From Thermodesulfobacteriota bacterium (GTDB lineage Bacteria; Desulfobacterota; Desulfobulbia; Desulfobulbales; SURF-16), in contig JBDLJA010000005.1 of the NCBI GenBank assembly GCA_039714595.1, positions 41,890 through 105,889 on the forward strand: a stretch of 64,000 bases of DNA. The letters are read 5' to 3'. Shown here piece after piece: positions 1-64,000 of the stretch. Each line of letters opens with the position of its first letter. Within the stretch, counting starts at the first letter, position 1. The position numbers and the translations under genes are program-made. The notes under the pieces were generated by a model that was given only the letters and a program-made list of their open reading frames with translations, was not told the origin of the DNA and did no database searches.

Positions 1-47
1 GCAAGAGCTGCGCCACCTGCCATAACGGTCCCTGACCAGAAATCAGC

Positions 48-1526
48 ATGGCAGGCTATGATTTTGATATCGGGGTGATCGGCGGCGGGGCCGCCGGTCT
101 TACCATCTGTTCCGGCGCGGCCCAGCTGGGGGCCAAGACCCTGCTGGTGGAAAAGGAGGAGGCGTTGGGCGGCGACTGCCTCCACTTCGGCTGCGTGCCC
201 TCCAAGACCCTGATCAAATCGGCCAAGATGTACCACGATATGGGGCGGGGAGCGGAGTTCGGCCTGCCGGAGGTGGCGCGGCCGCCGGTGGATTTTGACC
301 AGGTCCGCCAGCGCATCGCGGCGGTGATCGCCACCATCCAGGAACATGACTCTTTAGACCGCTTCCAGGGCTTGGGGGTCCAGGTCAAATTCGGTACGCC
401 CCGTTTCCGCGACGAGCATCAGCTGGAGCTGGCTGGACAGCTGATCACGGCCAAGAGCTGGGTGATAGCCACCGGCTCGTCGCCTGCCGCCCCCCCCTTC
501 CCCGGCCTGGACCAGACCCCCCACCTTACCAATAGAGAAATCTTTTCCCTCACTGAGCTGCCGACCAGCTTAATCGTCCTGGGCGGCGGCCCCATCGCCT
601 GTGAGATGGCCCAGGCCTTTGGCCGCCTGGGCAGTAAGGTCACCATCCTCCAGCGCTCAGAGCAGATCTTGAGCAAGGAAGACCCTGACATGGCCGCCAT
701 TGTCCAGACGGCCATGGCCCATGAGGGAATCACCATCGAACTGGGAACTGAGGTGGAGCGGGTCAGCGGCGATGGGGTGGGCTGCCAGGTGGAGTATCTT
801 GACCAGAATGGCCAGCGGAGGCAGGTGACCGGGGAAAAACTGCTGGTGGCCCTGGGCCGCTCGGCCAACACCACGGGCCTGGGGTTAGCAGGTATCGGCG
901 TTGAGCTGAGCAAAAAGGGTATCGTTGTGGACAGCCGGCTGCGTAGCAGCCAGCCCCATATCTTCGCCGCCGGGGACGTCACCGGCCGCCACCAGTTCAC
1001 CCACGCCGCCGGCTATGAGGGCGGCATCGTGGTGAGCAACGCCATCTTCCACCTGCCGCGCCACACCGACTACCGCTGGCTGCCCTGGGCCACCTACTGT
1101 GAGCCGGAGCTGGCCTCGGTGGGGATGAATGAAAAGGCGGCTGCTAAGGCGGGTATCGCCTGCCAGGTCTGGACCGAACCGTTCAGCGGTAACGACCGGG
1201 CCCTTTGCGAGGGGGCCGGGGCGGGGATGATCAAGATGATCCTCGACCATAAAGAACGTCCCCTGGGGGTGCAGATCGCCGGCCCCCGGGCCGGAGACCT
1301 CATCGGCCAGTGGGTCACGGCCTTAGGCGGCAAGGTGAAACTCTCCCGCCTCGCCTCCGCCATCCAGCCCTACCCCACCCTGGCCGAGATCAACAAACGG
1401 GTGGCCGGCAACTTCCTCTCCCCCAAGATTTTTTCCCCCACCATCAAGAAGGGGCTGAAATTTTTCTTTAATTATCACGGAGACTTGAAAGATGACACCC
1501 CTGATTCCCAGGGGGAAGAGCGCTAA
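48..1526 (+). CDS. Class I pyridine nucleotide-disulfide oxidoreductase (dihydrolipoamide dehydrogenase / mercuric reductase-like flavoprotein)
   Basis: 492-aa ORF. FAD fold GVIGGGAAG, redox-active disulfide motif GGDCLHFGCVPSK, second dinucleotide fold VLGGGPIACE. Confidence 0.85.
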   Translation: MAGYDFDIGVIGGGAAGLTICSGAAQLGAKTLLVEKEEALGGDCLHFGCVPSKTLIKSAKMYHDMGRGAEFGLPEVARPPVDFDQVRQRIAAVIATIQEHDSLDRFQGLGVQVKFGTPRFRDEHQLELAGQLITAKSWVIATGSSPAAPPFPGLDQTPHLTNREIFSLTELPTSLIVLGGGPIACEMAQAFGRLGSKVTILQRSEQILSKEDPDMAAIVQTAMAHEGITIELGTEVERVSGDGVGCQVEYLDQNGQRRQVTGEKLLVALGRSANTTGLGLAGIGVELSKKGIVVDSRLRSSQPHIFAAGDVTGRHQFTHAAGYEGGIVVSNAIFHLPRHTDYRWLPWATYCEPELASVGMNEKAAAKAGIACQVWTEPFSGNDRALCEGAGAGMIKMILDHKERPLGVQIAGPRAGDLIGQWVTALGGKVKLSRLASAIQPYPTLAEINKRVAGNFLSPKIFSPTIKKGLKFFFNYHGDLKDDTPDSQGEER

Positions 1527-1629
1527 GGGCCAGACAGCCTGAATTTTACAATAACCAGCGAATCAGCCATACTGACTTAAGAGATCCAGCGCCGCTCACT
1601 CCCCATCACCAACCTCCACCATCCACGCC

Positions 1630-3291
1630 ATGAACGCCGCCGAACTTTTCATAAGATGTCTGGAGAACGAAGGGGTTGAGTATATCTTCGGGGTTCCAGG
1701 GGAGGAGAACGCCCACTTCCTCATCGCCCTGGAGGATTCCCCCATCCGTTTCATCCTCTGCCGCCATGAGCAGGGGGCCGCCTTCATGGCCGACGTCTAC
1801 GGCCGTCTCTCCGGCCGGCCCGGGGTCTGCCTGGCCACCCTGGGCCCGGGCGCCACCAACCTGGTCTCCGGGGTGGCGGACGCCAATATGGACCGGGCGC
1901 CCCTCATCGCCATCACCGGCCAGGCGGACAGCCGCCGCCAGCACAAGGAGAGCCACCAGTACATGAACGTGGTGGCCATGTTCGAGCCGATAACCAAGTG
2001 GACCCAGGCCATCATCCACCCGGACAACATCCCCGAGGTGGTGCGCAAGGCGTTCAAGCTGGCCACCCAGGAAAAACCAGGGGCCTGCCACATCGAGCTG
2101 GCCGACGACATCGCCGCCTTTCCGGCCAGCGGCAAGCCCATGCCGGTGATAAAGACCCGGCGCCCCAGCCCGGTGCCGGAGCTGATAGAGGAGGCGGTGG
2201 GACTGATCAGCCAGGCCAAGAAACCGGTGATCCTGGCCGGCAACGGCGTTATCCGCCAGGGGGCCGCCGAACAGCTCCTGGCCTTGGCCGAACGCTCCCG
2301 CATCGGGGTGATAAATACCTTCATGGGCAAGGGCACCGTGCCCCGCCAGTCAGAACACTGCCTCTTCACCATCGGCCTCCAGTCCCACGATCACATCCTC
2401 TGCTGCCTGCAGCGGGCCGACCTGATCATCACCATCGGCTATGACCTGGTGGAATACGCCCCCAACCTCTGGGGCCGGCCCCTCACTGAAAAAAATGGCC
2501 AGAAGATCATCCATATCGACTGCAGCCCGGCCGAGATTGACGAGCACTACCAGGTGGACCTGGAGATTGTCGGCAACATGGGCCGCGCCCTCACCGACCT
2601 GCACCAGGCCCTGGGCCAAGATCACCGGCCGAACCACTCGGAGGAGTACAGAGACGCCATCCGCGAACGACAGCTGGCCGATTTTGCCGCCCACAAGGAC
2701 GATGAGACCCGTGGCACCATCCGGCCCCAGAAGGTGCTGTGGGACGTACGGCTGGCCATGGGGCCTGACGATATCGTCTTAAGCGACGTGGGGGCCCATA
2801 AGATGTGGGTGGCCCGCTACTACCAGTGCGACCGGCCCAACACCTGCCTCATCTCCAACGGCTTCTGCTCCATGGGCTTTGCCCTGCCCGGGGCCATCGG
2901 CGCCAAGCTTCTCCATCCGGAGCGCCAGGTGATGGCCATCTGCGGCGATGGCGGCTTCATGATGAACGTCCAGGAGCTGGAGACCGCCCGCCGCCTGGGG
3001 GCCAATATCATCGTCATGATCTGGGAGGATAAGGGCTACGGCCTCATCGAGTGGAAGCAGCTGAACAACTTTGGCCGCCACAGCGAGCTCTCCTTCAACA
3101 ACCCCGACTTCGTCCAGCTGGCCCAATCCTTTGACTGTAACGGCATCCGGGTCAGCGACTGCCAGGAACTGCGGCCCGCCCTGGAGGAGGCCAAGGGGGC
3201 GAATCGCCCCACGGTGATCGCGGTGAACATCGACTACCGGGAAAACCTGATCCTGAGCCAGAAGCTGGGGGAGATCTCCTGTCCGATCTGA
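1630..3291 (+). CDS. Thiamine-diphosphate enzyme, acetolactate synthase large-subunit-like
   Basis: 553-aa ORF. N-terminal ...EGVEYIFGVPGEEN..., TPP-binding motif GDGGFMMNVQELETA...N near the C-terminus. Confidence 0.85.
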   Translation: MNAAELFIRCLENEGVEYIFGVPGEENAHFLIALEDSPIRFILCRHEQGAAFMADVYGRLSGRPGVCLATLGPGATNLVSGVADANMDRAPLIAITGQADSRRQHKESHQYMNVVAMFEPITKWTQAIIHPDNIPEVVRKAFKLATQEKPGACHIELADDIAAFPASGKPMPVIKTRRPSPVPELIEEAVGLISQAKKPVILAGNGVIRQGAAEQLLALAERSRIGVINTFMGKGTVPRQSEHCLFTIGLQSHDHILCCLQRADLIITIGYDLVEYAPNLWGRPLTEKNGQKIIHIDCSPAEIDEHYQVDLEIVGNMGRALTDLHQALGQDHRPNHSEEYRDAIRERQLADFAAHKDDETRGTIRPQKVLWDVRLAMGPDDIVLSDVGAHKMWVARYYQCDRPNTCLISNGFCSMGFALPGAIGAKLLHPERQVMAICGDGGFMMNVQELETARRLGANIIVMIWEDKGYGLIEWKQLNNFGRHSELSFNNPDFVQLAQSFDCNGIRVSDCQELRPALEEAKGANRPTVIAVNIDYRENLILSQKLGEISCPI

Positions 3292-3374
3292 GCGATGGTT
3301 AAGCTTAGCTCAATGGAGCAGGGTCCAGCCAACTAATGGGGTCTCTTAAAAAAGTTAAAAAGCTCTGCTTCCTA

Positions 3375-3443
3375 CCGCCAAGGCGCAAAGTTTTTTTCCA
3401 ACAATACAAGTGGTTATCTTTGCGACTTGGCGTCTTTGCGGTT
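3375..3443. repeat. CGCAAAG-type structured intergenic repeat (hairpin)
   Basis: ccgccaaggcgcaaag (3375-3390) pairs 14/15 with ctttgcgacttggcg (3418-3432) across a 27-nt AT-rich loop, followed by tctttgcggtt. The reverse complement shares AACCGCAAAGACGC..AG.CGCAAAG with 42872-42897. Confidence 0.5.
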
Positions 3444-3525
3444 TACAGAGCAACTGACTAAACCATTGAGCCCAATATTCACACCCAAATTTCCCGGCAA
3501 GCAACCCCAATAGACCGATAAAAAA

Positions 3526-4959
3526 ATGGCGCCAAAAAAACATCCCTACTACCTGGCCAACGAACCAATCTTTGCCAATGCCGACCTGCCCGTCTTCGAC
3601 AAGTTCAGTGGCAATCTGGCCTATGAGGTGGCCATGGCCGACGAGGCTGCCATCCATCAGGCCATTGACCGAGCCGTGGAGGCCGAAGGGGCCATGGCCG
3701 CCCTCCCCCCTTACCGGCGCCAGGCGGTGCTGGAGCATTGCGTGGAGCGCTTTAGCCAGCGGGCCGAAGAGCTGGCGAAAGCCCTCTGCGTTGAGGCGGG
3801 CAAGCCGATCCGTGACAGCCGGGGTGAGGTGGAGCGCCTCATCGAGACCTTCAAGATCGCGGCCGAGGAAGCGGTGCGCGTTCCCGGTGACTTCGAGAAC
3901 CTGGGCCGCAGCCCCCGGACCAGCGGCTACCTGGCCCTGACCAAGCAGGTGCCGGTGGGGGCCTGCTCCTTCATCTCGCCCTTCAACTTTCCCCTGAACC
4001 TGGCGGCCCACAAGGTGGCGCCGGCCATTGCCAGCGGCTGCCCCTTTCTCCTCAAACCGGCGTCGCTGACCCCCATCGGCGCCCTGATCATCGGCGAGGT
4101 GCTGGCCGAGACCGACCTGCCGAAAGGCGCCTTTTCCATCCTGCCCTGCCACCGGGAGGGGGCCCGCCTCTTCTCCGAGGACGAAAGGCTGAAGCTCCTC
4201 TCCTTCACCGGCTCGCCCGAGGTGGGCTGGGCTTTGAAGGAGAGGGCCGGCAAAAAGAGAGTGGTATTGGAGCTGGGCGGCAACGCCGCCTGCATCGTCG
4301 ACCGGGACGCCGACATAGCCCAGGCGGTGGAGCGGATAATCATCGGCGCCTTCTACCAGTCGGGCCAGAGCTGCATCGGCATCCAGCGCATCCTGGTCCA
4401 TCAGGAGATCTACGCGGAGTTCAAGGAGAAGATGCTCTTTGCCACCCGGGCCCTGATCAGCGGCGATCCCCGGGAGGAAAAGACCTTCATCGGCCCCATG
4501 ATCAGCGAAAGGGAGGCGATCCGCCTTACGGAGTGGCTGGCCGAGGCGAAGGAAGGCGGCGGCCGCATCCTGTGCGGCGGTGAGCGGGACGGCGCTATGC
4601 TTACGGCCACTTTAGTGGAAAACGCGCCGCGAAGCTGCCGCCTCAACCAGGAGGAGGCGTTCGGCCCGGTGGCCACCCTCTCCCCCTTCAGCGATTTCAA
4701 CCAGGCCCTGACCCAGGTTAACGACAGCCGCTTCGGCCTGCAGACCGGCATCTTCACCCGCGACATCCAGCACGCCCTCACGGCCTGGGACCAGTTAGAG
4801 GTGGGCGGGGTGATCATCGGCGACATCCCCTCCTGGCGGGCGGACCAGATGCCGTACGGCGGGGTGAAGGACTCGGGCCTGGGCCGGGAGGGGATAAAAA
4901 ACGCCATGGCCGACATGAGCGAACCACGGATCATGGTGATCCGCCAACAACCGGGATAA
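3526..4959 (+). CDS. NAD(P)-dependent aldehyde dehydrogenase family protein
   Basis: 477-aa ORF. ALDH motifs ELGGNA and catalytic-Cys region FYQSGQSCIG; start is 4 nt before the next gene. Confidence 0.85.
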   Translation: MAPKKHPYYLANEPIFANADLPVFDKFSGNLAYEVAMADEAAIHQAIDRAVEAEGAMAALPPYRRQAVLEHCVERFSQRAEELAKALCVEAGKPIRDSRGEVERLIETFKIAAEEAVRVPGDFENLGRSPRTSGYLALTKQVPVGACSFISPFNFPLNLAAHKVAPAIASGCPFLLKPASLTPIGALIIGEVLAETDLPKGAFSILPCHREGARLFSEDERLKLLSFTGSPEVGWALKERAGKKRVVLELGGNAACIVDRDADIAQAVERIIIGAFYQSGQSCIGIQRILVHQEIYAEFKEKMLFATRALISGDPREEKTFIGPMISEREAIRLTEWLAEAKEGGGRILCGGERDGAMLTATLVENAPRSCRLNQEEAFGPVATLSPFSDFNQALTQVNDSRFGLQTGIFTRDIQHALTAWDQLEVGGVIIGDIPSWRADQMPYGGVKDSGLGREGIKNAMADMSEPRIMVIRQQPG

Positions 4960-4963
4960 AGAA

Positions 4964-6148
4964 ATGACCAAGAAACTACTCCTCATCGGCGGCGGCCACG
5001 CCCACCTCACCACCCTGGCCCGCATCAGGGCCATCAGAGCGATGGGCCACGAGGTTACCGTGGTGGCGCCCTCCCCCTATCATTACTACTCGGGCATGGG
5101 CCCCGGCCTGCTGGGCACAACTTACTCCGCCAGCGCCATCCGCTTTGCCACCCAAAAAACGGTGGCGGCCCAGGGCGGCGAATTCATCCTGGACACGGCC
5201 GTGAACATCGACGGGGCAAGCCGCCAGGTAGAGCTGGCCTCAGGCAAGAGTATCTCCTACGACGTCCTCTCCTGCAATGTGGGTTCCCAGGTGGACCGCA
5301 GCCTGATCCATGAGCCAAAGGCACGCGACATCTTCACCGTCAAACCCATTGCCAACCTCCTGGCCGCCCAGCAGCGCATCGTCAGCCGGGCCAAGGCGGG
5401 AGCCAGCCAGGTGAGTATCGTCGGCGGCGGCCCCTCGGCCGCTGAGCTGGCGGGCAACGTGCTGCAACTCACCGCGGCCCATGGCCTCACCACCCCCACG
5501 GTGCAGATCTACTGCCGGAGCAAATTTATGGCCAAGGCGCCGCTGGTGGTCCGCCGTCTGGCCCGCCGCTCCCTGACCAGGCGCGGGGTGCGCATCAAGG
5601 AGAAGTCAGCGGTAACCGGCCTGGGCCAGGGGATGATCCAGCTGGCGGGGGGCAGGGAAGAAAGTGCCGATGTCATCCTCCTCGCCTCCGGGGTCAAACC
5701 GCCCCCCATCTTCCATCAGTCAAACCTGCTCTGCGGGCCCGACTCCGGCCTGGCGGTGAACCGCTATCTCCAATCCCCCCAATATCCGGAGATATTTGGC
5801 GGCGGCGACTGCATCCACTTTCAAGAGCGTCCCCTGGACAAGGTGGGGGTGTACGCGGTGCGCCAGAATCAGGTGCTGGCCCGCAATCTTGTCGCCAGCC
5901 TGAACGAAGAGCCCCTCAAACCATTCCGCCCCCGGGGGGGCTATCTCCTCATCTATAACCTGGGCCAGGGCTTAGGCCTGCTCCACAAGGGTATCTTCAC
6001 CTGGCATGGCCGCCTGGCCTTCCGCCTCAAGGACCGTATAGACCGGCGCTTCATGGCCCGCTTCCAGGAGACCGGGCAACCAGAGAAAACAAATAGCCGG
6101 GCAATGTCAGATTTATCTAAGCAACTCCACAAATTTCCAGAGGGGTAA
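4964..6148 (+). CDS. NAD(P)/FAD-dependent oxidoreductase (NDH-2 / pyridine nucleotide-disulfide oxidoreductase-like)
   Basis: 394-aa ORF. N-terminal KLLLIGGGHAH...YSGMGPG and second fold VSIVGGGPSAAE. Confidence 0.75.
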   Translation: MTKKLLLIGGGHAHLTTLARIRAIRAMGHEVTVVAPSPYHYYSGMGPGLLGTTYSASAIRFATQKTVAAQGGEFILDTAVNIDGASRQVELASGKSISYDVLSCNVGSQVDRSLIHEPKARDIFTVKPIANLLAAQQRIVSRAKAGASQVSIVGGGPSAAELAGNVLQLTAAHGLTTPTVQIYCRSKFMAKAPLVVRRLARRSLTRRGVRIKEKSAVTGLGQGMIQLAGGREESADVILLASGVKPPPIFHQSNLLCGPDSGLAVNRYLQSPQYPEIFGGGDCIHFQERPLDKVGVYAVRQNQVLARNLVASLNEEPLKPFRPRGGYLLIYNLGQGLGLLHKGIFTWHGRLAFRLKDRIDRRFMARFQETGQPEKTNSRAMSDLSKQLHKFPEG

Positions 6149-6395
6149 AGGCAGGCTAGCACCATGAGCGCCGAAAATGGCCAGCGGCGGCGGCGAGACA
6201 GCGGAAAAAATCCAGGCCCAGCTCAAGGATATCCCAAAAAAGCTGAGCCGCAACGAGCAGGCGGCCACAGCCTTCATGATCAATGGCCGCCCTGCGCGGT
6301 GAGGCAGGTTAAAGCGGTCAACAGATAACCCTTCTGGCCACCTGCCCCAGGCCATTCACCATCTTTATTATTTTCAGCACATCCTATCCCTGTTT

Positions 6396-6560
6396 CTAAA
6401 ATTGGCCCGGTTTGAAGTTCGCCTCCAGCTTTGTCCCCTTATAGATCAGCTCAAAGGCCGTATTGCCGTTAAGCTTCTTCGTGGGCCCATGGAAACGGAC
6501 CAGAGAGAGAACCTCTCCTGGCAAGTCTCTGCCCCAAAAAAAGAGGGCCAGAGCCGCCAT
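6396..6560 (-). CDS. Possible small hypothetical protein (54 aa)
   Basis: ATG at 6560, TAG at 6396-6398, below the size cutoff of the ORF track. Translation MAALALFFWGRDLPGEVLSLVRFHGPTKKLNGNTAFELIYKGTKLEANFKPGQF looks more protein-like than the overlapping + strand ORFs. No clear RBS. Confidence 0.2.
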   Translation of the reverse strand: MAALALFFWGRDLPGEVLSLVRFHGPTKKLNGNTAFELIYKGTKLEANFKPGQF

Positions 6561-6634
6561 AAACCTTGGGGCGAATCGGGGAGATGGGAAGAGAAAATGT
6601 TGCTGGCATTTTCAGCCAGGAGGGGAGGGGAATT

Positions 6635-7609
6635 TTAGAGCCAGTTCTGGTCCCGGCAGGCGGCCAGGGTCAGCTGGGCCAACCCTTTGATGAAATCGGG
6701 ATCGCAGTTGAGAGATTGAGTCCGATGCAGGGTGAGGCCCAGTTCCCGGGCCAGCTCCCCATACTCGATATCGATCTCATAGAGGGTCTCCACATGGTCG
6801 GAGACAAAGCTGATGGGCAGCATCACCACCTCCTTGATCCCCTGGCGGGCCAGATCCCGCAAGGTGTCGGGAGTGGAGGGCTCAAGCCAGCGCACCGGTC
6901 CGGAGCGGCTCTGGAAGCAGAGGTGGCCGCGGATGGGGAGACGCGCCTCCAGGGCGGCGATGGTCCGGGCCAGATGGTCCAGATACGGGTCGCCTCCCTC
7001 AATGAGCTTCACCGGTAGGCTGTGGGCGCTGTAGACCAGGGCCGGCTCGCCAAGGCACTGCTCCAACTGCTGCCGCACCGAACGGACCAGGGCCGTGATG
7101 TAATCGGGCTGCTCGGGCCAGGCCGCAACTTCAGCGATGGCGAAGTCGTGCTCCATCATCTCGGCCTGGGCCTTCAAGTCCGTTAGGGAGGAGCCGCTGG
7201 TGGCCTTGGAGTAGTGGGGGTAGAGGGTGAGGGCGATTATTTTCTCCACCCCGGCAGCGGCCATCTCCATAAGGGCCGCTTTGGCATCGGGCTGCCAGTA
7301 GCGCATGGCCATCACCACCCGGAAATCGGCCTGGGAAGAGAGTTCCTGCGCCAGGGCCTGGCCCTGCTCACCGGTGATCCGGGCCAAGGGCGAGCCGCCG
7401 CCGATCTGCCGGTAGGCGGCCCGGCTCTTGGGGGCCCGCTTGCGGGCGATGAAACGGGCTATGGGGCGTTGGAGGAAGGGAAAGGGGGAGAGACGGATGA
7501 TCTGCCGGTCGGAGAAGAGCTTAACGAGAAAGGGCTCCACATCGGCCAGCCTCTCAGGCCCGCCCAGGTTAAGGAGGATGACGCCGATCTTCTCTCCCGC
7601 CCCGGCCAT
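6635..7609 (-). CDS. hemH: Ferrochelatase
   Basis: 324-aa ORF with ferrochelatase signatures: GVILLNLGGP, ...YPHYS..., HSLP, SFVSDHVETL. Confidence 0.9.
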   Translation of the reverse strand: MAGAGEKIGVILLNLGGPERLADVEPFLVKLFSDRQIIRLSPFPFLQRPIARFIARKRAPKSRAAYRQIGGGSPLARITGEQGQALAQELSSQADFRVVMAMRYWQPDAKAALMEMAAAGVEKIIALTLYPHYSKATSGSSLTDLKAQAEMMEHDFAIAEVAAWPEQPDYITALVRSVRQQLEQCLGEPALVYSAHSLPVKLIEGGDPYLDHLARTIAALEARLPIRGHLCFQSRSGPVRWLEPSTPDTLRDLARQGIKEVVMLPISFVSDHVETLYEIDIEYGELARELGLTLHRTQSLNCDPDFIKGLAQLTLAACRDQNWL

Positions 7610-8166
7610 TAGAGGAGCGCCTCCTCGGCCGCCGCCAGCCTGGCAACGACAGAGTCGGCCGCAAAGGGCAGATGAGAAAAAATCCGCTCCTCCAAGTCAC
7701 AGCACTTCACAAAATTCTCCCTGATATGGGCCAGGTAATCGAGATTGCCCTGGGCATAACGCTCCTCGATATAGAGCCGCCGCTCTTGCAAAGAAACAAC
7801 CTCATCGTGGCGCACCCGCTTGTCGGCGTAGTAGACCAGGGCCACCGGAGAAAGCGGGGCGGCAAAATCATCTAAGACCACATGCTGGGCGACAATATCC
7901 GCCACCCGGGCCATACCGTGCTCCAGGCAGATATCCCGGCCGTGCTGGGCGTGGCGACAGCTGCCGTCGAGACAGATGGTCTTGGCAATGTCATGGAGCA
8001 GGGCCCCGGCCACAACCAGCTGCCGCTCAAACTTTAGCCCCGCAGAGGCGAGGGCGTCAGAAAGGAGCAGGGCCACCCGGGCCACCATGATGGAGTGGTC
8101 GCGGATATTGGCCAACATCCCGTACTGGGCCATCAGGGCCTCGCACTGACCACGGTCCGGGATCAT
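7609..8166 (-). CDS. HD-domain phosphohydrolase-like protein
   Basis: 185-aa ORF with an H...HD motif (ALLHDIAK). Overlaps the hemE stop by 4 nt and the hemH start by 1 nt. Confidence 0.75.
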   Translation of the reverse strand: MIPDRGQCEALMAQYGMLANIRDHSIMVARVALLLSDALASAGLKFERQLVVAGALLHDIAKTICLDGSCRHAQHGRDICLEHGMARVADIVAQHVVLDDFAAPLSPVALVYYADKRVRHDEVVSLQERRLYIEERYAQGNLDYLAHIRENFVKCCDLEERIFSHLPFAADSVVARLAAAEEALL

Positions 8167-9200
8167 GGCTTGGCGCGCAGCTCCCGGGAGACCCGCTGCA
8201 CCGTCTCCACCACAAATTTCGCCTTCTCCGGCGGGGTCTGGGGGACAATGCCGTGGCCCAGGTTGAAGATATGGCCCTTGGCGGCGAGACCCCGCTGGAC
8301 AATACTCCTGATCCGGGCCTCCAGCTTCTCCTCGGGCAGGAGCAGGGCAATGGGGTCCAGGTTGCCCTGGATACTGATATCAGGGCCAAAGGCGTCAATG
8401 GCGGTGGGGATGTCCACCCGCCAGTCCAGCCCCAGGACATCGGCCCCGCTGGTCTTGGTGAGGTCCAGGAGAGCGGCGCAGTTATTGGCAAAGTAGATCA
8501 GCGGCACCCCGGCCGGCTTCAGGGCAGAAATTATATCCTGCACGTAAGGCAGGGCGTATTCGGCATAGTCGGAGGCGGCCAGGGCCCCGGCCCAGGAGTC
8601 AAAGACCTGGAGGGCCTGGGCCCCCGCCTCTACCTGGGCCTGGAGATAGGAGATGGTGGCCCTGGTGATCTTTTTCATGAGGCCGTGGTAGAGATCCGGG
8701 GCCTCATACATCATCTTCTTGGTGTTAAAGAAATTTTTGGAGGAGCCGCCCTCGATCATATAGGTGGAGAGGGTAAAGGGCGCCCCGGAGAAGCCGATCA
8801 GCGGCACCTGTAACTCGCCGCGGAGGATCTTAATGGTCTCCAGGACGTAGCCTAAACTCTCCACCGGGTCCGGGTCACGCAACCGGTCAAGGTCGGCCTG
8901 AGAACGCACCGGGTTGGCCAAGATGGGCCCCTGCTTCTCCTTGAAGGTGAGATCCATGCCCATGGCATCCGGGGTAACGAGGATATCGGAGAAGAGGATG
9001 GCGGCGTCAACGCCTAAGATATCCACCGGCTGCAGGGTAACCTCCGCCGCCTTCTCCGGGGTCTTGCACAGCTCCAGAAAGCTCATCTTACTGCGGACCT
9101 TGTGGTAGTCAGGCAGGTAACGGCCGGCCTGACGCATGATCCAGATGGGGGTGTATTCGGTCTTCTCGCCTCGGCAGGCTTTTAGGAAGGTATCGTTCAT
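8163..9200 (-). CDS. hemE: Uroporphyrinogen decarboxylase
   Basis: 345-aa ORF; N-terminal ...PIWIMRQAGRYLPDY... is the HemE signature. Confidence 0.92.
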   Translation of the reverse strand: MNDTFLKACRGEKTEYTPIWIMRQAGRYLPDYHKVRSKMSFLELCKTPEKAAEVTLQPVDILGVDAAILFSDILVTPDAMGMDLTFKEKQGPILANPVRSQADLDRLRDPDPVESLGYVLETIKILRGELQVPLIGFSGAPFTLSTYMIEGGSSKNFFNTKKMMYEAPDLYHGLMKKITRATISYLQAQVEAGAQALQVFDSWAGALAASDYAEYALPYVQDIISALKPAGVPLIYFANNCAALLDLTKTSGADVLGLDWRVDIPTAIDAFGPDISIQGNLDPIALLLPEEKLEARIRSIVQRGLAAKGHIFNLGHGIVPQTPPEKAKFVVETVQRVSRELRAKP

Positions 9201-9311
9201 TTTTTTATGTTTTTTTTTAAGTTTATTTTAGGTTGGTCGATTGGCCCAGCCAGTGTTGCTCCAGGGGATGAGAAAAGGGGGGTACGAAAGAAAACCCCGT
9301 AAATCTCAACC

Positions 9312-10379
9312 CTAGCCTTTTTCAGCCATCTTCCGGGGCACATAGTTACAGAAGGGCTCGGGGCCGAGATAATCGCCGTCCATGGCGTAGGCCCTGGCCC
9401 GGCAGCCGCCGCAGACGCTGACGTACTCACACTTGCCGCAGCGCCCCTTGTAAGCCTTGAAGTCGCGCATCTCGTGAAAGAGCTTGGAGTTCTCCCAGAT
9501 ATCCTTAAACGACTGCTGACGGATATTGCCGGCCGCCTTGGGAAAATAGCTGCACGGCAGGACATTGCCGTCCACGTCGAGGAGGCAGATCACCTGGCCG
9601 GCCAGGCAACCCTTGGAGCCGCCGGTGGAAAACTTCAGGCTGCGCCGCGCAAACCCCTCCTCCCCCGCCTTCTCCTTCTGAAGGAGCAGACGGTAATAGC
9701 TGGGGGCGCAGGTGGGCCGGACCAGGAGTTCGGTCTCGTTTTTTTCCATCTCATAATGCCACTCCAAAAGCTCATCGTACATCTTTTGATCGATGAGCTC
9801 CTCCATGATCTCCTCGCCCCGGCCGGTGGGGACGATCATGAACATGTACCAGGCCGTGGCCCCTAAGTCCTTGGCCAGCCGGTAGACGGCCGGCACCTCC
9901 GCCTGGTTGCGCTTGGTAAATGACGAGTTGATCAAGAAAGGGATGTCGTTTTCCTTAAACAGCCTGGCGGCCCGGGTCATGCCGGCAAAGGCGCCCGGCT
10001 GGTTGCGGAAGTTGTCGTGGACCGCAGCCGAGGCGCCGTCCAAGGAGAGGGAGACCATACGGATGCCGCTCTTCTTGATCCCCTCACACACCTCCTGATT
10101 GACCAGAACGCCGTTGGTGGCCAGGCACATGCGTAAGCCCTTCTTCGTGCCATAGCTGGCGATATCAAAGACATCGTCGCGCATGAGCGGCTCGCCGCCG
10201 GAAAGCACCACCACCGGCTCAGCGTAGCTTGCTATATCATCGATGACGCGCTGCGCCTCGCTGAAGGAAAAATCAGGGTGATCCGCCACCTCCAGGGTGG
10301 AGGAGGAACGGCAGTGAACGCATTTGAGGTTGCAGCGCCGGGTAATCTCCCAGGCCAACCATTTGGGGGTAAATTCCAT
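9312..10379 (-). CDS. Radical SAM / SPASM-domain protein, AhbD/NirJ-like
   Basis: 355-aa ORF. CxxxCxxC motif in [13 protein letters not shown]; C-terminal Cys-rich SPASM-type region ([17 protein letters not shown]); lies upstream of hemE-HD-hemH on the same strand. Confidence 0.8.
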
Positions 10380-10486
10380 ATTTTTTTTACTGGCTGGTTG
10401 AAGCTAAAGTAAAACCACGCCCACCTAGGGGCAGCATATCTTCTATCTTTGCTGAAACAGTTAGGGCAAGGGGCAGCAAAAAAAAC

Positions 10487-11821
10487 CTAAAGATAATCGG
10501 CCGCCACCGCCGCCAACCGGGAACGCTCGCTCTTACGCAGGGTCACATGGCCATGGATCGCCAGAGATTTGAGGCGCTCCACCGTATAGGTCAGACCGTT
10601 ACTGGCCGAATCCAGGTAGGGGTTGTCGATCTGGTACGGATCGCCGGTGAGGACAATCTTGGTCCCCTCGCCGGCCCGGCTGATAATGGTCTTCACCTCG
10701 TGGGGCGTCAGATTCTGGGCCTCGTCGACAATCACATACTGGCCCGGAATGGAACGGCCGCGGATGTAGGTCAACGCCTCCATCTCCAGCAGCTCATCCT
10801 TTAAGAGGCTGGCCACCTTCTTGCGGGCCGTGACCTGGGCCCCCTCATCATGTTCATGGCCCACCCCCCCCATGAGGAAGGTGAGGTTGTCGAAGATGGG
10901 CTGCATCCAATGGGCCAGCTTCTCGTCCTTGTCACCGGGCATGTAGCCCAGGTCCTTGCCCAGGGGGATGATGGGCCGGCTCACCAGGATCTTCTCATAA
11001 CGGCCCTTGACGATGGTGGTCTCCAGGGCCGCGGCCAGGGCCAGGAGCGTCTTGCCGGTCCCGGCCTGGCCCACCAGGGTGACCACGGCCACCTGGGGGT
11101 CCATGAGGAGCTCCAGGGCCATGCGCTGTTCCTTGGAGCGGGACCTTATCTGCCACGCCTCGGCGAACTCAGGGACCAGAGGGGCCAGCTGATGCTCGTC
11201 CGTGGCCCGGGACAGGGCGGCATGTTTGGGGTCGGTCTCGTCGCGCAGGAGGACAAACTCATTGGGCCGGAAATCCAACTCCGCCACCTCAAGGTGGTGG
11301 GCCTCATAAAAGGTGTTGATCAGGTCAGCGGCCACGTCCAGTTCCCGGTAACCGGTGTAGAGCTCATCGAAGTTGACCTTCTGCTTCTCAAAGTCCTGCA
11401 CCTCGAAACCCAGGGCGTCGGCCTTGAGGCGGGCGTTGATGTCCTTGGAGACAAAGACCACCTGCTTGCCCTGGACAAAGAGGGTATGGGCCACGGAAAG
11501 GATACGGTTGTCGGCCACGTCGTTGGCCAGGGCCGGATGGCGCACCGTGTCATGCTCCAGGACCACCATCACGGTGCCGCCGTTGTCCATGTCCACCCCC
11601 ACGGCCAGGCTGCCCTTGTGGCGCAGGGCGTCCAGCTCACGGATCACCCGCCGGGCGTTGCGGCCCAACTCGTCGGAGTGGTTCTTGAACTTGTCCAACT
11701 CCTCGATCACGGTCATGGGCAGGACGATGACATTGTCGGCGAAACTACCCAGGGCGGCGGCGTTGTGGAGGAGGACGTTGGTGTCCAGAACAAAGTATTT
11801 TCTCGGGGATTCGCTCATCAT
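10487..11821 (-). CDS. PIN-domain + PhoH-like ATPase (YlaK-type)
   Basis: 444-aa ORF. N-terminal PIN (YFVLDTNVLL), Walker A GQAGTGKT, Walker B VIVDEAQN. Confidence 0.88.
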   Translation of the reverse strand: MMSESPRKYFVLDTNVLLHNAAALGSFADNVIVLPMTVIEELDKFKNHSDELGRNARRVIRELDALRHKGSLAVGVDMDNGGTVMVVLEHDTVRHPALANDVADNRILSVAHTLFVQGKQVVFVSKDINARLKADALGFEVQDFEKQKVNFDELYTGYRELDVAADLINTFYEAHHLEVAELDFRPNEFVLLRDETDPKHAALSRATDEHQLAPLVPEFAEAWQIRSRSKEQRMALELLMDPQVAVVTLVGQAGTGKTLLALAAALETTIVKGRYEKILVSRPIIPLGKDLGYMPGDKDEKLAHWMQPIFDNLTFLMGGVGHEHDEGAQVTARKKVASLLKDELLEMEALTYIRGRSIPGQYVIVDEAQNLTPHEVKTIISRAGEGTKIVLTGDPYQIDNPYLDSASNGLTYTVERLKSLAIHGHVTLRKSERSRLAAVAADYL

Positions 11822-12057
11822 AAACAGTTAGGGCTTCATATAAAACAGCGAAGCAACTTCTGGCAAGGGAAAAGGGTGTCGTCTCTGGCCTTAGGCCCAG
11901 CCAGAAGCCGCTAGAAGAAAAATATCAGCGCCAGTTGCTGGAGAATTGACCTTCCAGGTTGATAAGGCTATCGTACATAAAAATAGATCGAGCGGAAAGC
12001 CAATATGGGTACCGTTAAACTTTTTTACCTAAAAAAACCAAGCAGTTCTCCCCTGTC

Positions 12058-13704
12058 ATGAAAATCGCCCTCATCCAGCTGAACCCCACCATCGGCGCCT
12101 TTAAGGCCAATGGCGCCAAGATAGTAGAATGGAGCGCCCGGGCCGCTGAGGCGGGCGCCGAGCTTTGTGTCTTCCCGGAACTGGCCATCAGCGGCTACCC
12201 ACCCCAGGACTACCTGGAACATGGTGACTTCCTGGCCCAGCAGGACCAGGTCCTCGACGAGATAATGGGGGAGCTTGATGTAAGCGTCCTGCTTGGCGCC
12301 ATCACCGCCAACCCCAGCTCCCACGGCAAGCCGCTCCACAACAGCGGCCTTTTGATCGCCAAGGGCGAGGTGCGGTTCACCTCCCACAAGAAACTCTTGC
12401 CCACCTACGACGTCTTTGACGAATCGCGCTACTTCCAGCCGGGCCTAGGCGGCCAATTCACCTATTTCAAGGGGTTGGGCTTAGGGATAACGATCTGCGA
12501 AGACATCTTCAACGACCATGACGCCTTCCCGGAGCAGATCTACGATACCGACCCGGTGGCCGTGCTCCACGATGGCGGTGAAATCGATCTTTTGATCAAC
12601 ATCGCCGCCTCTCCCTTCACCATGGGCAAGATAGAACAGCGCCAGCGCGATTTCGCCATCATCTGCCGCAAATACGCCACCCCTTTACTCTACTGCAACC
12701 AGGTGGGGGGCCAGGACTCCATCATCTTTGACGGCTCATCGATGGTCTTAGACAGCTCCGGCCGCCTCTGCCACCAGGCCGCCTCATTCAGCGAAGAGAT
12801 GCTCCTGCTGGATCTCAAGCAGCTTACGCCCCAGCCAGAAGAGGCAGAGGGGGCGGAGCCGGAGGAAGAAGAGGAGGTGGTGGCGGCCCTGGTCCTGGGC
12901 TGCCGCGACTATGTCCACAAATGCGGCTTTAACCAGGCGGTGGTGGGGCTGTCCGGCGGTATCGACTCGGCCCTCACCTGCGCCCTGGCCGTCCGCGCCT
13001 TAGGCGCGGAAAATGTCCGGGGCATTGGCCTGCCCTCCCCTTACTCCTCAAAGGGCTCCATCGATGACGCCCGGGCCCTGGCCAAGAATTTGGGCATATC
13101 CTTTGAGCTGCTGCCCATCAGCCCCACCTTCAGCGCCGTCAAAGAGACCCTGGCCCCCCTGTTCGCAGGGTGCGGCGAAGACGTCACCGAACAGAACATC
13201 CAGGCCCGCATCCGAGGAGTGCTGCTCATGGCCCTGGCCAACAAGTTTAACGCCCTGCTTCTCACCACCGGCAACAAGTCGGAGCTGGCCGTGGGCTACT
13301 GCACCCTGTATGGCGACATGAACGGCGCCCTGGCGCTGATCTCCGATCTGCCCAAGACCCTTGTCTACCGCCTCTGCAACTATCTGAACCAAGAGAGCGA
13401 GATAATCCCGGCCAACACCATAACAAAGCCCCCCAGCGCCGAGTTGGCCGAAGACCAGCTGGACCAGGATGACCTGCCGCCCTATGAGATTTTGGATGAG
13501 ATACTGGCCGGCTACCTGGAGGAACACTTAAGCGTTGCCAAGCTGGTGGAGCGCGGCTTTGGGCCGGGACTGGTGAATGATATTATCCGGCGGGTGAAGA
13601 TCAACGAGTACAAGCGCCAGCAGGCCCCCCTGGGATTAAAGGTAACCGGCAAGGCGTTCGGCCTGGGCCGCCGCTTTCCCATAGCGGCCCGTTTTCAGGA
13701 GTAA
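12058..13704 (+). CDS. nadE: Glutamine-dependent NAD+ synthetase
   Basis: 548-aa ORF. N-terminal nitrilase/CN-hydrolase domain followed by an NAD synthetase domain with the PP-loop GLSGGIDS. Confidence 0.92.
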   Translation: MKIALIQLNPTIGAFKANGAKIVEWSARAAEAGAELCVFPELAISGYPPQDYLEHGDFLAQQDQVLDEIMGELDVSVLLGAITANPSSHGKPLHNSGLLIAKGEVRFTSHKKLLPTYDVFDESRYFQPGLGGQFTYFKGLGLGITICEDIFNDHDAFPEQIYDTDPVAVLHDGGEIDLLINIAASPFTMGKIEQRQRDFAIICRKYATPLLYCNQVGGQDSIIFDGSSMVLDSSGRLCHQAASFSEEMLLLDLKQLTPQPEEAEGAEPEEEEEVVAALVLGCRDYVHKCGFNQAVVGLSGGIDSALTCALAVRALGAENVRGIGLPSPYSSKGSIDDARALAKNLGISFELLPISPTFSAVKETLAPLFAGCGEDVTEQNIQARIRGVLLMALANKFNALLLTTGNKSELAVGYCTLYGDMNGALALISDLPKTLVYRLCNYLNQESEIIPANTITKPPSAELAEDQLDQDDLPPYEILDEILAGYLEEHLSVAKLVERGFGPGLVNDIIRRVKINEYKRQQAPLGLKVTGKAFGLGRRFPIAARFQE

Positions 13705-14144
13705 GACCCTTCTTGCCCCCCATAGACCGCGGCCAGTTCACTACAGATGGGCCGGGCCAGACAGGGAACCAGTACCGCCAGGAGGCGGGAGACGCTGCAC
13801 GGTTTTTCGATACAGGCCCGGAAACCGTTTTCCCGGCAGAACCGCTGGCGCTCCGCGCCGCACAGGTCGGCCCCGGTCACCGCGATAACGGGGATATGAC
13901 TGAAATCAGGATGGTGAAAGAGGAGGCGGCTGGCCTCATCGCCATCCATCTCCGCCATGTAGAGATCCATGAGCACCGCATGGGGCTGGAAGCGCCGGCA
14001 GGCGGACAAAACCGCGCTGCCGTCTGTCTCCTCGGCCACCTCAAAACCTAAGGCCTGCAGACTGGCCCCCAGGATGGAGCGGTTGACGCCATCGTCATCA
14101 ACAATAAGTATCCTCTGCCGCTCCACCTGTACCGCCCCTTTCAT
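13695..14144 (-). CDS. Single-domain response regulator (receiver)
   Basis: Receiver signatures ILIVDDD...DLYMAEMDG. I moved the start to the ATG at 14144, which is preceded by GGAGGAGAG. The 3' end overlaps the nadE 3' end by 10 nt (convergent). Confidence 0.75.
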   Translation of the reverse strand: MKGAVQVERQRILIVDDDGVNRSILGASLQALGFEVAEETDGSAVLSACRRFQPHAVLMDLYMAEMDGDEASRLLFHHPDFSHIPVIAVTGADLCGAERQRFCRENGFRACIEKPCSVSRLLAVLVPCLARPICSELAAVYGGQEGSYS

Positions 14145-14325
14145 CTCTCCTCCAAGGTTTTTTTTGAGGATGCCTCCTAACGGAGCAACCAAGAGCCCAC
14201 AACTAAAATATAACCCGCTGCCAGCGGCAAATAACAGCAGAAGTTTCAGAAGTTGCGAGGCAAGGGCGGCAACCTGTTGGAAATTTAACGAAAAAAGCTA
14301 GCCAGCACCTGCCGACAATCACCCT

Positions 14326-14934
14326 TTACAGTTTGCAGTAAGAAAATTGCGGCGGCCCTTTGATGATCATCTCGGCAATGGTCATCTTCACCTTGGGCAG
14401 CACCTGGCGCTTAACCCCCAGCCACTCCATCTCAATAGCGATGAACTCCCGAAAAAAGGGGGTGCGATCCATCCGGGCCAAGCCCTCTTCCTCCGGGGCG
14501 ATCTCCTGACAGCGAAAACAGCCGGGAAACTCCAAGCGCTTGCCATCGGGCCGGGTCATGGCCGCCGGCACCCCGTGGAGACGGCAGATGAGGAGCCGGT
14601 GCTCATAGGGCAGGCAGAGGCCATCTTCATTCAAGGGGCACATGATCTGGGGGCGCTCATCGGCGGCCAGGGCCTTTTGGCTCTCCTCCTTGTAACTCCT
14701 GGCCCGCTCTGCAATGGCCGCCCTCTTCTCCTCCGGCAGCCGGCTTAGCCCCTCCCACAGATAGGCCCACTCGGTATAGGTGTGATGGAGGAAATAGCTG
14801 TCGCAGCAGTTATCGGGGCAGCCCTCGCAGGTAAATTGCAAATCGCCGGCCACCCGGTCATACTCTTGCTGAATCCCCTCATATACCTTGGCCACCCGGG
14901 CCGAGATCTCTGGGGGCAATATTGTGGAACTCAT
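14326..14934 (-). CDS. YkgJ/UPF0153-type Cys-rich putative Fe-S/zinc protein
   Basis: CxxCxxCC motif (FTCEGCPDNCCDSYF). I prefer the internal ATG at 14934 (GGAG 6 nt upstream) to the TTG at 14946. Confidence 0.7.
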   Translation of the reverse strand: MSSTILPPEISARVAKVYEGIQQEYDRVAGDLQFTCEGCPDNCCDSYFLHHTYTEWAYLWEGLSRLPEEKRAAIAERARSYKEESQKALAADERPQIMCPLNEDGLCLPYEHRLLICRLHGVPAAMTRPDGKRLEFPGCFRCQEIAPEEEGLARMDRTPFFREFIAIEMEWLGVKRQVLPKVKMTIAEMIIKGPPQFSYCKL

Positions 14935-15039
14935 AAATAACTCCAAAAAAAAGTTAACAATAAATTGCTTACGGTTTAAGATTTTCTATTCATTAATTAA
15001 GCAAATTCAGGAAAAATTCTTTCCCATAAGCCATCCATA

Positions 15040-15067
15040 AACCGTCAACCGTCAACCGTAAACCGTA
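15040..15067. repeat. Tandem heptanucleotide array (AACCGTC)x2(AACCGTA)x2
   Basis: Read directly: aaccgtc aaccgtc aaccgta aaccgta, 35 nt upstream of the PMM/PGM start. An inverted single unit TTACGGTTT lies at 14969-14977. Confidence 0.85.
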
Positions 15068-15102
15068 ATTTTTAGTCCCCCATTGCCTAAGGAACCACAC
15101 CC

Positions 15103-16458
15103 ATGTCCCACCTCTCCTGCTTCAAGGCCTACGACATTCGGGGCCAGGTCCCCGATGAGTTAGACGAAAAACTGGCCTTTCGCATCGGCCAGGCCTATGC
15201 CGCCCACTTCAAGCCGCAGAAGATGGCCCTGGCCCATGACATCAGGCTTTCCGGCCCATCACTCACCACTGCCCTGTGCGAGGGTTTCCTCCAGGCCGGG
15301 GTTGACGTGGTCCACCTGGGTCAATGCGGGACAGAGGAGATCTACTTTGCCGCCTCGCACCTTAATGACGTTGACGGGGCCATCATTGTCACGGCCAGCC
15401 ATAACCCGGCCGCCTACAACGGCATGAAGATGGTGCTTAAAGGGGCCATCCCGGTCTCCGGCAGCAGCGGACTCAGGGAGATCGAGGCCCTGGCCGCCGC
15501 CGCTCACGAGGTGCACGGCCGCAACCGGGGCGAGGCAAATAAGCTTGACAACCGTCCCGCCTATATCGACCACCTGCTGAGCTATATCAAGGCGGAGACC
15601 CTCTCCCCTCTAAAGATCGTGGCCAATCCCGGCAACGGTGGGGCCGGCCCCATAATTGCCGCCCTGGCCCCCCACCTGCCCTTCCAGTTCATCGCCATCG
15701 ACGATGAACCGGACGGCCACTTCCCCAACGGGGTCCCCAACCCCCTGCTCCCTGAGAACCGGGCCGCCACCAGTGAGGCGGTGCGGCTTCACGGCGCCCA
15801 GCTTGGCCTGGCCTGGGACGGTGACTTTGACCGCTGCTTCTTCTTTGACGAGGCGGGCAACTTCATCGAGGGCTACTACATTGTGGGGCTGCTGGCCCAG
15901 GCCATGCTGAAAAAGGCGCCTGGGGCCAAGATCATCCACGACCCCCGCCTCACCTGGAACACCCAGGAGCTGGTTAGAGCGGCCGGTGGCCAGCCCATCA
16001 TGACCAAGACCGGTCATGCCTTTATTAAAGAGAGGATGCGCAGTGAAGACGCCGTCTATGGCGGCGAGATGAGCGCCCACCACTACTTCCGCGATTTTTC
16101 CTACTGCGATTCGGGCATGATTCCCTGGCTGCTGATAGCCGAGCTCCTCTGCCAGCAGCAGGTGAGCATCTCCAGCCTGGTGGCCCAGGCCAAAGAGAGC
16201 TTTCCCGTCTCCGGCGAGATCAACAATAAGGTGGCAGAGCCAGACGAAATAATCGCCGCGGTGGAGGAGAGGTACCTGAGTGAGTGCCAGTCCCGTGACG
16301 ATATCGACGGCCTCTCCATGAGCTTTGACAACTGGCGCTTTAACATCCGCAAATCAAACACCGAGCCGGTCCTCCGCCTCAACGTGGAGAGCCGGGGAGA
16401 TGTACCCCTGATGGAGGAGAAGACGGCCGAGCTGCTGGCCATGATCAAGGGGGGCTGA
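15103..16458 (+). CDS. Phosphomannomutase/phosphoglucomutase
   Basis: 451-aa ORF with the active-site phosphoserine loop TASHNPAAYNGMK and metal loop DGDFDR. Confidence 0.9.
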   Translation: MSHLSCFKAYDIRGQVPDELDEKLAFRIGQAYAAHFKPQKMALAHDIRLSGPSLTTALCEGFLQAGVDVVHLGQCGTEEIYFAASHLNDVDGAIIVTASHNPAAYNGMKMVLKGAIPVSGSSGLREIEALAAAAHEVHGRNRGEANKLDNRPAYIDHLLSYIKAETLSPLKIVANPGNGGAGPIIAALAPHLPFQFIAIDDEPDGHFPNGVPNPLLPENRAATSEAVRLHGAQLGLAWDGDFDRCFFFDEAGNFIEGYYIVGLLAQAMLKKAPGAKIIHDPRLTWNTQELVRAAGGQPIMTKTGHAFIKERMRSEDAVYGGEMSAHHYFRDFSYCDSGMIPWLLIAELLCQQQVSISSLVAQAKESFPVSGEINNKVAEPDEIIAAVEERYLSECQSRDDIDGLSMSFDNWRFNIRKSNTEPVLRLNVESRGDVPLMEEKTAELLAMIKGG

Positions 16459-16778
16459 AGTTTTTTAACTCAGCCTGGCCCAAAAAGGCTTGGCCTGAGG
16501 CCGCCTGACCGCAATAAAAATCCGGGCCCAGAGGGCCCGGCCTTGATAGCCCCTGGAGGGGGCTTGCCTTACCCCGTTGCCACCATCTTCTGCGGAGGAC
16601 AAAGGAAGTACGTAGGAGCAGATGGCTAGGGTGCCCTTTCTTTCGCCGCTTTGCTGCTGGTTCGTTTTCTTTGCACCCTGCGGGCATAAAGGCAAACAAA
16701 GAAAATGAACAATAGCGGCAGAGCCTCTCTCCTCTGACCTGGCCCTGAAGGCCAGATTTTAAACGCTAAAATAAAAAA

Positions 16779-16811
16779 CCCCGAAGTCACAGCCATGACT
16801 TCGGGGTTTTT
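16779..16811. terminator. Bidirectional rho-independent terminator
   Basis: ccccgaagtca-cagcca-tgacttcgggg flanked by an A-run (5') and a T-run (3'). Sits just downstream of the dnaA stop in a convergent gap. Confidence 0.65.
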
Positions 16812-16851
16812 TGTCTCCTTCCCGGGGAAGGGACAAATAACTTTCAGGATC

Positions 16852-18180
16852 TTACAAAAACTTCTTCTCCAGCTGGTCGGAGAGATGCTCCAGCTGACCC
16901 CGGACCGAGCCATCGCGATTGATCTTATTATTGATGGTCTTCACCGAGTGGACCACGGTGGAGTGGTCGCGGTTCAACGCCTTGCCGATCTCGCTCAACG
17001 GGTACTCCGTATGCTTGCGGGCCAGGTACATGGCCACCTGGCGGGGGAAGGCGATGGCCCGCTTACGCGACTTGGACTGGAGATCGTTGATGGTAACCCT
17101 GAACTTACCGGCGATGAAATCACGAATCATCTCCGGGGTGATCTGGCGGCCGGCGCCCACAATCCCCTGAAGGATCTGCTTGACCATATCCAGGTCAGGA
17201 TCGCAGCCAAGGAGAGCGGTCTGGGCCTTAAGGCCGACGATGATCGACTCACAGCGCCTGATGTCACCCTTGACGTTTTCGGCAATATAACCAACCAGAT
17301 CCTCAGAGAGCAGCAGGTCAGAATTACCCGCCTTGCGGCGAATGATCTTCTCGCGGGTGGCAAAACCGGGGGGGTTGATGGTGGTGACCAAGCCTAAGGA
17401 GAGGCGGGAACGCAGGCCAGGGTCCAGGTTTTCAATCTCGGCCGGCCCCTTGGATGAGGTCATTACCACCCGCTTGCCACTCTCCATGAGGAGATCCAGG
17501 GTCTCGGCAAACTCGGCCTGGGTCTTGGCCCGGCCGGCCAAGGCCTGCACATCTTCAATGAGCAGGACATCACAGTTGCGCTGATACTTGGAGCGAAACT
17601 TGCCCATGGTATTGGCCTTGATCCCCTTGACCATCTCCACCGTCAGCTGCTGGGCCGTGACATACTGCATCCGGGTCTGGGGCGAGGTGCCAACTATATG
17701 ATGGGCCACCGACTGGGCCAGATGGCTCTTACCCAGGCCGGTACCGCCATTGACATAGATACAGTTGCCCAGGGCCGGCCGGTCATCGGCCAGGGCCTGG
17801 CAGGCCGAGTGGGCCAGGGCGTTACACTCCCCCACCATGAACTCAGAAAAGGTATAGCGGGGATGGAGGGTCTTGGTGAATGGCGCCACCTTCTCCATGG
17901 CGGGCAGCCGCATCTGGCGGGTGCGGGGTGATCCGGAGAGCTGCTGCCCCACTGCCGCCTCCAGGCTGACCTTGACCTGGCCGTGGCCCAGTTCCTGAAG
18001 ACACTCCTGGATGGGGCCCATGACATTGTCCTGGAAACGATCACAGAAAAAGGTGTCAGGGCCGGTGAGAACCAGGCTGTCATCCACCTGTTCTTCCGCG
18101 GTCACCGGCGAAATCCAGAGAGAATAAACATTTTCGGGGATTTTTTGCTGAAGCTGTTTTTTTATTGATTGCCACAACAT
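16852..18180 (-). CDS. dnaA: Chromosomal replication initiator protein DnaA
   Basis: 442-aa ORF. AAA+ Walker A GGTGLGKSHL, LLIEDVQ, and a C-terminal DNA-binding region ...RQVAMYLARKHT...IGKALNRDHSTVVHS. Confidence 0.93.
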   Translation of the reverse strand: MLWQSIKKQLQQKIPENVYSLWISPVTAEEQVDDSLVLTGPDTFFCDRFQDNVMGPIQECLQELGHGQVKVSLEAAVGQQLSGSPRTRQMRLPAMEKVAPFTKTLHPRYTFSEFMVGECNALAHSACQALADDRPALGNCIYVNGGTGLGKSHLAQSVAHHIVGTSPQTRMQYVTAQQLTVEMVKGIKANTMGKFRSKYQRNCDVLLIEDVQALAGRAKTQAEFAETLDLLMESGKRVVMTSSKGPAEIENLDPGLRSRLSLGLVTTINPPGFATREKIIRRKAGNSDLLLSEDLVGYIAENVKGDIRRCESIIVGLKAQTALLGCDPDLDMVKQILQGIVGAGRQITPEMIRDFIAGKFRVTINDLQSKSRKRAIAFPRQVAMYLARKHTEYPLSEIGKALNRDHSTVVHSVKTINNKINRDGSVRGQLEHLSDQLEKKFL

Positions 18181-18838
18181 GTAGGTATCACTCTGCTCAT
18201 ACTTTGGTTAGGAAGGGGTGTGCCTTGGTGAAACTGATGGGGTGATATTTAGCTGAAAGGGGAAAAACAGTCAAAAGCGGTTTTGCAAGATTTCCCTAAA
18301 AAAAGAATAGAGTTATCAACACTCTGCCCCCCCCTTGCCCCCCGCTGTTTCCGACGCCATCCGCCCCTATTAGTGCAGAAAAACGTCGTTTTTAAAAATG
18401 GCCTTAAAAAGAGCGTTAATATAAGCCCTTACCCATAACCTAGCGATATTTATCGGCTTTTAACTAAACCCTAAAGGACCTTTTTTGCTCCCGTTTCCTG
18501 GCAAATACTCCCAAATCCTCACTTTTCCACCCAAAAGACGAAAAAAACAAACAGCTGTCAAGCTGACTATCTAGCCGAACCCCGGCCCAGCGGCCCTCAG
18601 CGGCCATTTACCTGCCCCGGAAAAAGTCCAAAAAAAATATTAATTATTTTGTTAGGATAACTATTCATTTGCTATACTTCTGCCTTTCTCAAACCAGGAG
18701 CAGAACTGGCTCATTGTGGCCAGCCTCCAGTTAAGAAAATTCAGCGCCGTTTCCCTGAGCTGCAGGCCTTCGCCATGGTTGCCAGGCCCCTGAACATCAA
18801 CCGGCCTATCAGGCCGACCAGGTCCTGGGCCAAGGGTC
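18181..18838. other. Candidate oriC / dnaA promoter region
   Basis: Largest non-coding gap in the window (658 bp), directly upstream of dnaA and relatively AT-rich. Only degenerate DnaA-box-like 9-mers: TTATCAACA at 18312-18320, TTTTCCACC at about 18524-18532, TTATCCTAA (reverse strand) at about 18652-18662. AT-rich tract at about 18630-18680. Confidence 0.3.
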
Positions 18839-19564
18839 TTAATTCCTCCGCCGCCGCCTGGACTTTGCCCCCCGGCCGCCACCCTTCTTGGCCCCAGGTC
18901 TTGCCGCCGCCCCCTTGGCCACATAAACCACATGGCGCCGCCCACCCCTGCCAGGACGCTGCTTAGTAAAAGTAAAACCGGCCTGGCGCAACCTCTCCTC
19001 AAAGCCCTTGTCCGGATCCTCCGACCAGACGGCAAAGACACCGCCCGGCCGCAGGGCGGTGGCGGCCAGGTGGAGGGCCGCCTCGCCAAAGAGATTATCC
19101 GCCTCGTACGGCCCCTCGTACATGTCCAGGATAATGGCGTCAAAAGCCTTATCCCGGGCCATGGCCGCCTGGGCAATAACCAGGGCCACATCGGAGATCT
19201 CCACCGTCACCCGGGGGTCAGCCACCGCCCCGGCGGTGAGATGGCTTAAAGGGCCCCGGCACCAGTCCACTACAACCGGGTTCAGCTCCGCCACCACCAC
19301 CTGCGCGTCCTCTGGCAAATTATCCAGGGCGGCCCGCAGGGTGTAGGCCATCCCCAGACCGGCCACCAGGACCCTGGGGCGCTGGCGCTGGCCCAGGGCC
19401 GCGCAGGCCAGTTCGGAGAGAACTATCTCCGAGCGGTTGGCCCGGGAGTTCATCAACACCCGGTTGGCGATGGTGATGAGATAATCGTCATCCCCCCGCC
19501 GCCGCAACTCCAGCAGCCCCTCAGCCGTTTCCACTGAATCAACAACCTGCCATGGTAATGCCAT
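18839..19564 (-). CDS. Spermidine synthase-like SAM-dependent methyltransferase-fold protein
   Basis: Motif VLVAGLGMAYTLRAAL...VVVAELNP. I moved the start to the ATG at 19564 (GGAGG 7 nt upstream). Has an unusual Arg/Gly/Lys-rich C-terminal tail. Confidence 0.7.
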   Translation of the reverse strand: MALPWQVVDSVETAEGLLELRRRGDDDYLITIANRVLMNSRANRSEIVLSELACAALGQRQRPRVLVAGLGMAYTLRAALDNLPEDAQVVVAELNPVVVDWCRGPLSHLTAGAVADPRVTVEISDVALVIAQAAMARDKAFDAIILDMYEGPYEADNLFGEAALHLAATALRPGGVFAVWSEDPDKGFEERLRQAGFTFTKQRPGRGGRRHVVYVAKGAAARPGAKKGGGRGAKSRRRRRN

Positions 19565-19681
19565 TACCGTCCTCCCAAAAGTGGCCCAAAAAAGCCGCTG
19601 GCCATGGTGCCCGGACAAAACCTGGTGTACCATGGCAATTCAGGCGTTTATTTATTGCGATAAGTTAACTTCCGCTCACCT

Positions 19682-20077
19682 GTGGTGAGCCAAAAAAATA
19701 AAAAAATCATACTACCTGCCAGCACCTCAATGGACAACGACTTTACCATGGCCGCCGTGGCCGCGGCCCAACTGGCCGTAAGCCTCCTCTGCCACCTCCC
19801 CCCGCCATCGATGAGGGAGGTGACCAGCAGCTCTGGGGAACTGCGCCAGGGCGAGGCCCAGGCCAAAGTGGCCAAGGGCAGGACAAAGGTAACGGCAGTG
19901 GCCGGCCAGATGTGCGGCGCGGCGGAGGGCCAGCTGCAGATCGAGCTGCCGGCCAACCTGGCGGAAGCGACCAGGGACCAGTGTGAGCAGGCAATCAGCC
20001 AGGCGCTAAGCGCCCTTTGTCCCAGAGAGCAAAACCCGCTGCCCTCCCTTGTCATCTTCATAAGGGAGGGCAGCTGA
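19682..20077 (+). CDS. Hypothetical protein (start uncertain)
   Basis: High third-position GC and a plausible sequence, in contrast to the Trp/Ser-rich antisense ORF 19648-20118. No family recognised and no clear RBS; internal ATGs at about 19730 and 19748 are alternative starts. Confidence 0.4.
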   Translation: MVSQKNKKIILPASTSMDNDFTMAAVAAAQLAVSLLCHLPPPSMREVTSSSGELRQGEAQAKVAKGRTKVTAVAGQMCGAAEGQLQIELPANLAEATRDQCEQAISQALSALCPREQNPLPSLVIFIREGS

Positions 20078-20144
20078 TGACTGAAAGGAATTTGTTGTCC
20101 CATGGCTTCACCGGCCATGCCGGCAGCCCCGTAGGCAAATAAAA

Positions 20145-21206
20145 ATGACCGACCCCGCCCAGATAAGAGCCGCGGCCAGCAACTTCACCCCCCAGCCGGT
20201 GACAGAAATAATCCCCCTGGCCGGCGGCATAATCAACCGCACCTGGCGCCTCTGCCTAAAAAACGGTGAGGAGCTGATCCTCCAGAGGCTCAATTGCCAG
20301 GTCTTCAAATGGCCGGAGCAGAGCTGCCGCAACATGGCCCTGGTGGGTAAGCTTGCCAAAAAGCTCCATAAGTTAAGTGATCGGCGCTGGGAGATCCCCA
20401 GCCTGCGCCTCACCCCCGCCGGGGAGCCGTGGTGGTTCGCCCCGGACGGCGGCCTGTGGCGGGCCATGGATTTCATCACGGGCACCATCAATATCCAGCA
20501 GGTCGACAGCCCGGCCATGGCAGCTGACATCGGCCGGGGCCTGGCCCTCTTCCACCAACTGGTGGCGGACATCTCCCCGCACCAGCTGCCGGCAACCATT
20601 GACCACTTCCACGACACCCCCCATTATATAGAAGAGTTGGAGAGGGGTGTTGCTAGTAGGAAAGAACTCTCGCCCCAACAGAGCAGACTGGTGGACTTCA
20701 GCCGGGAGCGGAGCCGGCGGGGCGCTGAACTGGCCAGCGCCCTGAAGCAGGGGCTCCTTACCACCGCCATCATCCATGGCGACCCGAAGGTGGAAAACTT
20801 CCTCTTTGACGCGGCCAGCAAGAGGGTGTGCAGCCTCATCGACCTGGACACGGTGGGCCCCGGCCTCCGCCTCCACGATCTGGGCGACTGCGTCCGCTCC
20901 TGCGCGGCCCGGCCCGCTGGCCCGGGCGCCCTTGACTTTGACCTGGAGATCTGCAAAGAAATTGTCGCCGGCTACCAGGGCCAGGGGCCGGAACTTCTCA
21001 CCGGCAACGATAAAAAATTTCTCCCCCGGGCCATCTGGCTCCTGCCCTTTGAGCTGGGGGTCCGTTTTTTAAGCGACCAGCTGAGCGGGGCCGGCTATTT
21101 CCGCGAATCATTCCCCGGCCAGAACCTGCAGCAGGCCGAAGAACAGTTCAGCCTGGCCCGGGCGGTGGAGGCCAAGGGTGGTGAACTTGCCAGCTTGGCC
21201 AACTGA
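20145..21206 (+). CDS. Aminoglycoside-phosphotransferase (APH) family kinase, anomeric sugar kinase-like (NahK/AmgK-like)
   Basis: 353-aa ORF. Catalytic loop IIHGDPKVENFLF and metal-binding LIDLDTVGPG. Confidence 0.8.
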   Translation: MTDPAQIRAAASNFTPQPVTEIIPLAGGIINRTWRLCLKNGEELILQRLNCQVFKWPEQSCRNMALVGKLAKKLHKLSDRRWEIPSLRLTPAGEPWWFAPDGGLWRAMDFITGTINIQQVDSPAMAADIGRGLALFHQLVADISPHQLPATIDHFHDTPHYIEELERGVASRKELSPQQSRLVDFSRERSRRGAELASALKQGLLTTAIIHGDPKVENFLFDAASKRVCSLIDLDTVGPGLRLHDLGDCVRSCAARPAGPGALDFDLEICKEIVAGYQGQGPELLTGNDKKFLPRAIWLLPFELGVRFLSDQLSGAGYFRESFPGQNLQQAEEQFSLARAVEAKGGELASLAN

Positions 21207-21281
21207 TATTTACAGCCACCACCCTATCTGCCTATAGTAGTTTCAGAGATCTAAAGTTCGCTTTACCCGACACGCATCACT

Positions 21282-21296
21282 TGATAATAATTATCA
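21282..21296. promoter_or_regulatory. Fur-type 7-1-7 operator (perfect)
   Basis: TGATAATAATTATCA is a perfect palindrome and a 15/15 match to the Fur 7-1-7 consensus TGATAATnATTATCA. It lies in the AT-rich gap upstream of the 756-aa ORF. Confidence 0.6.
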
Positions 21297-21310
21297 TTAA
21301 TGTTTTAATT

Positions 21311-21325
21311 AGATAATTATTATCC
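21311..21325. promoter_or_regulatory. Second Fur-type box overlapping the -35/spacer
   Basis: aGATAATTATTATCc has a perfect 6-1-6 core (13/15 to consensus). It is 29 bp centre-to-centre from box 1 and 8 nt upstream of TATAAT. Confidence 0.5.
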
Positions 21326-21333
21326 TAACCTCC

Positions 21334-21339
21334 TATAAT
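21334..21339 (+). promoter_or_regulatory. Candidate -10 hexamer (TATAAT)
   Basis: Consensus TATAAT 42 nt upstream of the GTG at 21381. No good -35; that position is occupied by Fur-like box 2. Confidence 0.4.
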
Positions 21340-21380
21340 CATTTGCCAAGACAGCATCTGCCCCCAAATCCAGGAAAATA

Positions 21381-23651
21381 GTGATGAGCGAAAGCGGCCC
21401 TGCCCCTGACAAAACTCAAAAGATCCTCTTTCTCGGCTCCAACGCCAAGATTCACAACCTGCCCATCAAGGAGGTGAGCCTGCTGGAAGAGGGGAGCCTG
21501 CCCTCCTATGGCTATAATCCCGGCGATTTTGTCGAGCTGCTGGCCGGCTCGGTGAGTGTTGAGCGCGGCCGCCTGGACCAGTGCGTCACCTGGCTCTCAA
21601 CCTACCTCACCTCAGAAGAGCTCAGCCCCGAGATCACCACCATCACCTATGGCAAGAAGAAGGATATCTTCCAGATCTTCCGTAAACATAGCCAGAGTGA
21701 CATGTCCCAGAAACATGGCTGGTTCATGGTCCATCAGATCCTGCCCTTCTGCGATCGCGGCGAGGACTATGAAAACTTCACCATCAACCGCCACAATCGT
21801 GACCAACTCAAGGACCAGGACGGGGTAATCATAATTGACGACGGCGGCCACCCCCCCCAGGTGGCGGCGGAGTTGAAGAAGTTGAGCCCCGACGCCTGGG
21901 TCATCGGCATGGGGATATCGGTGGCCCACTGGCATACCTGGGCCAAGTCATATGGCGACAACTTCATCCTCCTGGGCCGTTTGGCCGACCTGGAGACCAC
22001 CCGGATGGAGATGGACAGCTCGGCGGTGTGGGAATCCATCGTGGCCATGTGCCTGCGGGCCCTGCGCTCTTCAGAGGTGGGCATCTGGGACGCCAGCCAT
22101 AACCGCTTCCGCTGCCACGTCATGATCGAGATGTTTCCCCACGGCATCCTGATGATCTCGCCGGAGCGCATCTACTTCCGCCATCGCCCCGGCTCCCTGC
22201 CGGAGAAGAGTTCGTCGCGCCAGAAGGGTTCCATGCCCGCCTACGACACCCTGGTGGCCGCCATGCTCACCACGGAAAACATCCGGGCCCGGGGGCTGAT
22301 GAGTGGCCGGGACCACATTCACCTCTTCACCAAGATGGTCCTGGCCCACTGGCAGTGGCTCCACGAGAAGGGCTACTGCTTCGACGGCTCCCTGCGCTTT
22401 CCCGTTCTAAACTCCACCCCCCCTTACCTGGAGAGTGAGTCGTACGATAACGACCTGCCGCCCGACCCGTTTTTCATCGAGCTGCCCCCCTTCTCCGACC
22501 CCTTTGACAAGACCCTGGAGCAGGTGGCCAGCCAGAGCTGGAACGAGGCGAGCAAGGCGGGCCTGCGCTCGTTTTTTGACCAGTCCCACCTGAAATCGCG
22601 GCCCAAATCGCAGCTTGCCCCCCTGGGCTACATGGATATCATTTTAGAGGTGATCCACCAGCTGAAAGAGGAGGTGAGCCGCAAGCAGGGCTTCAAGAAC
22701 CTGCGCATCTTCAACGTGGGCCACCTGCGCACCACCGACCCGGCCGAGATCGGCCCGGTCCTCACCCTCCAGTCGGTGATGGACTCCTACGTCTCCAAGG
22801 AGAGCTTCCAGCGCCCCTTATGCATCGGCGTCTTCGGCCCCCCCGGCTCCGGCAAGTCGTTTGCCGTCAAGGAGGTGGCCCGGGTGATCGGCAAAAAATT
22901 CAACGAGAACCCCTTTGACTTCTATGAGTTCAACCTCACCCAGTTTGACTCGCCGGACGAGATAAACTCATCCATCGACCTGGTCCGGGCCTCGGTGGCC
23001 CAGGGCAAGGTGCCCATCACCTTCTGGGATGAGTTTGACTGCCGCTACCAGGACCATGAGTTTGGCTACCTGCGCTACTTCCTGCCCTCCATGCAGGACG
23101 GCGTCACCTACAACCATGGCACCCCCTACTATATCGGCCGCTCCATCTTTGTCTTTGCCGGCGGGGTCAAGTCCAACTGGGGGGGGATGGAGGCGTTGCT
23201 TGACCCGGACGACCAGGGCAGCCTCCAGAAGGCCAAGACCCTGAAGATCCCTGATTTTATGAGCCGGCTGCGGGTGGTCTTAGATATCGACGGCATCGCC
23301 ATCCCGGAGGAGCTTTTGCGCGACTCGGCCAGCGGCCAGGAGCTTGAGGAGCTGCGCCGCATCTTGCTGAAACGGGCCTTTATCATCGCCCATCAGATGG
23401 ACACCCACTGGAAGAAGGCGGCCCGCAAGACCTCGGGCCTGCTCCTGCGCCTGCTTCTGGCCAACTATAAGTTCGGGGCCCGCTCCATCGAGGCGGTGAT
23501 CGAGGCGAGCCGGGCCGCCGACCGCCTGGTCTACGGCCTGCCGGAGCTCATCGGCCCCTCCGGGGCCCGGATCCACGCCGACTGGCGGGTGGACCTGGAG
23601 CGCCGCATCGATCAGGTCCGCAAAGAGCAGGGCTTGCGCTCGGTCTGGTAG
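21381..23651 (+). CDS. Orphan 756-aa protein: degenerate pfkB/ribokinase-like N-terminal half + classic AAA+ ATPase C-terminal half
   Basis: C-terminal half has Walker A GVFGPPGSGKSF, Walker B ITFWDEFD, FLPSMQDG, FVFAGG and a GARSIEAVIEAS sensor-2-like segment. By eye the N-terminal half follows the pfkB order (KILFLGSN..., DGVIIIDDGG..., SMPAYDTLVAAM in place of GAGD). The start could be the ATG at 21384. Confidence 0.85.
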   Translation: MMSESGPAPDKTQKILFLGSNAKIHNLPIKEVSLLEEGSLPSYGYNPGDFVELLAGSVSVERGRLDQCVTWLSTYLTSEELSPEITTITYGKKKDIFQIFRKHSQSDMSQKHGWFMVHQILPFCDRGEDYENFTINRHNRDQLKDQDGVIIIDDGGHPPQVAAELKKLSPDAWVIGMGISVAHWHTWAKSYGDNFILLGRLADLETTRMEMDSSAVWESIVAMCLRALRSSEVGIWDASHNRFRCHVMIEMFPHGILMISPERIYFRHRPGSLPEKSSSRQKGSMPAYDTLVAAMLTTENIRARGLMSGRDHIHLFTKMVLAHWQWLHEKGYCFDGSLRFPVLNSTPPYLESESYDNDLPPDPFFIELPPFSDPFDKTLEQVASQSWNEASKAGLRSFFDQSHLKSRPKSQLAPLGYMDIILEVIHQLKEEVSRKQGFKNLRIFNVGHLRTTDPAEIGPVLTLQSVMDSYVSKESFQRPLCIGVFGPPGSGKSFAVKEVARVIGKKFNENPFDFYEFNLTQFDSPDEINSSIDLVRASVAQGKVPITFWDEFDCRYQDHEFGYLRYFLPSMQDGVTYNHGTPYYIGRSIFVFAGGVKSNWGGMEALLDPDDQGSLQKAKTLKIPDFMSRLRVVLDIDGIAIPEELLRDSASGQELEELRRILLKRAFIIAHQMDTHWKKAARKTSGLLLRLLLANYKFGARSIEAVIEASRAADRLVYGLPELIGPSGARIHADWRVDLERRIDQVRKEQGLRSVW

Positions 23652-23722
23652 AGCGGGAAAACAGGTACCGAGCCTCGCGGCTGGCAGGCGGATCTGGCCA
23701 AGGCAATGGCCATAAAAAACTG

Positions 23723-23751
23723 TTGAATCCCCCGGGGGGATGGGTTATAAA
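23723..23751 (+). promoter_or_regulatory. Candidate sigma70 promoter of tRNA-Arg
   Basis: TTGAAT (23723-23728), a 17-nt spacer, then TATAAA (23746-23751), ending 16 nt upstream of the tRNA 5' end. Confidence 0.45.
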
Positions 23752-23767
23752 AGCTAATTCTCTTCAT

Positions 23768-23844
23768 GCACCAGTAGCTCAGCTGGATAGAGTACATGAC
23801 TACGAATCATGGGGTCGCAGGTTCGAATCCTGCCTGGTGTACCA
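23768..23844 (+). tRNA. tRNA-Arg (anticodon ACG)
   Basis: Folded by eye into a cloverleaf. Acceptor GCACCAG/CTGGTGT, D-arm AGCTCAGCTGGATAGAGT, anticodon stem CATGA/TCATG with loop CTACGAA, T-arm GCAGGTTCGAATCCTGC, encoded CCA. Confidence 0.93.
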
Positions 23845-23852
23845 GTAATCTC

Positions 23853-23889
23853 AGGCATCTAGCTCATTTTTGAGCCAGATGCCTTTTTT
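23853..23889 (+). terminator. Rho-independent terminator after tRNA-Arg
   Basis: aggcatctagctca-tttt-tgagccagatgcct (one mismatch) followed by TTTTT. Confidence 0.7.
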
Positions 23890-24157
23890 CATTTTCTCCG
23901 GGACAGTAAGGTCCGCCAAGGCTGAAAAATGATCCGGCTCGATTTCAATCAAGACCCGGAATATACAGTGGTTACGCAGGCATTTGCTTATTATCTCCAA
24001 CGCTTAGGGATGAACCCAAGCCAGGACAGACTCGCGTAACGACAATCTATCTTGTCTGGCCAGTCCAGACTTTCCACGCCGAAGCAGCAGACGATGCCTC
24101 GGCCCTAAAACAAAGTGGTTTGCAGCACCAGGAACCACGCATATGGAGCATTACGAC

Positions 24158-24361
24158 ATGGCAGAAGGAACAGTTAAGTGGTTTAACGATGCAAAGGGTT
24201 TTGGTTTTATTGAGCAAAGTGACGGCGGCAAGGATGTGTTTGTCCATCACTCCGCGATTCAGTCCGAGGGCTTCAAGTCCCTGACCGAAGGCGCTAAGGT
24301 GACCTACGACGTTGTTGACGGGCCCAAGGGACCGTCGGCCGAGAATGTTGTTCAGCAGTAG
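24158..24361 (+). CDS. cspA: Cold-shock protein (CspA family)
   Basis: [20 protein letters not shown]...VFVHHSAI carries the RNP1/RNP2 motifs. GGAG lies 9 nt upstream of the ATG at 24158. Confidence 0.92.
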
Positions 24362-24381
24362 GCCTCACCATCGCCCATTAT

Positions 24382-24407
24382 AAAAGCCCGCTGATTGCCG
24401 GGCTTTT
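24382..24407 (+). terminator. Rho-independent terminator after csp
   Basis: aaaagcccg-ctgattgc-cgggctttt, a hairpin with T-rich 3' side, 20 nt after the stop. Confidence 0.55.
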
Positions 24408-24462
24408 ATAATGGGTCTGTTTTCCCCGCGGAACGTACGAATTATTCATAAGGACCAAGGTC

Positions 24463-24615
24463 TTGGCTAGAACAAACTACTCATATGAGAAGCGCCAGAA
24501 GGAATTGGCGAAGAAAAAGAAGAAAGAGGAAAAAAGGCTACGCAAGCTGGCGAAAAAAAAGGCTGCGGCCGGGGAAGATGAGAATCCTCTTCCAGATGAA
24601 GATACCTTGGACTAG
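24463..24615 (+). CDS. Small highly basic Lys-rich protein (50 aa, TTG start)
   Basis: Not in the ORF track because it is under 60 aa. Reads ttg gct aga ... gac tag = (M)ARTNYSYEKRQKELAKKKKKEEKRLRKLAKKKAAAGEDENPLPDEDTLD. AAGGA lies 9 nt upstream. There is no in-frame ATG between the upstream stop (24409) and the TTG. The track ORF 24485-24733 is the wrong frame of the same region. Confidence 0.4.
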   Translation: MARTNYSYEKRQKELAKKKKKEEKRLRKLAKKKAAAGEDENPLPDEDTLD

Positions 24616-24904
24616 GGCAGATCTGCCCTGCCAGTTGCCGTATTTATGGCAAATTTCCGGCAGACAGCCTTCAAACTGCCGGCCTTTCTGGCCGGATTGC
24701 CCTTCATCAGGGGGGCCCGCTGGCGGAAGATGAGTCAGCCCGCAAGAAACGCCAACGGCAATTAGCCCACTCACCCTGGCCGGCAAAACATTACCGACCT
24801 GACAGCAGAGAGCGGTTGGCCAGCATAGAAAAAACGGCGCCCCGAAGGGCCTAAGCTGGTTCCCCCCGTATAACAACGGGCCAAAAGGCGTAAGATAAAC
24901 CCTG

Positions 24905-25597
24905 ATGATCAAAAACAATTTAAAAAAAATTGTCCTTTTCAGCGCCGGGGCCAGCCTGGTGTTCCTTTTTTTCGCCTTTGACCTGGGCCAATACCTGACC
25001 CTGAGCTACCTCAAGGAGTCACAGGCCCGCCTAAGCGATCTCTATGGTGCCAGACCAGGCCTGGTCATTGGCGCCTACATGCTGATCTACATCCTGGTCA
25101 CCGGACTTTCCCTGCCCGGGGCGGTGATCCTCACCCTGGCCGGCGGGGCCCTCTTTGGCCTGGCCACCGGCCTTATAATCGTCTCCTTTGCCTCCACCAT
25201 CGGCGCCACCTGCGCCTGCTTTGCGGCCCGCTTCCTCCTGCGCGACTGGGTACAGAGCAAGTTTGGCGACAGGCTTGGGACCATCAACGAAGGCATGGCC
25301 AGGGAGGGGGCCTTTTACCTCTTCACCCTGCGCCTCATCCCCATCTTCCCCTTCTTTGTCATCAACCTGGTCATGGGGCTGACGAAGATGAGAATAGTCA
25401 CCTTCTACTGGGTCTCCCAGCTGGGCATGCTGGCCGGCACCGGTGTCTATGTCAATGCCGGCAAGGAGCTGGGCAAGATAGAGAGCCTCTCCGGCATCCT
25501 CTCGCCGGGGCTCATCACCTCCTTTGTCATCCTGGGGCTCTTCCCCCTGCTGGCCAAAAAGTCCATTGCCTTGGCCAGACAGCAGAGAGGGGCATGA
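24905..25597 (+). CDS. TVP38/TMEM64 (DedA-related) family membrane protein
   Basis: 230-aa multi-pass membrane ORF with a family-typical core: LPGAVILTLAGGALFG...STIGATCACFAARFLLRDWV. Confidence 0.85.
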   Translation: MIKNNLKKIVLFSAGASLVFLFFAFDLGQYLTLSYLKESQARLSDLYGARPGLVIGAYMLIYILVTGLSLPGAVILTLAGGALFGLATGLIIVSFASTIGATCACFAARFLLRDWVQSKFGDRLGTINEGMAREGAFYLFTLRLIPIFPFFVINLVMGLTKMRIVTFYWVSQLGMLAGTGVYVNAGKELGKIESLSGILSPGLITSFVILGLFPLLAKKSIALARQQRGA

Positions 25598-25828
25598 TAG
25601 CGGAAGGCTCCAGGTTGCCAATCTTGACCCCCGCCGCCCGCACCCTGCCATGGAACAACTCCCCCTTGTTCATCTTCTCTGGCCATAATTGCAACGGGAT
25701 ATTTTTGTAATTCCCCAGGCCCTAGTTGCGACAGCGCTGGCAACTATCAGCACGGCCCCGCAGCAACCGCTGGGGGCTATTTCCCGAACCGCCCCTCTCA
25801 TCATCAAGACAGAAAAACATCCCCAGGC

Positions 25829-28800
25829 TTAGACCATGGGGATCGCCTCGCATCCTGGGCCGACAAGGGAGCTTCTGCCGCCGGAAATTGGCACAATATT
25901 GATCTGGGTGGCTATCCGCTCTTTCAGGGCCGAGACATGGGAGATAACGCCGATCAGTTTGCCATCCTGCTGTAAACCTCCCAAGGTCTCCAGGGCTGTC
26001 TCCAGGGCATCCGCATCCAGGGTGCCAAACCCTTCATCAAGGAAGAGGGAATCGACCCGCACCTTGTGGCTCGCCATTTTTGAGAGGCCAAGGGCCAGGG
26101 AGAGGCTGACGATAAAACTCTCACCACCGGAAAGGTTCTTGGTGGAGCGAATTTCCCCGGCCTGATAATTATCAACAACATTAAGTTCAAGGGGTAGTAC
26201 CTCATCACGGATCAACAGGTAGCGATCCGTCATTTCGGCCAGCTGCCTGTTGGCATGGGAGATCATCAGTTCAAAGGTCAAGCCCTGGGCAAAATTGCGA
26301 TACCTCTTGCCATCGGCTGAACCAATTAAGCCATGCAGTTTCTCCCAGCGGCCCCACTCTTTCTTCTGAGATTCCACCACCAGCCACTTCTCCTTGAGCC
26401 GCTCCTGGGCAACGGCGTGCTCAGCGAGCTTGTGCTGCAGCCCGGCAATGGCAGCCCTGAGGGTCTTAAGCTCCTCGCCAAGGTCCCTAAGTTGCGGCTC
26501 CAGCTCCCCGAGCCCTTTGAGGGTCACCTTCTTAGCCAGCTCAGCGGCTAAACGATTCTCGCGGTCACTCTGTCTGGCCGCAAGGGCCGTCTGGCCATCA
26601 TCGAGCTCCCTGGCCTTGGCCGCCAGGCTATCCCGCGCCGCCACGGGCAGGCGAGTTGCGCGGAACTGTTTTTCATCAACAAAGCCAGCCGGCGGCAGAG
26701 AGGCAGAAAAATCCGCCTCCATCTTCTTCAGCTCAGCCCCCCTTTGCTCAAGCCGTTCCTGGAGGGAGGCGACATTGGTCATGCTGGAGTTCCATCTCTG
26801 CCGCGCCTCTTCGTGCTGGCCCCTGGCCTCTTTTTCCGCCAGCTCGGCCGCGCTAATGGCCCTGTCCAGGCGCAGCTCTTCATCAGCAGTTTTTTTATCG
26901 CCAAACAAGACCTGGCGCTGGTCAATGCCAAGGGCATATTCCTTTCTGACGGCAGACAGGGCCTCCTCTTTTCCGGCCAGATCCCTGCTTCGTGTCTCAA
27001 TAAGGGCAGCAAGCCGCTGCAACTCACCGTCCAGTCCAATCAGTTGTTTTTCTACTGCCGCTTTTTTCTTAACCTGGGCCTGCCACCTGGCAAGGCGCGC
27101 CTCTAACGATTCCAGCAGGGCAGAGGGGTCCGACTCCCATTCTCCAATGCCAAGGGGGGCCAGTTTGGCCAACACGGCGTTCTGCAACTCGGCAAAACCG
27201 GCCCTGGCCGCGGCCAAACTGCTAACAAGAGTGGCAACTCTTTCTTCAGCGACCTTATTTTCAGCCAGAGCGGCCGCTTCCAGCTTTTCGCTGGCCACCA
27301 GATTCTCCCGGGCTTGGCCCGCGGCTGTTTCCAGATCCTTGATTGCCGCCTCCTGATCTTCCGCCTTTCCTATCAGGCAGGAGAGCTCCCCAAGCTTTTT
27401 CTCTATCTTATCCGGCCCGGGATGGCCCTGAACAAAGGGGTGTTCCTCGGAGCCGCAGAGGGGGCAAGGTTTTCCCTCTTCCAGCCGGGCCCGCTGCTCT
27501 TCGAGGCTGGCAATCTTATCGAGAAACATCTTTTCCCGCAGCAGGGTCTCTTTCTCTCGGCGATATTCACGCAGCAGCCGGCCAGCCAACAAGCGGTTTA
27601 AACCCTCTTTCCCCTCGGCCAGGGTGTTAAGGGCGGCCGCCAACTCCTCTCCCCTCACCCCGCACCGCTTCCGGCAGGCCGCCAGTTTTTCGCCAGACCC
27701 CTTAAGGGCGGCTTTTGCCTTCTCCTCTTCATCCCCCTTCTGGACGATCTCCCTCTCTTTGGCGCTCAGATTGGCCAGCTGCTCGCGGGCTCCGGCAAGG
27801 CCACTTACCAGCCATTCATCCCGCGAATTCTCTTCCAGATATCTCTCCACCAGCAGCAAATCGTTGCGGGCCCCGGCCCGTTTTTTCTCCTCTTCCCCCT
27901 GGCGCAATCTGTCGGCAGCAATTTCTGCCCCATATTTCCTGCAGCTCCCCTCGCCCTCAACCACCGCCTTTTTCTGTTCAGTGAGTTTCTGGTCCAGGAG
28001 GCGAACCTTCTGGATAATTGGCGCGGTCTGCTGCCGCTCTTCTTTGGCCGCCCGGCTCTGCTCCTCGCCAGCATGGCGGGCTTTTTCTAGTTCTTGGCAG
28101 GAACCTGCCAGGACGGGCAGTTTATCCTCTTCACTTTTCAGGGCAGAGTGATCGGCGGCCTGCCCTTTGCGCACCTCTGTCAACCGCCCATGGACCCCGT
28201 CCAGCTCGGCCGCTTTCAGGGCCCGGCTCAGCCGTTGACGATCCGCTTTAAAGGCGGCAATCTCGCCCTGGAGCTTCTCAGACTCGCCAGCCAGGGAGCT
28301 GATCTCTTTTTTCAAGCCAGCAATCCCGCTGAGCCAGGCGATACCCTTTGCCATTTCATCTGTCTGGCCGACCAGCCCCTTCTCCTGCCTTTGCCTCTCG
28401 ACCAGTTCCTGAACCGTTTCCCTTTCCCTGTCCGGATCAAGAACCTCAATACCTGCCATTTCGGCCTCAAGAGCCTTAAGCTTTTCCCCCTCCAGGCGCT
28501 GGCGCTCATGCACCCGCCGGGAAATCTCCGAATAAATTTCCGTGCCGGTGATCTGCTCCAGGATAGGGGCCCGCTCATCGGTATTGGCCTTGAGAAAGGT
28601 ATCAAAACCGCCCTGGGCCAGGAGGATTGACCTGGTGAAGCGCTCAAAGTCCATCCCGGTCACGGCCGCAACCCGTTTGGCCACTTCCAGGAGTTTAACC
28701 TCTAAGACCTGGCCGGAATCTGCCGCCACTATCTCATGTTTGGGAGGTTGCAGATCACCGTCCGCCTTCTTCCTGGCCCGATGCTGGCTCCAGTGGCAGC

Positions 28801-29077
28801 GGAAATTCCCGGCCTGGGAGGCAAAGGTCACCTCGGCATAACATTCGCCGGTTTGCCGGGACATGATCTCATTGCCACTCTTATTAACCCTATTCAGTCG
28901 GGGCGTACGGCCATAGAGGGCAAGGCAGATGGCATCGAGGATCGTTGACTTTCCGGCCCCCGTGGGGCCGGTGATGGCGAAGATGCCATTGGCGGCGAAC
29001 TCCGGTGCGCTGAAATCAAGGCGCCAATGACCATAGAGGGAGTTAAGGTTTTTGAATCTGAGCTCAAGAATCTTCAT
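25829..29077 (-). CDS. sbcC: Exonuclease SbcC (SMC-like ATPase)
   Basis: 1082-aa ORF. N-terminal Walker A ITGPTGAGKSTILDAI, long coiled coil with a CPLCG zinc hook, C-terminal LSGGE signature and Walker B LFLDEGFG. Confidence 0.9.
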   Translation of the reverse strand: MKILELRFKNLNSLYGHWRLDFSAPEFAANGIFAITGPTGAGKSTILDAICLALYGRTPRLNRVNKSGNEIMSRQTGECYAEVTFASQAGNFRCHWSQHRARKKADGDLQPPKHEIVAADSGQVLEVKLLEVAKRVAAVTGMDFERFTRSILLAQGGFDTFLKANTDERAPILEQITGTEIYSEISRRVHERQRLEGEKLKALEAEMAGIEVLDPDRERETVQELVERQRQEKGLVGQTDEMAKGIAWLSGIAGLKKEISSLAGESEKLQGEIAAFKADRQRLSRALKAAELDGVHGRLTEVRKGQAADHSALKSEEDKLPVLAGSCQELEKARHAGEEQSRAAKEERQQTAPIIQKVRLLDQKLTEQKKAVVEGEGSCRKYGAEIAADRLRQGEEEKKRAGARNDLLLVERYLEENSRDEWLVSGLAGAREQLANLSAKEREIVQKGDEEEKAKAALKGSGEKLAACRKRCGVRGEELAAALNTLAEGKEGLNRLLAGRLLREYRREKETLLREKMFLDKIASLEEQRARLEEGKPCPLCGSEEHPFVQGHPGPDKIEKKLGELSCLIGKAEDQEAAIKDLETAAGQARENLVASEKLEAAALAENKVAEERVATLVSSLAAARAGFAELQNAVLAKLAPLGIGEWESDPSALLESLEARLARWQAQVKKKAAVEKQLIGLDGELQRLAALIETRSRDLAGKEEALSAVRKEYALGIDQRQVLFGDKKTADEELRLDRAISAAELAEKEARGQHEEARQRWNSSMTNVASLQERLEQRGAELKKMEADFSASLPPAGFVDEKQFRATRLPVAARDSLAAKARELDDGQTALAARQSDRENRLAAELAKKVTLKGLGELEPQLRDLGEELKTLRAAIAGLQHKLAEHAVAQERLKEKWLVVESQKKEWGRWEKLHGLIGSADGKRYRNFAQGLTFELMISHANRQLAEMTDRYLLIRDEVLPLELNVVDNYQAGEIRSTKNLSGGESFIVSLSLALGLSKMASHKVRVDSLFLDEGFGTLDADALETALETLGGLQQDGKLIGVISHVSALKERIATQINIVPISGGRSSLVGPGCEAIPMV

Positions 29078-29182
29078 CCAAGCAGGTCCCGTTTTTTTCT
29101 GCTGACTAGGCGCCGCGCCCTGGCCTTCCCCTCCCGGGAGTCCAGCGAAAAAGCCAGGGGGCTTTGCCCTGGCCGGTCAAGA

Positions 29183-30412
29183 CTAGCGGGCATTTTTATC
29201 TTCCTCAAGAAGATCATGGACTATCTCCCCATGGGCCGCAATCAGGGCCGGCCGCTCCTCCGGGGAGACGGCAAAGGAATCCAGGCAACGCTTGAAGACA
29301 TCGTTGACATCCAGCTCCTCCAGGCTCTCTTCCTCATTCAGCCGGCCAAGGACCCGCTCAACAATCTGTTTATTTTTGATGCGCCGAACCTCAAGCCCGC
29401 TCCCAGCCACGCTCTCATCAATCAGCAGCCGCAGATTGCCGATCACCTCCTGGCCACTGTATTCGATCTCCAGCCAGGCATTACTGCCCTGCTCCTTTAA
29501 GAACTCAATCTGGGCTTGAATCTCCGCCAGGGAGCCGGAAAGCCGGGCCAAGGGCTGGAAGCATGGCACGGCCAGCTCTTCGATGTGTGGCGCATCACTG
29601 CCAAAATCAACCAAGACAACCTTTTTCTCCTGCTTTGCCTCGCCAAAACCGCAGGGAATTGGGGAACCGGAGTAGCGCATATGGGCGGCCTGGCCCACCT
29701 GTTGCGGGACATGGAGATGACCAAGGGCCAGGTAGTCGATGCAGGCAGGAAAGGTATCGGCGCCAACCTGGGCCAGGGAACCAACATAGAGATCCCTGAC
29801 GCCATCACCGTCAATGGTCTTGCCGCCAGAGGTGAAGAGGTGGCCGGTGGCAATGATCGGCAGATCACCGACGAGCTCCTGCCTCTTCTGTTGGGCAATG
29901 GCGCCAACCGCCGCGTAATGGTCCCGGATGCCGGAGCTAAGCTTCTCCCTCTTCTCCTCAAGGGACTCACCCGCCCAGGCCGTCCGGATATCCCTGTCCC
30001 GCAGATAGGGCACGGCGCAGACAATGGCCTCCGGGCTCCCTTGCGAATCGGCCAAGACAATAACCTCGTCCCCGGGCTCAGCGCTGCTGGCGCCAACCAC
30101 ATGGACATTCAAGGCGCGCAACAGCTCTCTGGGGGCGTTCAGGAAGGAGGGGGAGTCATGATTGCCGCCAATGACAACAACATGGCGGCAACAACTGGCC
30201 GCAACCTGGCAGAGAAAGCGGTAGTAGAGCTCCTGGGCCCTGTTACTGGGGGTAGAGTTATCAAAGATGTCACCGGCCACCAGCAGGGTATCAATCCCCT
30301 GCTGGTCAATGGCAGCCGCCAACCAGGCCAGAAAGGCCGTATGTTCATCATAACGTTTACGGCCATAGAGGGAATGGCCCAGATGCCAGTCTGAGGTGTG
30401 GAGGAGTTTCAT
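29183..30412 (-). CDS. sbcD: Exonuclease SbcD (Mre11-type phosphoesterase)
   Basis: 409-aa ORF. MKLLHTSDWHLG, GDIFD, GNHD and GHLH calcineurin-like motifs; lies upstream of sbcC. Confidence 0.9.
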   Translation of the reverse strand: MKLLHTSDWHLGHSLYGRKRYDEHTAFLAWLAAAIDQQGIDTLLVAGDIFDNSTPSNRAQELYYRFLCQVAASCCRHVVVIGGNHDSPSFLNAPRELLRALNVHVVGASSAEPGDEVIVLADSQGSPEAIVCAVPYLRDRDIRTAWAGESLEEKREKLSSGIRDHYAAVGAIAQQKRQELVGDLPIIATGHLFTSGGKTIDGDGVRDLYVGSLAQVGADTFPACIDYLALGHLHVPQQVGQAAHMRYSGSPIPCGFGEAKQEKKVVLVDFGSDAPHIEELAVPCFQPLARLSGSLAEIQAQIEFLKEQGSNAWLEIEYSGQEVIGNLRLLIDESVAGSGLEVRRIKNKQIVERVLGRLNEEESLEELDVNDVFKRCLDSFAVSPEERPALIAAHGEIVHDLLEEDKNAR

Positions 30413-30587
30413 GGGATGGCAAGGATGAGCAGAGGAAGGTCCCGGCGTAAGGACTTAAAATAGCAAGACAACTATAGCGTTTGTTTAGCCATGGCCGGGG
30501 CCCATGTCAAGCCATTCTTCACGCCGGAAGAAAGGGATAGGGGGGAAGAAGGGACCAGGGGGGCTTGGGCCAGGAGGGGCAGCCAGC

Positions 30588-31100
30588 TTAACGGGTGACC
30601 AGCTCCACCACCACAAAGATCACCATGGCGGCGGTTACCGCCATCTCAAAGATAAAGGAGACCACGGTGCCCAGCACCGCGCCGAGGCCGGCCTTAAGCA
30701 CCTTCTCCTTCTGCCGGTCCCGCCACAGCTCGCCGCCCACGGCGCCGACAAAGGTGCCCAGCAGCATGCCGAAGATGGCCGAGCCGGGGATGGGCAGAAC
30801 CAGGCCCAGAAAGAGACCGATCACCGCGCCAACCATGCCGGCCCCGGAGGCGCCAAAACTCTTGGCCCCCAGCATGGTCAGGAGATACTGGCCGCCCACC
30901 GCCACCAGGGCGAGGACGGCCAGGATAGCGATATCCACCAGGGAGATGGGTAAAAAATCGGTGAAGAGACCGTAGAGCAGGGCGCCCACCACGATCAGGG
31001 CCGGGCCGGGAATAACCGGTAGCATGGTGCCGAGGATGCCAAGGGCCAGAAAGGCCAGGAGCATTACGTCGTAAATGGTCAGGAGGAGGAGCGAGTCCAT
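30588..31100 (-). CDS. DUF456-family membrane protein
   Basis: Hydrophobic multi-pass protein with Gly-rich helices (LPVIPGPALIVVGALLYG..., GASGAGMVGAVIG...). I moved the start to the ATG at 31100, 1 nt after the upstream gene's stop. Confidence 0.75.
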   Translation of the reverse strand: MDSLLLLTIYDVMLLAFLALGILGTMLPVIPGPALIVVGALLYGLFTDFLPISLVDIAILAVLALVAVGGQYLLTMLGAKSFGASGAGMVGAVIGLFLGLVLPIPGSAIFGMLLGTFVGAVGGELWRDRQKEKVLKAGLGAVLGTVVSFIFEMAVTAAMVIFVVVELVTR

Positions 31101-31101
31101 T

Positions 31102-31833
31102 TCAGCTGATAACCTGCCCCGTAGGCTGCCAGCCCGCGGCCGCCCCCTTACCCTTAGGGCGACGAAAGCACTCGACGATGTCACCCTCCCGGGCCTGATG
31201 AAAGTCCTTGATCTGCAGCCCCACCTCTTGGCCGGGCCGCGCCATTTTCACCGCGTCCTGCTCGATGTGGAGCGATCTGATCACCCCGCTATAGACCGGG
31301 CCCATGGCCGAGATAAGGCGGAAGGAGTCGCCCAAGCGCAGCAACCCCTGTTCCACCCGGCAACCGAGGATGATACCGTGCCGGGATGATTTAAAGAGGG
31401 CGATGACCTTTGCCGAGCCGGTCACCTCGTCTGCCTCCTCCCGGGCCGGCAGCAGGGAACGGGCAATACCCACCAGGTCGGCGCAAAGGGCATAGATTAC
31501 CTCATAGAGGCGAATCTCCACCCCATGTTCGGCGCAGAGCCTGACCAGCCGCCGGCCCACCGGGACGCTGAAGCCTAAGATCAACTTAGAGCCGGTCTCG
31601 GCCTGGAGCAGATCCCCCTGAGTCACCTCACCCACCCCGCGCTGGACAATGACAATCTCCACCCCGGCCACCTTGAGTTCGCTGATGGCACCGCACACCG
31701 CCTCCAGGACGCCGGCCGTATCCGCCTTGACCACGATCTCCAGGAGCCTAGTATCGTCCCCACCATCATGACGGGTCACGGGACCAGGCGCCGGTGCGCC
31801 TCTCTTACGCCTATGTTTTCTGCGGTGGGCCAT
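31102..31833 (-). CDS. Stand-alone paralog of the translation initiation factor IF-2 C-terminal domains (no G domain)
   Basis: The 243-aa ORF aligns by eye along its length with the IF2 C1/C2 region. VVKADTAGVLEAV...GVGEVTQGDLLQA...ILGFSVP...GVEIRLYEVIYAL compares with E. coli VLKADVQGSVEAI...GVGGITETDATLA...LVGFNVR...LDLRYYSVIYNL. The C2 beta-barrel part ...GCRVEQG...VYSGVIRSLHIEQDAV...GQEVGLQIKDF...GDIVECF is also present. The basic N-terminal tail MAHRRKHRRKRG replaces the GTPase. RBS GAAGGA. Confidence 0.8.
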   Translation of the reverse strand: MAHRRKHRRKRGAPAPGPVTRHDGGDDTRLLEIVVKADTAGVLEAVCGAISELKVAGVEIVIVQRGVGEVTQGDLLQAETGSKLILGFSVPVGRRLVRLCAEHGVEIRLYEVIYALCADLVGIARSLLPAREEADEVTGSAKVIALFKSSRHGIILGCRVEQGLLRLGDSFRLISAMGPVYSGVIRSLHIEQDAVKMARPGQEVGLQIKDFHQAREGDIVECFRRPKGKGAAAGWQPTGQVIS

Positions 31834-31877
31834 CTTTTCCTTCCCCCAGTACCCTTAACCAGGCAGCCTTGGGCCTT

Positions 31878-32867
31878 TTAATCCCCCGCCTCACCGGGGC
31901 AACAGACCAAGCGGTTGCGCCCTCCCCTCTTGGCCTTATAGAGCATGCGGTCCGCCTCGGCAATCAGCTGGCCGGGATTGTCAGGGTCGCACTCCTTTAA
32001 CGAGGCAACCCCGACACTGACGGTGTTGATATGGGAGATATCACCACTGACGTAAGGGGTTGACTTACAACTCTCGACAATACGGTTGCCCACCTGCTGG
32101 GCCGCCTCCAGATCACTCTCCGGCAGCAGGACCAGAAACTCCTCGCCGCCATAGCGAAAGGCGATATCCGCGTCGCGCAGGGAGGCCTTGATGCGCTGGG
32201 AAAACTGCTGCAGCACCAGATCGCCAAAGGTGTGGCCAAAGGTGTCATTGGTATACTTGAAGTGATCCAGATCAATGAGCAGGCAGGAGAGGTCCTGATT
32301 ATAGCGCTTGCTCTGCTGGAACTCCTGGTTCAGCAGATGCATGAGCTGGCGCCGGTTATAGAGGCCGGTTAACTCGTCAACGATGCTCAGGTGGCGCAGC
32401 TGTTCCTCGATCTCATTCTTGCGCTCCAGGGTCTTTAAGAGGAGCCTGTTCTTCTCCTCCAGGGAATGGATCAACTCCGCCTTGTCCATGTGGACCATGT
32501 AAAGCTTCATGGCATCGTTGATGGCGGTGCGCAACTCCTCCTCCTGGACCGGTTTGGTGATAAAACGGAAGACCTCGCCACTGTTGATGCAGGGCAGGAG
32601 CTGGCCGGTCTGGGTATAGGCGCTGAGAACGATGCGGATGGTTTCGGGGAAACGTTGCTTGATGATCTCCAGGAGCTGCAGGCCGTCCATCTCCGGCATC
32701 TTCATATCGGTGGCAATGATATGAATGGGGTTTTCCGCCATGATGGCCAGGGCCTCGGCCCCGCTCAAGGCAAAGAACTGGCCGTACGACTCCTTGCGCA
32801 GCAGGCGCCGCAAGGCGTTGAGGGTGTATTGTTCGTCATCGACAAACAGAACATTCATATCAAGCAT
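31878..32867 (-). CDS. Response regulator receiver + GGDEF diguanylate cyclase
   Basis: 329-aa ORF. Receiver (VLFVDDE...TDMKMPEMDG) and a GGDEF domain with an intact RYGGEEF active site. Confidence 0.88.
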   Translation of the reverse strand: MLDMNVLFVDDEQYTLNALRRLLRKESYGQFFALSGAEALAIMAENPIHIIATDMKMPEMDGLQLLEIIKQRFPETIRIVLSAYTQTGQLLPCINSGEVFRFITKPVQEEELRTAINDAMKLYMVHMDKAELIHSLEEKNRLLLKTLERKNEIEEQLRHLSIVDELTGLYNRRQLMHLLNQEFQQSKRYNQDLSCLLIDLDHFKYTNDTFGHTFGDLVLQQFSQRIKASLRDADIAFRYGGEEFLVLLPESDLEAAQQVGNRIVESCKSTPYVSGDISHINTVSVGVASLKECDPDNPGQLIAEADRMLYKAKRGGRNRLVCCPGEAGD

Positions 32868-33149
32868 GGAGACACACTCTCAGGCAGACCACAGGTGATA
32901 GCCATGGGACCCGAGACGCCCGCCCAAAGAGATGATCTGAGGGGCCCCCGGGCAGACCAGCAGACAATCCATTGCCCTGACCAGCCGCAACGGCTATCAT
33001 GAAACTTATATGGGGTAATTTCCCCGGTCAAAGTTACGTTATATTTAGTTATCCTTAACTATATATAATTATCTGAACAGAACACAAAGATATCCACATT
33101 TTTTAAGGAAAGGGCGGCACCATGGCCGCTAACCAGAGGAGGAGAAACC

Positions 33150-33395
33150 ATGAAGAGCTGTCTATGCCCCAAATGTCAAGACACCCCCCTGCAGCCTGCC
33201 CGCCGCAATGGGGTGGAGATCGATTACTGCCCCCAGTGCAACGGCATCTGGCTGGACAACGGCGAGTTAAACCGAATCATTACCAGGGTGGGCAGTAAGG
33301 GGGGCGGCAAGGTCATCTCCAACAAGCCGGACAAGGGGAGTAAGCCGGCCATGAAGGTCATGTCCTCCCTGCTCGACATCCTTGACCTGGACTAG
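33150..33395 (+). CDS. Zinc-ribbon (TFIIB-type zf) small protein
   Basis: 81 aa with CPKC...CPQCNGIWLDNGEL; GGAGGAG RBS upstream. Confidence 0.7.
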   Translation: MKSCLCPKCQDTPLQPARRNGVEIDYCPQCNGIWLDNGELNRIITRVGSKGGGKVISNKPDKGSKPAMKVMSSLLDILDLD

Positions 33396-34525
33396 AGGGG
33401 TTCTTCTGGCAGGGCCCCCCTGGCCAGCTGCCCGCAGGCGGCGGAGATATCACTGCCCCGGCTGTCCCGGACAAAGGCGCGGATTCCGGCCTGGTAGAGA
33501 ATTTTTTTGAACTCTATGATCACCTCTTCCCCTGGCCGGCAATAGTCGAGTCCGGCCGACTCGTTGTAGGGCAGGAGGTTAACCCGGCAGGGGACGCCCT
33601 GGAGGAGAAGAGCCAGTTGCCGGGCCTGCTCCGGTGAGTCGTTGATCCCGGCCAGCAGGATATACTCCATGAGGATGACCCGTTTGCGGGCCAGGGGGAA
33701 TTTTTTGCAGGCCGCCAGCAACCTCTCCAGGTTGTGGCTGCGGTTCACCGGCATCAGCCGGCTGCGCGTCTCATCGTCGGCGGCGTGCAGGGAGATGGCC
33801 AGGTTGACCCGCGCGTCGCGCCCCAGATCCTCGATGCGGGGGGCGAGACCACAGGTGGAGACGGTGACCCTGCGCTCGGTGAACTCCAGCCCCTCCGGGG
33901 CCATGAGGATCTTCAGGGCCGCGATCAGGTTATCGTAGTTGGCCAGCGGCTCGCCCATGCCCATGAAGACCAGGTTGTTGATATACTCCCGCGCCGTTGC
34001 CCGCTTAACCCCCTTCTCTTGCAGATAAGCAATCACCGCCAGCACCTGACCAACGATCTCAGCCGGGCGCAAGTTACGGACCAGCCCCATGGTCCCGGTG
34101 AGACAGAAATCACAAGCCATGGCGCAACCCACCTGGGAGGAGAGGCAGAGGGTGAGGCGCTCACCCTGGGGAATGAGAACAGTCTCAATGAGACGGCCAT
34201 CATCCAGGCGGAAGGCGAACTTTGTGGTGCCATCCTCGGACACCTCCGCCGTCTCCACGGCCAGTCCGCTGATCCGACAACGCTGGGCCAGGGAAAGGCG
34301 GTACTTGCCCTTGAGGCCGGCCATTCCGCCAATATCAACGCAACCGTACAGATAGATCTCCCTGAAGATATGGGGGGCCCGGGAAGAGGGGATGCCTAAA
34401 TCTTCCAGGAGCTGCCCCAGCTCAGGCATGGTGATATTTTTCAGGTCGACAAGGGCCAAAAAACTTCTCCCGGCAGGAATTTTTTGCGGCATAGCTGGCA
34501 GCCCATAATAACCCCTGGAGGTCAT
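33392..34525 (-). CDS. rlmN: 23S rRNA/tRNA (adenine-C2)-methyltransferase RlmN (radical SAM)
   Basis: CLSSQVGCAMACDFCLTG radical SAM motif, GMGEPLAN, and C-terminal ...GSDISAACGQL. The exact start is uncertain. Confidence 0.9.
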   Translation of the reverse strand: MTSRGYYGLPAMPQKIPAGRSFLALVDLKNITMPELGQLLEDLGIPSSRAPHIFREIYLYGCVDIGGMAGLKGKYRLSLAQRCRISGLAVETAEVSEDGTTKFAFRLDDGRLIETVLIPQGERLTLCLSSQVGCAMACDFCLTGTMGLVRNLRPAEIVGQVLAVIAYLQEKGVKRATAREYINNLVFMGMGEPLANYDNLIAALKILMAPEGLEFTERRVTVSTCGLAPRIEDLGRDARVNLAISLHAADDETRSRLMPVNRSHNLERLLAACKKFPLARKRVILMEYILLAGINDSPEQARQLALLLQGVPCRVNLLPYNESAGLDYCRPGEEVIIEFKKILYQAGIRAFVRDSRGSDISAACGQLARGALPEEPL

Positions 34526-34852
34526 AGCAGCAGGCGGGCTGACAAAAAATCGGCCTGCCCCTCAACTCTCAGCCAGTCTGAGAACGATGAGCCCGGCAAA
34601 ATGGCGGCAACTTGCGTGACAGGCAGCTAAAAAGAACCCTCTTTGGCATCTTTTTCCCCTTTTTACCAGAAAAAAGAGCCGCCTCCCAGTCACAGTAAGC
34701 GATCAATTAACCACACCCCAAGTTGACAAACCATTGAAACCGTAGGCGATTCAGGGACGCCGCCAGGGGCGTGATCGAAGCGCGCGATAATACATAAGGT
34801 ATATCGAGTGGTTCGAGCGCGCGCAGGGTGGTGTTCATGGAGCGCCTCCCAG

Positions 34853-35407
34853 TCACAGATCCGCCAAACTCTCACCCTGGGCCACGATGGCCATTATCCG
34901 GCTCTGGGCCGCCTGGGCCGCCTGGCTCAGCTGGCTAACCTCCCGGGTCAGGGGGTCATCGCTGCCCAGGAGGCGGCGGGCCCGCGCCTGCAGATCAGCC
35001 ATGGCGGCCGTCTGCTGGGCCAGGTCGGGCAGCAGTTGCCGGCGCAGGCCATGTCTCTCCTGCTCCTCCGCCAGGATGGGCCGCAGACGGTGGATGAACA
35101 TCTCCACCAGGAGATTGCGCGGCACGTTGTGGCGCCGGGCCAGCTGATTCAGGGTATCCACCGTCTCCTGACTCAAGACAAAGGTCTTCTGCCGCCGCCT
35201 CTGGGGCTCTGGCGCGGCCCCGGGACTGGCCGGCGTACCGCCCGCCATCAGGTCCGAGGCAGCGATCAGCTGATCAAAGAGGGTCTTTTGCCTTATCCCC
35301 AGCTGGCCGGCCATGCTGCGTAAGAGGACAATGGTCTCCGGGCTGAGCTTGAAGGTAACCCGGACCGACTGCTTGGCCCGAAGCTGCTTGAGGGTGAGGT
35401 TATCCAT
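34853..35407 (-). CDS. Tandem ribbon-helix-helix (CopG/Arc-like x2) protein with a helical C-terminal region
   Basis: Two RHH-like units in one chain: VRVTFKLSPETIVLLRSMAGQLGIRQKTLFDQLI and QKTFVLSQETVDTLNQLARRHNVPRNLLVEMFIHRL. The C-terminal 70 aa is Ala/Gln/Leu-rich. Divergent from hsp20-clpB. Confidence 0.6.
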   Translation of the reverse strand: MDNLTLKQLRAKQSVRVTFKLSPETIVLLRSMAGQLGIRQKTLFDQLIAASDLMAGGTPASPGAAPEPQRRRQKTFVLSQETVDTLNQLARRHNVPRNLLVEMFIHRLRPILAEEQERHGLRRQLLPDLAQQTAAMADLQARARRLLGSDDPLTREVSQLSQAAQAAQSRIMAIVAQGESLADL

Positions 35408-35554
35408 AGAAGATCCCGGGAAGTTTTTTGCTGGTTATCTCCGATCAGCGGCCAGTGTCCCATGGCGAGCCGGGCCAATCTGCTTAGCCGGCCACAGGCC
35501 ATGGCCGCCACTCAGGGCGCCAGTAGTACCATAGGATCAACATAACCGGCCCGC

Positions 35555-35585
35555 ATTACTTTTGTCAAAATATAAAAAAAGTAAT
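35555..35585. promoter_or_regulatory. 9-bp perfect inverted repeat (candidate operator)
   Basis: ATTACTTTT (35555-35563), 13 nt spacer, AAAAGTAAT (35577-35585), ending 10 nt upstream of the hsp20 -35 candidate. Confidence 0.4.
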
Positions 35586-35595
35586 ACATACTGCA

Positions 35596-35623
35596 TTGAC
35601 ATGACCCTCCCTGTGCTTACAGT
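35596..35623 (+). promoter_or_regulatory. Candidate sigma70-type promoter of hsp20-clpB
   Basis: TTGACA (35596-35601), a 16-nt spacer, then TACAGT (35618-35623), about 70 nt upstream of the hsp20 ATG. Confidence 0.35.
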
Positions 35624-35693
35624 TTCTCTCAATCACGAAACAATGTGCCCCAGAGAGGGGCGAACCAAGACCAACAAAAGATGGAGAAAAATC

Positions 35694-36113
35694 ATGTTAA
35701 GCCAGTTGAGAAACGAAGCCGCCCTTCCCCCCTTCTTGCATCGCTTTGGCCAGGATCTCTGGCCCACGGTGACCAGCAAACCCCAGCAGCACCCCTGGCC
35801 AGCCACCAATATTCACAGCAATGAGCAGGAGATAGTCTTACAGGTGGAGCTCCCCGGCCTCAGCCGGGAAGAGGTGGAGATAACCATTGAGGAGGAGCAG
35901 CTGGAGATTAAAGGCGAACGGCAGGCCCAGGCCCCGGAGGGTTTTGAGAGCCAACGCCAGGAGATGAGCAGCGGCAAATTTTCCCGCCGCTTCCGGTTGG
36001 GCCGTGATATTGACGCCAGCAAGATCACGGCCGCCCTGAATAACGGCATCCTCACCCTTACCCTGCCCAGGAGCGAGGCGGCCCAGGCCAAGAAAATTGC
36101 CATCGCCGCCTGA
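35694..36113 (+). CDS. Hsp20/alpha-crystallin small heat-shock protein
   Basis: Alpha-crystallin domain ...[38 protein letters not shown]...GKFSRRFRL...[14 protein letters not shown] prefer the ATG at 35694 (GGAGA upstream) to the track start at 35562. Confidence 0.88.
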
Positions 36114-36233
36114 ACCTCTGGCCGAGGGTGTAGGAGAAGATCCCAGGCGCCAGCCAGCAGGACCCCTGCATGATGGTTACCGTTTAAGGACAAAGGCCCG
36201 CGGGCCAGACAAAAAAATTCCCGAGAGGCGCGT

Positions 36234-38822
36234 ATGCAGTTGGATAAATTCACCGTTAAATCCCAGGAGGCCCTGCAGGGGGCCCAGCAGCTGGCCAGCC
36301 AGCTTGGCCACCAGGAGGTGCGGCCCGTCCATCTGCTGGCCGAACTTCTGGCCGAGCCCCAGGGGGTAATCATCCCGGTTCTCCAGAAGATCGGGGTCAA
36401 CCCCGGCCAGCTCTCTGCCATGGTAAAGGAAGAGCTGGGCCGCATCCCCCAGGTGAGCGGCAGCGGCTTTGGCCAGGTCCATGGTTCCCAGGGGCTGCAG
36501 GAGGTGCTCAACAAGGGTCTGAGCGAGGCCCAGGCCATGCACGATGAGTACGTGAGCCAGGAGCATCTCTTCCTGGCCATCCTGGCCGCCAAGGATGCAA
36601 ACCTGGCCCGCCTACTCAAGGAAAACGGGGTTAAGCGGGAACAGTTCCTGAAGGCCCTGGCCGAGATCCGCGGTTCCCAGCGGGTCACCGACCCCAACCC
36701 GGAGGAAAAATACCAGGCCCTGGAGAAGTACGCCCGCAACCTCACCGACCTGGCTAAAGTAGGCAAACTGGACCCGGTAATCGGCCGGGACGATGAGGTG
36801 CGCCGGGTAATCCAGGTCCTCTCCCGCCGGACCAAGAACAACCCGGTGCTGATCGGCGAGCCGGGGGTGGGCAAGACCGCCATTGTCGAGGGTCTGGCCC
36901 AGCGCATCATCTCCGGCGACATCCCGGATAGCCTGCACGACAAACAGGTCTTAGCCCTGGACCTGGGGGCCTTAATCGCCGGGGCCAAGTACCGCGGTGA
37001 GTTTGAGGACCGCCTCAAGGCGGTCTTAAAGGAGGTGGAGGAGCGCCAGGGGGAGATCATCCTCTTCATCGATGAGATCCACACCCTGGTTGGCGCCGGG
37101 GCGGCCGAAGGGGCCATGGATGCCGGCAACATGCTGAAACCGGCCCTGGCCCGGGGCGAGCTGCACTGCGTGGGCGCCACCACCCTTAATGAGTTCCGGA
37201 CCATTGAAAAGGACGCGGCCCTGGAGCGCAGGTTCCAGCAGGTCCTGGTCCAGGAGCCGTCAACGGAGGACGCCATCGCCATCCTGCGCGGCATTAAGGA
37301 GAAGTATGAGGTGCACCATGGGGTGCGGATCAAGGACTCGGCCACGGTGGCGGCGGTGACCATGTCGGAGCGCTACATCAACGACCGTTTCCTGCCGGAC
37401 AAGGCGATCGATCTCATCGACGAGGCGGCCTCCAAGCTGCGCATCGAGATCGACTCCATGCCCACCGAGATAGACGAGGTGGAGCGCAAACGCCTCAAGT
37501 GCGAGATCGAACGGGAGGCGTTGAAGAAGGAAAAAGACGAGGCATCCCGCCAGAGGCTGGCAGAGGTGGAGGAAAAACTGGCCAACCTGGACGAGAAGCT
37601 TTCCGGCATGAAGGGCCACTGGCTCCTGGAAAAAGAGATCATCGGCCGGATCAGAAAGGTTAAGACGGATATTGACGAGGCGCGCCTTGAGGAGCAGCAG
37701 GCCGAGCGGCAAGGGGATCTAAGCCGGGTGGCGGAGATCCGTTACGGCCGGATCACGGAACTGGAGAAGCAGCTTGACCTGGAGAATAAAGAGCTGGCCG
37801 GAATCCAGAGCCAGCGCCAGATGCTCAAGGAAGAGGTGGCAGAAGAGGACATCGCCGCGGTGGTGGCCAAATGGACCGGCATCCCGGTGGACAAGCTCCT
37901 GGAGGGCGAAAAGGACAAGCTGGTCCAGGCCGAAGAGATCCTGGCCCGGCGGGTCATCGGCCAGGAGGAGGCGATAACCGCGGTGGCCAACGCCATCCGC
38001 CGCTCCCGGGCCGGCCTCCAGGACCCCAGCCGCCCCATCGGCTCCTTCATCTTCCTGGGCCCCACCGGGGTGGGCAAGACTGAGCTGGCCCGCTCTTTAG
38101 CCGACTTCCTCTTTGACAGTGACCAGGCCATGATCCGCCTGGACATGTCTGAGTTCATGGAGAAACATTCGGTGGCGCGGCTCATCGGCGCCCCTCCCGG
38201 CTATGTGGGCTATGAGGAGGGGGGGCATCTCACCGAGGCGGTGCGCCGCCGCCCCTATTCGGTGATCCTCTTTGACGAGATCGAAAAGGCGCACCCCGAT
38301 GTGTTCAACATCCTCCTGCAGATATTGGATGACGGCCGGATGACCGACGGCCACGGCCGGACAGTGGATTTTAAGAACTCCATCCTCATCATGACCTCCA
38401 ACCTGGGCAGCCAGCTCATCATGGCCAGCCAGGACAAGGAAAGTCTCAAGGGCCAGCTGGACGAGATCCTCCACGCCCAGTTCCGGCCGGAATTTTTAAA
38501 CCGGGTGGATGAGATCATCACCTTCCACAGCCTGAGCAGGGAGAACCTGGCCAACATCGTCGATATCCAGTTCGCCCTCCTCCAGGGGCGGGTGGCCCAG
38601 CAGCAACAGCTGGAGCTGAACTTAAGCGCCGAGGCCCGCGCCTTCCTGATCAACGCGGGCTATAACCCCGCCTACGGGGCCCGGCCCCTGAAGCGCGCCC
38701 TGCAGCGCCATGTCCAGGATCCCCTGGCCCTGCAACTGCTGGAGGGCAACTTCCCCCCCGGCTCCCGCATCACGGTACAGGTAGCTGCAGATGGCCAGCA
38801 GCTGGGATTTCAGGCCAAATAG
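36234..38822 (+). CDS. clpB: Chaperone disaggregase ClpB
   Basis: 862-aa ORF. Two AAA+ modules ([20 protein letters not shown]), a middle coiled-coil domain and a Clp N-domain. Confidence 0.95.
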
Positions 38823-38876
38823 TACAGTGTAAACCATAAAATTTCGCTCAAACAACCTAACAGTGGTACTGACCAT

Positions 38877-38917
38877 GAAGGGCACGAAGAAAAATCAGGT
38901 AGTTCTTCGTGCCCTTC
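38877..38917 (+). terminator. 15-bp perfect hairpin after clpB (terminator / repeat-family variant)
   Basis: gaagggcacgaagaa-aaatcaggtag-ttcttcgtgcccttc followed by gtctcttcgtggtg. The architecture parallels the CGCAAAG-type repeats, with CACGAAG in place of CGCAAAG. Confidence 0.55.
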
Positions 38918-39015
38918 GTCTCTTCGTGGTGAAAAATAGCGCCAGAAAATAGGAGTGCTTAAGTGAAACAGCGCACTAGGCTTAAAAATGAGGGGGAGAC
39001 GAGTCGGGAAAAATT

Positions 39016-41103
39016 TCAGTCGCTGGAGCTGGTGCCGACAAGGGAGACGCCGCACTCTAACTCAGCCATATCAACAATGGCCTCAGGGGTGACGGCGGGA
39101 CTGCAGATAAAGCCCTGAAAGAGCTCACAGCCCAACTCACGGAGAAATTGATGCTGCTCTTTACTCTCCACCCCCTCGGCCACCGTCTCCAGTTCCATGG
39201 ACTTAGCCAGGGCCAGCATGGTCCGGCACATGGCAGCGCCATCACCGTCCCGGGGCAGCCCCTTAATAAAACGGCGGTCCAATTTAAGCTGGGTCAGCGG
39301 CAGGGTATGGAGTAAGGAGAGGGAGGAGTGGCCGGTACCAAAGTCGTCCAGGGCAACCCCCACCCCCAGGGCGCGGATGGACTGGATAACCTCCAGGGCC
39401 TGGATGCGGTCGGCCAGGACGCCGCTTTCGGTAATCTCCACCAGCAGACAGTGGGGCCGGACACGATACTTGACCAGCATCTGGGCCAGGACATCGGGCA
39501 GTTCCGTGTCGCTGAGCTCCGCCGGAGCCAGGTTAACCGCGAGGCTGAAGGGGGTGTCGCCAGTGGCCAGGTGCTGGAAGGTCCGGCTGTAATCGGCCAG
39601 GGCCCGCTCTAAGACCCAGCGGCCCATGGCATGAATCAGCCCCGTCTCCTCCAGCAGGGGAATAAAACGGTTGGCCGGAATCCCCCCCCGCTCCGGGTGA
39701 TGCCAGGCCAGCAGGGCCTCCACCCCCACCACCCTGCCACTGGCAAAGTCCACCTGGGGTTGGTAGGACAACTGAAACTGCTCCTGGGCCATGGCCGCGG
39801 AGAGATCGTTCATCAGCTCCAGCTGCTCACTGTGCCATGAGTCGAGGGAGGGATCGTAGAGATGGACCCGGTCCCTCCCCTCTTTCTTCGCCTCATACAT
39901 GGCCATATCGGCGTGACGCAACAGATCACGGGCCATCTCTTCCACCTGGGGGGTGCGCTCCCCATGCAGGCGGCAGGTGGCAACGCCGATACTGGCCGAG
40001 ATGCGCACCATGCGGCCGTCAATCTCATAGGGGCGGCGCACCAGTTCGACAATCTGTTGGGCCAGGTGAACGCCATTCACCGGGCGCCCCACCGCCTCCA
40101 GGACGACGCAGAACTCATCGCCGCCCAGCCGGGCAAAATTATCCTCGTTGCGCAGCAGGTTGCGAATCCGATTGGCCACGGTCTGGAGAAGGATATCGCC
40201 CACCCCATGGCCCAGGTTATCATTCACCGCCTTAAAACCATCCAGGTCAAGGTAGAGCAGGGCCATGAGCCCCCGGCGCCGGGAACGCTTCAAGGCCTCA
40301 TGGAGCTGGAGGGTGGCGCTGTTACGGTTTAACAGTCTGGTGAGGGGATCGTAATGGGCCAGCTCCCACACCGACTCCTCCGCCACCCGGCGGGCGTCAA
40401 TATCGAGCATCACCCCCAGCATACCGCTCAGCTCGCCGGCCCCATCGCGCATGGTAACAAGCTTCAGGGCCACCCAGCGCTGCTGCCCCTGGCCGTCCAC
40501 CAAGCGCACCTCGACGTCCAGGGAGCCCTTCTCCTTAATTGCCTGGCCCACCTGCTGGCTGAGGGCGGCGCTGTCAGCGCCATGGACATTGTCCAGCCAG
40601 TTGCCCGCCCCAAGCTCATCCTCGGCCTGGCCCAGGAGCTGATAAAAACTACCATTGGCATGGACAAGCTGCAGATCGCTGTCCACCTCAAAGATACCCA
40701 GGGGCAGCAGCTTCTCTATCTGCTCGAAGTTATGGTGGGAGGAGGGAGGGGAAGCTGCACCATCGGGACGAACCCGGACAAGGTAATGGCTGGCCACCCG
40801 GGCGAATTTAAAGGAACGACTGACCCAGGAACCATCCGCCATCTGCAGCTCAGCAGTGATGTCGTCGTCCCGGTTCTGATAATGTTTGCTCGGCAGCAGG
40901 ATATCATGGAGGGTGGACGACTGGCCCAGCAAACCATCCTCGCCGCCCAGCAGATCCACGGCCCGCGGGTTGAAGTAGCAGACATGGCCACTGCCCGCCT
41001 CCACAACCAGCAGCCCCTCATCATTGTCATGAAACCAGGCCCCCAGGAGGGGCTCCAACTCACCCCCCTGATCTCCGGCCTGCCAAACTCTGGTACCTTC
41101 CAT
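39016..41103 (-). CDS. PAS-domain GGDEF/EAL signalling protein
   Basis: 695-aa ORF. N-terminal PAS-like repeats, a GGDEF domain (RLGGDEF) and an EAL domain (EITES...DDFGTG...KLD). Confidence 0.88.
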   Translation of the reverse strand: MEGTRVWQAGDQGGELEPLLGAWFHDNDEGLLVVEAGSGHVCYFNPRAVDLLGGEDGLLGQSSTLHDILLPSKHYQNRDDDITAELQMADGSWVSRSFKFARVASHYLVRVRPDGAASPPSSHHNFEQIEKLLPLGIFEVDSDLQLVHANGSFYQLLGQAEDELGAGNWLDNVHGADSAALSQQVGQAIKEKGSLDVEVRLVDGQGQQRWVALKLVTMRDGAGELSGMLGVMLDIDARRVAEESVWELAHYDPLTRLLNRNSATLQLHEALKRSRRRGLMALLYLDLDGFKAVNDNLGHGVGDILLQTVANRIRNLLRNEDNFARLGGDEFCVVLEAVGRPVNGVHLAQQIVELVRRPYEIDGRMVRISASIGVATCRLHGERTPQVEEMARDLLRHADMAMYEAKKEGRDRVHLYDPSLDSWHSEQLELMNDLSAAMAQEQFQLSYQPQVDFASGRVVGVEALLAWHHPERGGIPANRFIPLLEETGLIHAMGRWVLERALADYSRTFQHLATGDTPFSLAVNLAPAELSDTELPDVLAQMLVKYRVRPHCLLVEITESGVLADRIQALEVIQSIRALGVGVALDDFGTGHSSLSLLHTLPLTQLKLDRRFIKGLPRDGDGAAMCRTMLALAKSMELETVAEGVESKEQHQFLRELGCELFQGFICSPAVTPEAIVDMAELECGVSLVGTSSSD

Positions 41104-41315
41104 AACTCTCTCCCTGCCACCGCCAAAGAAACATTAACTTCGTCAGAAAACTTGTCAGCCATGCCCAAGAACTTCCTTGAGGCAGGGGCACCCTAACGAA
41201 GTTTAGCATATCAGTCCAGCTGTTGTTAATGTTTTACTCAACCAGCCAGACAGGCAATGGTCCTTGAAGCCCTTTAAGCTCCCGGCCGCGCTGGATATGG
41301 TCCAAGGTGGCGCGA

Positions 41316-42137
41316 TCAGCGCCCCTGCCACCAGTAATAGGGAACCGCGCTTGGCGCGGGGGCCTCCTGGTTATAATAGCTCTCCAGGTAACGGTTGATA
41401 TCATGGCGGCCGCCCTGGCGCGGCAGATCTGCCGGTTCGCTAAACTCCATGGCCAGGCAGCGCCGCGGGCCAAAAAATATGCCATTCACCATGAGGCGCC
41501 AGAGATTAGTCTTCGCCTGGGCCAGGAGATGGGGCGCCGGGCCAGCGCTCCGGGAGAAGGAGGAGCCCCAGAGGCCGGTGGTGCGCACCAGCACCACCCG
41601 GGCGTCTGTCACCTGGGCCAGGATGGTGGCCACCCCGCTGTTGCCCTGCAACGACTCGTAACGGCTCCGGTAGAGGCGGCCGGCCGGATAGAGCAGCACC
41701 TCATCGCCCCGCTCCAGGGCCTTGACCACCCGCTCCAGCCCCTTAACCACCCCCGCCCGGGAGTGCCTCCCCTTCCGGCCTATGCTGGGAATGGTTATCA
41801 CCCCCAGAACCCCCATGAAACGGCGGATAAGTGGCAGGTTAACCTGGTCCTCATCGGCCAGGGGCCGGGGCCTAAATAGCCTGTAGAGGGTGGCCAGGAC
41901 CAGGGGGGGATCGATCAGGGCCGGGTGATTGGCCAGAAAGAGGATACCCCGGCCGTCCGGGCCAGCGATACGGTCAAGCCCCTGCACCTCAACCCGGTAG
42001 CGGAGAAAGAGAAGGCGGCGCAGTAATTTAATTACGACTGGCGCCATTCTTTTTCCCCGGATGTAGCCCTTCAGCCCCGGCATCTCAAGCCACCCCCCTA
42101 AGCAAAGCCAGAACGACCTGCTTAAAAAAGCAGTCAT
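41316..42137 (-). CDS. Lysophospholipid (1-acyl-sn-glycerol-3-phosphate) acyltransferase family protein
   Basis: The HX4D acyltransferase motif reads NHPALID, and YPAGR lies downstream. The start is uncertain. Confidence 0.8.
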   Translation of the reverse strand: MTAFLSRSFWLCLGGWLEMPGLKGYIRGKRMAPVVIKLLRRLLFLRYRVEVQGLDRIAGPDGRGILFLANHPALIDPPLVLATLYRLFRPRPLADEDQVNLPLIRRFMGVLGVITIPSIGRKGRHSRAGVVKGLERVVKALERGDEVLLYPAGRLYRSRYESLQGNSGVATILAQVTDARVVLVRTTGLWGSSFSRSAGPAPHLLAQAKTNLWRLMVNGIFFGPRRCLAMEFSEPADLPRQGGRHDINRYLESYYNQEAPAPSAVPYYWWQGR

Positions 42138-42470
42138 TATTGGCAGAGAAAAGGCGGCCCTGGCAGATATGGCGGGCTCTTTCGGAGGGATAGTTCATGG
42201 CAGCGGGGGAGAAATAGGGAAAAATAATTACAGCCACCCTATATACACCTAAAGCCCCCAAGGGCGCAAGAAAGATGGCTTCAGCAACGCAGTGGCCCCT
42301 GGTAAAGCCCTTTTAGACATCCCAGGTGACCAAACATCCTGCCGTCCCCCCCCGGAGGATTGCCAGCGGCTGCGGCCTAAGAAGAAAGCTGGCGGAAAAA
42401 GATATAGACAAGGGGGGAAAGGGGGCATATAATTAAGGGAGTAATTAAATACAAGAAGAGGAACTGCATC

Positions 42471-42689
42471 ATGCCCATCTATGAATTTCAGTGCCAGGAG
42501 TGTCAAAAAAAATTTGAGACCCTGCTCACCTCCAGTGCCCGGATCAACGAGGTCAATTGCCCTGACTGTCAGTCGCAAAATATAAAGAAGGTGATCTCCT
42601 CGCCCAGCAGCCTGAACAGGGGCAAGGCCAAGGTCCATATCCCGGCCGGCGCCCTGTCCGGCTGCTCCTCCCGCGGCGGTTTCTCCTGA
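42471..42689 (+). CDS. FmdB-family zinc-ribbon protein
   Basis: MPIYEFQCQECQKKFE...CPDCQS, the typical FmdB/CxxC-CxxC family N-terminus. Confidence 0.8.
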   Translation: MPIYEFQCQECQKKFETLLTSSARINEVNCPDCQSQNIKKVISSPSSLNRGKAKVHIPAGALSGCSSRGGFS

Positions 42690-42732
42690 GCTTAGGAAAA
42701 TCGGCCCGGGTGGCCGAACGTAGGAAAAAAAA

Positions 42733-42769
42733 GGCCGGTGACGCTAATTCGTCACCGGCCTTTTTTTTT
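42733..42769. terminator. Bidirectional rho-independent terminator
   Basis: An A-run, then ggccggtgacg-ctaatt-cgtcaccggcc, then T9. Confidence 0.75.
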
Positions 42770-42871
42770 AAGCCAATTCTCCCTGTGGCACTTTGGCCAA
42801 GGGCATAGCTCAGGGGCTATTCTGGCTGAAAGATCAGGCTATCTTGAAAAATTAAAACTTCAGTTTTCGCT

Positions 42872-42954
42872 AACCGCAAAGACGCAGAGGCGCAAAGTTT
42901 AATCTTATAAAATCAGCGAGTTACCCTGGCGTCTTTACGCCTTCAACGTCTGCG
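42872..42954. repeat. CGCAAAG-type structured intergenic repeat (second copy)
   Basis: aaccgcaaagacgcagaggcgcaaag (42872-42897), an AT-rich ~30-nt loop, then an imperfect complementary arm ggcgtctttacgccttcaacgtctgcg (42928-42954). Matches the reverse complement of 3375-3443. Confidence 0.45.
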
Positions 42955-42976
42955 CTCATCTGCAGTCCCAGAGTTA

Positions 42977-44854
42977 TCAAAATTCAATCATATAGCTGTA
43001 CACCCCCTCCTCCACCGCGGTCTTCACCGCGTAGCCCGAGTTGTTGAAGATCGCCTGCATCCGTTTATTCTCCCGCAGCACCTGGGCGCTGAAACCGGAG
43101 ATCCCGTTGCGCTTGGCGATACTGATCAGCTGTTTAAAGAGAAAGGTGCCCACCCCCCGGTTCTGCCAGCTGTCGCGGATCACAAAGGCCACCTCGGCCC
43201 GGTTGCTCCCCTCGTCCAGATAGTAGCGGCCCACCGCGACGATATCCTCGCCGTGCGCCTCGGGCAAAACCCCGACGATGGCCACATCCTTGCGGTGATC
43301 CACCCAGACGAAGTTATGGATCTGCTGGTGGCCGAACTTCTGCTGGTTACTCATGAAGCGGTAGTAGATGGTCTCCTGGGACAGGTCGTAGATCAGATCG
43401 CGCATATTGGGCTCGTCCGTGGGGTGGATGGGCCGGAACATGAGCTGGGTGCCGTCATCCATCAAGAGGGAGCTCTTCATCTCCTCGCCCGCCACCACGA
43501 AGCGGCCCTCCACCGCCTCGAAATCCTCCCGGATATAGCGGGCGGCGATGGCCTCCCGGAAGAGCTGCTCCCGGTAGTCGGGATGGGCGATGGCGATGAG
43601 GGCCAGGGCCCGCTCCTGGATATTCTTGCCGGCCAGATAGGCCACGCCATACTCGCTGGCCACATACTGGACCGCGCCCCGGGTGGTGACAACCCCGGAG
43701 CCGGGGGTGAGACGGCAGACGATACGCGAGGCCTTATCCCGCAGGGAAAGAGACGAGATGACGATTATCGACTTACCCTCCGGGGCCATGGCCGCGCCCC
43801 GGTTAAAATCCACCTGGCCGCCGATACCGGAGTAGAACTTGTCCCCCCGGGAGTCGGCGCACACCTGGCCGGTGAGATCGATCTCCAGGGCCATGTTGAT
43901 GGCCACCATCTTGTGCTGGCGGGCGATGATGGCGGAGTCGTTGACATACTCGGTGGGCCGGAAGGAGAAGAGGGGGTTGTCGTCCACCAGGTCGTAGAGC
44001 TTCCTGGTGCCCATGCAGAACGAGGTGACGATCTTGCCCTTATCCATCGCCTTGCGGCAGCAGGTCAGCGCCCCGCTATCAATGAGCTCCATCACCGCGT
44101 CGGTGATCATCTCGGTGTGGATGCCCAGATCCTTCTTCTCCACCAGGGCGTGCATCAACGCCTCCGGGATGTGGCCGATCCCCGGGATCCGCCCCATGCC
44201 AAACTGCAGGGTGGAGCCGTCCTCCACCAGGGAGGCGACGTGGTGGGCAATCCTCCCCGCCACCTCGTGCTGGGGCCGCGACTGCCGCTCGGTGATGGGG
44301 CCGTCCCCCGCCACCAGGATATCGAGGTCGCAGATGTCCAGGGTGGAGTCGCCTAAGGTCCACGGCATCTGGGGGTTGACCTGGGCGATGACAAGCGAGG
44401 CGTTCTCGGCCGCGGCCCGGACCACATCCACCGAAACGCCTAAGCTCACCCGGCCCATCTCATTGGGCGGCGTCACCTGGATCAGGGCCACATCCAGGGG
44501 GAGCTGGCCCGAGTTAAAGAGGCGGGGGATATCGCTCATGATAATGGGCGTATAGCTCCCCACCCCCTGCTGGATCATGTCGCGAACGTTGCCACCGATA
44601 TAAAAGGAGTTGAGGGCGAAGACGTCGCTGTAGCGCTCCTTGGCATAGGGGGCGTCGCCCTTGGTGAGGAGATGGACGATCTCCACATCGGCCAGCTCCC
44701 CGGCCCGGGCCACCAGGGCCTGGATCAGGGCCGGGGGCTCAGCGCAGCCCGTGCCGATGAAGAGACGCTGGCCCGGCCGGACATGGGAGAGGGCCTTGCG
44801 GGGGCTGACCAGCATCTCGGCGTATTTTTCCTGCCACTGGGGATCATATTTCAT
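42977..44854 (-). CDS. Acetyl-CoA hydrolase/transferase family domain fused to a C-terminal GNAT acetyltransferase
   Basis: 625-aa ORF. About 440 aa of CoA-transferase (ACH1/Cat-like) followed by a GNAT core ...FVIRDSWQNRGVGTFLFKQLISIAKRNGI.... Confidence 0.85.
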   Translation of the reverse strand: MKYDPQWQEKYAEMLVSPRKALSHVRPGQRLFIGTGCAEPPALIQALVARAGELADVEIVHLLTKGDAPYAKERYSDVFALNSFYIGGNVRDMIQQGVGSYTPIIMSDIPRLFNSGQLPLDVALIQVTPPNEMGRVSLGVSVDVVRAAAENASLVIAQVNPQMPWTLGDSTLDICDLDILVAGDGPITERQSRPQHEVAGRIAHHVASLVEDGSTLQFGMGRIPGIGHIPEALMHALVEKKDLGIHTEMITDAVMELIDSGALTCCRKAMDKGKIVTSFCMGTRKLYDLVDDNPLFSFRPTEYVNDSAIIARQHKMVAINMALEIDLTGQVCADSRGDKFYSGIGGQVDFNRGAAMAPEGKSIIVISSLSLRDKASRIVCRLTPGSGVVTTRGAVQYVASEYGVAYLAGKNIQERALALIAIAHPDYREQLFREAIAARYIREDFEAVEGRFVVAGEEMKSSLLMDDGTQLMFRPIHPTDEPNMRDLIYDLSQETIYYRFMSNQQKFGHQQIHNFVWVDHRKDVAIVGVLPEAHGEDIVAVGRYYLDEGSNRAEVAFVIRDSWQNRGVGTFLFKQLISIAKRNGISGFSAQVLRENKRMQAIFNNSGYAVKTAVEEGVYSYMIEF

Positions 44855-44992
44855 GGGCTGGTTCCACCTACAAAGAATTTATCTCTCCAGCTGAGAAGAT
44901 CAGGCGGTAATTGCCTGCTACCCGGTGAGGCTTCGCAGCTTCACGCTCCGGCGGGGCAAGTCTCGTCTCCTGCCATCTCAGTAAAAAAAACC

Positions 44993-47086
44993 TCACGGGG
45001 CCAGGGTCATCCGGGCATCGGCCACCATGGGCTCACTGCCCAGCTCAGCGACGATGAGGGGGTTGATGTCAAGCTCCAGGATCTGGTGGAAATCGGTGGT
45101 GAGCTGGCTCACCCGCTGGAGGCAGGTGGCCAGGGCCTGGATATCCACCGATTTATGGCCCCGCTTACCCTCCAGCATCCCGTAGGAGCGGGTGGCCAGC
45201 AGCATCATCATCGCCTCGTCAAATGTTATGGGGGCCAGGTGGAAGGCGACATCCTCCATCACCTCGACAAAGATGCCGCCCAGACCGAACATCAGCATGG
45301 GCCCAAACTGAGGATCGCGGTTCATGCCGAGGATAATCTCTAAGCCGGGGCGCACCATCTCTTCCACATAGACCCCTTCAATCACCGCCCCCGGCAGCCG
45401 TTCCCTGATCCGCATGTTCAGGAGATCATAGCCGTCGCGGACCGCCTCGGCCCCGTTCAGGTTGAGGCGGACGCCGCCCAGATCGCTCTTATGGACCACA
45501 TCGGCGGAGACGATCTTCAGGGCCACCGGGGCGCCAAACTGCTCGGCCAGCTCCACCGCCTCGTCGCTGCTGGCGGTGAGTCTGCCCCGGGGCACCCGGA
45601 AGCCGTACGCCTTGAGGATCGCCTTCGCCTTCACCTCGGAGAGCTGGAGCCGCTTACCCCGCTGACTGCGGCTGATGATCCGTTCCACCCGCCGGCGGTT
45701 GACCTTGAAACGGCTGACGATACGCGGCGGCCGGTGGCGCCAGAGACTGTACTCATACATGGCCTTCAGCGCCGCCACGGCCCGCTCCGGCGCCTCGTAG
45801 TCGGGCAGGCTGGCGGCGGCCAGCTCCTCCCGGCCCGGCATCACCTCGGCCCCGCCCATGAAGGAGACCAGGACCGGCTTGGCGCCGTTCAGCGCCCCGG
45901 CGATGGCCCGGGCGGTCTCTAAGGGCCTGGTCATGGCCTGGGGGGTGAGGATGACGATAATGGCGTCCACCCCGGCATCATCCTGACCCGCGGTGAGGGC
46001 GGCGGCGTAACGCTGGGGCGGGGCGTCGCCCAGGACATCCACCGGATTGCCCACACTGGCCCCCCGGGGCAGCTGGGCCCGCAGGGAGGAGGCGACGTTG
46101 CCCGCCAGCTCCGCCACCGTGAGCCCCGCCTTTTCCACCGCGTCGGCCGCCATGGTCCCGGGGCCGCCGGCGTTGGTAATGATAAGCACCCGTCTGCCCC
46201 GGGGCAGGGGCTGCAGGGCCAGGGCGGCGCCAAAGTCAAAGAGGGACTCAAAGGTGTCGGCCCGGATCACCCCGCTCTGGCGGAAGGCAGCGCCATAGGC
46301 GGTATCGAGGCCGGCCAGCACCCCGGTATGGGAGGCGGCGGCCTTCTGGCCCGCTTGGGTGGTGCCCGATTTCAAGATGATCACCGGTTTCTGACTGGCG
46401 GCCACCTCCGCCGCCTTGATGAACTCATCACCATCGACGATGTCCTCCAGGTAGCCGATGATCACCCGGCACTCATCATCGGCCGCCATGGCCCGCAGCA
46501 GGTCCACCTCGGAGATATCCGCCTTATTGCCCACGCTGACCACGCTGGTCAGGCCGAGATGGCGGCTCCGGGCCAGATCAAGGATGGCGGTGCAGAGGGC
46601 GCCGGACTGGGAGAAGATGCCGATGGGGCCCGGCTCCGGCATCTGGCCGGCAAAGGAGGCGTTGAGGCGGCTGGCCGTGTTGATGAGCCCCAGACAGTTG
46701 GGACCCAGGAGACGCACCCGGTGGGCCCGGCAGAAATGGGCCAGCTCCCTCTCCAGCCTGGCCCCCTCCGCCCCTGCCTCCTTAAACCCGGCGCTGAGTA
46801 TAATGATGGCGGAAGCCCCCGCCTTCACAGCCGCGCCCACCGCCTCCTCCACCAGGGCCACGGGCAGGGCAATGACACAGAGCTCCACCTCCCGGCCATA
46901 CTCCTGCAACTCGGCAAAACAGGGACAGCCGAGGATCTCCCCCTCACCGCTGGGGTTCACCGCGATGAGCGGCCCAGCAAAAGAGCCGGCCAGCAGATTG
47001 GCCAGCACGTCGTGGCCCACCTTACCCGGGCTCCGCGAGGCGCCGATCACCGCCACCGAGGCGGGGTTAAACAGGGAAGAAAGCAC
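44993..47086 (-). CDS. ADP-forming acetyl-CoA synthetase (fused alpha/beta; CoA-binding + ATP-grasp)
   Basis: 697-aa ORF. N-terminal FNPASVAVIGASRSPGKVG CoA-binding fold, a succinyl-CoA-ligase-like flavodoxin domain and a C-terminal ATP-grasp. Confidence 0.88.
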   Translation of the reverse strand: MLSSLFNPASVAVIGASRSPGKVGHDVLANLLAGSFAGPLIAVNPSGEGEILGCPCFAELQEYGREVELCVIALPVALVEEAVGAAVKAGASAIIILSAGFKEAGAEGARLERELAHFCRAHRVRLLGPNCLGLINTASRLNASFAGQMPEPGPIGIFSQSGALCTAILDLARSRHLGLTSVVSVGNKADISEVDLLRAMAADDECRVIIGYLEDIVDGDEFIKAAEVAASQKPVIILKSGTTQAGQKAAASHTGVLAGLDTAYGAAFRQSGVIRADTFESLFDFGAALALQPLPRGRRVLIITNAGGPGTMAADAVEKAGLTVAELAGNVASSLRAQLPRGASVGNPVDVLGDAPPQRYAAALTAGQDDAGVDAIIVILTPQAMTRPLETARAIAGALNGAKPVLVSFMGGAEVMPGREELAAASLPDYEAPERAVAALKAMYEYSLWRHRPPRIVSRFKVNRRRVERIISRSQRGKRLQLSEVKAKAILKAYGFRVPRGRLTASSDEAVELAEQFGAPVALKIVSADVVHKSDLGGVRLNLNGAEAVRDGYDLLNMRIRERLPGAVIEGVYVEEMVRPGLEIILGMNRDPQFGPMLMFGLGGIFVEVMEDVAFHLAPITFDEAMMMLLATRSYGMLEGKRGHKSVDIQALATCLQRVSQLTTDFHQILELDINPLIVAELGSEPMVADARMTLAP

Positions 47087-47477
47087 AGTCGCACCTTACT
47101 AAAGAGATATATGTGATACCCAGAGCCACTTAGCGCCAGGGGCCGGGCTGGACAAACCTGGAGCAACCAGCAACTTCACCCCCCAACCATAACAGACAAC
47201 ATAAGCACCCTTCTCGTTGCCACAAGTTTCATCATGGCGCAGCGCCAGCCAGCCTGACAAACTAAAAAACCCGCCTGCCAGCGGATCAATTTCCCCCTCT
47301 TGATAAAAAGTGATCTTTTCCCTTTCCATCGGCCTGAAAATATCCTATTAAGAAAACCATTTATTATAAGTGAAACTGCCTGCCCCCTTTTGCGGCTTTC
47401 CGCCCTAAGTTTGGAAGCAAGGCAGAGAAAAAATATTAAATTCCGCCAATCACGAATCTTTTAAGGAGTAAGCCACA

Positions 47478-48614
47478 ATGAAAATCGCGGTTATGAAAGA
47501 ACTCCACCCTGGCGAGACCAGGGTGCCGCTGATCCCCGCCTCGGCCGCCAAGCTGGTCAAGCTGGGTGCGGAGCTGGTCATCGAAAGCGGCATGGGGGAT
47601 ACGTGCCGGTTTGCCGACGCCGACTACACCGAAGTTGGCGCCACCATCGGCGCCAGCCGGGAAGCAATGCTCAAAGAGGCGGACATCATCCTCCGTCTGC
47701 GCAAGCCGCCAGTAGAAGAGATCGAGCTGATGCAGAAAGGCGCCATCCACGTGAGCTACCTGGACCCCTTTAACGAGGTGGAGCTGGTGGACAAGATGAT
47801 GGCCGCCGGTATCTCCACCGTCAGCCTGGAGATGATCCCCCGCACCACCCTGGCCCAGAAGATGGACGTCCTCTCCTCCCAGGCCAACCTGGGCGGTTAC
47901 GTCTCGGTGATCATCGGCGCTGATCTGCTGGACAAGGTGCTGCCCATGATGACCACCCCGGCCGGCACCATCAAGCCGTCCAAGGTCTTTATTATTGGTG
48001 TGGGTGTGGCGGGGCTGCAGGCCATTGCCACGGCCCGGCGCATGGGCGCCCGGGTTGAGGCGTTCGACACCCGGCCCGTGGTGGAAGAGCAGGTTAAGAG
48101 TCTGGGCGCCAAGTTCGTCAAGGTGGATCTTGGCGAGACTGGCCAGACCAAGGACGGCTACGCCACCCAGCTCACCCCTGAGCAGATGGAGATGCAGAAG
48201 CAGGGCATGGCCAAGGCGTGCGCTTCTTCCGACATCGTCATCACCACGGCCCAGCTCTTTGGCCGGCCGGCGCCGCGCATCGTCGACGACGCCATGATCA
48301 AAGAGATGGCGCCTGGTTCGGTCATCATCGATATGGCGGTGGAGACCGGCGGCAACGTCGAGGGTTCTGTTGAGGGCGAGGTCACCGAGATCCACGGCGT
48401 CAAGGTGGTTGGCCTGGCCAACCTGCCTGGTCAGGTGGCCGAGACCGCCAGCCAGATGTATTCGGCCAACCTGGCCAACTTCGTCGATCATTTCTGGGAT
48501 AAGGAGGGTAAGACCTTCAACCTGGATACGGAAGACGAGATCATCGCTGGCTCGCTCATCACCCACGATGGCGCCCTGTTCAGCGAGATGTATAAGAGCA
48601 TAATGAAGAAATAA
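47478..48614 (+). CDS. pntAA: NAD(P) transhydrogenase subunit alpha part 1
   Basis: 378-aa ORF. Alanine dehydrogenase/PNT domain with the dinucleotide fold VFIIGVGVAGLQAI. Confidence 0.92.
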   Translation: MKIAVMKELHPGETRVPLIPASAAKLVKLGAELVIESGMGDTCRFADADYTEVGATIGASREAMLKEADIILRLRKPPVEEIELMQKGAIHVSYLDPFNEVELVDKMMAAGISTVSLEMIPRTTLAQKMDVLSSQANLGGYVSVIIGADLLDKVLPMMTTPAGTIKPSKVFIIGVGVAGLQAIATARRMGARVEAFDTRPVVEEQVKSLGAKFVKVDLGETGQTKDGYATQLTPEQMEMQKQGMAKACASSDIVITTAQLFGRPAPRIVDDAMIKEMAPGSVIIDMAVETGGNVEGSVEGEVTEIHGVKVVGLANLPGQVAETASQMYSANLANFVDHFWDKEGKTFNLDTEDEIIAGSLITHDGALFSEMYKSIMKK

Positions 48615-48629
48615 GGAGACTTTAAGAAA

Positions 48630-48923
48630 ATGGAAGCTGTCTATCTTACATTTGTCTTTGTCCTGGCTATATTTTTAGGGTTTGAGCTGATCTCCAAGGT
48701 CCCCTCCACCCTCCATACGCCACTCATGTCCGGGTCCAACGCCATCTCCGGCATTACCCTCATCGGCGCTTTAGCGTCACTGAAAACCGACAACACCCAG
48801 CTGGCCGCCATCCTGGCCACCCTGGCGGTTGCCTTTGCCACCATCAACGTGGTGGGCGGCTACGCCGTGACCAACCGCATGCTGGAGATGTTCAAGAAAA
48901 AAGATGAAGGAGAAGCATCATGA
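48630..48923 (+). CDS. pntAB: NAD(P) transhydrogenase subunit alpha part 2 (membrane)
   Basis: 97-aa hydrophobic ORF between pntAA and pntB with ...TPLMSGSNAISGI...; 4-nt overlap with pntB. Confidence 0.88.
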   Translation: MEAVYLTFVFVLAIFLGFELISKVPSTLHTPLMSGSNAISGITLIGALASLKTDNTQLAAILATLAVAFATINVVGGYAVTNRMLEMFKKKDEGEAS

Positions 48924-50305
48924 GTTCGGCCCAGATTGGAATTAACTTCGCATATGTTATCTCGGCGGCCCTGTTCATCTTCGGCCTGAAGATGCTGGGT
49001 TCCCCCGCCACGGCCCGGCGCGGCAACCTGCTATCCTCGTTTGGTATGCTCCTGGCCATTGTCGTTACCTTGCTCAATGCTGGTCTCGACTATAAATGGA
49101 TCGTCATCGGCATGTTCATCGGCTCGGCCATCGGTCTTTTTGCCGCCTACAAGGTGGAGATGACCTCCATGCCGGAGATGGTCGCCCTCTTTAACGGCTT
49201 CGGCGGTATCTCGTCCATGCTTCTGGCCTGGGGTGAGTATGCCCAGAACCCTGGGATGTCCACCTTCATCGCCTGTGTTGCCGTACTCTCCGCCTTTGTC
49301 GGCGCCATGACCTTCTCCGGTTCCATGGTGGCCTTTGGCAAGCTCTCCGGCAAGATCACCCAGCAGGCCGTGGTCTTCTCCGGCCAGCATATCATCAACT
49401 CCTTGATTGTCCTGGTCACCTTAGGCGCCACTGTTTTCTTCGCCCTCCAGCCGGAGACGGCCATGGGCAACAACGCCTTCTACCTGATCCTGGCCCTGGC
49501 TCTGATCTTCGGTATTGCCTCCACCATTCCCATTGGCGGGGCGGACATGCCGGTGGTTATTTCCCTGCTTAACAGCTACTCGGGCTTAGCCGCCTGTGCC
49601 GCCGGTTTTGTAATCGCCAATAACATCCTCATCGTGGCCGGCGCCCTGGTTGGCGCCTCGGGCATCATCTTGACCAACATCATGTGCAAGGCGATGAACC
49701 GTTCCTTAGCCAACGTCCTCTTCTCCGGTTTTGGTTCCGCCACCCAGGCGGCAAGCTCCGGTGACGGACCCCAGGGCGAGGTACGGCCCGCCAACGCCGA
49801 GGATGTCTACTACATCCTGGAGGCGGCCGACTCAGTGGCCTTTGTTCCCGGTTACGGTCTGGCCGTGGCCCAGGCCCAGCACGTGGTCAAAGAGCTTGGC
49901 GACCTGCTGGAGGAGAACGACACCGAGGTGAGCTACGCCATCCATCCTGTAGCCGGGCGGATGCCGGGCCACATGAACGTCCTCTTGGCCGAGGCCAACG
50001 TGCCCTACGATCAACTGGTGGAGATGGATGACATCAACCCCCGGATGGACTCAGTGGATGTCTGCGTGGTGATCGGCGCCAACGACGTGGTCAACCCGGC
50101 CGCCCTGGATGACGAGTCCAGCCCGGTCTACGGCATGCCCATCATCGAGACCTTTAACGCCAATACCGTTATTGTCCTCAAGCGTTCCATGAACCCCGGC
50201 TTTGCCGGCATCCAGAACGCCCTTTTCTTCCGGGAGAACACCCGGATGTACTTTGGCGACGCCAAGGTGGCCATTCAGGATCTGGTCAGCGAGTTCAAGA
50301 GCTAG
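48920..50305 (+). CDS. pntB: NAD(P) transhydrogenase subunit beta
   Basis: 461-aa ORF. N-terminal membrane domain plus the C-terminal NADP(H) domain ...GYGLAVAQAQH...IHPVAGRMPGHMNVLLAEA.... Confidence 0.93.
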   Translation: MSSAQIGINFAYVISAALFIFGLKMLGSPATARRGNLLSSFGMLLAIVVTLLNAGLDYKWIVIGMFIGSAIGLFAAYKVEMTSMPEMVALFNGFGGISSMLLAWGEYAQNPGMSTFIACVAVLSAFVGAMTFSGSMVAFGKLSGKITQQAVVFSGQHIINSLIVLVTLGATVFFALQPETAMGNNAFYLILALALIFGIASTIPIGGADMPVVISLLNSYSGLAACAAGFVIANNILIVAGALVGASGIILTNIMCKAMNRSLANVLFSGFGSATQAASSGDGPQGEVRPANAEDVYYILEAADSVAFVPGYGLAVAQAQHVVKELGDLLEENDTEVSYAIHPVAGRMPGHMNVLLAEANVPYDQLVEMDDINPRMDSVDVCVVIGANDVVNPAALDDESSPVYGMPIIETFNANTVIVLKRSMNPGFAGIQNALFFRENTRMYFGDAKVAIQDLVSEFKS

Positions 50306-50340
50306 TTCACTTCGCGGCTTAATTAGCTGGAGCAAAAAAA

Positions 50341-50378
50341 GGGCCGGTTTCCCCCCCAGGGGATCCGGCCCTTTTTTT
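50341..50378. terminator. Rho-independent terminator after pntB
   Basis: An A-run, then gggccgg...ccggccc with an inner cccc/gggg pairing, then T7. Confidence 0.7.
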
Positions 50379-50385
50379 ATTTAAA

Positions 50386-50472
50386 TGACTTGAACTAAGC
50401 GCCTGTAAGTAGTTCCAAAATCAACTCTTCAGCATGTTGTTTTTTGGCAGACATTGCTGAGCAAGTCACTAA
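50386..50472. repeat. ~88-bp low-GC element, copy 1
   Basis: tgacttgaactaagcgcctgtaagtag...gctgagcaagtcactaa. Near-identical to 50513-50601. Termini are inverted (TGACTTG / CAAGTCA). Confidence 0.85.
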
Positions 50473-50512
50473 CCCTCTAAAGAAGAAGTGGTCTTAGGAT
50501 TATTAGGATAAG

Positions 50513-50601
50513 TGACTTGAACTAAGCGCCTGTGAGTAGTTCCAAAATCAACTCTTCAGCATGTTGTTTTTTATGGCAGACATTGCTGGGCAAGTCACTA
50601 A
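50513..50601. repeat. ~88-bp low-GC element, copy 2
   Basis: Differs from copy 1 by two substitutions and a 2-nt indel (tttttggcag vs ttttttatggcag). Has 9-bp perfect terminal inverted repeats AGTGACTTG / CAAGTCACT and abuts the usp stop codon. Confidence 0.85.
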
Positions 50602-51026
50602 TGTTGCGGGCCAAAGATCAGGGTGGGGCACGGCGACAGCCGCACCACCCGCTCGGCCACCGAGCCCATAACCACCTTTTCCAGCCCCTTGGAGCCCACG
50701 GAGCCGATAACGATGAGCTCCGCCTCAATATCACCGGCAAAGGAGAGAATCTCATCGGCGGCGTCTCCTAAAACCACCTTGCCGATGGAGCCGAGGTGTT
50801 TATCCACCAGATTACTCATCTTGCGCTCATAGTAGGTGAGCATCTCTTTAGTGGCGACATCAAAGGAGTGGTGGGCGAAACCGCCATATACCCCCAGGGG
50901 CCGGCAGACATGGATGAAGCGCAGGCTGCCGCCGAACTTCTCCGCCACCATGGCCGCGTAGTCGGCCAGCTTCTGGGTATGGGGGGCGAAATCAACCGGG
51001 ACAACGATCTGAAAACCTTCTGCCAT
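50598..51026 (-). CDS. Universal stress protein (UspA family)
   Basis: 142-aa ORF with the C-terminal ATP-binding-type motif ...LIVIGSVGSKGLEKVVMGSVAERVV. Confidence 0.85.
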   Translation of the reverse strand: MAEGFQIVVPVDFAPHTQKLADYAAMVAEKFGGSLRFIHVCRPLGVYGGFAHHSFDVATKEMLTYYERKMSNLVDKHLGSIGKVVLGDAADEILSFAGDIEAELIVIGSVGSKGLEKVVMGSVAERVVRLSPCPTLIFGPQH

Positions 51027-51236
51027 GACATTTCCTCCTATTTTTTCTTTACCGGCCTGGCAGGGACAGGCTGCACCCCACCTTCTCTCTTCGCTTACCT
51101 GCGCCCGGGTTATGGCCGGAGAGATTATTAATTAACAGGTCGTTAGCCTTGGCCAGATACCGGCCTGGTCCAGCTGACAGCGCCCCTTCCTCTCTCTAAA
51201 CAAACAATATGTCGATGTTGGCCAGGGACAAGGGTC

Positions 51237-53141
51237 TTATTTCTTTTTCTCCCCCTGGCCATCACTCAACCGCCCCGCCACGCCAGGGAAGAGGGACATG
51301 TCGGTGTGGGGCAGGAAGAGGGAGGCCACATACTGCTCGTGATAGGAGGGTACCTCGGAGAGCTCAAAGCTGGTCATCCGCCCCACCACGTCCAGAACGT
51401 CCTGGCGGATGTGGTTGCTGAGCCCGCTCATCCTGGCGCCTAAGAGCGAGCCGTTGCCGATGTAGTTCACCCGTTCCGCTCCCATCTCCGGCAGGAGACC
51501 GATGGTGATGGCGGCGTCGAGATCCACGAATGAGCCAAAGCCGCCGGCCAGAATCACCTCCTCGATATCGGTGGTGGCCAGCCCCACCTCCTCGATGAGG
51601 GTCTTCACCCCGGCGAAGATGGCGGCCTTGGTCCGGATAAGGTTGTCGATATCCACCTCGGTGATAACGATATCCTCAACGATCCCCGCCTCGCCGGCTA
51701 AAACCAAGACATACTCCCAGCCGCTGCTTCCCTCCCGCAGCCGCGCCCCGGCCATATCCCGGTTGAACTTGCCCCGGTGGTCCAGCACCCCGCGGCTGAA
51801 TAAGGCGGCCACGACAATGAGCAGGCCGGAGCCGCAGATGCCGGCGGGCGCGGCCTGGCCGATGGTGACGACCATCGGTTCCAGGGAGTCTGGCGCCAGG
51901 GAAAAATCCACGATGGCCCCGGCCGCGGCCCGCATCCCGTGGCGGATGCCGCCGCCCTCAAAGGCGGGGCCGGCGGAACAGGCGGCGCAGACCAGCCAGT
52001 CGCGGTTACCGATGACGATCTCGGCATTGGTGCCGATGTCGATGAAGAGGGAGAGTTTTTCGGTGAGATGCATCCCCGCCCCCATTACTCCGGCGACAAT
52101 ATCGCCCCCCACATAGCTGGAGATGGCCGGATAGACCAGGGCCACGGCGTGGGCGGCCAGCTCAAGGCCGATATCCTGGGCCCGGAGGGGGGCAAAGAGG
52201 GTGGAAACCGGCACGTAGGGGGCACGGCGAATGTTGTCCGGCTCCAAGCCTAAGAGGAGATGGGTCATGGTGGTGTTGGCGGCCAGGGTAAGGGACGATA
52301 TCTCCTCGCGGCCGATGCCGGTGGCCTTCAGCATCCTGCTGATCAGCAGGTTGATCGACTTTGCGGCCAGCTGCTGCATCAGGGCCAGACCGTCCTCCTT
52401 CTCCGCCTGGATGATGCGGCTGATAACATCCTCGCCGTAACTCATCTGGCGGTTATACTCACCCTCCTCCACCAGCACCTTGCCCGAGTGGAGATCGATG
52501 AGCTGGCCATGGACCGTGGTGGTGCCCAGATCAAAGGCGAGGCCGAAGTTGCGTTCCACCCAGTTGCCGGGCTGGACATTCATGACAAACGACTTCCCCT
52601 GTTCTTCCCGGACCGGCAGGGCCACGGTGACCGTGACCCGGAAGTCATCGGCCCGGAGAACCTTTCGCAGCTTACGGAGTATGGCCAGGGGCACCACCAC
52701 CCGGTGCCGGCCATACTGGCTCTTCAGGGCCTGGGTGAGCCGGGCCCCGTCACTCATATTATCGCCAGCAGAGGGCCGGGGCAGCTCAAGAAAGTATTTT
52801 TCGATGGGCGGGTGGAAGATGCCGGCCTCACGCAGCTCATCGATGGAGTAGGTGCGGGCCCGGGCCCGGTGGCGGGCCATGATGGCCCCGACAAGAGCGG
52901 TATCGCCGGGCAGGGTAATTGTCACATCGCCCTGCACCTCATAACCGCAGGCCAGCTGGAGGCCAGTTGCCTGGCCAGCCGCCTCTGTCTCAGCAGAGAC
53001 CTCCACCTGGCACTTGCCGCACACCCCGGTGCCGCCGCAGGAGGCGTTGATGTGCAGCCCCAGCTCCTGGGCCGCCGCCATCACCGTGGTGCCGGCGAGG
53101 ACAACGACGCTCTGGCCCGAGGGCTGGAAGGTTACCTTCAT
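51237..53141 (-). CDS. [2Fe-2S] ferredoxin + ASKHA ATPase (DUF4445) protein, RACo-like corrinoid reductive activase
   Basis: 634-aa ORF. N-terminal plant-type ferredoxin CGGTGVCGKCQV, a long ASKHA/actin-fold-like region (FDLGTTTV...IDIGTNAE...). ATGA overlap with the upstream gene. Confidence 0.8.
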   Translation of the reverse strand: MKVTFQPSGQSVVVLAGTTVMAAAQELGLHINASCGGTGVCGKCQVEVSAETEAAGQATGLQLACGYEVQGDVTITLPGDTALVGAIMARHRARARTYSIDELREAGIFHPPIEKYFLELPRPSAGDNMSDGARLTQALKSQYGRHRVVVPLAILRKLRKVLRADDFRVTVTVALPVREEQGKSFVMNVQPGNWVERNFGLAFDLGTTTVHGQLIDLHSGKVLVEEGEYNRQMSYGEDVISRIIQAEKEDGLALMQQLAAKSINLLISRMLKATGIGREEISSLTLAANTTMTHLLLGLEPDNIRRAPYVPVSTLFAPLRAQDIGLELAAHAVALVYPAISSYVGGDIVAGVMGAGMHLTEKLSLFIDIGTNAEIVIGNRDWLVCAACSAGPAFEGGGIRHGMRAAAGAIVDFSLAPDSLEPMVVTIGQAAPAGICGSGLLIVVAALFSRGVLDHRGKFNRDMAGARLREGSSGWEYVLVLAGEAGIVEDIVITEVDIDNLIRTKAAIFAGVKTLIEEVGLATTDIEEVILAGGFGSFVDLDAAITIGLLPEMGAERVNYIGNGSLLGARMSGLSNHIRQDVLDVVGRMTSFELSEVPSYHEQYVASLFLPHTDMSLFPGVAGRLSDGQGEKKK

Positions 53142-53995
53142 TGGCGCCCGCCGCCTGCCCCGTCCCGCGGCCCGGCCAGCTCGGCCACCGTCATCTGGGC
53201 CAGCTCCGCCCCGCTGAAGACCGGGCCGTCGGTACAGACCAGCTTATCGTCCAGGTGGCAGTGGCCGCACACCCCCACCCCGCACTTCATGTGACGCTCC
53301 AGGGTGGTGAAGATCATCTCCGGCGGCCAGCCCAACTCAATAAGTTTCGCCATGGTGGCCCTGATCATCACCGGCGGGCCGCAGACTAAAGCATGACCAT
53401 GGCCAGGGTAGGAAAAATCGCGCAAAAGCTCGGTGACGAGACCGGTATGGCCGTCCCACTCATCGTCCCCCTCATCCACGGTGAGACGACAGTCAACCCC
53501 CTGCTCCTGCCACTGGCTGATGGCCCCAGAAAAACAGATGTCGGCCGGCGTGCGGCTGCCGTAACAGAGGCTCAGCTTCACCTCGGCAAGACCCTTCGCC
53601 CCCTTCCAAGCCAGACAGCTGTCCAGCACCCCCTTCAGGGGAGCCAGGCCGATGCCGCCGGCCACCAGGAGCAGGTCCTGGCCCAGTAGATCCGCCACGG
53701 GAAAGGGGCGGCCGTATGGCCCCCGCACACCTAAGGTCTCTCCCACCGCCATCTTCTGCACCGCCCGGGTGAGCTTACCCGCCTCCCTGATGGTGAGATC
53801 AAGGGTGGCGGAATCGGCCGGTTCGGAAGAGATAGAGATGGGCGCCTCACCGCAGTGGGGCACGGAGAGCATGACAAACTGACCAACGGCAAAGGGCGTA
53901 ATGGCGGCACCATCGGCCCGGGCCAGGCGGAAGGTTTTCACAAGATGATTTTCCTGGGTGATCTCGCGGATGATCATCGGCTGGGGGAGATACAT
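53138..53995 (-). CDS. FAD/NAD(P)-binding flavoprotein with C-terminal [2Fe-2S] (AsrB / sulfhydrogenase gamma / PyrK-like)
   Basis: 285-aa ORF. Ferredoxin-reductase-type fold (GQFVMLSVP..., VAGGIGLAPL) and the C-terminal cluster motif CGVGVCGHCHL. Confidence 0.82.
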   Translation of the reverse strand: MYLPQPMIIREITQENHLVKTFRLARADGAAITPFAVGQFVMLSVPHCGEAPISISSEPADSATLDLTIREAGKLTRAVQKMAVGETLGVRGPYGRPFPVADLLGQDLLLVAGGIGLAPLKGVLDSCLAWKGAKGLAEVKLSLCYGSRTPADICFSGAISQWQEQGVDCRLTVDEGDDEWDGHTGLVTELLRDFSYPGHGHALVCGPPVMIRATMAKLIELGWPPEMIFTTLERHMKCGVGVCGHCHLDDKLVCTDGPVFSGAELAQMTVAELAGPRDGAGGGRQ

Positions 53996-54110
53996 GGATT
54001 TTTCTATTGTGGAGTTTTTTTAAATTAAACAACCACCGCTTTTCGGCCGGAGGTTTTAAGGTCACGGACCGGCATGACGGATTCATTTAAACGACAAACC
54101 GCAGAATAAC

Positions 54111-54202
54111 GAATTTCGAATGTCGAACCGCAGAAGGAAGGTACTTTTCTTAATTAGGACAACATCCTTCCTTCGACATTCGACATTCGATATTCGAAAT
54201 TC
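54111..54202. repeat. Long imperfect hairpin built from inverted ATTCGAN heptamer arrays
   Basis: The left arm is gaatttcgaatgtcgaa-ccgca-gaaggaagg, followed by a 24-nt loop. The right arm is ccttccttc-gacattcgacattcgatattcgaaattc and contains ATTCGAC ATTCGAC ATTCGAT ATTCGAA in tandem. It lies in a 214-nt intra-operon gap. Confidence 0.75.
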
Positions 54203-54209
54203 TCTTTTA

Positions 54210-55241
54210 TCAATCACCCTCATCCCGGGCCACCACGGCCCGGATGAAGCTGGTGATATCCAGCTGACCGAAGCAGATGTCCAGGCAACGGCCGCAGCCC
54301 ACGCAGCTCGGCTTGCCGTGGCGGGCCACGTCATACTTTAATTTATGGAGGAAACGGCGCTTGAGCGCGTGTTCGCCGGCCACCGGGTTATGCCCCCCGG
54401 CCATGGCGGTGAAGCCTTGCAGGGTGCAGGCATCCCAGCAGCGCAGCCGCTCACCGCTCACCGCGTCTAATGGCTGGTCGCGGATGGTGAAACAGCTGCA
54501 GGTGGGGCAGACGTAGGCGCAGCCGCCGCAATCAGAGCAGCGCGCCGCCAGCTCCTGCCAGATATCATCATGCACCTCACCTTGGGCCAGCAGGCGGCAG
54601 GCGTGCTCCACCTCCACCTTGCGGCTGAATCTCCCCTGGGCCTCCAAGGCTAACTGATACTGTTGCTGGCGATCCCTCTCCCTGGCCGAAGTGAAGAAGG
54701 GAGCCCAGGTTTCAAGGATATCTTCACCCCTGCTCCGCCCCGCCTCCACCAGAAAGCGATCCCCGAGATCGGTAAACTGCAGGTCATAGCCATGGTCCAG
54801 AGAGGGCCCGCTGGCCGTGTTGTTGCAAAAGCAGTTGGCGAAGGGGCGGTTGCAGACCAGGGTGATAAGCAGCGCCCCCTGGCGCCGGGCAAAATAATTT
54901 TCATCGCGACCAGGGGTGCTGAAGGTGAGGTCCAGGTAGTTGATCCCCTGGAGATCACAGGAGCGGACGCCAAAGAAGATGGTGGGCCGGTGGTGGCTTT
55001 GGGGGGCAAAGCCATAGGCTGGCTGGCTGGTATAGGTGGCGATGGTCTCCTGCTGGGGCAGGAAAAACGGTTTCAGCGAGGCCTGGGGCTGATTATCCAG
55101 ATCCAGCCGGCAGTGATCGATATCCTTGATCTCACTGTAGAGGGTATCCCCCTGCGGGTTGCGCAGCGGCGCCACCAGGCGTCTGCCGTGGCTGAGGCGG
55201 CGCAGAAAAGGCAGGAGATTATCGCGACTCAAAATCAGCAT
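54210..55241 (-). CDS. 4Fe-4S cluster protein (AsrA / sulfhydrogenase beta-like)
   Basis: CSDCGGCAYVCPTCSC and CVGCGRCLDIC ferredoxin motifs. I moved the start to the ATG at 55241, which forms an ATGCTGA overlap with the fdhA stop. Confidence 0.78.
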   Translation of the reverse strand: MLILSRDNLLPFLRRLSHGRRLVAPLRNPQGDTLYSEIKDIDHCRLDLDNQPQASLKPFFLPQQETIATYTSQPAYGFAPQSHHRPTIFFGVRSCDLQGINYLDLTFSTPGRDENYFARRQGALLITLVCNRPFANCFCNNTASGPSLDHGYDLQFTDLGDRFLVEAGRSRGEDILETWAPFFTSARERDRQQQYQLALEAQGRFSRKVEVEHACRLLAQGEVHDDIWQELAARCSDCGGCAYVCPTCSCFTIRDQPLDAVSGERLRCWDACTLQGFTAMAGGHNPVAGEHALKRRFLHKLKYDVARHGKPSCVGCGRCLDICFGQLDITSFIRAVVARDEGD

Positions 55242-57307
55242 GGCAACTCCTCGTCTCTGGCCTGGTGGGGCGGCTCGGCCAGGGCCATTACCTTCACGGC
55301 GCACACCTTATACTCGGGGCATTTGGCAATGGGATCAAGGGCCGGATTGGTCAGCCTGTTCACCGGGGCCTCGTGGAAATGGAAGGTGGTGTACACCTGG
55401 CCGGGAGTCATGGCGGAACTAAGCTGGGCCTGGAGGCGGATGGCCCCGCGCCGGGAGGCAAGCTCCAGCCAGTCGCCCTCCGTCAGCCCTGCCGCCCTGG
55501 CGTCTGCCGGGTTAATCTCCAGCAGCGCCGCCCTACTCTCCCGCTCCAGGCTGGGGCAATTCCTGCTCATGGTGCCGGTGTGATACTGATGATAGATGCG
55601 GCCGGTGATAAGGGTTAAGGGGTACTCCCCGTCCACCCCCTCGTCCGGCTCTACATGACTGGTGGGCTGAAAAACGCCCTTACCGCCGGAAAAAAAATGC
55701 TTATGGAGAAAGGGGGTGCCGGGATGATCGCCGTGGGGACAGGGCCACTGCAAGCCCCAGGAGGAGCGGAGACGGTGATGATACATGCCGCCATAGATGG
55801 GGGTGAGCAGGGCGATCTCCTCCATGGTCTCGGCCGGACTGGCGCAGCCTAAGTCCAGCCCCATGGCGGCGGCCAGCTCCGAGATGATAGCAAGATCACT
55901 CTTGCAGCCGGGCAGAGGTTCAATCACCTGATGCATGTACTGGACCCGCCGCTCCGAGTTGGTGACGGTGCCGCATTTCTCGGCAAAGGAGGCGGCCGGC
56001 AGGACCAGATGGGCCGCCTTGGCCGTCTCGGTCATGAAGATATCAGAGACCACCAGGAGATCGAGGCCTTGCAAAGTCTCGGCCACCTTAGCCTGGTGCG
56101 GGTCGCTTAAGAGAGGGTTCTCCCCCATGATGAACATGGCGCGGATGGGGCCATTTGCCCCCCCATGGGTCATCTCCAGGAGGGAGCGGCCCGGGGCAGG
56201 GGGAATCTTGGTCCCCCAGCAGCGGGAAAACTTGGCCCGGACCATCTCGTCGCCTAAGGCTTGATAGCCGGGGAGATTGCCCGGCAGGGCCGCCATATCG
56301 CAGGCCCCCTGGACATTGTTCTGGCCGCGGAGGGGATCCACCCCGGTATGCTCCTTCTCCACGTTACCGGTGAGCATGGCCAGGTTGGCGATGGTCTTGA
56401 CGTTATCGGTGCCGCAGATGTGCTGGGTGATCCCTAAGCAGTAGCAGAAGGTGGACCTGTAAGCCCTGGCATAGAGGCAGGCGGCCCGCGAAAGATCCGC
56501 CAGCTCCACCCCGCAGGTGGCGCAGATCTCCTCCAGATCAAGGCGAAAGAGGTGATCGCGCAGACTAAGAAAATTCTCGGTGCGCTTGGCGATGAACTGC
56601 TCATCGGCCAGCCCCTCATCGAGGATCAGGCGCATCATGCCGTTTAAGAGGGGGATGTCGGTGCCGGGTCGCAGGGCCAGGTGGATATGGGCCCGCCGGG
56701 CCAGAGGCGTCCGGCGGGGATCGATGACAATGAGCTTGGCCCCGCGGTCCACCGCCGCCATGATCCGCCGGGCCACCTGGGGATGGGCCTCGGTGGTGTT
56801 GGAGCCGGAGACCATCACCACGTCCACCTGGGCCAATTCGTTAATGGAGTTGGTCATGGCGCCGCTGCCAAATGATGAGGCCAGACCGGCCACGGTGGGG
56901 GCGTGTCAGAGGCGGGCGCAATGGTCGATATTATTGGTCGAAAAGCCCACCCGGGCGAACTTCTGCAGGAGATAGTTCTCCTCGTTGCTGCACTTGGCCG
57001 AACTGAGAAACCCCACCCCCTCGCCGCCATGGGCCGCCTTGATCTCTTGCAGGCGGCGGGCCGCAAAGGACAGGGCCTCAGCCCAGCTCACCGGGACAAG
57101 CTCGCCCCCTTTACGCATAAGGGGCGTGGTGAGGCGATCGGGGTGATGGATGAACTCGTGGAGATGCCAGCCCTTACTGCACAGGTTACCTTTAGAGATG
57201 GGATGGTTGCGGGAAGGCGCGGAGCCAACCACCCTTGCCCCCTCACGCTGCAGGTAGACCCCGCAACCGCAGCCGCAATAGACACATATGGTGGGAATCT
57301 GTTCCAT
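55235..57307 (-). CDS. fdhA: Selenocysteine-containing formate dehydrogenase catalytic subunit (molybdopterin oxidoreductase, FdhA/FdhF-like), cytoplasmic
   Basis: Two track ORFs (56906-57352 and 55235-56893) are contiguous in one frame, separated only by a TGA at 56906-56908. Read-through gives ...[34 protein letters not shown], the conserved Sec/Cys active-site context of formate dehydrogenases. There is an N-terminal 4Fe-4S motif CVYCGCGCG and no Tat signal. Start ATG at 57307 with GGAGG 8 nt upstream. Confidence 0.85.
56877..56905 (-). promoter_or_regulatory. Candidate bacterial SECIS hairpin
   Basis: Twelve nt after the UGA the mRNA reads GUGGCC-GGUCU-GGCCUC, a GGCC/GGCC stem with apical loop GGUCU. 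This is the same loop sequence context (GCA GGU CUG) as in E. coli fdhF. Confidence 0.4.
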
Positions 57308-57418
57308 GCCCCGAGCCTCCCCCTGCTTGATCTTTTCTTTTCCTGCACCCACAACCAGTGTGGGGGATTAACAAAAAAAAAGGCAAGGGAAATATGACCT
57401 TAGGCCATGGAAGGCGGG

Positions 57419-58105
57419 TTATGGGTCAGAGTGCCAGAGACCTTGGTGGCTGGGGCGGGCCAGGCTCTTCTCCAGGAGATCCTGAAAAAGGGCCCCGCTC
57501 ACCTCCCGGGCCCCCAAGCGCTGCAGGTGGGGGGTGTGCATCTGGCAGTCGATGAGGTCAAAGTCCCAGGCAAGGCAGCGCTCCACCAGGGCGGCCATGG
57601 CCACCTTGGAGCTGTCAGACTTGCGGCTGAACATCGACTCGCCAAAGAAACTGCCCCCCAGAGAGACGCCATAAAGCCCCCCCGCAAGCTCACTGCCCTG
57701 CCAGCACTCCACCGAATGGGCCCAGCCCGCCGCATGGAGGGCCAGGTACGCCTCCTGCATCTCGGCCACGATCCAGGTGCCGGCATCGCCCTCGGCCCGG
57801 GGGGCGGCGCAACCAGCTATAACGCCGGCAAAGTCCTGGTCAAAGGTGACGGTAAAGCGGCAGGAGCGGATGGTGCGGGCCAGGCGGCGGGAGCAGTGAA
57901 ACTCGGCCGGGAAGAGGAGAAGGCGTGGGTCCGGGGCCCACCAGAGGATGGGGTCCCCGGCCGAATACCAGGGAAAGATGCCCTTGGAATAGGCCAAGAG
58001 CAGGCGGTCCATCCGCAAATCACCACCCACGGCCAGCAGCCCATCCTCCCGGGCCAGATAGGGGGGCGGGAAGAGCAGCTCGTCATCAAGCTTAAAGATC
58101 ATCAA
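57419..58105 (-). CDS. aat: Leucyl/phenylalanyl-tRNA--protein transferase
   Basis: 228-aa ORF with ...LLAVGGDL...LLLAYSKGIFPWY...ILWWAPDPR...; 4-nt overlap with the upstream methyltransferase gene. Confidence 0.9.
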   Translation of the reverse strand: MMIFKLDDELLFPPPYLAREDGLLAVGGDLRMDRLLLAYSKGIFPWYSAGDPILWWAPDPRLLLFPAEFHCSRRLARTIRSCRFTVTFDQDFAGVIAGCAAPRAEGDAGTWIVAEMQEAYLALHAAGWAHSVECWQGSELAGGLYGVSLGGSFFGESMFSRKSDSSKVAMAALVERCLAWDFDLIDCQMHTPHLQRLGAREVSGALFQDLLEKSLARPSHQGLWHSDP

Positions 58106-58752
58106 GCAACCTTCTTAACAACAATGAGGGCCAGACCGCACTCCTCAACCAAACCCTGGCGGGAATCTTCCAGCTCCGCCACCTGGTCCGGGGCTTGGAA
58201 GAGGGTGGAACGCATCTCCCGGGCCTCAAAGCCCTGGGCCACCAGGAGGCGGACCAGCTGGCCCATCTCGAAAAAATTTGCCCCTTTATAGAACGGGTGG
58301 CCAGCCTCTTTTTTGGCCTGCAAATGGAGGCCCCAGGGGCCATCGGCCGGGATCACCCCCAGAACCAGGTGGCCGCCAGGCCGCAGAACCCGATGGGCCT
58401 CGGCGATGACCTTCCGCGGCTCCTGGGTAAAGCAGAGGGTGAAGAGGAGATAGATGGAGGAAAAACTGTTGTCGGCTAAAGGCAACTCCTCCCCCACCCC
58501 CTGGCACACATGGGGGATGCGCCCCGCCGCCAGACGCAGGGGACCATGGGCCGGATCAAGGCCCAGCTCCACATCAAGCTCCCGGGCAAAGCGGCCAGGC
58601 CCCACGCCGATCTCCAGGCGCGGCGCGGCCAGAGGGGTGCGCAGCTCCTTTATGGCGGCAAGCTCGATGGCAAAGAGGAGACTGTCATCATACCAGCTAT
58701 CATATTCAGCGGCCCGTTCGTCAAAGACGGCCGCGCTTTTCTGCCAGGACAT
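58102..58752 (-). CDS. Class I SAM-dependent methyltransferase
   Basis: SAM motif I LEIGVGPGRF and ...LRPGGHLVLGV. I moved the start to the ATG at 58752 (MSWQKSAAVFDE...). Confidence 0.8.
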   Translation of the reverse strand: MSWQKSAAVFDERAAEYDSWYDDSLLFAIELAAIKELRTPLAAPRLEIGVGPGRFARELDVELGLDPAHGPLRLAAGRIPHVCQGVGEELPLADNSFSSIYLLFTLCFTQEPRKVIAEAHRVLRPGGHLVLGVIPADGPWGLHLQAKKEAGHPFYKGANFFEMGQLVRLLVAQGFEAREMRSTLFQAPDQVAELEDSRQGLVEECGLALIVVKKVA

Positions 58753-59024
58753 TTTTTTACTTATTTTATTTTTATGCCAAAGTGTTACTGCGTTGGTCAG
58801 GGAGGTGCCAACCCATGATAGCCCTTGGGACGGCCACGGCAACTTTTTTTGCTAACTACTGCAAATTATTTGCCTTTGCCCGCCAAGGATGTAAGCTAAA
58901 TGGAGATTTCTTTTACTGCCACCGCGCCCCACCGCTGAACCAGGCAGACCAGTAGTGGGCTGCCCATTACCCCCTGAGCCAGGCCGGAAGCTGGCAAAGC
59001 GCCCCCCCTTAGCAAAGACAAGTA

Positions 59025-60542
59025 ATGCCAAATTTCCGCGCCTCCCTCACCGACCCTGACGAATTCACCCTCACCTTTGAGCTGGTGCCGGGCCGGGGCA
59101 GCCGTTCGGCCCGCCATGACAGGATCAAAGGGTTGGTGACCGACCTGGCCCGGGACGGACGCATCTGCGCCCTCTCCGTCACCGACAATGCCGGCGGCCA
59201 TGCCATGCTGGCCCCGGAGGTGGTGGGCCAGGAGATAATGGCGGCCGGCCTGGATGTGATCAGCCACTTCTCCTGCAAGGACAAGAACCGCAACAAGATG
59301 GAGAGCCTGCTCCTGGGGTTGAACCGGACGGGCTTAAGCAACCTGCTGGTCATCTCCGGCGACTATCCGGGAAAGGGCTATTGCGGCGGGCCCAAGCCGG
59401 TCTTTGACCTGGATTCGGTCCAGGCCTTGGCCATGATCAAACAGCTCAACCAGGGCCGGGGCGGCCCAGAGGAAGGTACCGACTTCTTTATGGGAGTGGC
59501 CGTCTCCCCCTTCAAAACCCTTGAGGCGGAGCAGCGCTTACAGTACCGCAAGCTCTCGGCCAAGGCCGGGGCCGGAGCCCACTACGGTATCACCCAGCTC
59601 GGTTTTGACGCCCGCAAATACCAGGAGGCCCTGCTCTATGTGGAAACGCGGGGGCTTAACCTGCCCCTCCTGGCCAACGTCTTCATCCCCAACCTCACCG
59701 TGGCCCGGCTCATGCGGGCCGGCCAGATCCCCGGCTGCCTCATGCCGGAGTCACTATGGCAGCTCATGGTCAAAGAGGCCCAAGGGGCGGACCAGGGCCG
59801 CCAGGCCCGGCTCCTCAGGGGGGCACGGCAACTGGCAATCCTCCAGGGCTTGGGCTACAGCGGGGCCCATATCGGCGGCCCAGGGCTTGCCATGACCGAC
59901 CTGGATTTCCTCCTGACCAAGGCGGCCCAGCTGCGCCCCAACTGGCAGGAGCAGCTGGACCACCTTAACCACTGGCCCGCCAACACCTTTTACTTCTTTG
60001 GTCAAGAAGGGGAGCTGAACAGCCATGAGGAGAAGGCCAAAGGGACAGAAAAGAAATTCAGCCCAGTCTACCGGGCCAACAGCTGCTTCCATGAGCTGTT
60101 CTTCAGCCCCAGGGGTCCCCTCTACAACCTAAGCCGCCAGACCTGCTCCTTCCTGGAAAAAAGCGGCCTGAGTAAACCATTTGGAGCCCTGGAACATCTG
60201 GGCAAATTCCTCCTCTTTGCTTGCCGGAACTGCGGGGACTGCACCCTGAGCCACTTCGCCTACCACTGCCCCCAGTCAGGCTGCGCCAAATATCTCCTCA
60301 ACGGCCCCTGCGGCGGCAGCCAGAACGGCTGGTGCGAGGTGCACCCCGGCAAGAAAAAATGCCACTATGTCAAGGCGTACAACCGGCTGCAGGGGGTGGG
60401 GCGCGAGGAGAGTCTCGGCCGGGAATTTGTCCCCCCCCGCAACTGGCAGTTGAACAACAGCTCTTCCTGGCTCAACTACTTTGCTGGCCGCGACAACAGC
60501 CAGAGCCGCCCCTGCCAGGGGAGCGCCCCCCCCAAAGGCTAA
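59025..60542 (+). CDS. metF: Methylenetetrahydrofolate reductase fused to a C-terminal Cys-rich MetV-like (MTHFR_C) domain
   Basis: 505-aa ORF. N-terminal TIM-barrel MTHFR-like region (FELVPGRG..., SVTDNAGG..., VISGDYP). C-terminal CRNCGDCTL...YHCPQSGCAKYLLNGPCGGSQNGWCEV. Confidence 0.82.
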   Translation: MPNFRASLTDPDEFTLTFELVPGRGSRSARHDRIKGLVTDLARDGRICALSVTDNAGGHAMLAPEVVGQEIMAAGLDVISHFSCKDKNRNKMESLLLGLNRTGLSNLLVISGDYPGKGYCGGPKPVFDLDSVQALAMIKQLNQGRGGPEEGTDFFMGVAVSPFKTLEAEQRLQYRKLSAKAGAGAHYGITQLGFDARKYQEALLYVETRGLNLPLLANVFIPNLTVARLMRAGQIPGCLMPESLWQLMVKEAQGADQGRQARLLRGARQLAILQGLGYSGAHIGGPGLAMTDLDFLLTKAAQLRPNWQEQLDHLNHWPANTFYFFGQEGELNSHEEKAKGTEKKFSPVYRANSCFHELFFSPRGPLYNLSRQTCSFLEKSGLSKPFGALEHLGKFLLFACRNCGDCTLSHFAYHCPQSGCAKYLLNGPCGGSQNGWCEVHPGKKKCHYVKAYNRLQGVGREESLGREFVPPRNWQLNNSSSWLNYFAGRDNSQSRPCQGSAPPKG

Positions 60543-60570
60543 AAAAAGGCATGCGCACCTTTAATTTTTG

Positions 60571-60636
60571 CCCCGGAATCCACCGAAGACACGGAACTTG
60601 AGTGAAAACATTCCGTGCTTTTGGTGGATTCCGGGG
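60571..60636. repeat. 66-nt imperfect hairpin downstream of metF
   Basis: ccccggaatccacc-gaagac-acggaa, a 14-nt loop, then ttccgt-gctttt-ggtggattccgggg (14-bp and 6-bp stems around an internal loop). No T-run follows. Confidence 0.7.
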
Positions 60637-60865
60637 CCAATGGGGCGCATCCCCTTGACTGAATTTCATTGCTAATCACATAACAAATTCCCCGCCACGT
60701 AGCCGCCAACAATCCTGAACCCAGGCCCCATATCCAGTCCCGGACGGCAATTTCCATGAACCATTAAAAAGAAATTGCAGGCTAAAGGTAAAAAAGGTAA
60801 TTTAACCTCTTTTTTTCCGCTAAAGGGAAACTTACCCTGCAAAAAACAACCAAGGACCTAAGACC

Positions 60866-62284
60866 ATGGGCCTGAACCATCGCCCCAAGGAAGAGTGTGG
60901 CATCTGCGGCATCTTTGGCCACCCCGACTCCGCCAAACTAGCCTACTTCGGCCTCTACGCCCTCCAGCATCGGGGCCAGGAGAGCGCCGGCATTACCAGC
61001 TCCAACGGGGAACAGATCTTTGAACACAAGGCCATGGGGTTGGTGTCCGAGGTCTTTAAAGAGGACGATTTTGACGCCCTCGAAGGCGACATGGCCGTGG
61101 GCCATGTGCGCTACTCCACCACCGGCGCCTCCAACCTGGTCAACGCCCAGCCCTTCACCGCCACCCACCAGGGCGAGACCTTCGCCCTGGCCCACAACGG
61201 CAACCTGGTGAACATCCGCCACCTGCGGGCCGAACTGGAGGCTAAAGGCTCCATCTTCCAGTCCACCATGGACAGCGAGGTGGTGGTCCATCTCCTGGCC
61301 CGGGCCTATCGTTATAAGGAAAATAACCTGCGCGAGGCGATCACCTCCACGGCCAAGCAGATCCAGGGCGCCTACTCCATCCTGATGATGACCAGGGACC
61401 GACTGGTGGCCATGCGCGACCCCCAGGGTTTCAGGCCCCTGTGCCTGGGCCGGCTGACCAATGGCGACGGTTATGTCCTCGCCTCTGAGACCTGCGCCCT
61501 GGACCTGATCGAGGCGGAGTATATCCGCGACGTGGAGCCGGGCGAGGCCCTGATCATCAGCAAAGACGGTCTTGAATCATTTTTCCCCCAGGGCAAGCAG
61601 AAGAGCAGCTTCTGCATCTTCGAGCACGTCTACTTCGCCCGGCCCGACAGCGACATCTTCGGCTTCAACGTCTACAACTACCGGAAACGGACCGGCGAGA
61701 TCCTGGCCCGGGAGTGTAAGATCGACGCCGATTTCGTCATGCCCTTTCCCGACTCGGGCAACTACGCGGCCATCGGTTACTCCCAGGCCTCCGGCATCCC
61801 GCTGGAGTTCGGCGTCATCCGCAACCACTATGTGGGCCGCACCTTTATCCAACCGTCCCAGTCCATGCGCGACTTCTCGGTCCGGGTGAAGCTCAACCCG
61901 GTGCGCTCCTTCCTGGAGAATAAACGGGTGATCATCATCGAGGACTCCATTATCAGGGGCACCACCGGCCGCAGCCGGGTCCAGGCCCTGCGCAAGGCGG
62001 GAGTCAAGGAGATCCACATGCTGATCTCCTGCCCCCCCACCGTCAACCCCTGCTACTACGGGGTGGACTTCCCTGACCGGGACCAGCTCATCGCCGCCCA
62101 GAAGTCCATTGCCGAGATCTGCGACCACATGGGCCTCGACACCCTCCACTACCTGAGCGAGGAAGGTCTGGTGGAGGCCACCAACATGACGGCGGACAAG
62201 TTCTGCCTGGCCTGTTTCAACGGTAAATACCCGGTGGAGCCGGACGAAGGCTTCCACAAGCACACCCTGGGCTGCGGTTGCTGA
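60866..62284 (+). CDS. purF: Amidophosphoribosyltransferase
   Basis: 472-aa ORF. N-terminal nucleophile ...ECGICGIFG, a PRTase motif VIIIEDSIIRGTT and C-terminal Cys residues for the 4Fe-4S cluster. Confidence 0.94.
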   Translation: MGLNHRPKEECGICGIFGHPDSAKLAYFGLYALQHRGQESAGITSSNGEQIFEHKAMGLVSEVFKEDDFDALEGDMAVGHVRYSTTGASNLVNAQPFTATHQGETFALAHNGNLVNIRHLRAELEAKGSIFQSTMDSEVVVHLLARAYRYKENNLREAITSTAKQIQGAYSILMMTRDRLVAMRDPQGFRPLCLGRLTNGDGYVLASETCALDLIEAEYIRDVEPGEALIISKDGLESFFPQGKQKSSFCIFEHVYFARPDSDIFGFNVYNYRKRTGEILARECKIDADFVMPFPDSGNYAAIGYSQASGIPLEFGVIRNHYVGRTFIQPSQSMRDFSVRVKLNPVRSFLENKRVIIIEDSIIRGTTGRSRVQALRKAGVKEIHMLISCPPTVNPCYYGVDFPDRDQLIAAQKSIAEICDHMGLDTLHYLSEEGLVEATNMTADKFCLACFNGKYPVEPDEGFHKHTLGCGC

Positions 62285-62340
62285 AAAAGATCAGGCCGCC
62301 CCGTTGTTTCGTGCTTATTGTCTTTTCATCCGCCCCTCGC

Positions 62341-62377
62341 CATTCAGCATTTAATATTCGATATTCGACACTCTCTT
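62341..62377. repeat. Degenerate ATTCGAN heptamer segment (related to 54175-54208)
   Basis: attcgatattcgacactctcttt (62355-62377) compares with attcgatattcgaaattctcttt (54186-54208), same orientation, 21/23 identical. Preceded by degenerate units cattcag/catttaat. Confidence 0.5.
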
Positions 62378-62392
62378 TCTAAAATAACCACC

Positions 62393-63364
62393 ATGTCCTC
62401 ACTCCCCCGCGCCAAGGAAGTCCTCCAGATCGAGGCCGATGGCATCCAGGCCGTCATTGAACAGCTGGGCCCCGACTTTGACCGGGCCATCGAGCTGATC
62501 CTGGCCTGCCCCAGCCGCCTTATCATCACCGGTATCGGCAAGTCTGGCATCATCGGCCAGAAGATCGCCGCCACCCTCAACTCCACCGGCACCCCGGCCA
62601 TCTTCCTCCACCCGGTGGAGGCGATGCATGGCGACCTCGGCATTGTTGACCCCAGCGACGTGATTCTGGCCCTCTCCTACAGCGGCGAGACCGCGGAGCT
62701 CAACCTGCTCATGCCCACCCTGAAGAACCGGGGGGTGAAGACCATCGCCCTCACCGGCAAGGGTGACTCCAGCCTGGCCGGTTTCGCCGACGCGGTGCTC
62801 ACCGCCGCCGTGCCCCAGGAGGCGTGCCCCCACGGCCTGGCCCCCACCGCCTCCACCACCGCCGCCCTGGCCTTAGGCGACGCCCTGGCCGTGGTTCTCA
62901 TGGAGCGCAAAGATTTTATGGCCAGCGACTTCCGCCTCAACCACCCGGGCGGCAGCCTGGGCGAGCGGCTGAAGACCCGGGTGAGCGAGGTGATGCTCCC
63001 CCTGGAGCAGGCCCCCCGAGTAACAAGCAGCACTTCCTTACTTACCGCCATCAAGGTCTTAAACGAGAAAAACCTGGGCACGGTGATGGTGGCCAGCAAC
63101 GACCAGCTGGAAGGGATTATCACCGACGGCGACATCCGCCGTCTCATCAGCGAACAGGCCGACTTTGCCAGCCTGGCCGTCACCGACGTCATGACCCGCG
63201 GCGCCAAGACCATTGCCAGCGAACAGCTGGCCGCCGACGCGCTCTCCATCATGCAGCGCCACGAATTCACCGTCCTGCCGGTGGTGAATGAGAGCGGGGC
63301 GCTGCTCGGTTTGCTCCATCTCCACGACCTCCTTGGCAAGGGCGAATTCCGCATGCTGGTCTAG
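62393..63364 (+). CDS. kdsD: Arabinose-5-phosphate isomerase (KpsF/GutQ/KdsD; SIS + 2 CBS)
   Basis: SIS motif ITGIGKSGIIGQKIAATLNSTGTPA...HGDLG and a C-terminal CBS pair. I prefer the ATG at 62393 to the track start at 62318, which reads through the repeat. Confidence 0.9.
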   Translation: MSSLPRAKEVLQIEADGIQAVIEQLGPDFDRAIELILACPSRLIITGIGKSGIIGQKIAATLNSTGTPAIFLHPVEAMHGDLGIVDPSDVILALSYSGETAELNLLMPTLKNRGVKTIALTGKGDSSLAGFADAVLTAAVPQEACPHGLAPTASTTAALALGDALAVVLMERKDFMASDFRLNHPGGSLGERLKTRVSEVMLPLEQAPRVTSSTSLLTAIKVLNEKNLGTVMVASNDQLEGIITDGDIRRLISEQADFASLAVTDVMTRGAKTIASEQLAADALSIMQRHEFTVLPVVNESGALLGLLHLHDLLGKGEFRMLV

Positions 63365-63569
63365 CCAGCCCCAACCCGGTACAAGTACCTAGATTCAGGA
63401 CAAAATAGTCACCAGCACCCCTGGCAATCCTGTTGACAAAGGTATCACTTTTGGTTAGCTTTGGTGCCGGTCTAAATGGGGATCAGCCCTGCTGCCCCCC
63501 TGAAACCAGCCGATAATATTCTGCCCCTGGCCATGGGGGCTTTTGACTGACACCTGAAAAGAGGAAGTT

Positions 63570-64000
63570 ATGGCAATCACCAGTAAAGAGATCAATGCGG
63601 CCTTCAGCAGCGAGGTCATCAATATTCCCGGCGGCGAGGAACTCAACGCCTGCTTTTCCTGCGGCGCCTGCAGTGGCGCCTGTCCCGTAAGCCAGGCCAT
63701 CCCCGAGTTTGACCCCCGCAAAATCATCCACATGGTGCGCATGGGCCTGAAAGACAAGGTCCTGGCGGCCGATCTGCTCTGGTACTGCTCCCAGTGCCAG
63801 GGCTGTGTCTATGTCTGCCCCCAGAACGTCCGCTTCGCCTCCATCATGGGGGCCCTGCAGAAGCTGGCCCGGCGCGAGGGGATCATCAGCGAGGAAGACC
63901 TGCGGGAGAAGGGCAAGGTCGCCTGGGTGGAGCGGGACCAATGCGTCTCCTGCCTCACCTGCGTCCGGGTCTGCCCCTTTGAGGTACCGGTTATCGATGC
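63570..64000 (+). CDS. HdrC-like 4Fe-4S cluster protein (partial, runs off the window)
   Basis: Absent from the ORF track because no stop falls in the window. The ATG at 63570 is preceded by GAGGAAG. Translation: MAITSKEINAAFSSEVINIPGGEELNACFSCGACSGACPVSQ...LWYCSQCQGCVYVCPQNV...CVSCLTCVRVCPFEVP. The CxxCxxCxxxCP motifs are in the heterodisulfide reductase C arrangement. Confidence 0.7.
   Translation, partial: MAITSKEINAAFSSEVINIPGGEELNACFSCGACSGACPVSQAIPEFDPRKIIHMVRMGLKDKVLAADLLWYCSQCQGCVYVCPQNVRFASIMGALQKLARREGIISEEDLREKGKVAWVERDQCVSCLTCVRVCPFEVPVID

Follow-up and report, generated by a model that had tools for sequence, protein, structure and literature searches.

Two Fur-type boxes upstream of a conserved Desulfobulbales AAA+ gene as candidate operators for a PerR-like regulator

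The gap upstream of a gene for a ribokinase-fold/AAA+ protein carries two Fur-type inverted repeats in the window, by which we mean the whole 64-kb stretch of DNA analysed here. We put at about 0.68 the probability that these boxes serve as operators for a Fur-family regulator of the PerR-like kind, and not for the iron-sensing Fur. The evidence comes from the boxes themselves, from boxes of the same type on perR and rubrerythrin promoters in related genomes, and from the residues of the regulators encoded there. We infer which regulator acts here, whether it represses or activates, what induces the gene and where transcription starts; the gene itself would belong to an oxygen-defence response. 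It lies on the plus strand and runs from an ATG at 21384 to 23651, encoding 755 amino acids (756 from an alternative GTG at 21381).

The boxes and the promoter region

Box 1 (21282–21296, no strand assigned) is the perfect 7-1-7 palindrome TGATAATAATTATCA and matches all 14 specified positions of the Fur 7-1-7 consensus TGATAATnATTATCA. Box 2 (21311–21325, likewise without strand), aGATAATTATTATCc, starts 29 bp after box 1 and has a perfect 6-1-6 core; 8 nt past it lies a TATAAT (21334–21339). The sequence-only reading had described all of this, and its positions are correct. Against the same consensus, box 2 matches 12 of the 14 specified positions. The 174-bp gap, which had been called the most AT-rich stretch of the window, ranks second among stretches of that length (GC 0.356), after 14918–15091 (GC 0.322).

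The core GATAATNATTATC, allowing at most one mismatch, occurs in only two places in the 64 kb, namely boxes 1 and 2, where 0.02 sites are expected, and none of 100 shuffles reached two such sites. When the gap was resampled with a first-order Markov model of its own AT-rich composition, the probability was 0.06 for any perfect 6-1-6 palindrome, 0.0025 for two or more, and 9e-5 for a GATAAT palindrome.

Comparison with 930 kb of related DNA from 80 Desulfobulbales genomes (80 loci) bears on the earlier proposal to check whether orthologous genes keep the boxes. The 930 kb contain seven perfect GATAATnATTATC sites, of which six lie within 230 bp upstream of an orthologue of the gene, and the association between box and orthologue is seen in three or more upstream settings. 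No perfect 6-1-6 palindrome is more frequent in this DNA than GATAAT, which shares first place. In the phylogenetic footprint, conservation over box 1 is 0.93, versus 0.61–0.71 in the flanks, and both half-sites are conserved, not the TTGATA half alone. The check thus turns out in favour of the boxes. Counterparts of box 1 occupy the same position in loci L002, L003, L004 (TTGATAATGATTACTG) and L090 (TTGATAATAGTTATCAA), and on this alignment box 1 is the putative ancestral, conserved operator. Box 2, AGATAATTATTATCC, is specific to the window: no counterpart was found in seven aligned relatives, and its sequence differs at two positions from a site in the perR promoter of L093, TTAGTAATTATTATCC. 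Of 27 close-clade loci, only some 7 have a strong box upstream of the orthologue, and L001, with the closest orthologue, no longer has one; box-based regulation across the clade, as predicted from these sites, is patchy. The comparison supports the view that the boxes are genuine Fur-family 7-1-7 operator-type sites on the promoter, probably functional and not products of chance.

Several predicted promoter elements surround the boxes, all on the plus strand. P1 (21209–21238), a sigma-70-like promoter from the consensus scan (10/12), consists of TTTACA (21209–21214), an 18-nt spacer and TATAGT (21233–21238), and starts 3 nt past the stop codon of the upstream kinase gene. Its hexamers have a footprint conservation of 0.97, and TTTAC together with TGCCTATA.T is invariant across eight aligned upstream regions, including that of L090, where the upstream gene is a different one; P1 probably functions as a promoter. 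Read from the alignment, and not listed by the consensus scan, is a possible extended −10 promoter (21281–21309) that shares sequence with box 1: TTGATA (21281–21286), a 17-nt spacer ending in TGT (21301–21303), and TTTAAT (21304–21309). The pattern TTGATA-N14-TGn-TAnnnT recurs in the aligned upstream regions of L002, L003, L004 and L090. The right half-site of box 1, ATTATC, is outside any −35 hexamer. P2 (21310–21339), also sigma-70-like and scoring 10/12 in the consensus scan, comprises TAGATA (21310–21315), an 18-nt spacer and the TATAAT at 21334–21339; no conservation of P2 was found in the aligned relatives. A Shine-Dalgarno-like AGGAAA (21372–21377, read directly) lies 6 nt before the ATG.

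That box 2 takes the place of a −35 element agrees with the scan, in which it covers the −35 hexamer and spacer of P2. Both boxes lie downstream of the better-conserved P1, box 1 by about 40 nt. Boxes downstream of the start predicted from P1 constitute a less classical repressor geometry. Two other functions considered for this region were rejected: a leader riboswitch or other structured RNA, as Rfam matches only a tRNA (23768–23841), and a replication origin, suggested by dnaA at a distance of 3 kb, as DnaA boxes show no enrichment (10 versus 6.25 expected, none in the gap).

Box sharing with perR and rubrerythrin promoters

Boxes of the TGATAAT/TAGTAAT type stand ahead of perR-like genes in this lineage, and these genes are the first of rbr/dfx/ferritin/FDP (roo) operons. 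The perR promoter of L082/L083 has a perfect match, AATTGATAATTATTATCTATAAT, and those of L093, L094 and L095 carry TTAGTAATTATTATC(C/T) and ATAGTAATTATTACTTAT. Rubrerythrin promoters have the box type as well, with ATAGTAATTATTATCAActataat in L027, TTGACA..CTAGTAATTATTATCAAtataat in L005 and a further example in L084, while in L135 a perfect TGATAATGATTATCA stands ahead of a perR-like gene that is followed by rbr. Three genomes provide both a perR promoter and an orthologue of our gene: GCA_002868945.1 (perR in L083, orthologue in L090), GCA_041562995.1 (L094 and L004, with identical GATAAT/AGTAAT half-sites) and GCA_030597865.1 (L093 and L010, where the box on the orthologue side is degenerate). 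A matrix trained only on nine perR and rbr promoter sites ranks box 1 top in the 64 kb at 26.2 of 29.6 bits and gives box 2 20.3 bits. Applied to the 80 loci, it returns 10 matches of at least 24 bits, with six upstream of the orthologue, one in a perR promoter and one in an rbr promoter.

The best solved relative of the linked regulators is B. subtilis PerR (2FE3, 96 bits), with Fur proteins reaching at most 67 bits and Zur proteins at most 49. In an alignment of six regulators, H37, D85, H91, H93, D104 and both CxxC pairs are conserved. The residue at the B. subtilis PerR D104 position is Asp in all six and in 79 of 80 metagenomic relatives; the Glu of an iron-sensing Fur is absent from this position in the regulators linked to the box or the gene in related genomes. 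At the position of N61, in the DNA-reading helix (TVYRNL), the six aligned regulators and 76 of the 80 relatives have Arg. An rbr, dfx, roo or ferritin-like gene is located within 3.5 kb in 49 of these 80. As summarised in PMC8638967, which cites Parent 2013 and Caux-Thang 2015, Asp versus Glu follows the sensor rule and Asn versus Arg the DNA-reading rule, and the N61R mutation (Caux-Thang 2015, as cited there) switches PerR to recognition of the Fur box. The regulators have the regulatory-site ligands and structural Cys4 site of PerR, with the box type found on promoters of classical PerR targets and of perR itself, and depart from the canonical reader in having Arg with TGATAAT/TAGTAAT instead of Asn with TTATAAT. 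Judged from their residues and sites, they are best described as variant PerR and not the canonical type, and their departures in Arg and box are mutually consistent under the switch rule.

The sequence-only reading had taken TGATAAT as the Fur-specific variant and excluded PerR. This does not hold, since the same boxes precede perR-like and rubrerythrin genes, and the regulators are PerR-type with a Fur-type Arg. No Fur-family gene was found in the 64-kb window, so we infer a PerR-like regulator in this organism from its relatives. In two loci, L020 and L081, the gene immediately upstream of the orthologue is perR-like; it diverges from the genes of a ZnuA(His-rich)-ZnuC-ZnuB transporter, and the intergenic region between them contains TAGTAATTATTATCA. 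The L020 regulator is 57–62% identical to the regulators heading rbr/dfx/roo operons. A divergent ZnuABC-type transporter in these two loci would also fit a metal-uptake regulator.

We propose that, in the anoxic, reduced state, a metallated (Fe2+ or Mn2+) PerR-like dimer would occupy box 1, over the −35 and spacer of the possible extended −10 promoter, and box 2, over the corresponding elements of the TATAAT promoter P2, and that transcription of the downstream gene would thereby be blocked. Exposure to O2 or H2O2 would oxidise the His ligands of the regulator, which would be released, and the gene would be expressed. The box would look Fur-like because this PerR subfamily carries Arg, not Asn, in its DNA-reading helix, the Arg being the residue that presumably reads the G of TGATAAT. 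The co-repressor of PerR is Fe(II) or Mn(II). The earlier placement of the gene in an iron-responsive regulon gives way to PerR and oxygen defence, favoured by box sharing and regulator residues, but keeps an indirect link to iron through the Fe(II)/Mn(II) co-repressor and the ferritin-like gene in perR operons.

PerR regulons of other anaerobes (C. difficile rbr1-perR-sor, C. acetobutylicum PerR, with B. subtilis PerR as structural paradigm) resemble the arrangement proposed here in the His/Asp ligands and two CxxC pairs, in a perR operon (predicted to be autoregulated) with rubrerythrin, desulfoferrodoxin, ferritin-like and flavodiiron genes, and in an operator that is a 7-1-7 inverted repeat on the promoter. 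In C. difficile, PerR represses the rbr-perR-sor operon and H2O2 induces it (PMC8546684; PMC11980386); derepression by H2O2 was demonstrated experimentally there (PMC8546684), whereas the Desulfobulbales case is a prediction from sequence. It also differs in the reader Arg (76/80) in place of Asn, in the TGATAAT/TAGTAAT boxes in place of TTATAAT, and in its target, an uncharacterised ribokinase-fold/AAA+ protein and no known ROS-detoxifying enzyme.

Within the same order, Rodionov et al. 2004 assigned a Fur-like box, GtTAATgATnATcATTAaC, to PerR in Desulfotalea psychrophila; they reported no FUR orthologue in that species, and a Fur box of TGAAAATnATTTTCA in other delta-proteobacteria (PMC545781). 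Their AT-rich palindrome is on the perR and roo1-roo2 promoters, and the roo1 site contains GATAATCATTACT, the half-site pair of the L004 orthologue box. That study lists perR and roo as the only targets, without the present gene, and gives no Arg/Asn explanation (PMC545781). From the sequences, the Arg-reader subfamily of PerR seems to recognise Fur-type boxes in this lineage and would be a natural counterpart of the engineered Asn-to-Arg switch. With the PerR N61R mutant, as described in PMC8638967, these regulators share a PerR-type sensor and an Arg in helix H4 and look like natural versions of it; the mutant is engineered, and the natural regulators have been compared with it by sequence only. 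A perfect "Fur box" does not by itself identify Fur, which is a caution for motif-based annotation. If the hybrid were the only Fur-family regulator of the clade, as reported for D. psychrophila, it could integrate iron and peroxide via one Fur-type box. The logic of a Fur-family repressor at a 7-1-7 operator is already well known, and in this respect the finding is incremental and not surprising.

Other readings of the boxes

Were canonical iron-sensing Fur to bind the boxes, it would repress the gene when Fe2+ is plentiful, and the ATPase would be part of an iron-starvation regulon. Much of the local evidence is also what Fur would give: box 1 is identical to the 7-1-7 consensus of the classical Fur box (E. 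coli GATAATGATAATCATTATC; B. subtilis TGATAATnATTATCA), box 2 has the 6-1-6 core, the boxes overlap predicted promoter elements in a placement suited to a repressor, they are conserved ahead of orthologues, operons bearing the same box include a ferritin-like gene, and the likely reader residue is Arg in helix H4, as in Fur. We nevertheless consider this reading unlikely, on the strength of the regulators and their company, although a separate Glu-type Fur might share the box. Every Fur-family regulator found beside the box type or the orthologue has the PerR-type Asp, not Glu, and heads rbr/dfx/roo operons, and the predicted co-regulated genes, with the box on rubrerythrin and perR promoters, belong to oxygen defence and not to iron uptake. 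With at most one mismatch, the box is on none of the iron-uptake genes in about 1 Mb of related DNA, which contained no feoB. A tblastn search of the window and the 80 loci with E. coli Fur, FeoB and FtnA and B. subtilis Fur found no feoB and no Fur, the L020 regulator and the L073 ferritin being the only matches. In the Desulfobulbales genome available in 2004 no FUR orthologue was found, and the predicted Fur box of other delta-proteobacteria, WTGAAAATNATTTTCAW, is a different one (Rodionov 2004, PMC545781).

Poor candidates for binding the boxes are other Fur-family metal regulators (Zur-like or Mur-like) and repressors from outside the family, for instance the Rrf2 type of cydAB operons. 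The transporter divergent from the L020/L081 regulator, with TAGTAATTATTATCA between them, would suit Zur, but the L020 protein scores 96 bits to PerR versus 43–49 bits to solved Zur proteins, is orthologous to the regulators of rbr/dfx/roo operons at the identity given above, and has znuA nearby in 0 of 80 metagenomic relatives; on these grounds Zur is disfavoured. In L043, an Rrf2-DUF4492-cydAB operon has the remaining one of the seven perfect GATAAT palindromes 36 nt ahead of it, which might speak for Rrf2, or be counted as one more PerR/Fur site. The orthologous Rrf2-cydAB promoters of about 30 loci conserve another motif, AAGAYnnTAAnnRTCTTATTTRTC, and the L043 palindrome is a chance variant of it. 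That no dedicated regulator exists, and that the palindromes are by-products of an AT-rich promoter (−35-like TTGATA, UP-element-like) or of chance, seems to us hardly credible. The gap is indeed AT-rich, box 1 includes in its TTGATA a good −35 hexamer, relatives do not share box 2 and many orthologues have no box at all. However, even at the composition of the gap a GATAAT palindrome has a probability of only 9e-5, six of the seven copies of this joint most frequent palindrome are ahead of the orthologue, the half-site beyond TTGATA is conserved too, and identical boxes are found on perR and rbr promoters.

The encoded protein and its surroundings

The protein has an N-terminal ribokinase/PfkB-like fold (residues ~10–400) and a C-terminal AAA+ ATPase. 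It had been called the product of an orphan gene, a label that can be dropped: orthologues occur in at least 235 Desulfobulbales species, Candidatus Electronema among them, with 61–78% identity (78% for the best), and at 50% identity the full-length Desulfobulbales sequences fall into one cluster. Foldseek with the N-terminal domain finds PfkB kinases as top matches (E ~3e-9, target TM ~0.5, 10–12% identity), while no Pfam match was found even with E relaxed to 1, and the GAGD anion-hole position reads P-A-Y-D, with the Asp alone invariant. The domain is thus, as modelled, of ribokinase fold and, by sequence, not a member of the PfkB family. In the C-terminal half, Walker A (GPPGSGKS) and Walker B (FWDEFD) are invariant, as befits an AAA+ protein, and PF00004 matches at 22.4–24.1 bits (cut-off 21.2) over the N-terminal half of the profile only. 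AlphaFold models this half poorly (pLDDT <50), as no available homologue is less than 61% identical. A PDB sequence-profile search with the protein alignment gave no matches. PADLOC and NCBIfam likewise returned no matches, either for the protein or for those encoded nearby, so it belongs to no recognised defence system.

The surroundings of the orthologues touch on oxygen repeatedly. In 35 of the 80 loci the genes immediately upstream, in the same orientation, are Rrf2-DUF4492-cydAB; rubrerythrin is about 2.4 kb away in six loci, and dfx-ferritin-roo is upstream in L073. It is conceivable, and we offer this only tentatively, that the ribokinase-fold domain senses a ligand and, with its AAA+ motor, forms an unrecognised oxygen-defence component of Desulfobulbales, cable-bacteria relatives included, wired according to lineage either to a PerR/Fur hybrid repressor or to the cytochrome bd operon. 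The boxes provide a first functional handle on an uncharacterised, highly conserved protein encoded beside cytochrome bd oxidase, rubrerythrin or perR genes, and make it a candidate for the oxygen tolerance of sulfate reducers and cable bacteria, an active question. Synteny in the window itself was discarded as a functional clue: the neighbours (an APH-family kinase, a tRNA-Arg, a cold-shock protein, a DedA/VTT protein and sbcCD) are uninformative, and the kinase alone is conserved, in seven loci.

Residues ~430–735 share 35–42% identity with the ATPase module of a large multidomain AAA+ family, as found in over 2,000 cluster representatives. Many of these relatives carry a C-terminal RyR domain (PF02026), and Ham1-like domains also occur among them; this protein has neither. 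In a few of them (P0262, P0280 and P0360) the similarity extends into part of the N-terminal domain.

Conservation of the boxes upstream of orthologues

The ORF downstream of the boxes starts at 21381 (GTG) or 21384 (ATG, with AGGAAA before it) and ends at 23651. Box 1 (TGATAATAATTATCA, 21282-21296) is followed by box 2 (AGATAATTATTATCC, 21311-21325), which starts 29 bp past box 1, and a TATAAT (21334-21339) lies 8 nt beyond box 2, all as described in the sequence-only reading of this DNA. With at most one mismatch to the 6-1-6 core GATAATNATTATC, these are the sole occurrences in 64 kb (expected 0.02), and two such sites were reached in 0 of 100 shuffled sequences. Resampling the gap with its own first-order composition gives P = 9e-5 for one GATAAT palindrome and P = 0.0025 for any two perfect 6-1-6 palindromes. 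The gap had been taken for the window's AT-richest part, but ranks second among 174-bp stretches (GC 0.356); the first, 14918-15091 (GC 0.32 over 174 bp, 0.23 over 100 bp), is directly upstream of a phosphoglucomutase-family gene at 15103. Besides the boxes, the window has one AT-rich perfect 6-1-6 palindrome, GTAATTnAATTAC at 42023-42035, which sits inside an acyltransferase ORF (41316-42137) and is probably due to chance.

For 80 orthologues from Desulfobulbales, we searched the 400 bp that precede the gene. Perfect GATAATNATTATC sites, invariably of the form TTGATAAT, are present at -61 (L002), -60 (L003), -57 (L006), -55 (L014), -230 (L011) and -166 (L018) from the start codon, and degenerate versions in L004, L017, L015 and as a second site in L011. 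The entire 930 kb holds 7 perfect sites, 6 of which are those upstream of orthologues, and GATAAT is the joint most frequent perfect 6-1-6 palindrome. Since the boxes occur in at least 3 unrelated upstream contexts (an APH-kinase gene, a Smr/rubrerythrin cluster and, in L090, an MscS gene), they travel with the gene. They are found only in the closer clade (identity of 70% or more), where they are patchy, with a strong site in approximately 7 of 27 loci and the box lost in L001, the closest orthologue. The boxes are a real finding, and the site is conserved.

In 8 aligned upstream regions, TTTAC(T/A)-N18-TATA(C/G)T is invariant; the window copy is the predicted promoter P1 (21209-21238, scored 10/12). 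Box 1 lies approximately 40 nt downstream of the P1 motif in the window, L002, L003, L004 and L090, and across these five sequences the P1 hexamers are conserved at 0.97, box 1 at 0.93 and the flanks at 0.61-0.71. All 5 also have TGn-TAnnnT 17 nt after the TTGATA of box 1, and judged from sequence, the two elements could form an extended -10 promoter wholly covered by box 1. Box 2 and the TATAAT of a second predicted promoter, P2 (21310-21339, scored 10/12), have no counterpart among the aligned relatives and look like a second promoter-operator module specific to the window. Tandem boxes are also found in L006 and L011.

A box shared with perR and rubrerythrin promoters

By tblastn, the 80 loci contain one Fur-family gene, in L020, which immediately precedes the orthologue in the same orientation and is divergent from a znuA-C-B-like transporter; the arrangement recurs in L081. 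Among solved proteins, B. subtilis PerR (2FE3) is the closest to this regulator at 96 bits, against 71 for S. pyogenes PerR and no more than 67 for Fur and 49 for Zur. Orthologues of the regulator (57-62% identity) are encoded at the start of perR-(rubrerythrin)-desulfoferrodoxin-ferritin-like-flavodiiron protein operons, the promoters of which bear the same box type as the gene: AATTGATAATTATTATCTATAAT, perfect, in L082/L083, TTAGTAATTATTATCC in L093, TTAGTAATTATTATCT in L094 and ATAGTAATTATTACTTAT in L095. The perR-like promoter of L020 has TAGTAATTATTATCA, and at the rubrerythrin promoters of L027 (ATAGTAATTATTATCAA) and L005 (CTAGTAATTATTATCAA) the box abuts TATAAT. We compared perR and orthologue sites within 3 genomes: GCA_002868945.1 has TTGATAATTATTATC and TTGATAATAGTTATCAA, respectively, GCA_041562995.1 has the same half-site pair (AGTAAT-T-ATTATC versus GATAAT-G-ATTACT), and GCA_030597865.1 has a degenerate box on the orthologue. 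With a position weight matrix built from nine perR and rbr sites alone, box 1 is the best-scoring site of the 64-kb window (26.2 of 29.6 bits), and box 2 scores 20.3.

By two rules given in PMC8638967 (citing Parent 2013 and Caux-Thang 2015), Asp at the regulatory site marks PerR/Irr versus Glu in Fur/Zur/Mur/Nur, and Asn in helix H4 marks PerR-box readers versus Arg in Fur-box readers. Aligned to BsPerR, all 6 Desulfobulbales regulators keep H37, D85, H91, H93, D104 and both CxxC pairs, with Arg in place of N61 (TVYRNL). Among 80 further relatives from metagenomes, Asp occupies the D104 position in 79 and Arg the N61 position in 76, and 49 are encoded no more than 3.5 kb from a rbr, dfx, roo or ferritin-like gene. 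The 7-1-7 sites upstream of these relatives are likewise of the TGATAAT or TAGTAAT type; in L135, a perfect TGATAATGATTATCA is followed by rubrerythrin. Rodionov et al. (2004; PMC545781) attributed a Fur-like box in D. psychrophila to PerR, finding no FUR orthologue in that species and a different Fur box in other delta-proteobacteria. Because of these residues, sites and assignment, the earlier argument that TGATAAT excludes PerR fails in this lineage.

In both L020 (2747-5824) and L081 (1928-4996), the intergenic region between the regulator gene and the divergent ZnuA(His-rich)-ZnuC-ZnuB-type ABC transporter contains a TAGTAATTATTATCA-type site. This arrangement may reflect uptake of metal (Mn/Zn) linked to PerR, or a paralogue that serves as Zur. 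Two further sites score at least 24 bits with the perR/rbr matrix (L005:244-260 and L006:13350-13366). One is upstream of a MoxR/AAA_5-like ATPase fragment, and the other precedes the gene of a small protein with Cys (MANSTFKNCTACGKKW...); these sites may mark more members of the regulon or be due to chance.

The gene product and its neighbourhoods

The gene is no orphan, as had been supposed: its product has more than 340 full-length homologues (61-78% identity), the named ones all from Desulfobulbales (Desulfobulbaceae, Desulfocapsaceae, Desulfurivibrionaceae and Candidatus Electronema), and a genome scan found it in at least 235 species-level genomes. The full-length family is a single cluster at 50% clustering, with invariant Walker A (GPPGSGKS) and Walker B (FWDEFD) motifs. 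Pfam gave nothing but a marginal AAA match (residues 484-554), and PADLOC, NCBIfam and PDB sequence searches gave no match. The AlphaFold model is confident for residues approximately 10-400 only; this region has a ribokinase/PfkB-like fold (Foldseek E approximately 3e-9) that sequence profiles did not match. The AAA+ module is common to more than 2,000 other multidomain proteins at 35-42% identity, several with RyR or Ham1 domains. These relatives of the C-terminal module (P0248, P0249, P0251 and P0253 among them), in which an RyR domain (PF02026) is often terminal and one has a Ham1/ITPase domain, form a large, apparently uncharacterised multidomain ATPase family with more than 2,000 cluster representatives.

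In 35 of the 80 loci, Rrf2-DUF4492-cydA-cydB immediately precedes the orthologue on the same strand. Rubrerythrin lies approximately 2.4 kb from it in six loci, dfx-ferritin-roo is upstream in L073, and a perR-like gene adjoins it in L020 and L081. All these neighbours have oxygen-defence functions and are independent support; tblastn found no feoB in the fetched DNA. The cydAB-linked loci, within L028-L080 (e.g., L043:2150-5990), represent a Desulfocapsa-type clade. Their Rrf2-DUF4492-cydA-cydB promoter has its own conserved motif, TTGAC...AAGAYnnTAAnnRTCTTATTTRTC, presumably the Rrf2 operator, and a 30-codon ORF follows cydB (MTTFILLGYVAVIVISYKGAVIALDKSGLL in L028). A strong terminator-like hairpin (14-bp stem plus T-run) at L043:5931-5961, approximately 25 nt before the start codon, has a like at L033:5932-5944, and L028 also has an upstream hairpin. 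Being so close to the start codon, the hairpin leaves no room for the orthologue's own promoter, and expression in these loci may rely on read-through from the cyd operon.

Proposed regulation by a PerR-like protein

The most likely reading, with a probability of roughly two-thirds, is that a PerR-like dimer on the boxes represses the gene and is released by oxidation. The metallated dimer would sit on box 1 and box 2, and H2O2 or O2-derived peroxide would oxidise it and cause its release. In the C. difficile rbr-perR-sor operon, the lifting of PerR repression by peroxide is experimental (PMC8546684; PMC11980386), whereas for the window gene we infer it. The conservation of the box, its occurrence on perR and rbr promoters, the residues of the regulators and the gene neighbourhoods are observed. 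The binding protein, repression, inducing signal and transcription starts are predictions, as is a PerR-like regulator in the organism; the 64-kb window has no Fur-family gene.

Binding by canonical Fe-Fur, as originally proposed, would fit the TGATAAT half-sites and the Arg in helix H4, but is unlikely next to the regulatory-site Asp and the oxygen-defence neighbours. Zur or another transcription factor, to which the znu-like transporter might point, is more doubtful still, with Zur scoring lowest against the L020 regulator. That the boxes are chance or a plain promoter element, with which their patchiness and the -35-like TTGATA of box 1 would agree, is very improbable beside the resampling of the gap and the 930-kb count. 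The gene would thus be a new target of a regulator whose kind is known; the sequence-only reading was probably wrong about the regulator, and wrong in its description of the gene. Two corollaries are of modest interest: a natural PerR that would read DNA in the manner of Fur, and a link between oxygen defence and an uncharacterised Desulfobulbales ATPase.

Elsewhere in the window, the AT-rich stretch 18630-18700, upstream of dnaA (16852-18180, minus strand), has the AT-rich site AAAATATTAATTATTTT (19.6 bits with the perR/rbr matrix), followed by TTGCTATACT, similar to the -10 context of P1, and AGGAG. Neither a convincing ORF nor an Rfam RNA lies beyond these elements, and the window shows no enrichment of DnaA boxes. 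Downstream of the gene, the 1.25-kb "empty" gap contains tRNA-Arg(ACG) (23768-23844), a cold-shock-protein gene (24143-24361) and a small lysine-rich ORF (24463-24615). A 243-aa ORF at 31102-31833 (minus strand), overlapping a DUF456 ORF (30588-31184), has matches limited to two parts of translation initiation factor 2, C-terminal IF-2 and EF-Tu domain 2. The ORF may be an infB that is truncated or wrongly delimited, or may reflect a frameshift.

Follow-up and report, generated by a model that had tools for sequence, protein, structure and literature searches.

In the 64,000-nucleotide stretch of DNA analysed here (the window), a 756-aa ORF lies on the forward strand at 21381–23651, where the sequence-only reading had placed it, and its neighbours are genes for an APH kinase, a tRNA-Arg, CspA, DedA and SbcC (Table 1). 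The ORF is a genuine gene, with full-length copies kept in at least 235 species genomes. Translation more likely starts at the ATG at 21384 than at the GTG at 21381, with an AGGA at 21372–21375. The proposed Fur boxes were recovered upstream, one perfect and one with two mismatches. The first overlaps a promoter-like site at 21262–21291. The best promoter-like site (TAGATA-18-TATAAT, 21310–21339) matches 10 of 12 consensus positions, and the second box covers parts of its −35 element and spacer. Three Fur-box sites with at most two mismatches, the third lying elsewhere, were found in the 64-kb window, against 0.05 expected from shuffles. Across 78 orthologous loci, boxes with at most one mismatch occur upstream in six, all in the 72–75% identity subclade of the window, and most of the loci lack them. 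Predicted boxes overlap promoter-like hexamers here, but the proposed metal control is a lineage feature of one subclade. In this genome and its five to six close relatives, transcription would start from a promoter overlapped by the predicted Fur boxes, so that iron limitation would be expected to derepress the gene.

Table 1. Features of the ATPase gene and its flanks, in window coordinates; residue numbers of the 756-aa protein are in brackets.
Feature	Position	Strand	Remark
Fur box 1, TGATAATAATTATCA	21282–21296	+	perfect 7-1-7 palindrome, 0 mismatches
Fur box 2, AGATAATTATTATCC	21311–21325	+	2 mismatches
ORF, 756 aa	21381–23651	+	start GTG 21381 or ATG 21384
N-terminal domain, predicted ribokinase/pfkB-like fold (12–340)	21414–22400	+	AF2 and Foldseek
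Inter-domain region (341–470)	22401–22790	+	conservation and model
Walker A, GPPGSGKS (486–493)	22836–22859	+	invariant in orthologues, and in RyR-type relatives except P487 and S490
NLTQF loop (518–522)	22932–22946	+	pore-loop-1 position; Q521 and F522 invariant
Walker B, FWDEFD (548–553)	23022–23039	+	D550, E551 and D553 invariant across both sub-families
Predicted pre-sensor-1 β-hairpin, VTYNHGTPYY (575–584)	23103–23132	+	model pLDDT ~95
Sensor-1 strand, FVFAGG (590–595)	23148–23165	+	motif and model
IPDFMSRLR (623–631), candidate arginine finger	23247–23273	+	position of motif
Sensor-2 motif, GARSIEAVIEAS (699–710), helical lid	23475–23510	+	motif and model
tRNA-Arg(ACG)	23768–23844	+	syntenic neighbour of the ATPase gene
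Intrinsic terminator hairpin, then U6	23853–23884	+	ΔG −21 kcal/mol, z −6.9

The tRNA gene reported downstream proved to be tRNA-Arg(ACG). It is a neighbour by synteny only: of 74 orthologous loci, 17 have the tRNA-Arg no more than 400 nt downstream, and every one of these belongs to the 70–78% identity subclade. The predicted terminator was located as a strong hairpin after the tRNA and is the first terminator 3′ of the ATPase gene. The gene has none of its own ahead of the tRNA, as the spacer between them (23652–23725) lacks significant structure (z −0.14).

The protein had been regarded as an orphan, a view contradicted by more than 300 full-length homologues. Its full-length orthologues, present in at least 235 species-level genomes, share 61–78% identity and all belong to Desulfobulbia, a class of sulfur-cycling bacteria that includes the cable bacteria. 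Mean pairwise identity across the clade is 63% in the N-domain and 79–80% in the AAA+ module, and identity bands among the orthologues track taxonomy. Strong purifying selection acts on the entire protein, and the gene is vertically inherited across the class. No second copy was seen, since the 80 orthologous loci retrieved all come from different assemblies. The claimed absence of partner genes extends to the whole clade: neighbourhoods are variable, and no conserved partner was found either in five distinct loci with Pfam calls or in the flanks of the 80 loci, which were compared as clusters without domain annotation. The neighbours of the orthologues are ordinary metabolic or respiratory genes, and no TIR, SLATT, caspase, NUDIX, RelA-SpoT or TrkA_N-RyR gene is annotated beside the orthologue in the five Pfam-called loci or next to the gene in the window. 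A restriction-modification island in locus L002 lies past the tRNA. Orthologues drawn from across the class average about 80% pairwise identity in the AAA+ half although no partner gene is conserved, which suggests an important cellular function.

Beyond Desulfobulbia, the gene belongs to a family in which a helical linker joins a ribokinase-fold N-domain to an AAA+ ATPase. The AAA+ module is shared by 2,640 clusters at 50% identity, with E-values down to 1e-54, and in most relatives the Walker A motif falls at residues 430–530. Most also have a collinear N-domain, which shares the invariant residues G19, W217-E218, G331 and P341. A RyR domain (PF02026) is present on nearly all relatives among the matches listed by the A3 profile search. 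Distant relatives, found in other phyla, combine both domains and in most cases carry a C-terminal tandem RyR (R12) domain as well, and RyR-less members of about 700–750 aa also occur in the wider family. The gene contexts of the relatives include NUDIX with RelA_SpoT-RyR, SLATT with TIR, RyR with TIR and caspase, and TrkA_N-RyR. The AAA+ module is joined to varied N-terminal regions, including Ham1/ITPase, and some relatives give weak sub-threshold matches to nSTAND_NTPase5 and bpMoxR. RyR/R12 domains bind or cleave 2′/3′cADPR, cyclic ADP-ribose immune signals (2026 preprint, PMC13232231). H, W(+3), H(+25) and D(+42) are retained in the relatives' consensus, and this spacing, read by eye, equals that of H75, W78, H100 and D117 in RyDEP. 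The window protein itself ends after the AAA+ lid, and neither a RyR match nor a paralogue was detected anywhere in the 64-kb window. It shares about 30% identity with the RyR-type relatives in the AAA+ half and 11–18% in the N-domain. The N-domain motifs of the superfamily (GDxTxDW, GGA, SWERT and GxMxGY) are mostly replaced in the window clade, and therefore the ligand or role in this clade may be quite different.

The sequence-only reading had assigned the N-terminal half to the ribokinase/pfkB kinases, and this holds as a predicted fold. The AF2 model has pLDDT values of 80–93 over most blocks, and every one of the top 50 Foldseek matches in the PDB is a pfkB kinase (probability 1.00, E 9e-8 to 2e-4, TM about 0.5 per target). 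Sequence profiles gave no corresponding signal: PF00294 did not match the window protein even at E ≤ 10 or any of 22 N-domains, a PDB profile search with the N-domain returned nothing, and hhalign against the verified E. coli RbsK gave 0.3% probability. All the motifs quoted earlier are present at their places, with KILFLGSN at residues 14–21, DGVIIIDDGG at 147–156 and PAYDTLVAAML at 286–296. The clade-invariant motifs of the domain are DLETTRMEMD (203–212), W217-E218, D289-T290, G331 and P341. A DTxGAGD motif with its GAGD anion hole was not found in the N-domain; the sequence there is GSMPAYDTLVAAML, in which Pro-Ala-Tyr replaces the glycines. The claim that the catalytic residues are replaced, which had suggested a pseudo-kinase, stands for the anion hole, but D289 may fill the position of the catalytic Asp. 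The earlier alignment matched D289-T290 to the DT preceding GAGD. Loss of catalysis is not established, because a by-eye alignment placing the invariant D289 at the catalytic Asp (AAGD255T of RbsK against PAYD289T) is equally good.

This ambiguity bears on an alternative that makes the N-domain a very divergent but active kinase of sugars or nucleosides, and the protein a bifunctional enzyme-ATPase rather than a sensor. We consider it unlikely. Besides the predicted fold, it draws on D289-T290 at the N-terminus of a predicted helix (288–303), where by eye pfkB kinases place the catalytic Asp, and on the invariant DD153-154 and the acidic DLETTRMEMD, which could bind Mg2+. Against these stand the altered anion hole, the complete lack of a pfkB profile signal, and the residues at the D289 position in the RyR-type relatives, which are G, N, T or A. 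Furthermore, no clear NxxE or GG motif was found in the window clade, in which DLETT occupies the NxxE position and the GGA motif of the RyR-type relatives aligns to a gap.

The two halves are connected by a region that had been described as an approximately 110-aa Pro/Ser/Asp-rich linker. The content of these three residues is indeed raised (27.7% in residues 341–470 against 20.5% in the whole protein), but the description is overstated. The region comprises a Pro-rich part (341–372), a conserved helical pair (373–399), a loop (400–416) and a helix with an N-linker (417–470) that leads into the AAA+ core. Residues 373–399 and 417–470 are conserved and predicted to be helical at high confidence, and hypervariability is limited to the loop, with 12% mean pairwise identity.

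A Pfam match, the structural model and matches in the PDB identify the C-terminal module as a bona fide AAA+ ATPase, in agreement with the sequence-only reading. The PF00004 match is marginal (22.4 bits against a gathering threshold of 21.2 bits) and covers residues 484–554 only. The model (pLDDT 88.4, pTM 0.87) consists of an αβα core and a helical lid, and its comparison with the PDB returned 299 matches at E ≤ 1e-3, led by Skd3, ClpX, ClpB-NBD2, ClpC, Lon and HslU. The ATPase carries all the nucleotide-hydrolysis motifs. R629 is a candidate arginine finger from the position of its motif and is invariant across both sub-families, the orthologues and the RyR-type relatives; R631 is invariant only in the orthologue clade and is mostly G in the RyR-type relatives. 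By its position, R701 in the GAR of the lid is probably the sensor-2 arginine, and G699, R701 and S702 show little or no variation in either sub-family. FLPSMQDG occupies residues 567–574, and the predicted hairpin that follows sits between helix 568–573 and strand 589–593; in model mc179580071e0 its strands span 231–234 and 237–240, corresponding to protein residues 575–578 and 581–584. The model also contains a helical insert of about 27 residues between residues 595 and 623. These features do not support the description of the module as unmistakably of the classic clade: the model shows a hairpin before sensor 1 and a sensor-2 of the GAR type, and the structures nearest to it are Skd3, ClpX and ClpB-NBD2. 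Sequence profiles point elsewhere: the PDB profile search gave Rpt3, Mpa, Cdc48 and Vps4 at E 0.01–0.1, its 60 best matches included neither Clp nor Lon proteins, and hhalign scored 92% probability against FtsH and 53% against ClpX, the latter from Walker A to B only. The motifs FVFAGG, IPDFMSRLR and GARSIEAVIE resemble FICGGAF, IPEFIGRLP and GARGLRSIVE of ClpX. At the pore-loop position, an aromatic-hydrophobic-Gly motif was not found; NLTQFDSP offers only Q521-F522 in a 7-residue loop, and in the hhalign comparison the MFVG pore loop of FtsH lies opposite a short 'pdd' stretch of the family just past NLSQF.

The gene product thus stands alone within a superfamily that is large and uncharacterised. 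Based on the architecture and the distant relatives, we infer that it acts as a ligand-gated AAA+ switch in a housekeeping role, a reading to which we assign a probability of roughly 45%. In this mechanism, the degenerate kinase cleft would bind a ribose-containing small molecule without phosphorylating it; candidate ligands are a nucleoside, a nucleotide, a sugar phosphate or an ADP-ribose derivative. Ligand sensing by the N-domain, suggested earlier from the sequence, becomes more plausible because distant relatives occur in nucleotide-signalling gene contexts. Occupancy of the cleft would be relayed through the conserved helical linker and control how the AAA+ ring assembles or turns over ATP, and the ring may then remodel or switch a protein target. 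A switch or remodeller would be likelier than a threading unfoldase, because the canonical pore loop is absent. The Desulfobulbia module may have lost the RyR domain and the immune partners and taken on an endogenous, housekeeping-type role. A broader and more doubtful reading is that the ribokinase-fold and AAA+ combination, with or without RyR, forms the core NTPase of undescribed nucleotide-signal systems responding to NAD/ADPR- or alarmone-derived signals, with the kinase domain as the ribose-nucleotide receptor. Its partners would then be, just as tentatively, the TIR, SLATT, caspase, NUDIX, RelA/SpoT-RyR and TrkA_N-RyR genes, and the Desulfobulbia protein a domesticated, RyR-less, essential metabolite-gated switch, Fur-controlled in some lineages.

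The gene neighbourhoods could instead point to a chaperone for the maturation of metal cofactors or respiratory enzymes, with a role like that of the MoxR/CbbQ/NorQ ATPases and tied to cytochrome bd oxidase and the homeostasis of iron. In 34 of the 80 orthologous loci, cydA/cydB are found upstream of the gene and on its strand; two arrangements occur, and the MAGs concerned bear the labels of several genera. The Fur boxes here and in six close relatives would fit such a role. However, the cyd synteny is missing from the subclade of the window, the gaps to the gene are about 270–400 nt, and the arrangement may reflect shared ancestry. The weak matches to bpMoxR (PF20030) fall below threshold (19.5 against 27 bits), a vWA partner is absent, and the structural neighbours are of the Clp/Lon type rather than MoxR, which makes this explanation quite improbable.

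Slightly less credible still is a single-gene anti-phage or conflict protein, in which the N-domain or the ATPase would sense infection or a nucleotide alarm and trigger growth arrest. The RyR-type relatives adjoin TIR, SLATT, caspase, NUDIX and RelA/SpoT genes, and the exchange of N-terminal regions, including Ham1/ITPase, on the AAA+ module is a modularity typical of conflict systems. On the other hand, no PADLOC model matches: searches of PADLOC-DB v2 gave P-loop-level matches only, the window protein reaching E 0.017 and 10 relatives E 4e-4 or weaker. The gene is class-wide and follows taxonomy with no second copy seen in the 80 assemblies, its AAA+ half is conserved unlike fast-evolving defence genes, and its neighbours are metabolic or respiratory. 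The window has neither a RyR domain nor a paralogue, and the restriction-modification island of L002 does not adjoin the gene. Least probable is a conventional ClpX/ClpB-type threading unfoldase or disaggregase with a novel substrate-recognition domain, which the top structural neighbours (Skd3, ClpX, ClpB-NBD2, ClpC and Lon), the pre-sensor-1 hairpin and the GAR sensor-2 would favour but which lacks the pore loop, an identified protease partner or IGF-like docking loop, and recovery of Clp proteins by sequence profiles.

If the ligand-gated switch is correct, the fold of a metabolic kinase has come to serve as a receptor gating an AAA+ motor. As the sequence-only reading had supposed, no characterised system with this architecture was found in Pfam, NCBIfam, PADLOC, the PDB sequences or the literature searched, so that the pairing of a kinase-fold receptor with an AAA+ motor is absent from the domain libraries and defence catalogue covered here. 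The family could represent a class of sensors or transducers so far missing from the picture of bacterial nucleotide immunity, because it is large (about 2,600 clusters), has immune-gene ties outside Desulfobulbia, and is linked to R12 domains that recognise cyclic ADP-ribose (PMC13232231). The highly constrained Desulfobulbia orthologue offers a tractable entry point for biochemistry.

Comparison with known systems places the protein between several groups. The ribokinase/pfkB kinases (E. coli RbsK, PfkB, the tagatose-6-phosphate kinase LacC and HldA) share the predicted fold and topology over residues ~12–340 and, by eye, the β1 'hhhhGS/GD' strand, the DD central strand, the helix starting at 288–290 and the C-terminal G331...P341. 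In contrast to these enzymes, the N-domain lacks profile similarity, GAGD and a clear GG or NxxE, and is fused to an AAA+ module. Among AAA+ proteins, the classic clade (FtsH, Rpt, Cdc48/p97 and Vps4) gives the best scores for the Walker A–B half and for the N-linker before it. In place of the compact second region of homology of that clade, the model has the hairpin and the ~27-residue insert, and the protein has a sensor-2 Arg but lacks the pore loop. The HCLR clade (ClpX, HslU, ClpB/ClpC NBD2, Skd3/CLPB and Lon) differs in its GYVG-type pore loop and protease partner, neither of which was found here. It nevertheless provides the best structural neighbours and shares the pre-sensor-1 β-hairpin without a helix-2 insert, the GAR sensor-2 in the lid and a long helical insert that separates the sensor-1 strand from the Arg-finger helix. 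Bacterial enhancer-binding proteins and STAND/nSTAND NTPases have a sigma-54 interaction motif, a DNA-binding domain or a STAND arm that the window protein lacks, but they follow the logic proposed for it, in which a P-loop NTPase that oligomerises is controlled by an N-terminal domain for a ligand or signal. An uncharacterised 'RyR domain-containing protein' family of about 880 aa, found in Streptomyces avermitilis/africanus, Chloroflexia, Planctomycetota and Limnocylindrales, has C-terminal tandem RyR/R12 domains and immune-type neighbour genes, both absent from the window protein, which in turn has invariant N-domain motifs of its own. The two nevertheless share a homologous AAA+ module and a collinear N-domain with common invariant residues.

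The gene opens with two adjacent candidate start codons (see table). Because the spacing of the AGGA at 21372–21375, 8 nt ahead of it, suits ATG 21384 better, this codon is more likely the start, judging from the sequence. Every motif quoted in the sequence-only reading was present where that reading had placed it. Each of the two Fur boxes overlaps a pair of sigma-70-like hexamers, the best pair being TAGATA-18-TATAAT (21310–21339). At equal stringency, the 64-kb window contains three Fur-type sites against 0.05 expected from shuffles, and the third is probably a chance match. The tRNA-Arg(ACG) is preceded, by eye, by a promoter of its own (TTGAAT-17-TATAAA, 23723–23751). Since the hairpin lies only past the tRNA and the spacer between the stop codon and the tRNA showed no significant structure (z −0.14), the gene has its own promoter region and no terminator of its own. 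The proposed arrangement therefore stands for the promoter region and not for a terminator belonging to the gene itself. A mobile-element or island origin was rejected, since the GC content of the gene (~0.60) is similar to that of the flanking DNA and the island seen in orthologue locus L002 is beyond the tRNA. In that related genome the insertion (L002 10355–18268) combines a type I restriction-modification island with a phage-type integrase and directly follows the same tRNA-Arg(ACG). In the window, the stretch at 23768–23890 (tRNA and terminator) has the look of an unoccupied hot spot for integration. A specific NCBIfam assignment was sought for the APH-family gene and none was obtained; neither an RyR domain nor a paralogue was found elsewhere in the window.

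Features of the window locus, and gene clusters around the relatives (coordinates within each locus)
Feature	Position	Strand	Remarks
ORF, 756 aa	21381–23651	+	opens GTG-ATG
Start codon, two options	GTG 21381, directly followed by ATG 21384	+	ATG start gives 755 aa
Fur box 1, TGATAATAATTATCA	21282–21296		perfect 7-1-7 palindrome; 174-nt upstream spacer
Fur box 2	21311–21325		2 mismatches; 174-nt upstream spacer
Third Fur-like site, TGATAATTATCAACA	26163–26177		2 mismatches; inside SbcC-like ORF
tRNA-Arg(ACG)	23768–23844		downstream of ORF
Terminator hairpin, then U6	23853–23884		3' of tRNA-Arg(ACG); dG −21 kcal/mol, z −6.9
APH-family phosphotransferase, PF01636	20145–21206	same as ORF	upstream; E 3e-20
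CspA-type cold-shock protein	24143–24361		downstream
DedA/VTT-domain membrane protein	24905–25597		downstream
SbcC-like ATPase, 1082 aa	25829–29077	-	downstream
L006/L007	L006 7001–12684		NUDIX and RelA_SpoT-RyR
L008	1472–7523		SLATT_1 upstream, TIR-fn3 protein downstream
L095	1977–8688		RyR-only protein, TIR-zinc-ribbon, caspase, gene without annotation
L097	4193–8697		TrkA_N-RyR, 4 bp overlap
L094	384–4947		RyR-less member, then 194-aa gene, then TrkA_N-RyR

The protein is not the orphan it had been called. It has at least 300 matches in a search of 5.8 billion proteins, and relatives are encoded in 235 genomes when each GTDB species is represented by one genome. Its AAA+ module recurs in 2,640 clusters (1,410 at E ≤ 1e-30; profile positions ~435–730) when 1.84 billion representatives at 50% identity are searched exhaustively with HMMER, a search in which the full-length orthologues form one cluster. 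The best 120 protein matches are all full-length (744–779 aa, save one of 722 aa; identity 61–78%) and, where a source is given, are named "ATPase", "ATP-binding protein", "AAA family ATPase" or "hypothetical protein" in Desulfobulbaceae/Thermodesulfobacteriota MAGs. All of the 80 best loci carry the label Desulfobulbia or a wider or older name of the same lineage; among them are Desulfobulbaceae, Desulfocapsaceae, Desulfurivibrionaceae, Desulfobulbus, Desulfocapsa sulfexigens and the cable bacterium Candidatus Electronema. Across residues 12–340, a 30-sequence alignment shows 63% mean pairwise identity, against 79–80% across residues 471–756. The ~110-aa Pro/Ser/Asp-rich linker described earlier was overstated, because hypervariability (12% identity in the same alignment) is restricted to residues 400–416, and residues 373–399 and 417–470 are conserved and predicted with high confidence to form helices packed on the ATPase; residues 341–372 are indeed Pro-rich. 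The data show the architecture of the protein, its strong constraint and its clade-wide vertical distribution.

Sequence methods did not detect the N-terminal half in Pfam (E ≤ 10), NCBIfam, PADLOC or PDB sequences. A 22-sequence N-domain profile including distant relatives retrieved no pfkB protein from the PDB sequences, none of its members matched PF00294, and hhalign gave 0.3% probability against E. coli RbsK, whose query sequence was 100% identical to PDB 1GQT. The fold link therefore has no sequence backing. AlphaFold2 with the orthologue alignment modelled most of residues 14–340 with good confidence (10-residue block means of pLDDT 80–93). The whole Foldseek top 50 of this model against the PDB consists of ribokinase-family kinases (E 9e-8 to 2e-4, probability 1.00; TM ~0.4–0.54 per target over ~350 columns), including Agrobacterium carbohydrate kinase, Listeria Lin2199 PFK, LacC, PfkB/Pfk-2, ribokinases, HldA, ketohexokinase and pseudouridine kinase. 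Accordingly, the pfkB fold assigned by eye is upheld at the level of predicted structure, while sequence profiles remained blank. The sequence-only reading also regarded the catalytic residues as replaced. The canonical GAGD anion hole is missing, with GSMPAYDTLVAAML in its place, but D289-T290 is invariant at the N-terminal end of the predicted helix 288–303, and a by-eye alignment of PAYD289T with AAGD255T of RbsK is no worse than the one first proposed; complete loss of catalysis is thus not established. An active divergent kinase is the alternative that survives best, unlikely as we consider it.

Orthologue neighbourhoods vary from subclade to subclade, and the few recurrent neighbours in the 80 best loci agree with the earlier view of a gene without partners. 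No partner of the RyR, TIR, SLATT, caspase, NUDIX, RelA/SpoT or TrkA_N kind was found in the orthologue loci examined. In 34 of the 80 loci, all in the 63–66% identity group (L009, 2196–5605, and 33 others among L041–L093), the gene is immediately preceded by cydA/cydB in the same orientation, in two arrangements with gaps of ~270 nt and ~400 nt. Rrf2 and DUF4492 lie further upstream in L009–L011, and an Rrf2-like ORF cluster occurs in 8/80 loci. Fur boxes with at most one mismatch precede the gene in 6/78 loci, all in the 72–75% group, and were absent from five other distinct orthologue loci inspected directly; the suggested metal control would thus concern few orthologues, the window gene among them. 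These cydAB and Fur associations suggest a chaperone for respiratory or metal-cofactor maturation, which ranks next and is improbable; the cydA/cydB arrangement was not seen in the window's own subclade. An APH-family kinase is upstream in only 6/80 loci, the window's type among them, and was rejected as a conserved partner; the window kinase has no relationship to the NUDIX-APH gene in the vicinity of a Streptomyces homologue (L005). The tRNA-Arg(ACG), downstream in 17/74 loci (70–78% group), was rejected as a functional partner since the synteny is confined to a subclade. A CbbQ/AAA_5 ATPase and its 778-aa unannotated partner (L001 1498–4656), ~3.3–6.5 kb upstream of the L001/L002 orthologue, form a separate MoxR-type pair that was not seen in the window.

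In most family proteins, Walker A lies at residues 430–530, as in the window protein. The N-terminal regions of the relatives are collinear with the window N-domain: their weak HMM matches fall at corresponding positions, and both groups share the invariant residues G19, W217-E218, G331 and P341. The relatives' consensus (IxVxGDxTxDW, GGAxLLA, DDAGxGFR, DLRxxxxxISRxLSWERT, GxMxGY, GY...FP) looks more pfkB-like than the window sequence. A profile of 30 relatives retrieved ~100 proteins, mostly of 800–980 aa (typically ~880), nearly all with a C-terminal RyR domain (PF02026). This part is a tandem pair matching the repeat domains of animal ryanodine receptors (E ~1e-30). Where named, these are "RyR domain-containing protein" (Streptomyces avermitilis, S. 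africanus, Planctomycetota, Limnocylindrales), and Chloroflexia members are named "ATPase". Members without RyR (~700–750 aa) are also present, and a few carry Ham1/ITPase instead. Conflict-type or nucleotide-signalling genes occur on the same strand in five of six distinct relatives' contexts. The window protein belongs to a large family whose members elsewhere are linked to nucleotide-signal systems. The operon-like clusters of RyR-type relatives look like an undescribed set of RyR-rich nucleotide-signalling/conflict systems; PADLOC models did not match those of L006, L008, L094, L095 and L097. TIR and SLATT pairs have been described as type VII Thoeris (bioRxiv 10.64898/2025.12.03.692087), and the ATPase family is absent from that paper, the Kaur et al. 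2020 survey and PADLOC. A single-gene defence role for the window protein, to be weighed between these contexts of its relatives and the partner-less, vertically inherited Desulfobulbia copy, is a poor prospect.

We conclude that the C-terminal module is a true AAA+ ATPase. The orthologue alignment shows no variation in Walker A (GPPGSGKS), Walker B (DEFD), S-R629-L-R631 or G-A-R701; R631 is not conserved in RyR-type relatives. Whole-protein searches of Pfam, NCBIfam, PADLOC and PDB sequences returned only P-loop noise and a marginal PF00004 match (22.4 against a 21.2-bit threshold). The AlphaFold2 model of residues 345–756 (pLDDT 88.4, pTM 0.87; 82-sequence alignment including distant relatives) predicts a pre-sensor-1 β-hairpin (575–578/581–584) between helix 568–573 and the sensor-1 strand 589–593, a ~27-residue helical insert ahead of the IPDFMSRLR helix, and a helix 2 without insertion. 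Foldseek places Skd3/CLPB, ClpX, ClpB-NBD2, ClpC, Lon and HslU first among its neighbours (E 8e-7 to 3e-5), with ORC/Cdc6, CbbX and dynein scattered between them. In contrast to this structural ranking, sequence profiles favour classic-clade proteins: the AAA+ profile (A5) reached Rpt3, Mpa, Cdc48 and Vps4 among PDB sequences at E 0.01–0.1, and hhalign gave 92% probability for FtsH and 53% for ClpX, all aligned over the Walker A-to-B half only. The "unmistakable" classic-clade assignment is unsupported, because the hallmarks of the model match the pre-sensor-1-hairpin/HCLR group instead. A conventional threading unfoldase, an activity in keeping with several of the structural neighbours, is the least probable alternative, as the position of the aromatic-hydrophobic-Gly pore loop holds a 7-residue loop with only Q521-F522 invariant.

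We favour, with a probability of about 45%, a mechanism in which the ribokinase-fold domain would act as a receptor for a ribose-containing small molecule and would gate an AAA+ switch or remodeller of a target protein. The Desulfobulbia may retain a copy without RyR or partners that serves an endogenous role, and some lineages, the window genome included, may have brought this copy under the control of Fur.

In line with the sequence-only reading, no characterised system with this architecture was found in the domain libraries, PADLOC or the literature searched, and no paper on a pfkB-AAA or pfkB-AAA-RyR protein emerged from a literature scope excluding Burroughs et al. (2015, NAR). A ribokinase-fold domain as the sensor of an AAA+ ATPase, and the pfkB-like/AAA+ family with or without RyR, appear undescribed in these sources; N-terminal sensor domains on AAA+ ATPases are in themselves of a known kind. 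The stand-alone copy in the window is of less interest than the wider family with its RyR/TIR context. According to a 2026 preprint (PMC13232231), 2'/3'cADPR made by Thoeris TIR proteins is bound or hydrolysed by phage proteins with an RyR/R12 domain. The RyR consensus of the bacterial relatives retains H, W(+3), H(+25) and D(+42), a spacing that, by eye, equals that of H75/W78/H100/D117 in RyDEP. The N-domain has its predicted fold in common with the ribokinase/pfkB kinases and lacks their GAGD, whereas the ATPase model shares the pre-sensor-1 hairpin with the HCLR group (ClpX, HslU, Lon, ClpB-NBD2) and resembles the classic clade (FtsH, Rpt3, Cdc48, Vps4) in the Walker A-to-B half of its sequence.

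Follow-up and report, generated by a model that had tools for sequence, protein, structure and literature searches.

The locus lies on the minus strand of a 64,000-nucleotide stretch of DNA, analysed as a whole and referred to as the window. At its centre is an ATG-initiated gene of 243 codons (31102..31833, stop codon 31102-31104 included), designated IF2C, which encodes a stand-alone paralog of the C1-C2 region of translation initiation factor IF2; the predicted protein is identical in sequence to MEN8140202.1 ('hypothetical protein ABFR97_03165', entry P0001 of our homolog list). An SD-like sequence, GGGGGAAGGA (31838..31847), is situated 4 nt 5' of the start codon. The preceding gene on the same strand (31878..32867) ends 44 nt before the IF2C ATG and encodes a response regulator with REC and GGDEF domains (Pfam Response_reg, E=1.3e-21; Pfam GGDEF, E=1.8e-46; with a match to the PleD-family model). 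Its translation contains an acceptor-Asp region (DMKMPEMDG), the GGEEF signature (within RYGGEEF) and, five residues upstream, an RxxD I-site (RDAD); judged by these motifs, it is a response-regulator diguanylate cyclase of the PleD/WspR type, with predicted activity. A promoter-like site is predicted 5' of this gene (33096-33068), which is probably the first of a local operon. On the other side, the IF2C stop codon and the next start codon form a TGA-A-ATG junction (31098..31104; TGA 31104-31102, ATG at 31100), followed by the gene of a 170-aa DUF456 membrane protein (30588..31100; PF04306, E=1.1e-28, 100.6 bits for a cut-off of 29.4, profile positions 2-138 of 139). Since the junction offers no good SD at proper spacing for the DUF456 start, translation of this gene by coupled reinitiation after the IF2C stop is plausible. 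The junction spacing, together with the lack of any terminator-like site on the minus strand between the three genes, also makes a single transcript plausible in this organism. The open reading frame, the 1-nt and 44-nt spacings and the possible common transcript had all been proposed in an earlier, sequence-only reading of this DNA; the frame and the two spacings were recovered here.

IF2C is a genuine IF2 C1+C2 protein without a GTPase, and its similarity to IF2 goes far beyond chance. The Pfam IF-2 family (PF11987) matches residues 27-119 (E=4.1e-22, 78.8 bits, cut-off 27), and the TIGR00487 IF-2 profile is covered at positions 383-580 of 587 only (E=3e-38), with a score of 131.9 bits that lies below the 424.4 bits set for a whole-protein equivalog. 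A phmmer search against PDB chains aligned residues 30-224 with residues 688-881 of the 890 of E. coli IF2 (E=5e-25), and identity to the C-terminal region of bacterial IF2s is about 33-38% over ~195 residues. For C2, the Pfam GTP_EFTU_D2 match (residues 154-220) is weak and under its cut-off; the domain is recognized by its alignment with residues 3-91 of Geobacillus stearothermophilus IF2 C2 (1D1N, E=1e-12). The AlphaFold2 model has a mean pLDDT of 87.8, reaching at least 95 across most of residues 30-225, and Foldseek relates it to domains III-IV of ribosome-bound IF2 (9hfo_7 and 5me0_W; E 1e-16 to 1e-20, TMq 0.69, rmsd 2.8-3.0 Å). PF11987, the 1D1N alignment and Foldseek thus agree on a C1 domain followed by a C2 beta-barrel, and the near-full-length homology to the IF2 C terminus claimed in the earlier reading holds in Pfam, TIGR00487, phmmer and Foldseek alike.

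The protein starts with a basic, His-rich and predicted disordered tail (residues 1-29, beginning MAHRRKHRRKRG; 31747..31833), with pLDDT below 50 at residues 1-3 and 7-25. Domain C1 (domain III; residues 30-112, 31498..31746) is modelled as an alpha/beta fold with strands from residues 29-37 to 106-110 and keeps the IF2 core residues K36, D38, G41, A45, G68, D74, G87, F88, R108 and Y110. It is joined by a connecting helix (residues 113-126 in the model) and linker (residues 113-135, 31429..31497) to the C2 beta-barrel (domain IV; residues 136-226, 31156..31428), whose ligand face is altered; the VIY triplet at 112-114 is conserved as in IF2. As anticipated, a short basic tail replaces the N-terminal, G and domain II regions: the Pfam scan gave no G-domain match, the protein beginning 29 residues ahead of C1, and tblastn with eight full-length IF2s against the whole window yielded a sole match (31147-31764), with no remnant of the G domain or domain II in any frame.

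Homolog searches retrieved 364 IF2C homologs. All of the 120 listed are 213-292 aa long and carry PF11987, and, the query's own entry aside, they are 46-58% identical to the query. Among 167 sequences (166 fetched loci and the window), the short form is present in 109, with stop-to-stop frames of 221-339 codons; the true infB genes of the same set encode 600-1160 aa, and no intermediate lengths occur. These 109 loci represent 64 lineages at 75% identity, found in anaerobic, sulfate-reducing and syntrophic bacteria of the Thermodesulfobacteriota and Nitrospirota. In a profile search of 1.84 billion representatives, the family scored from 338 down to 220 bits, after which scores fell to 184 or less, where full-length IF2s start. 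The family was monophyletic in 40 of 40 bootstraps of a neighbour-joining tree, on a stem of 0.52 substitutions per site, and dN/dS ranged from 0.13 to 0.30 (28 pairs). It has motifs of its own (VIALFKSSRKG, SLHIE, GQQVG and a C-terminal W-x-P-x-G), which in the window protein, located inside the family clade, read VIALFKSSRHG, SLHIE, GQEVG and W235-Q-P-T-G239. We conclude that the family has a single origin and is kept under purifying selection as a separate gene of ~230-250 aa, and that IF2C is a functional paralog of IF2 C1-C2 that folds on its own. Its members are named 'hypothetical protein' at NCBI (for instance WP_258929857.1, from Desulfoferrobacter suflitae), and neither the literature found nor the curated family libraries contain a description of such a protein, in keeping with the earlier reading, which was not aware of any characterisation. 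Apparent fusions that might have hinted at function (P0137, P0133, P0135, P0172) proved to be fragments of true IF2 or frameshifted members. A mobile origin was also rejected: tblastn of phage and plasmid collections returned only ordinary infB, at 35% identity or less.

The three-gene arrangement of the window is local and not a trait of the family. In a jackhmmer scan, DUF456 was found within the fetched flanks of 6 of the 109 IF2C loci, which amount to two lineages; only in the lineage of the window is it the coupled downstream neighbour, and in the other (L004-6, L011, L102) it stands beside an operon of a histidine kinase, a response regulator and IF2C. GGDEF occurs in 3 of the 109 loci, adjacent to IF2C in the window only, and neither domain is among the 25 most frequent families listed (each with at least 2 members) for 124 neighbour proteins of 31 lineages. 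A conserved IF2C-DUF456-GGDEF operon was consequently rejected, and the membrane tethering suggested in the sequence-only reading finds no comparative support, because the links to DUF456 and GGDEF are not a family property. Finding DUF456 in two independent lineages exceeds our expectation for a gene of roughly one copy per genome, but no conclusion can rest on so few as two events. The commonest neighbour domain is REC (10 of the 124 proteins), and most lineages have no REC gene alongside. As the REC cases reduce to about four or five arrangements of independent origin, and both phyla are rich in REC genes, this association is only suggestive. The neighbours are otherwise heterogeneous (two-component genes, proC, ABC transporters, a peroxiredoxin, a Rho_N-domain protein), with stress- or redox-related genes in several lineages (peroxiredoxin, HSP20-like, TerB). 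None is translational, so gene context gives a role in translation no independent support. Rfam at its gathering threshold detected a single tRNA, and no other known RNA element, in the window and six family loci.

Several differences from IF2 lie in C2. The fMet-tRNA site of G. stearothermophilus C2 is reported by Guenneugues et al. in 2000 to consist of C668, K699, R700, Y701, K702, E713, C714 and G715. IF2C retains the counterparts of C668 and G715, and those of K699, R700, Y701, E713 and C714 are changed. In 1D1N-anchored numbering, H189-I190-E191 (codons 31261..31269) take the place of K699-R700-Y701, which are R846-R847-F848 in E. coli; the family frequencies are 0.86, 0.90 and 0.67, against 0.85 for K/R, 0.87 for R and 0.65 for F/Y in IF2, and the Y701 position is occupied by Glu or Gly. 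The Cys that is invariant in IF2 (C714; frequency 1.00) is V204 in the window protein (31222..31224) and Val (0.86) or Ala (0.10) in the family, in which the E713 position is Gln (0.66). The Glu at position 72, which with R700 and C714 is 87-100% conserved in IF2, is lacking as well. By contrast with these substitutions, C158 (C668, the Cys of the IAGC strand) and G205 (G715, the Gly of ECG) are conserved in 100% of the family, the IF2-site residues K148 and R172 are kept, and Q202 is family-specific and 0.90 conserved. The beta1-loop-beta2 segment of C2 is the best-conserved part of the whole family (mean majority fraction 0.78).

The charge and the termini differ too. Linker and C2 together have a net charge of +4 and a pI of 9.4 in IF2C vs -2 and 5.3 in IF2. 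The N-terminal tails of the family (median 32 aa, 38% K+R+H, median net charge +4.5) mostly start with M-x-H-[RK]-[KS]-K. At the other end, a family-specific extension (residues 227-243, 31105..31155) bears the W235-x-P237-x-G239 motif, with invariant W235 and G239 and with P237 at least 90% conserved (alignment A1). This extension is missing from 96% of the bacterial IF2s compared, and the final residues are predicted to form a beta bridge with pLDDT ~95.

Because the C2 face is the best-conserved part of the protein, its pocket is changed, the barrel has become basic and a K/R/H-rich tail has been added, our tentative proposal is that IF2C acts in trans as a binder of the 3' end of an RNA or tRNA, with a specificity unlike that of IF2. 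IF2C would still use the C2 face with which IF2 grips the fMet-CCA end of the initiator tRNA, in a pocket re-specified by the replacements of Arg by Ile, Cys by Val, Lys by His and Tyr/Phe by Glu and in a barrel turned basic; binding would be independent of GTP. Given the changed binding-site residues, the ligand is probably other than the normal one of IF2, and would most probably be the acceptor end of a tRNA whose charging or modification differs from that of fMet-tRNAfMet. General affinity for RNA or ribosomes, which IF2 owes to its G domain and domain II, may come from the basic N-terminal tail. IF2C may protect, sequester or deliver its ligand, modulating translation in this way. Here the gene probably shares a transcript with that of the response-regulator diguanylate cyclase and is probably coupled in translation to DUF456. 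A more specific form of the proposal, which we consider conceivable though rather doubtful, is that the family is a new class of GTPase-less paralogs that recognise a specific acyl- or aminoacyl-tRNA other than fMet-tRNA by its 3' end, or the 3' end of another RNA, and either shield it, deliver it or act on its ester bond through the invariant Cys158 and His189/Glu191. With the Arg and the Cys gone, tRNA binding could also have been lost altogether and not re-specified.

Other explanations of the same gene have to be weighed against this proposal. In a model that starts from the sequence-only reading, IF2C would compete with IF2 for fMet-tRNAfMet or the 50S subunit, perhaps held at the membrane by DUF456 and controlled by c-di-GMP. 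C2 alone possesses all the fMet-tRNA-binding determinants of IF2 and binds as strongly as the native factor, and the isolated C domain likewise equals whole IF2 in fMet-tRNA binding (reviewed in PMC4611024); C158, G205, K148 and R172 of the site are still in place. However, Arg700, which corresponds to E. coli Arg847 (PMC8709274), is replaced by Ile in 90% of lineages and Cys714 by Val in 86%, which weakens the case for competition; the E. coli R847G substitution on its own markedly lowers the affinity for fMet-tRNA (PMC8709274). As for the membrane and c-di-GMP component, the TGA-A-ATG junction, the 44-nt gap after the cyclase gene, the second DUF456 lineage and the prevalence of REC among neighbour domains speak for it, but DUF456 is uncoupled outside the window, GGDEF is adjacent nowhere else and REC is absent beside most members. 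We therefore find this reading improbable. Unlikely, too, is the recruitment of the C1-C2 scaffold for a role unrelated to RNA, be it as an adaptor docking on the IF2 G domain or on a response regulator, or as a small-molecule or enzymatic module, in which an acyl or aminoacyl ester could be the substrate of Cys158 with His189/Glu191. The Arg that is key to RNA contact is gone, C158 (1.00), H189 (0.86), E191 (0.67) and Q202 (0.90) lie in loops that surround the fMet ester in IF2, and the stress/redox genes of several lineages and the recurrent REC neighbours would suit such a role. Yet catalytic residues are usually invariant, and H189 and E191 are not; the basic C2 and basic tail suggest a polyanionic ligand, and no catalytic family was matched in Pfam or NCBIfam.

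Two further readings would deny IF2C a separate identity. If infB were split, IF2C would be the C-terminal half of a working factor made of two polypeptides; this is very improbable, given that no G-domain ORF is adjacent in any of the 109 loci or present in the window, that R700, C714 and E72 are missing from the family, and that the family forms a separate, long-branched clade with tails of its own. The universality of IF2 in bacteria, as stated in PMC3401457, also runs counter to a split. A 5'-truncated pseudogene remnant of infB would fit the coverage of only the last ~200 IF2 residues, and can be practically dismissed: the comparative data refute it, through the selection measured by dN/dS and a length conserved over 64 lineages in two phyla, and the gene has an intact frame with its ATG and SD-like site, motifs of its own family and no infB-like sequence upstream in any frame.

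The closest known relative of IF2C is the C domain of IF2 itself (G. stearothermophilus; 1Z9B, 1D1N), which has the same two domains in the same order and with the same predicted fold. When isolated, this C domain is an autonomous fMet-tRNA binder (PMC4611024), obtained as a proteolytic or recombinant fragment, whereas IF2C is a separate gene whose product differs in the four substituted positions (R700 to Ile, C714 to Val, K699 to His, Y701 to Glu/Gly), in a basic instead of acidic C2, and in its added basic N-terminal and W-x-P-x-G C-terminal tails. Domains III-IV of mitochondrial IF2 and a/eIF5B are likewise homologous to IF2C (E~1e-24 for mtIF2 and ~1e-5 for eIF5B) and have C-terminal extensions past the barrel, mtIF2 aligning with the family up to residue 237; unlike the IF2C family, which has neither G domain nor domain II, they are full ribosome-acting GTPases. 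Shortened IF2 isoforms that coexist with the full-length factor are familiar from E. coli, in which IF2-2 and IF2-3 arise from internal infB starts. These isoforms are products of infB in which G domain, domain II and a canonical C2 are all present, whereas IF2C is a diverged separate gene without these domains. A precedent for a translation-factor barrel as a separate tRNA-binding protein is Pbp11 of the Thermococcales (7ANU; NF041207), a small free-standing beta-barrel that binds tRNA and is related to domain 2 of translation factors (PMC9540759). Its sequence match to the C2 part of IF2C is weak (E=0.0017-0.01), and IF2C scores 18.3 bits (E=0.0017) against NF041207, for a cut-off of 100, and is not a Pbp11-type member; moreover, Pbp11 is archaeal and consists of a single barrel of ~92 aa without C1, whereas IF2C has both C1 and C2.

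The C2 domain of IF2 is the textbook module for the formyl-methionyl end of the initiator tRNA, and a widespread, selected, free-standing C1-C2 protein whose pocket has been rewritten would show, as a natural experiment, how the specificity of this module can change. It may point to a new factor that binds tRNA ends in sulfate-reducing and syntrophic bacteria, groups of environmental importance, and, if the ends of non-fMet tRNAs are indeed what it reads, to a previously unknown trans-acting layer of bacterial translation control. The system is tractable: Desulfoferrobacter suflitae DRH4, a carrier, is in culture, and a good fold is predicted for this small protein. There is also a consequence for annotation. 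JGI pipelines label IF2C genes 'translation initiation factor IF-2'; owing to this label and to PF11987, a phylogenetic-marker domain that they carry, these genes could pass for infB or for a duplicated marker in estimates of genome quality.

Based on the profile, alignment and structural evidence presented here, the 243-aa ORF at 31102..31833(-), whose ATG start is preceded by GGGGGAAGGA, is a stand-alone IF2 C1-C2 module without a GTPase (hereafter IF2C), and its identification in the sequence-only reading was correct. The Pfam IF-2 model PF11987 covers residues 27-119 (78.8 bits vs a cut-off of 27), its alignment to the IF-2 model TIGR00487 covers the final 200 positions, and residues 688-881 of the 890 of E. 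coli IF2 align with it (E ~5e-25). An AlphaFold2 model computed from an alignment of 34 family sequences has a pLDDT of at least 95 across most of residues 30-225 and matches ribosome-bound IF2 domains III-IV with a TM-score of 0.69 and an rmsd of 2.8-3.0 A.

IF2C is a gene family and not a remnant, and represents a real variant, hitherto undescribed, of a well-known module. Among 5.8 billion proteins searched, 364 relatives were identified; all of the 120 matches listed are 213-292 aa long and, the query's own entry excepted, 46-58% identical to the window protein. Genomic loci were fetched from species-representative genomes (80), from metagenomes (80) and as contigs of individual members, giving with the window a scan set of 167 sequences (166 fetched loci). 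The short form occurs in 109 of them, in a stop-to-stop frame of 221-339 codons, and the others carry an ordinary infB of 600-1160 aa; the two score distributions are disjoint (150-240 vs 97-127 bits). Likewise, in a profile search of all 1.84 billion cluster representatives the family scores from 338 down to ~220 bits and full-length IF2s from 184 bits or less. At 75% identity the short forms group into 64 lineages, with dN/dS of 0.13-0.30 for pairs within lineages, and are monophyletic relative to 54 IF2 C-termini in 40/40 neighbor-joining bootstraps, on a long stem. Carriers belong to the Desulfobulbaceae, Desulfobacteraceae, Syntrophobacteraceae (including the cultured Desulfoferrobacter suflitae DRH4), Deferrisomatales and one Nitrospirota clade including Ca. 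Sulfobium; phage and plasmid collections lack the family. Two members (P0133, P0135) have 3' halves out of frame, through sequencing errors or real decay, and in a divergent 217-aa member (P0144) neither the FKSSRKG loop nor the W-x-P-x-G tail is present.

Family members are annotated as 'hypothetical protein' at NCBI and as 'translation initiation factor IF-2' at JGI (P0008, P0011, P0093 and others); none of the NCBIfam models claims them, and text searches of the literature turned up no account of an IF2 paralog lacking the G domain. PF11987 serves as a marker in phylogenomic papers. The paralog could therefore pass for infB, or duplicate a single-copy marker in MAG quality estimates.

A column-by-column comparison of 58 family lineages with 54 IF2s, numbered through alignment to 1D1N, the C2 structure of G. 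stearothermophilus, indicates which parts of the module have been kept. Residues determining the C1/C2 fold are retained (e.g. K36, D38, G41, A45, GVG, GFNV, IRLYxVIY, F147-K148, G157-C158, R172, G205 and GD..E). The family has SL-H-I-E-x where IF2 has SL-K/R-R-F/Y-K-D-D, and G-Q-Q-V-G where IF2 has G-x-E-C-G, both replacements being themselves conserved; Val replaces a Cys invariant in 54/54 IF2s, and Ile occupies the position of E. coli R847 (G. stearothermophilus R700). In IF2, the loops rewritten in this way surround the fMet-CCA end. Conservation across the whole family peaks in the beta1-loop-beta2 segment (VIALFKSSRKGIILGC), and the linker and C2 are basic (net +4, pI 9.4) whereas those of IF2 are acidic (net -2, pI 5.3). 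Two elements have been added: a disordered N-terminal tail (median 32 aa, 38% Lys+Arg+His, typically starting M-x-H-R/K-K-K-H) and a C-terminal W-x-P-x-G extension, the end of which is predicted with high confidence by AlphaFold2 to pair with the body. Mitochondrial IF2, like the family, has a short extension beyond the C2 barrel; its residues ~714-725 (7po2_7) align with window-protein residues 226-237, past the end of bacterial IF2.

IF2C is a selected, autonomous C1-C2 protein, and its most conserved surface is homologous to the tRNA-end pocket of IF2, with specificity residues altered and positive charge raised. The isolated C2 domain of IF2 binds fMet-tRNA with an affinity equal to that of the whole factor (PMC4611024), so that an autonomous C module appears biochemically reasonable. 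We tentatively favor a function in which the C2 face would bind a polyanionic ligand without GTP, most plausibly the acceptor end of a tRNA other than fMet-tRNAfMet, while the basic tail would substitute for the ribosome/RNA anchoring provided by the G domain and domain II of IF2. The rewritten pocket might instead have a non-RNA or enzymatic role, which we consider unlikely. Competition with IF2, as initially proposed, is quite improbable given the Ile at the R847 position, since mutation of this Arg to Gly markedly reduces fMet-tRNA binding in E. coli IF2 (PMC8709274).

The chance that IF2C is one half of a split infB is very slight: a G-domain ORF is absent from every locus (the 109 family loci, window included), the family has diverged from IF2, and IF2 is universal. 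Decay of infB into a pseudogene is extremely unlikely given the conserved length across the 64 lineages and the low dN/dS. When eight full-length IF2s were compared with the entire 64-kb window in six frames, the IF2C ORF was the sole match, and the infB-like remnant that would have pointed to truncation was found in no frame.

In the window, a REC-GGDEF response regulator gene (31878..32867(-); Pfam REC E=1.3e-21, GGDEF E=1.8e-46) ends 44 nt before the IF2C ATG, and the IF2C TGA is separated by one base from the ATG (31100) of the next gene on this (-) strand, which encodes a DUF456 protein of 170 aa (E=1.1e-28), both spacings being as originally described. With a promoter-like site ahead of the response regulator gene, and no minus-strand terminator-like site seen between the three genes, it is plausible that they are co-transcribed and that translation reinitiates at the TGA-A-ATG junction. 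The true DUF456 start could be a downstream Met, because the Pfam homology begins at residue 27. The one studied DUF456 protein is B. subtilis YqgC, a membrane protein of unknown function with a genetic link to manganese homeostasis (bioRxiv 10.1101/2024.02.14.580342).

The three-gene transcript, plausible locally, is not a family trait, and the anticipated co-occurrence with DUF456 and GGDEF was not recovered. In iterated searches of all loci with the window DUF456, REC and GGDEF sequences, GGDEF adjoins IF2C in the window only, and DUF456 is near it in 6/109 loci, namely the window and one Desulfobacteraceae clade, the only other group with this pairing. There, the DUF456 gene lies 2.4 kb upstream of IF2C and is oriented divergently to the operon in which IF2C stands third, after an FHA-GAF histidine kinase and a single-domain response regulator (L004:3037-3516(-) with L004:3824-6687(+); also L005, L006, L011, L102). 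The IF2C neighborhood is not conserved, and the functional ideas drawn from the operon are local and mostly unsupported. Typically, 100-350 nt of intergenic DNA precede the IF2C gene, which looks monocistronic; an Rfam scan at gathering threshold of the window and six family loci detected no element nearby.

Neighbors were clustered and their Pfam domains counted over 124 flanking proteins from 31 lineages; Response_reg ranks first (10 proteins) and proC second (5). The synteny shared most widely, found in nine lineages, has on the IF2C strand a small, very basic Rho_N (HeH) protein ~150 nt upstream (e.g. L100:5342-5710(+), E=1.6e-7; equivalents in L009, L013, L093, L103, L111, L119, L125, L138, L154 and L159) and, downstream, an unknown protein of ~160 aa, a divergent receiver-like protein of ~190 aa and TerB. 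The window protein's closest relatives are encoded beside peroxiredoxin, transketolase, V-type ATPase or toxin-antitoxin genes; for instance, two of them (P0004, P0003) have a 1-Cys peroxiredoxin (AhpC-TSA) gene 150-200 nt downstream in the same orientation (L168:5887-6474(+) and L169:5942-6529(+)).

Elsewhere in the window, downstream of the DUF456 gene and in the same orientation, come SbcD (29183-30412(-)) and SbcC (25829-29077(-)). ClpB (36234-38822(+)) and a second c-di-GMP gene, encoding a 695-aa PAS-GGDEF-EAL protein (39016-41103(-)), lie 6-9 kb upstream of the putative operon. An 81-aa Zn_ribbon_TFIIB protein (33150-33395(+)) is convergent with a 377-aa radical SAM protein of RlmN-like appearance (33392-34525(-)), the ORF ends overlapping by 4 nt. 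A 756-aa ORF without Pfam match at E<=1e-5 (21381-23651(+)) is followed by tRNA-Arg(ACG) (23768-23844(+)), the sole tRNA of the window.
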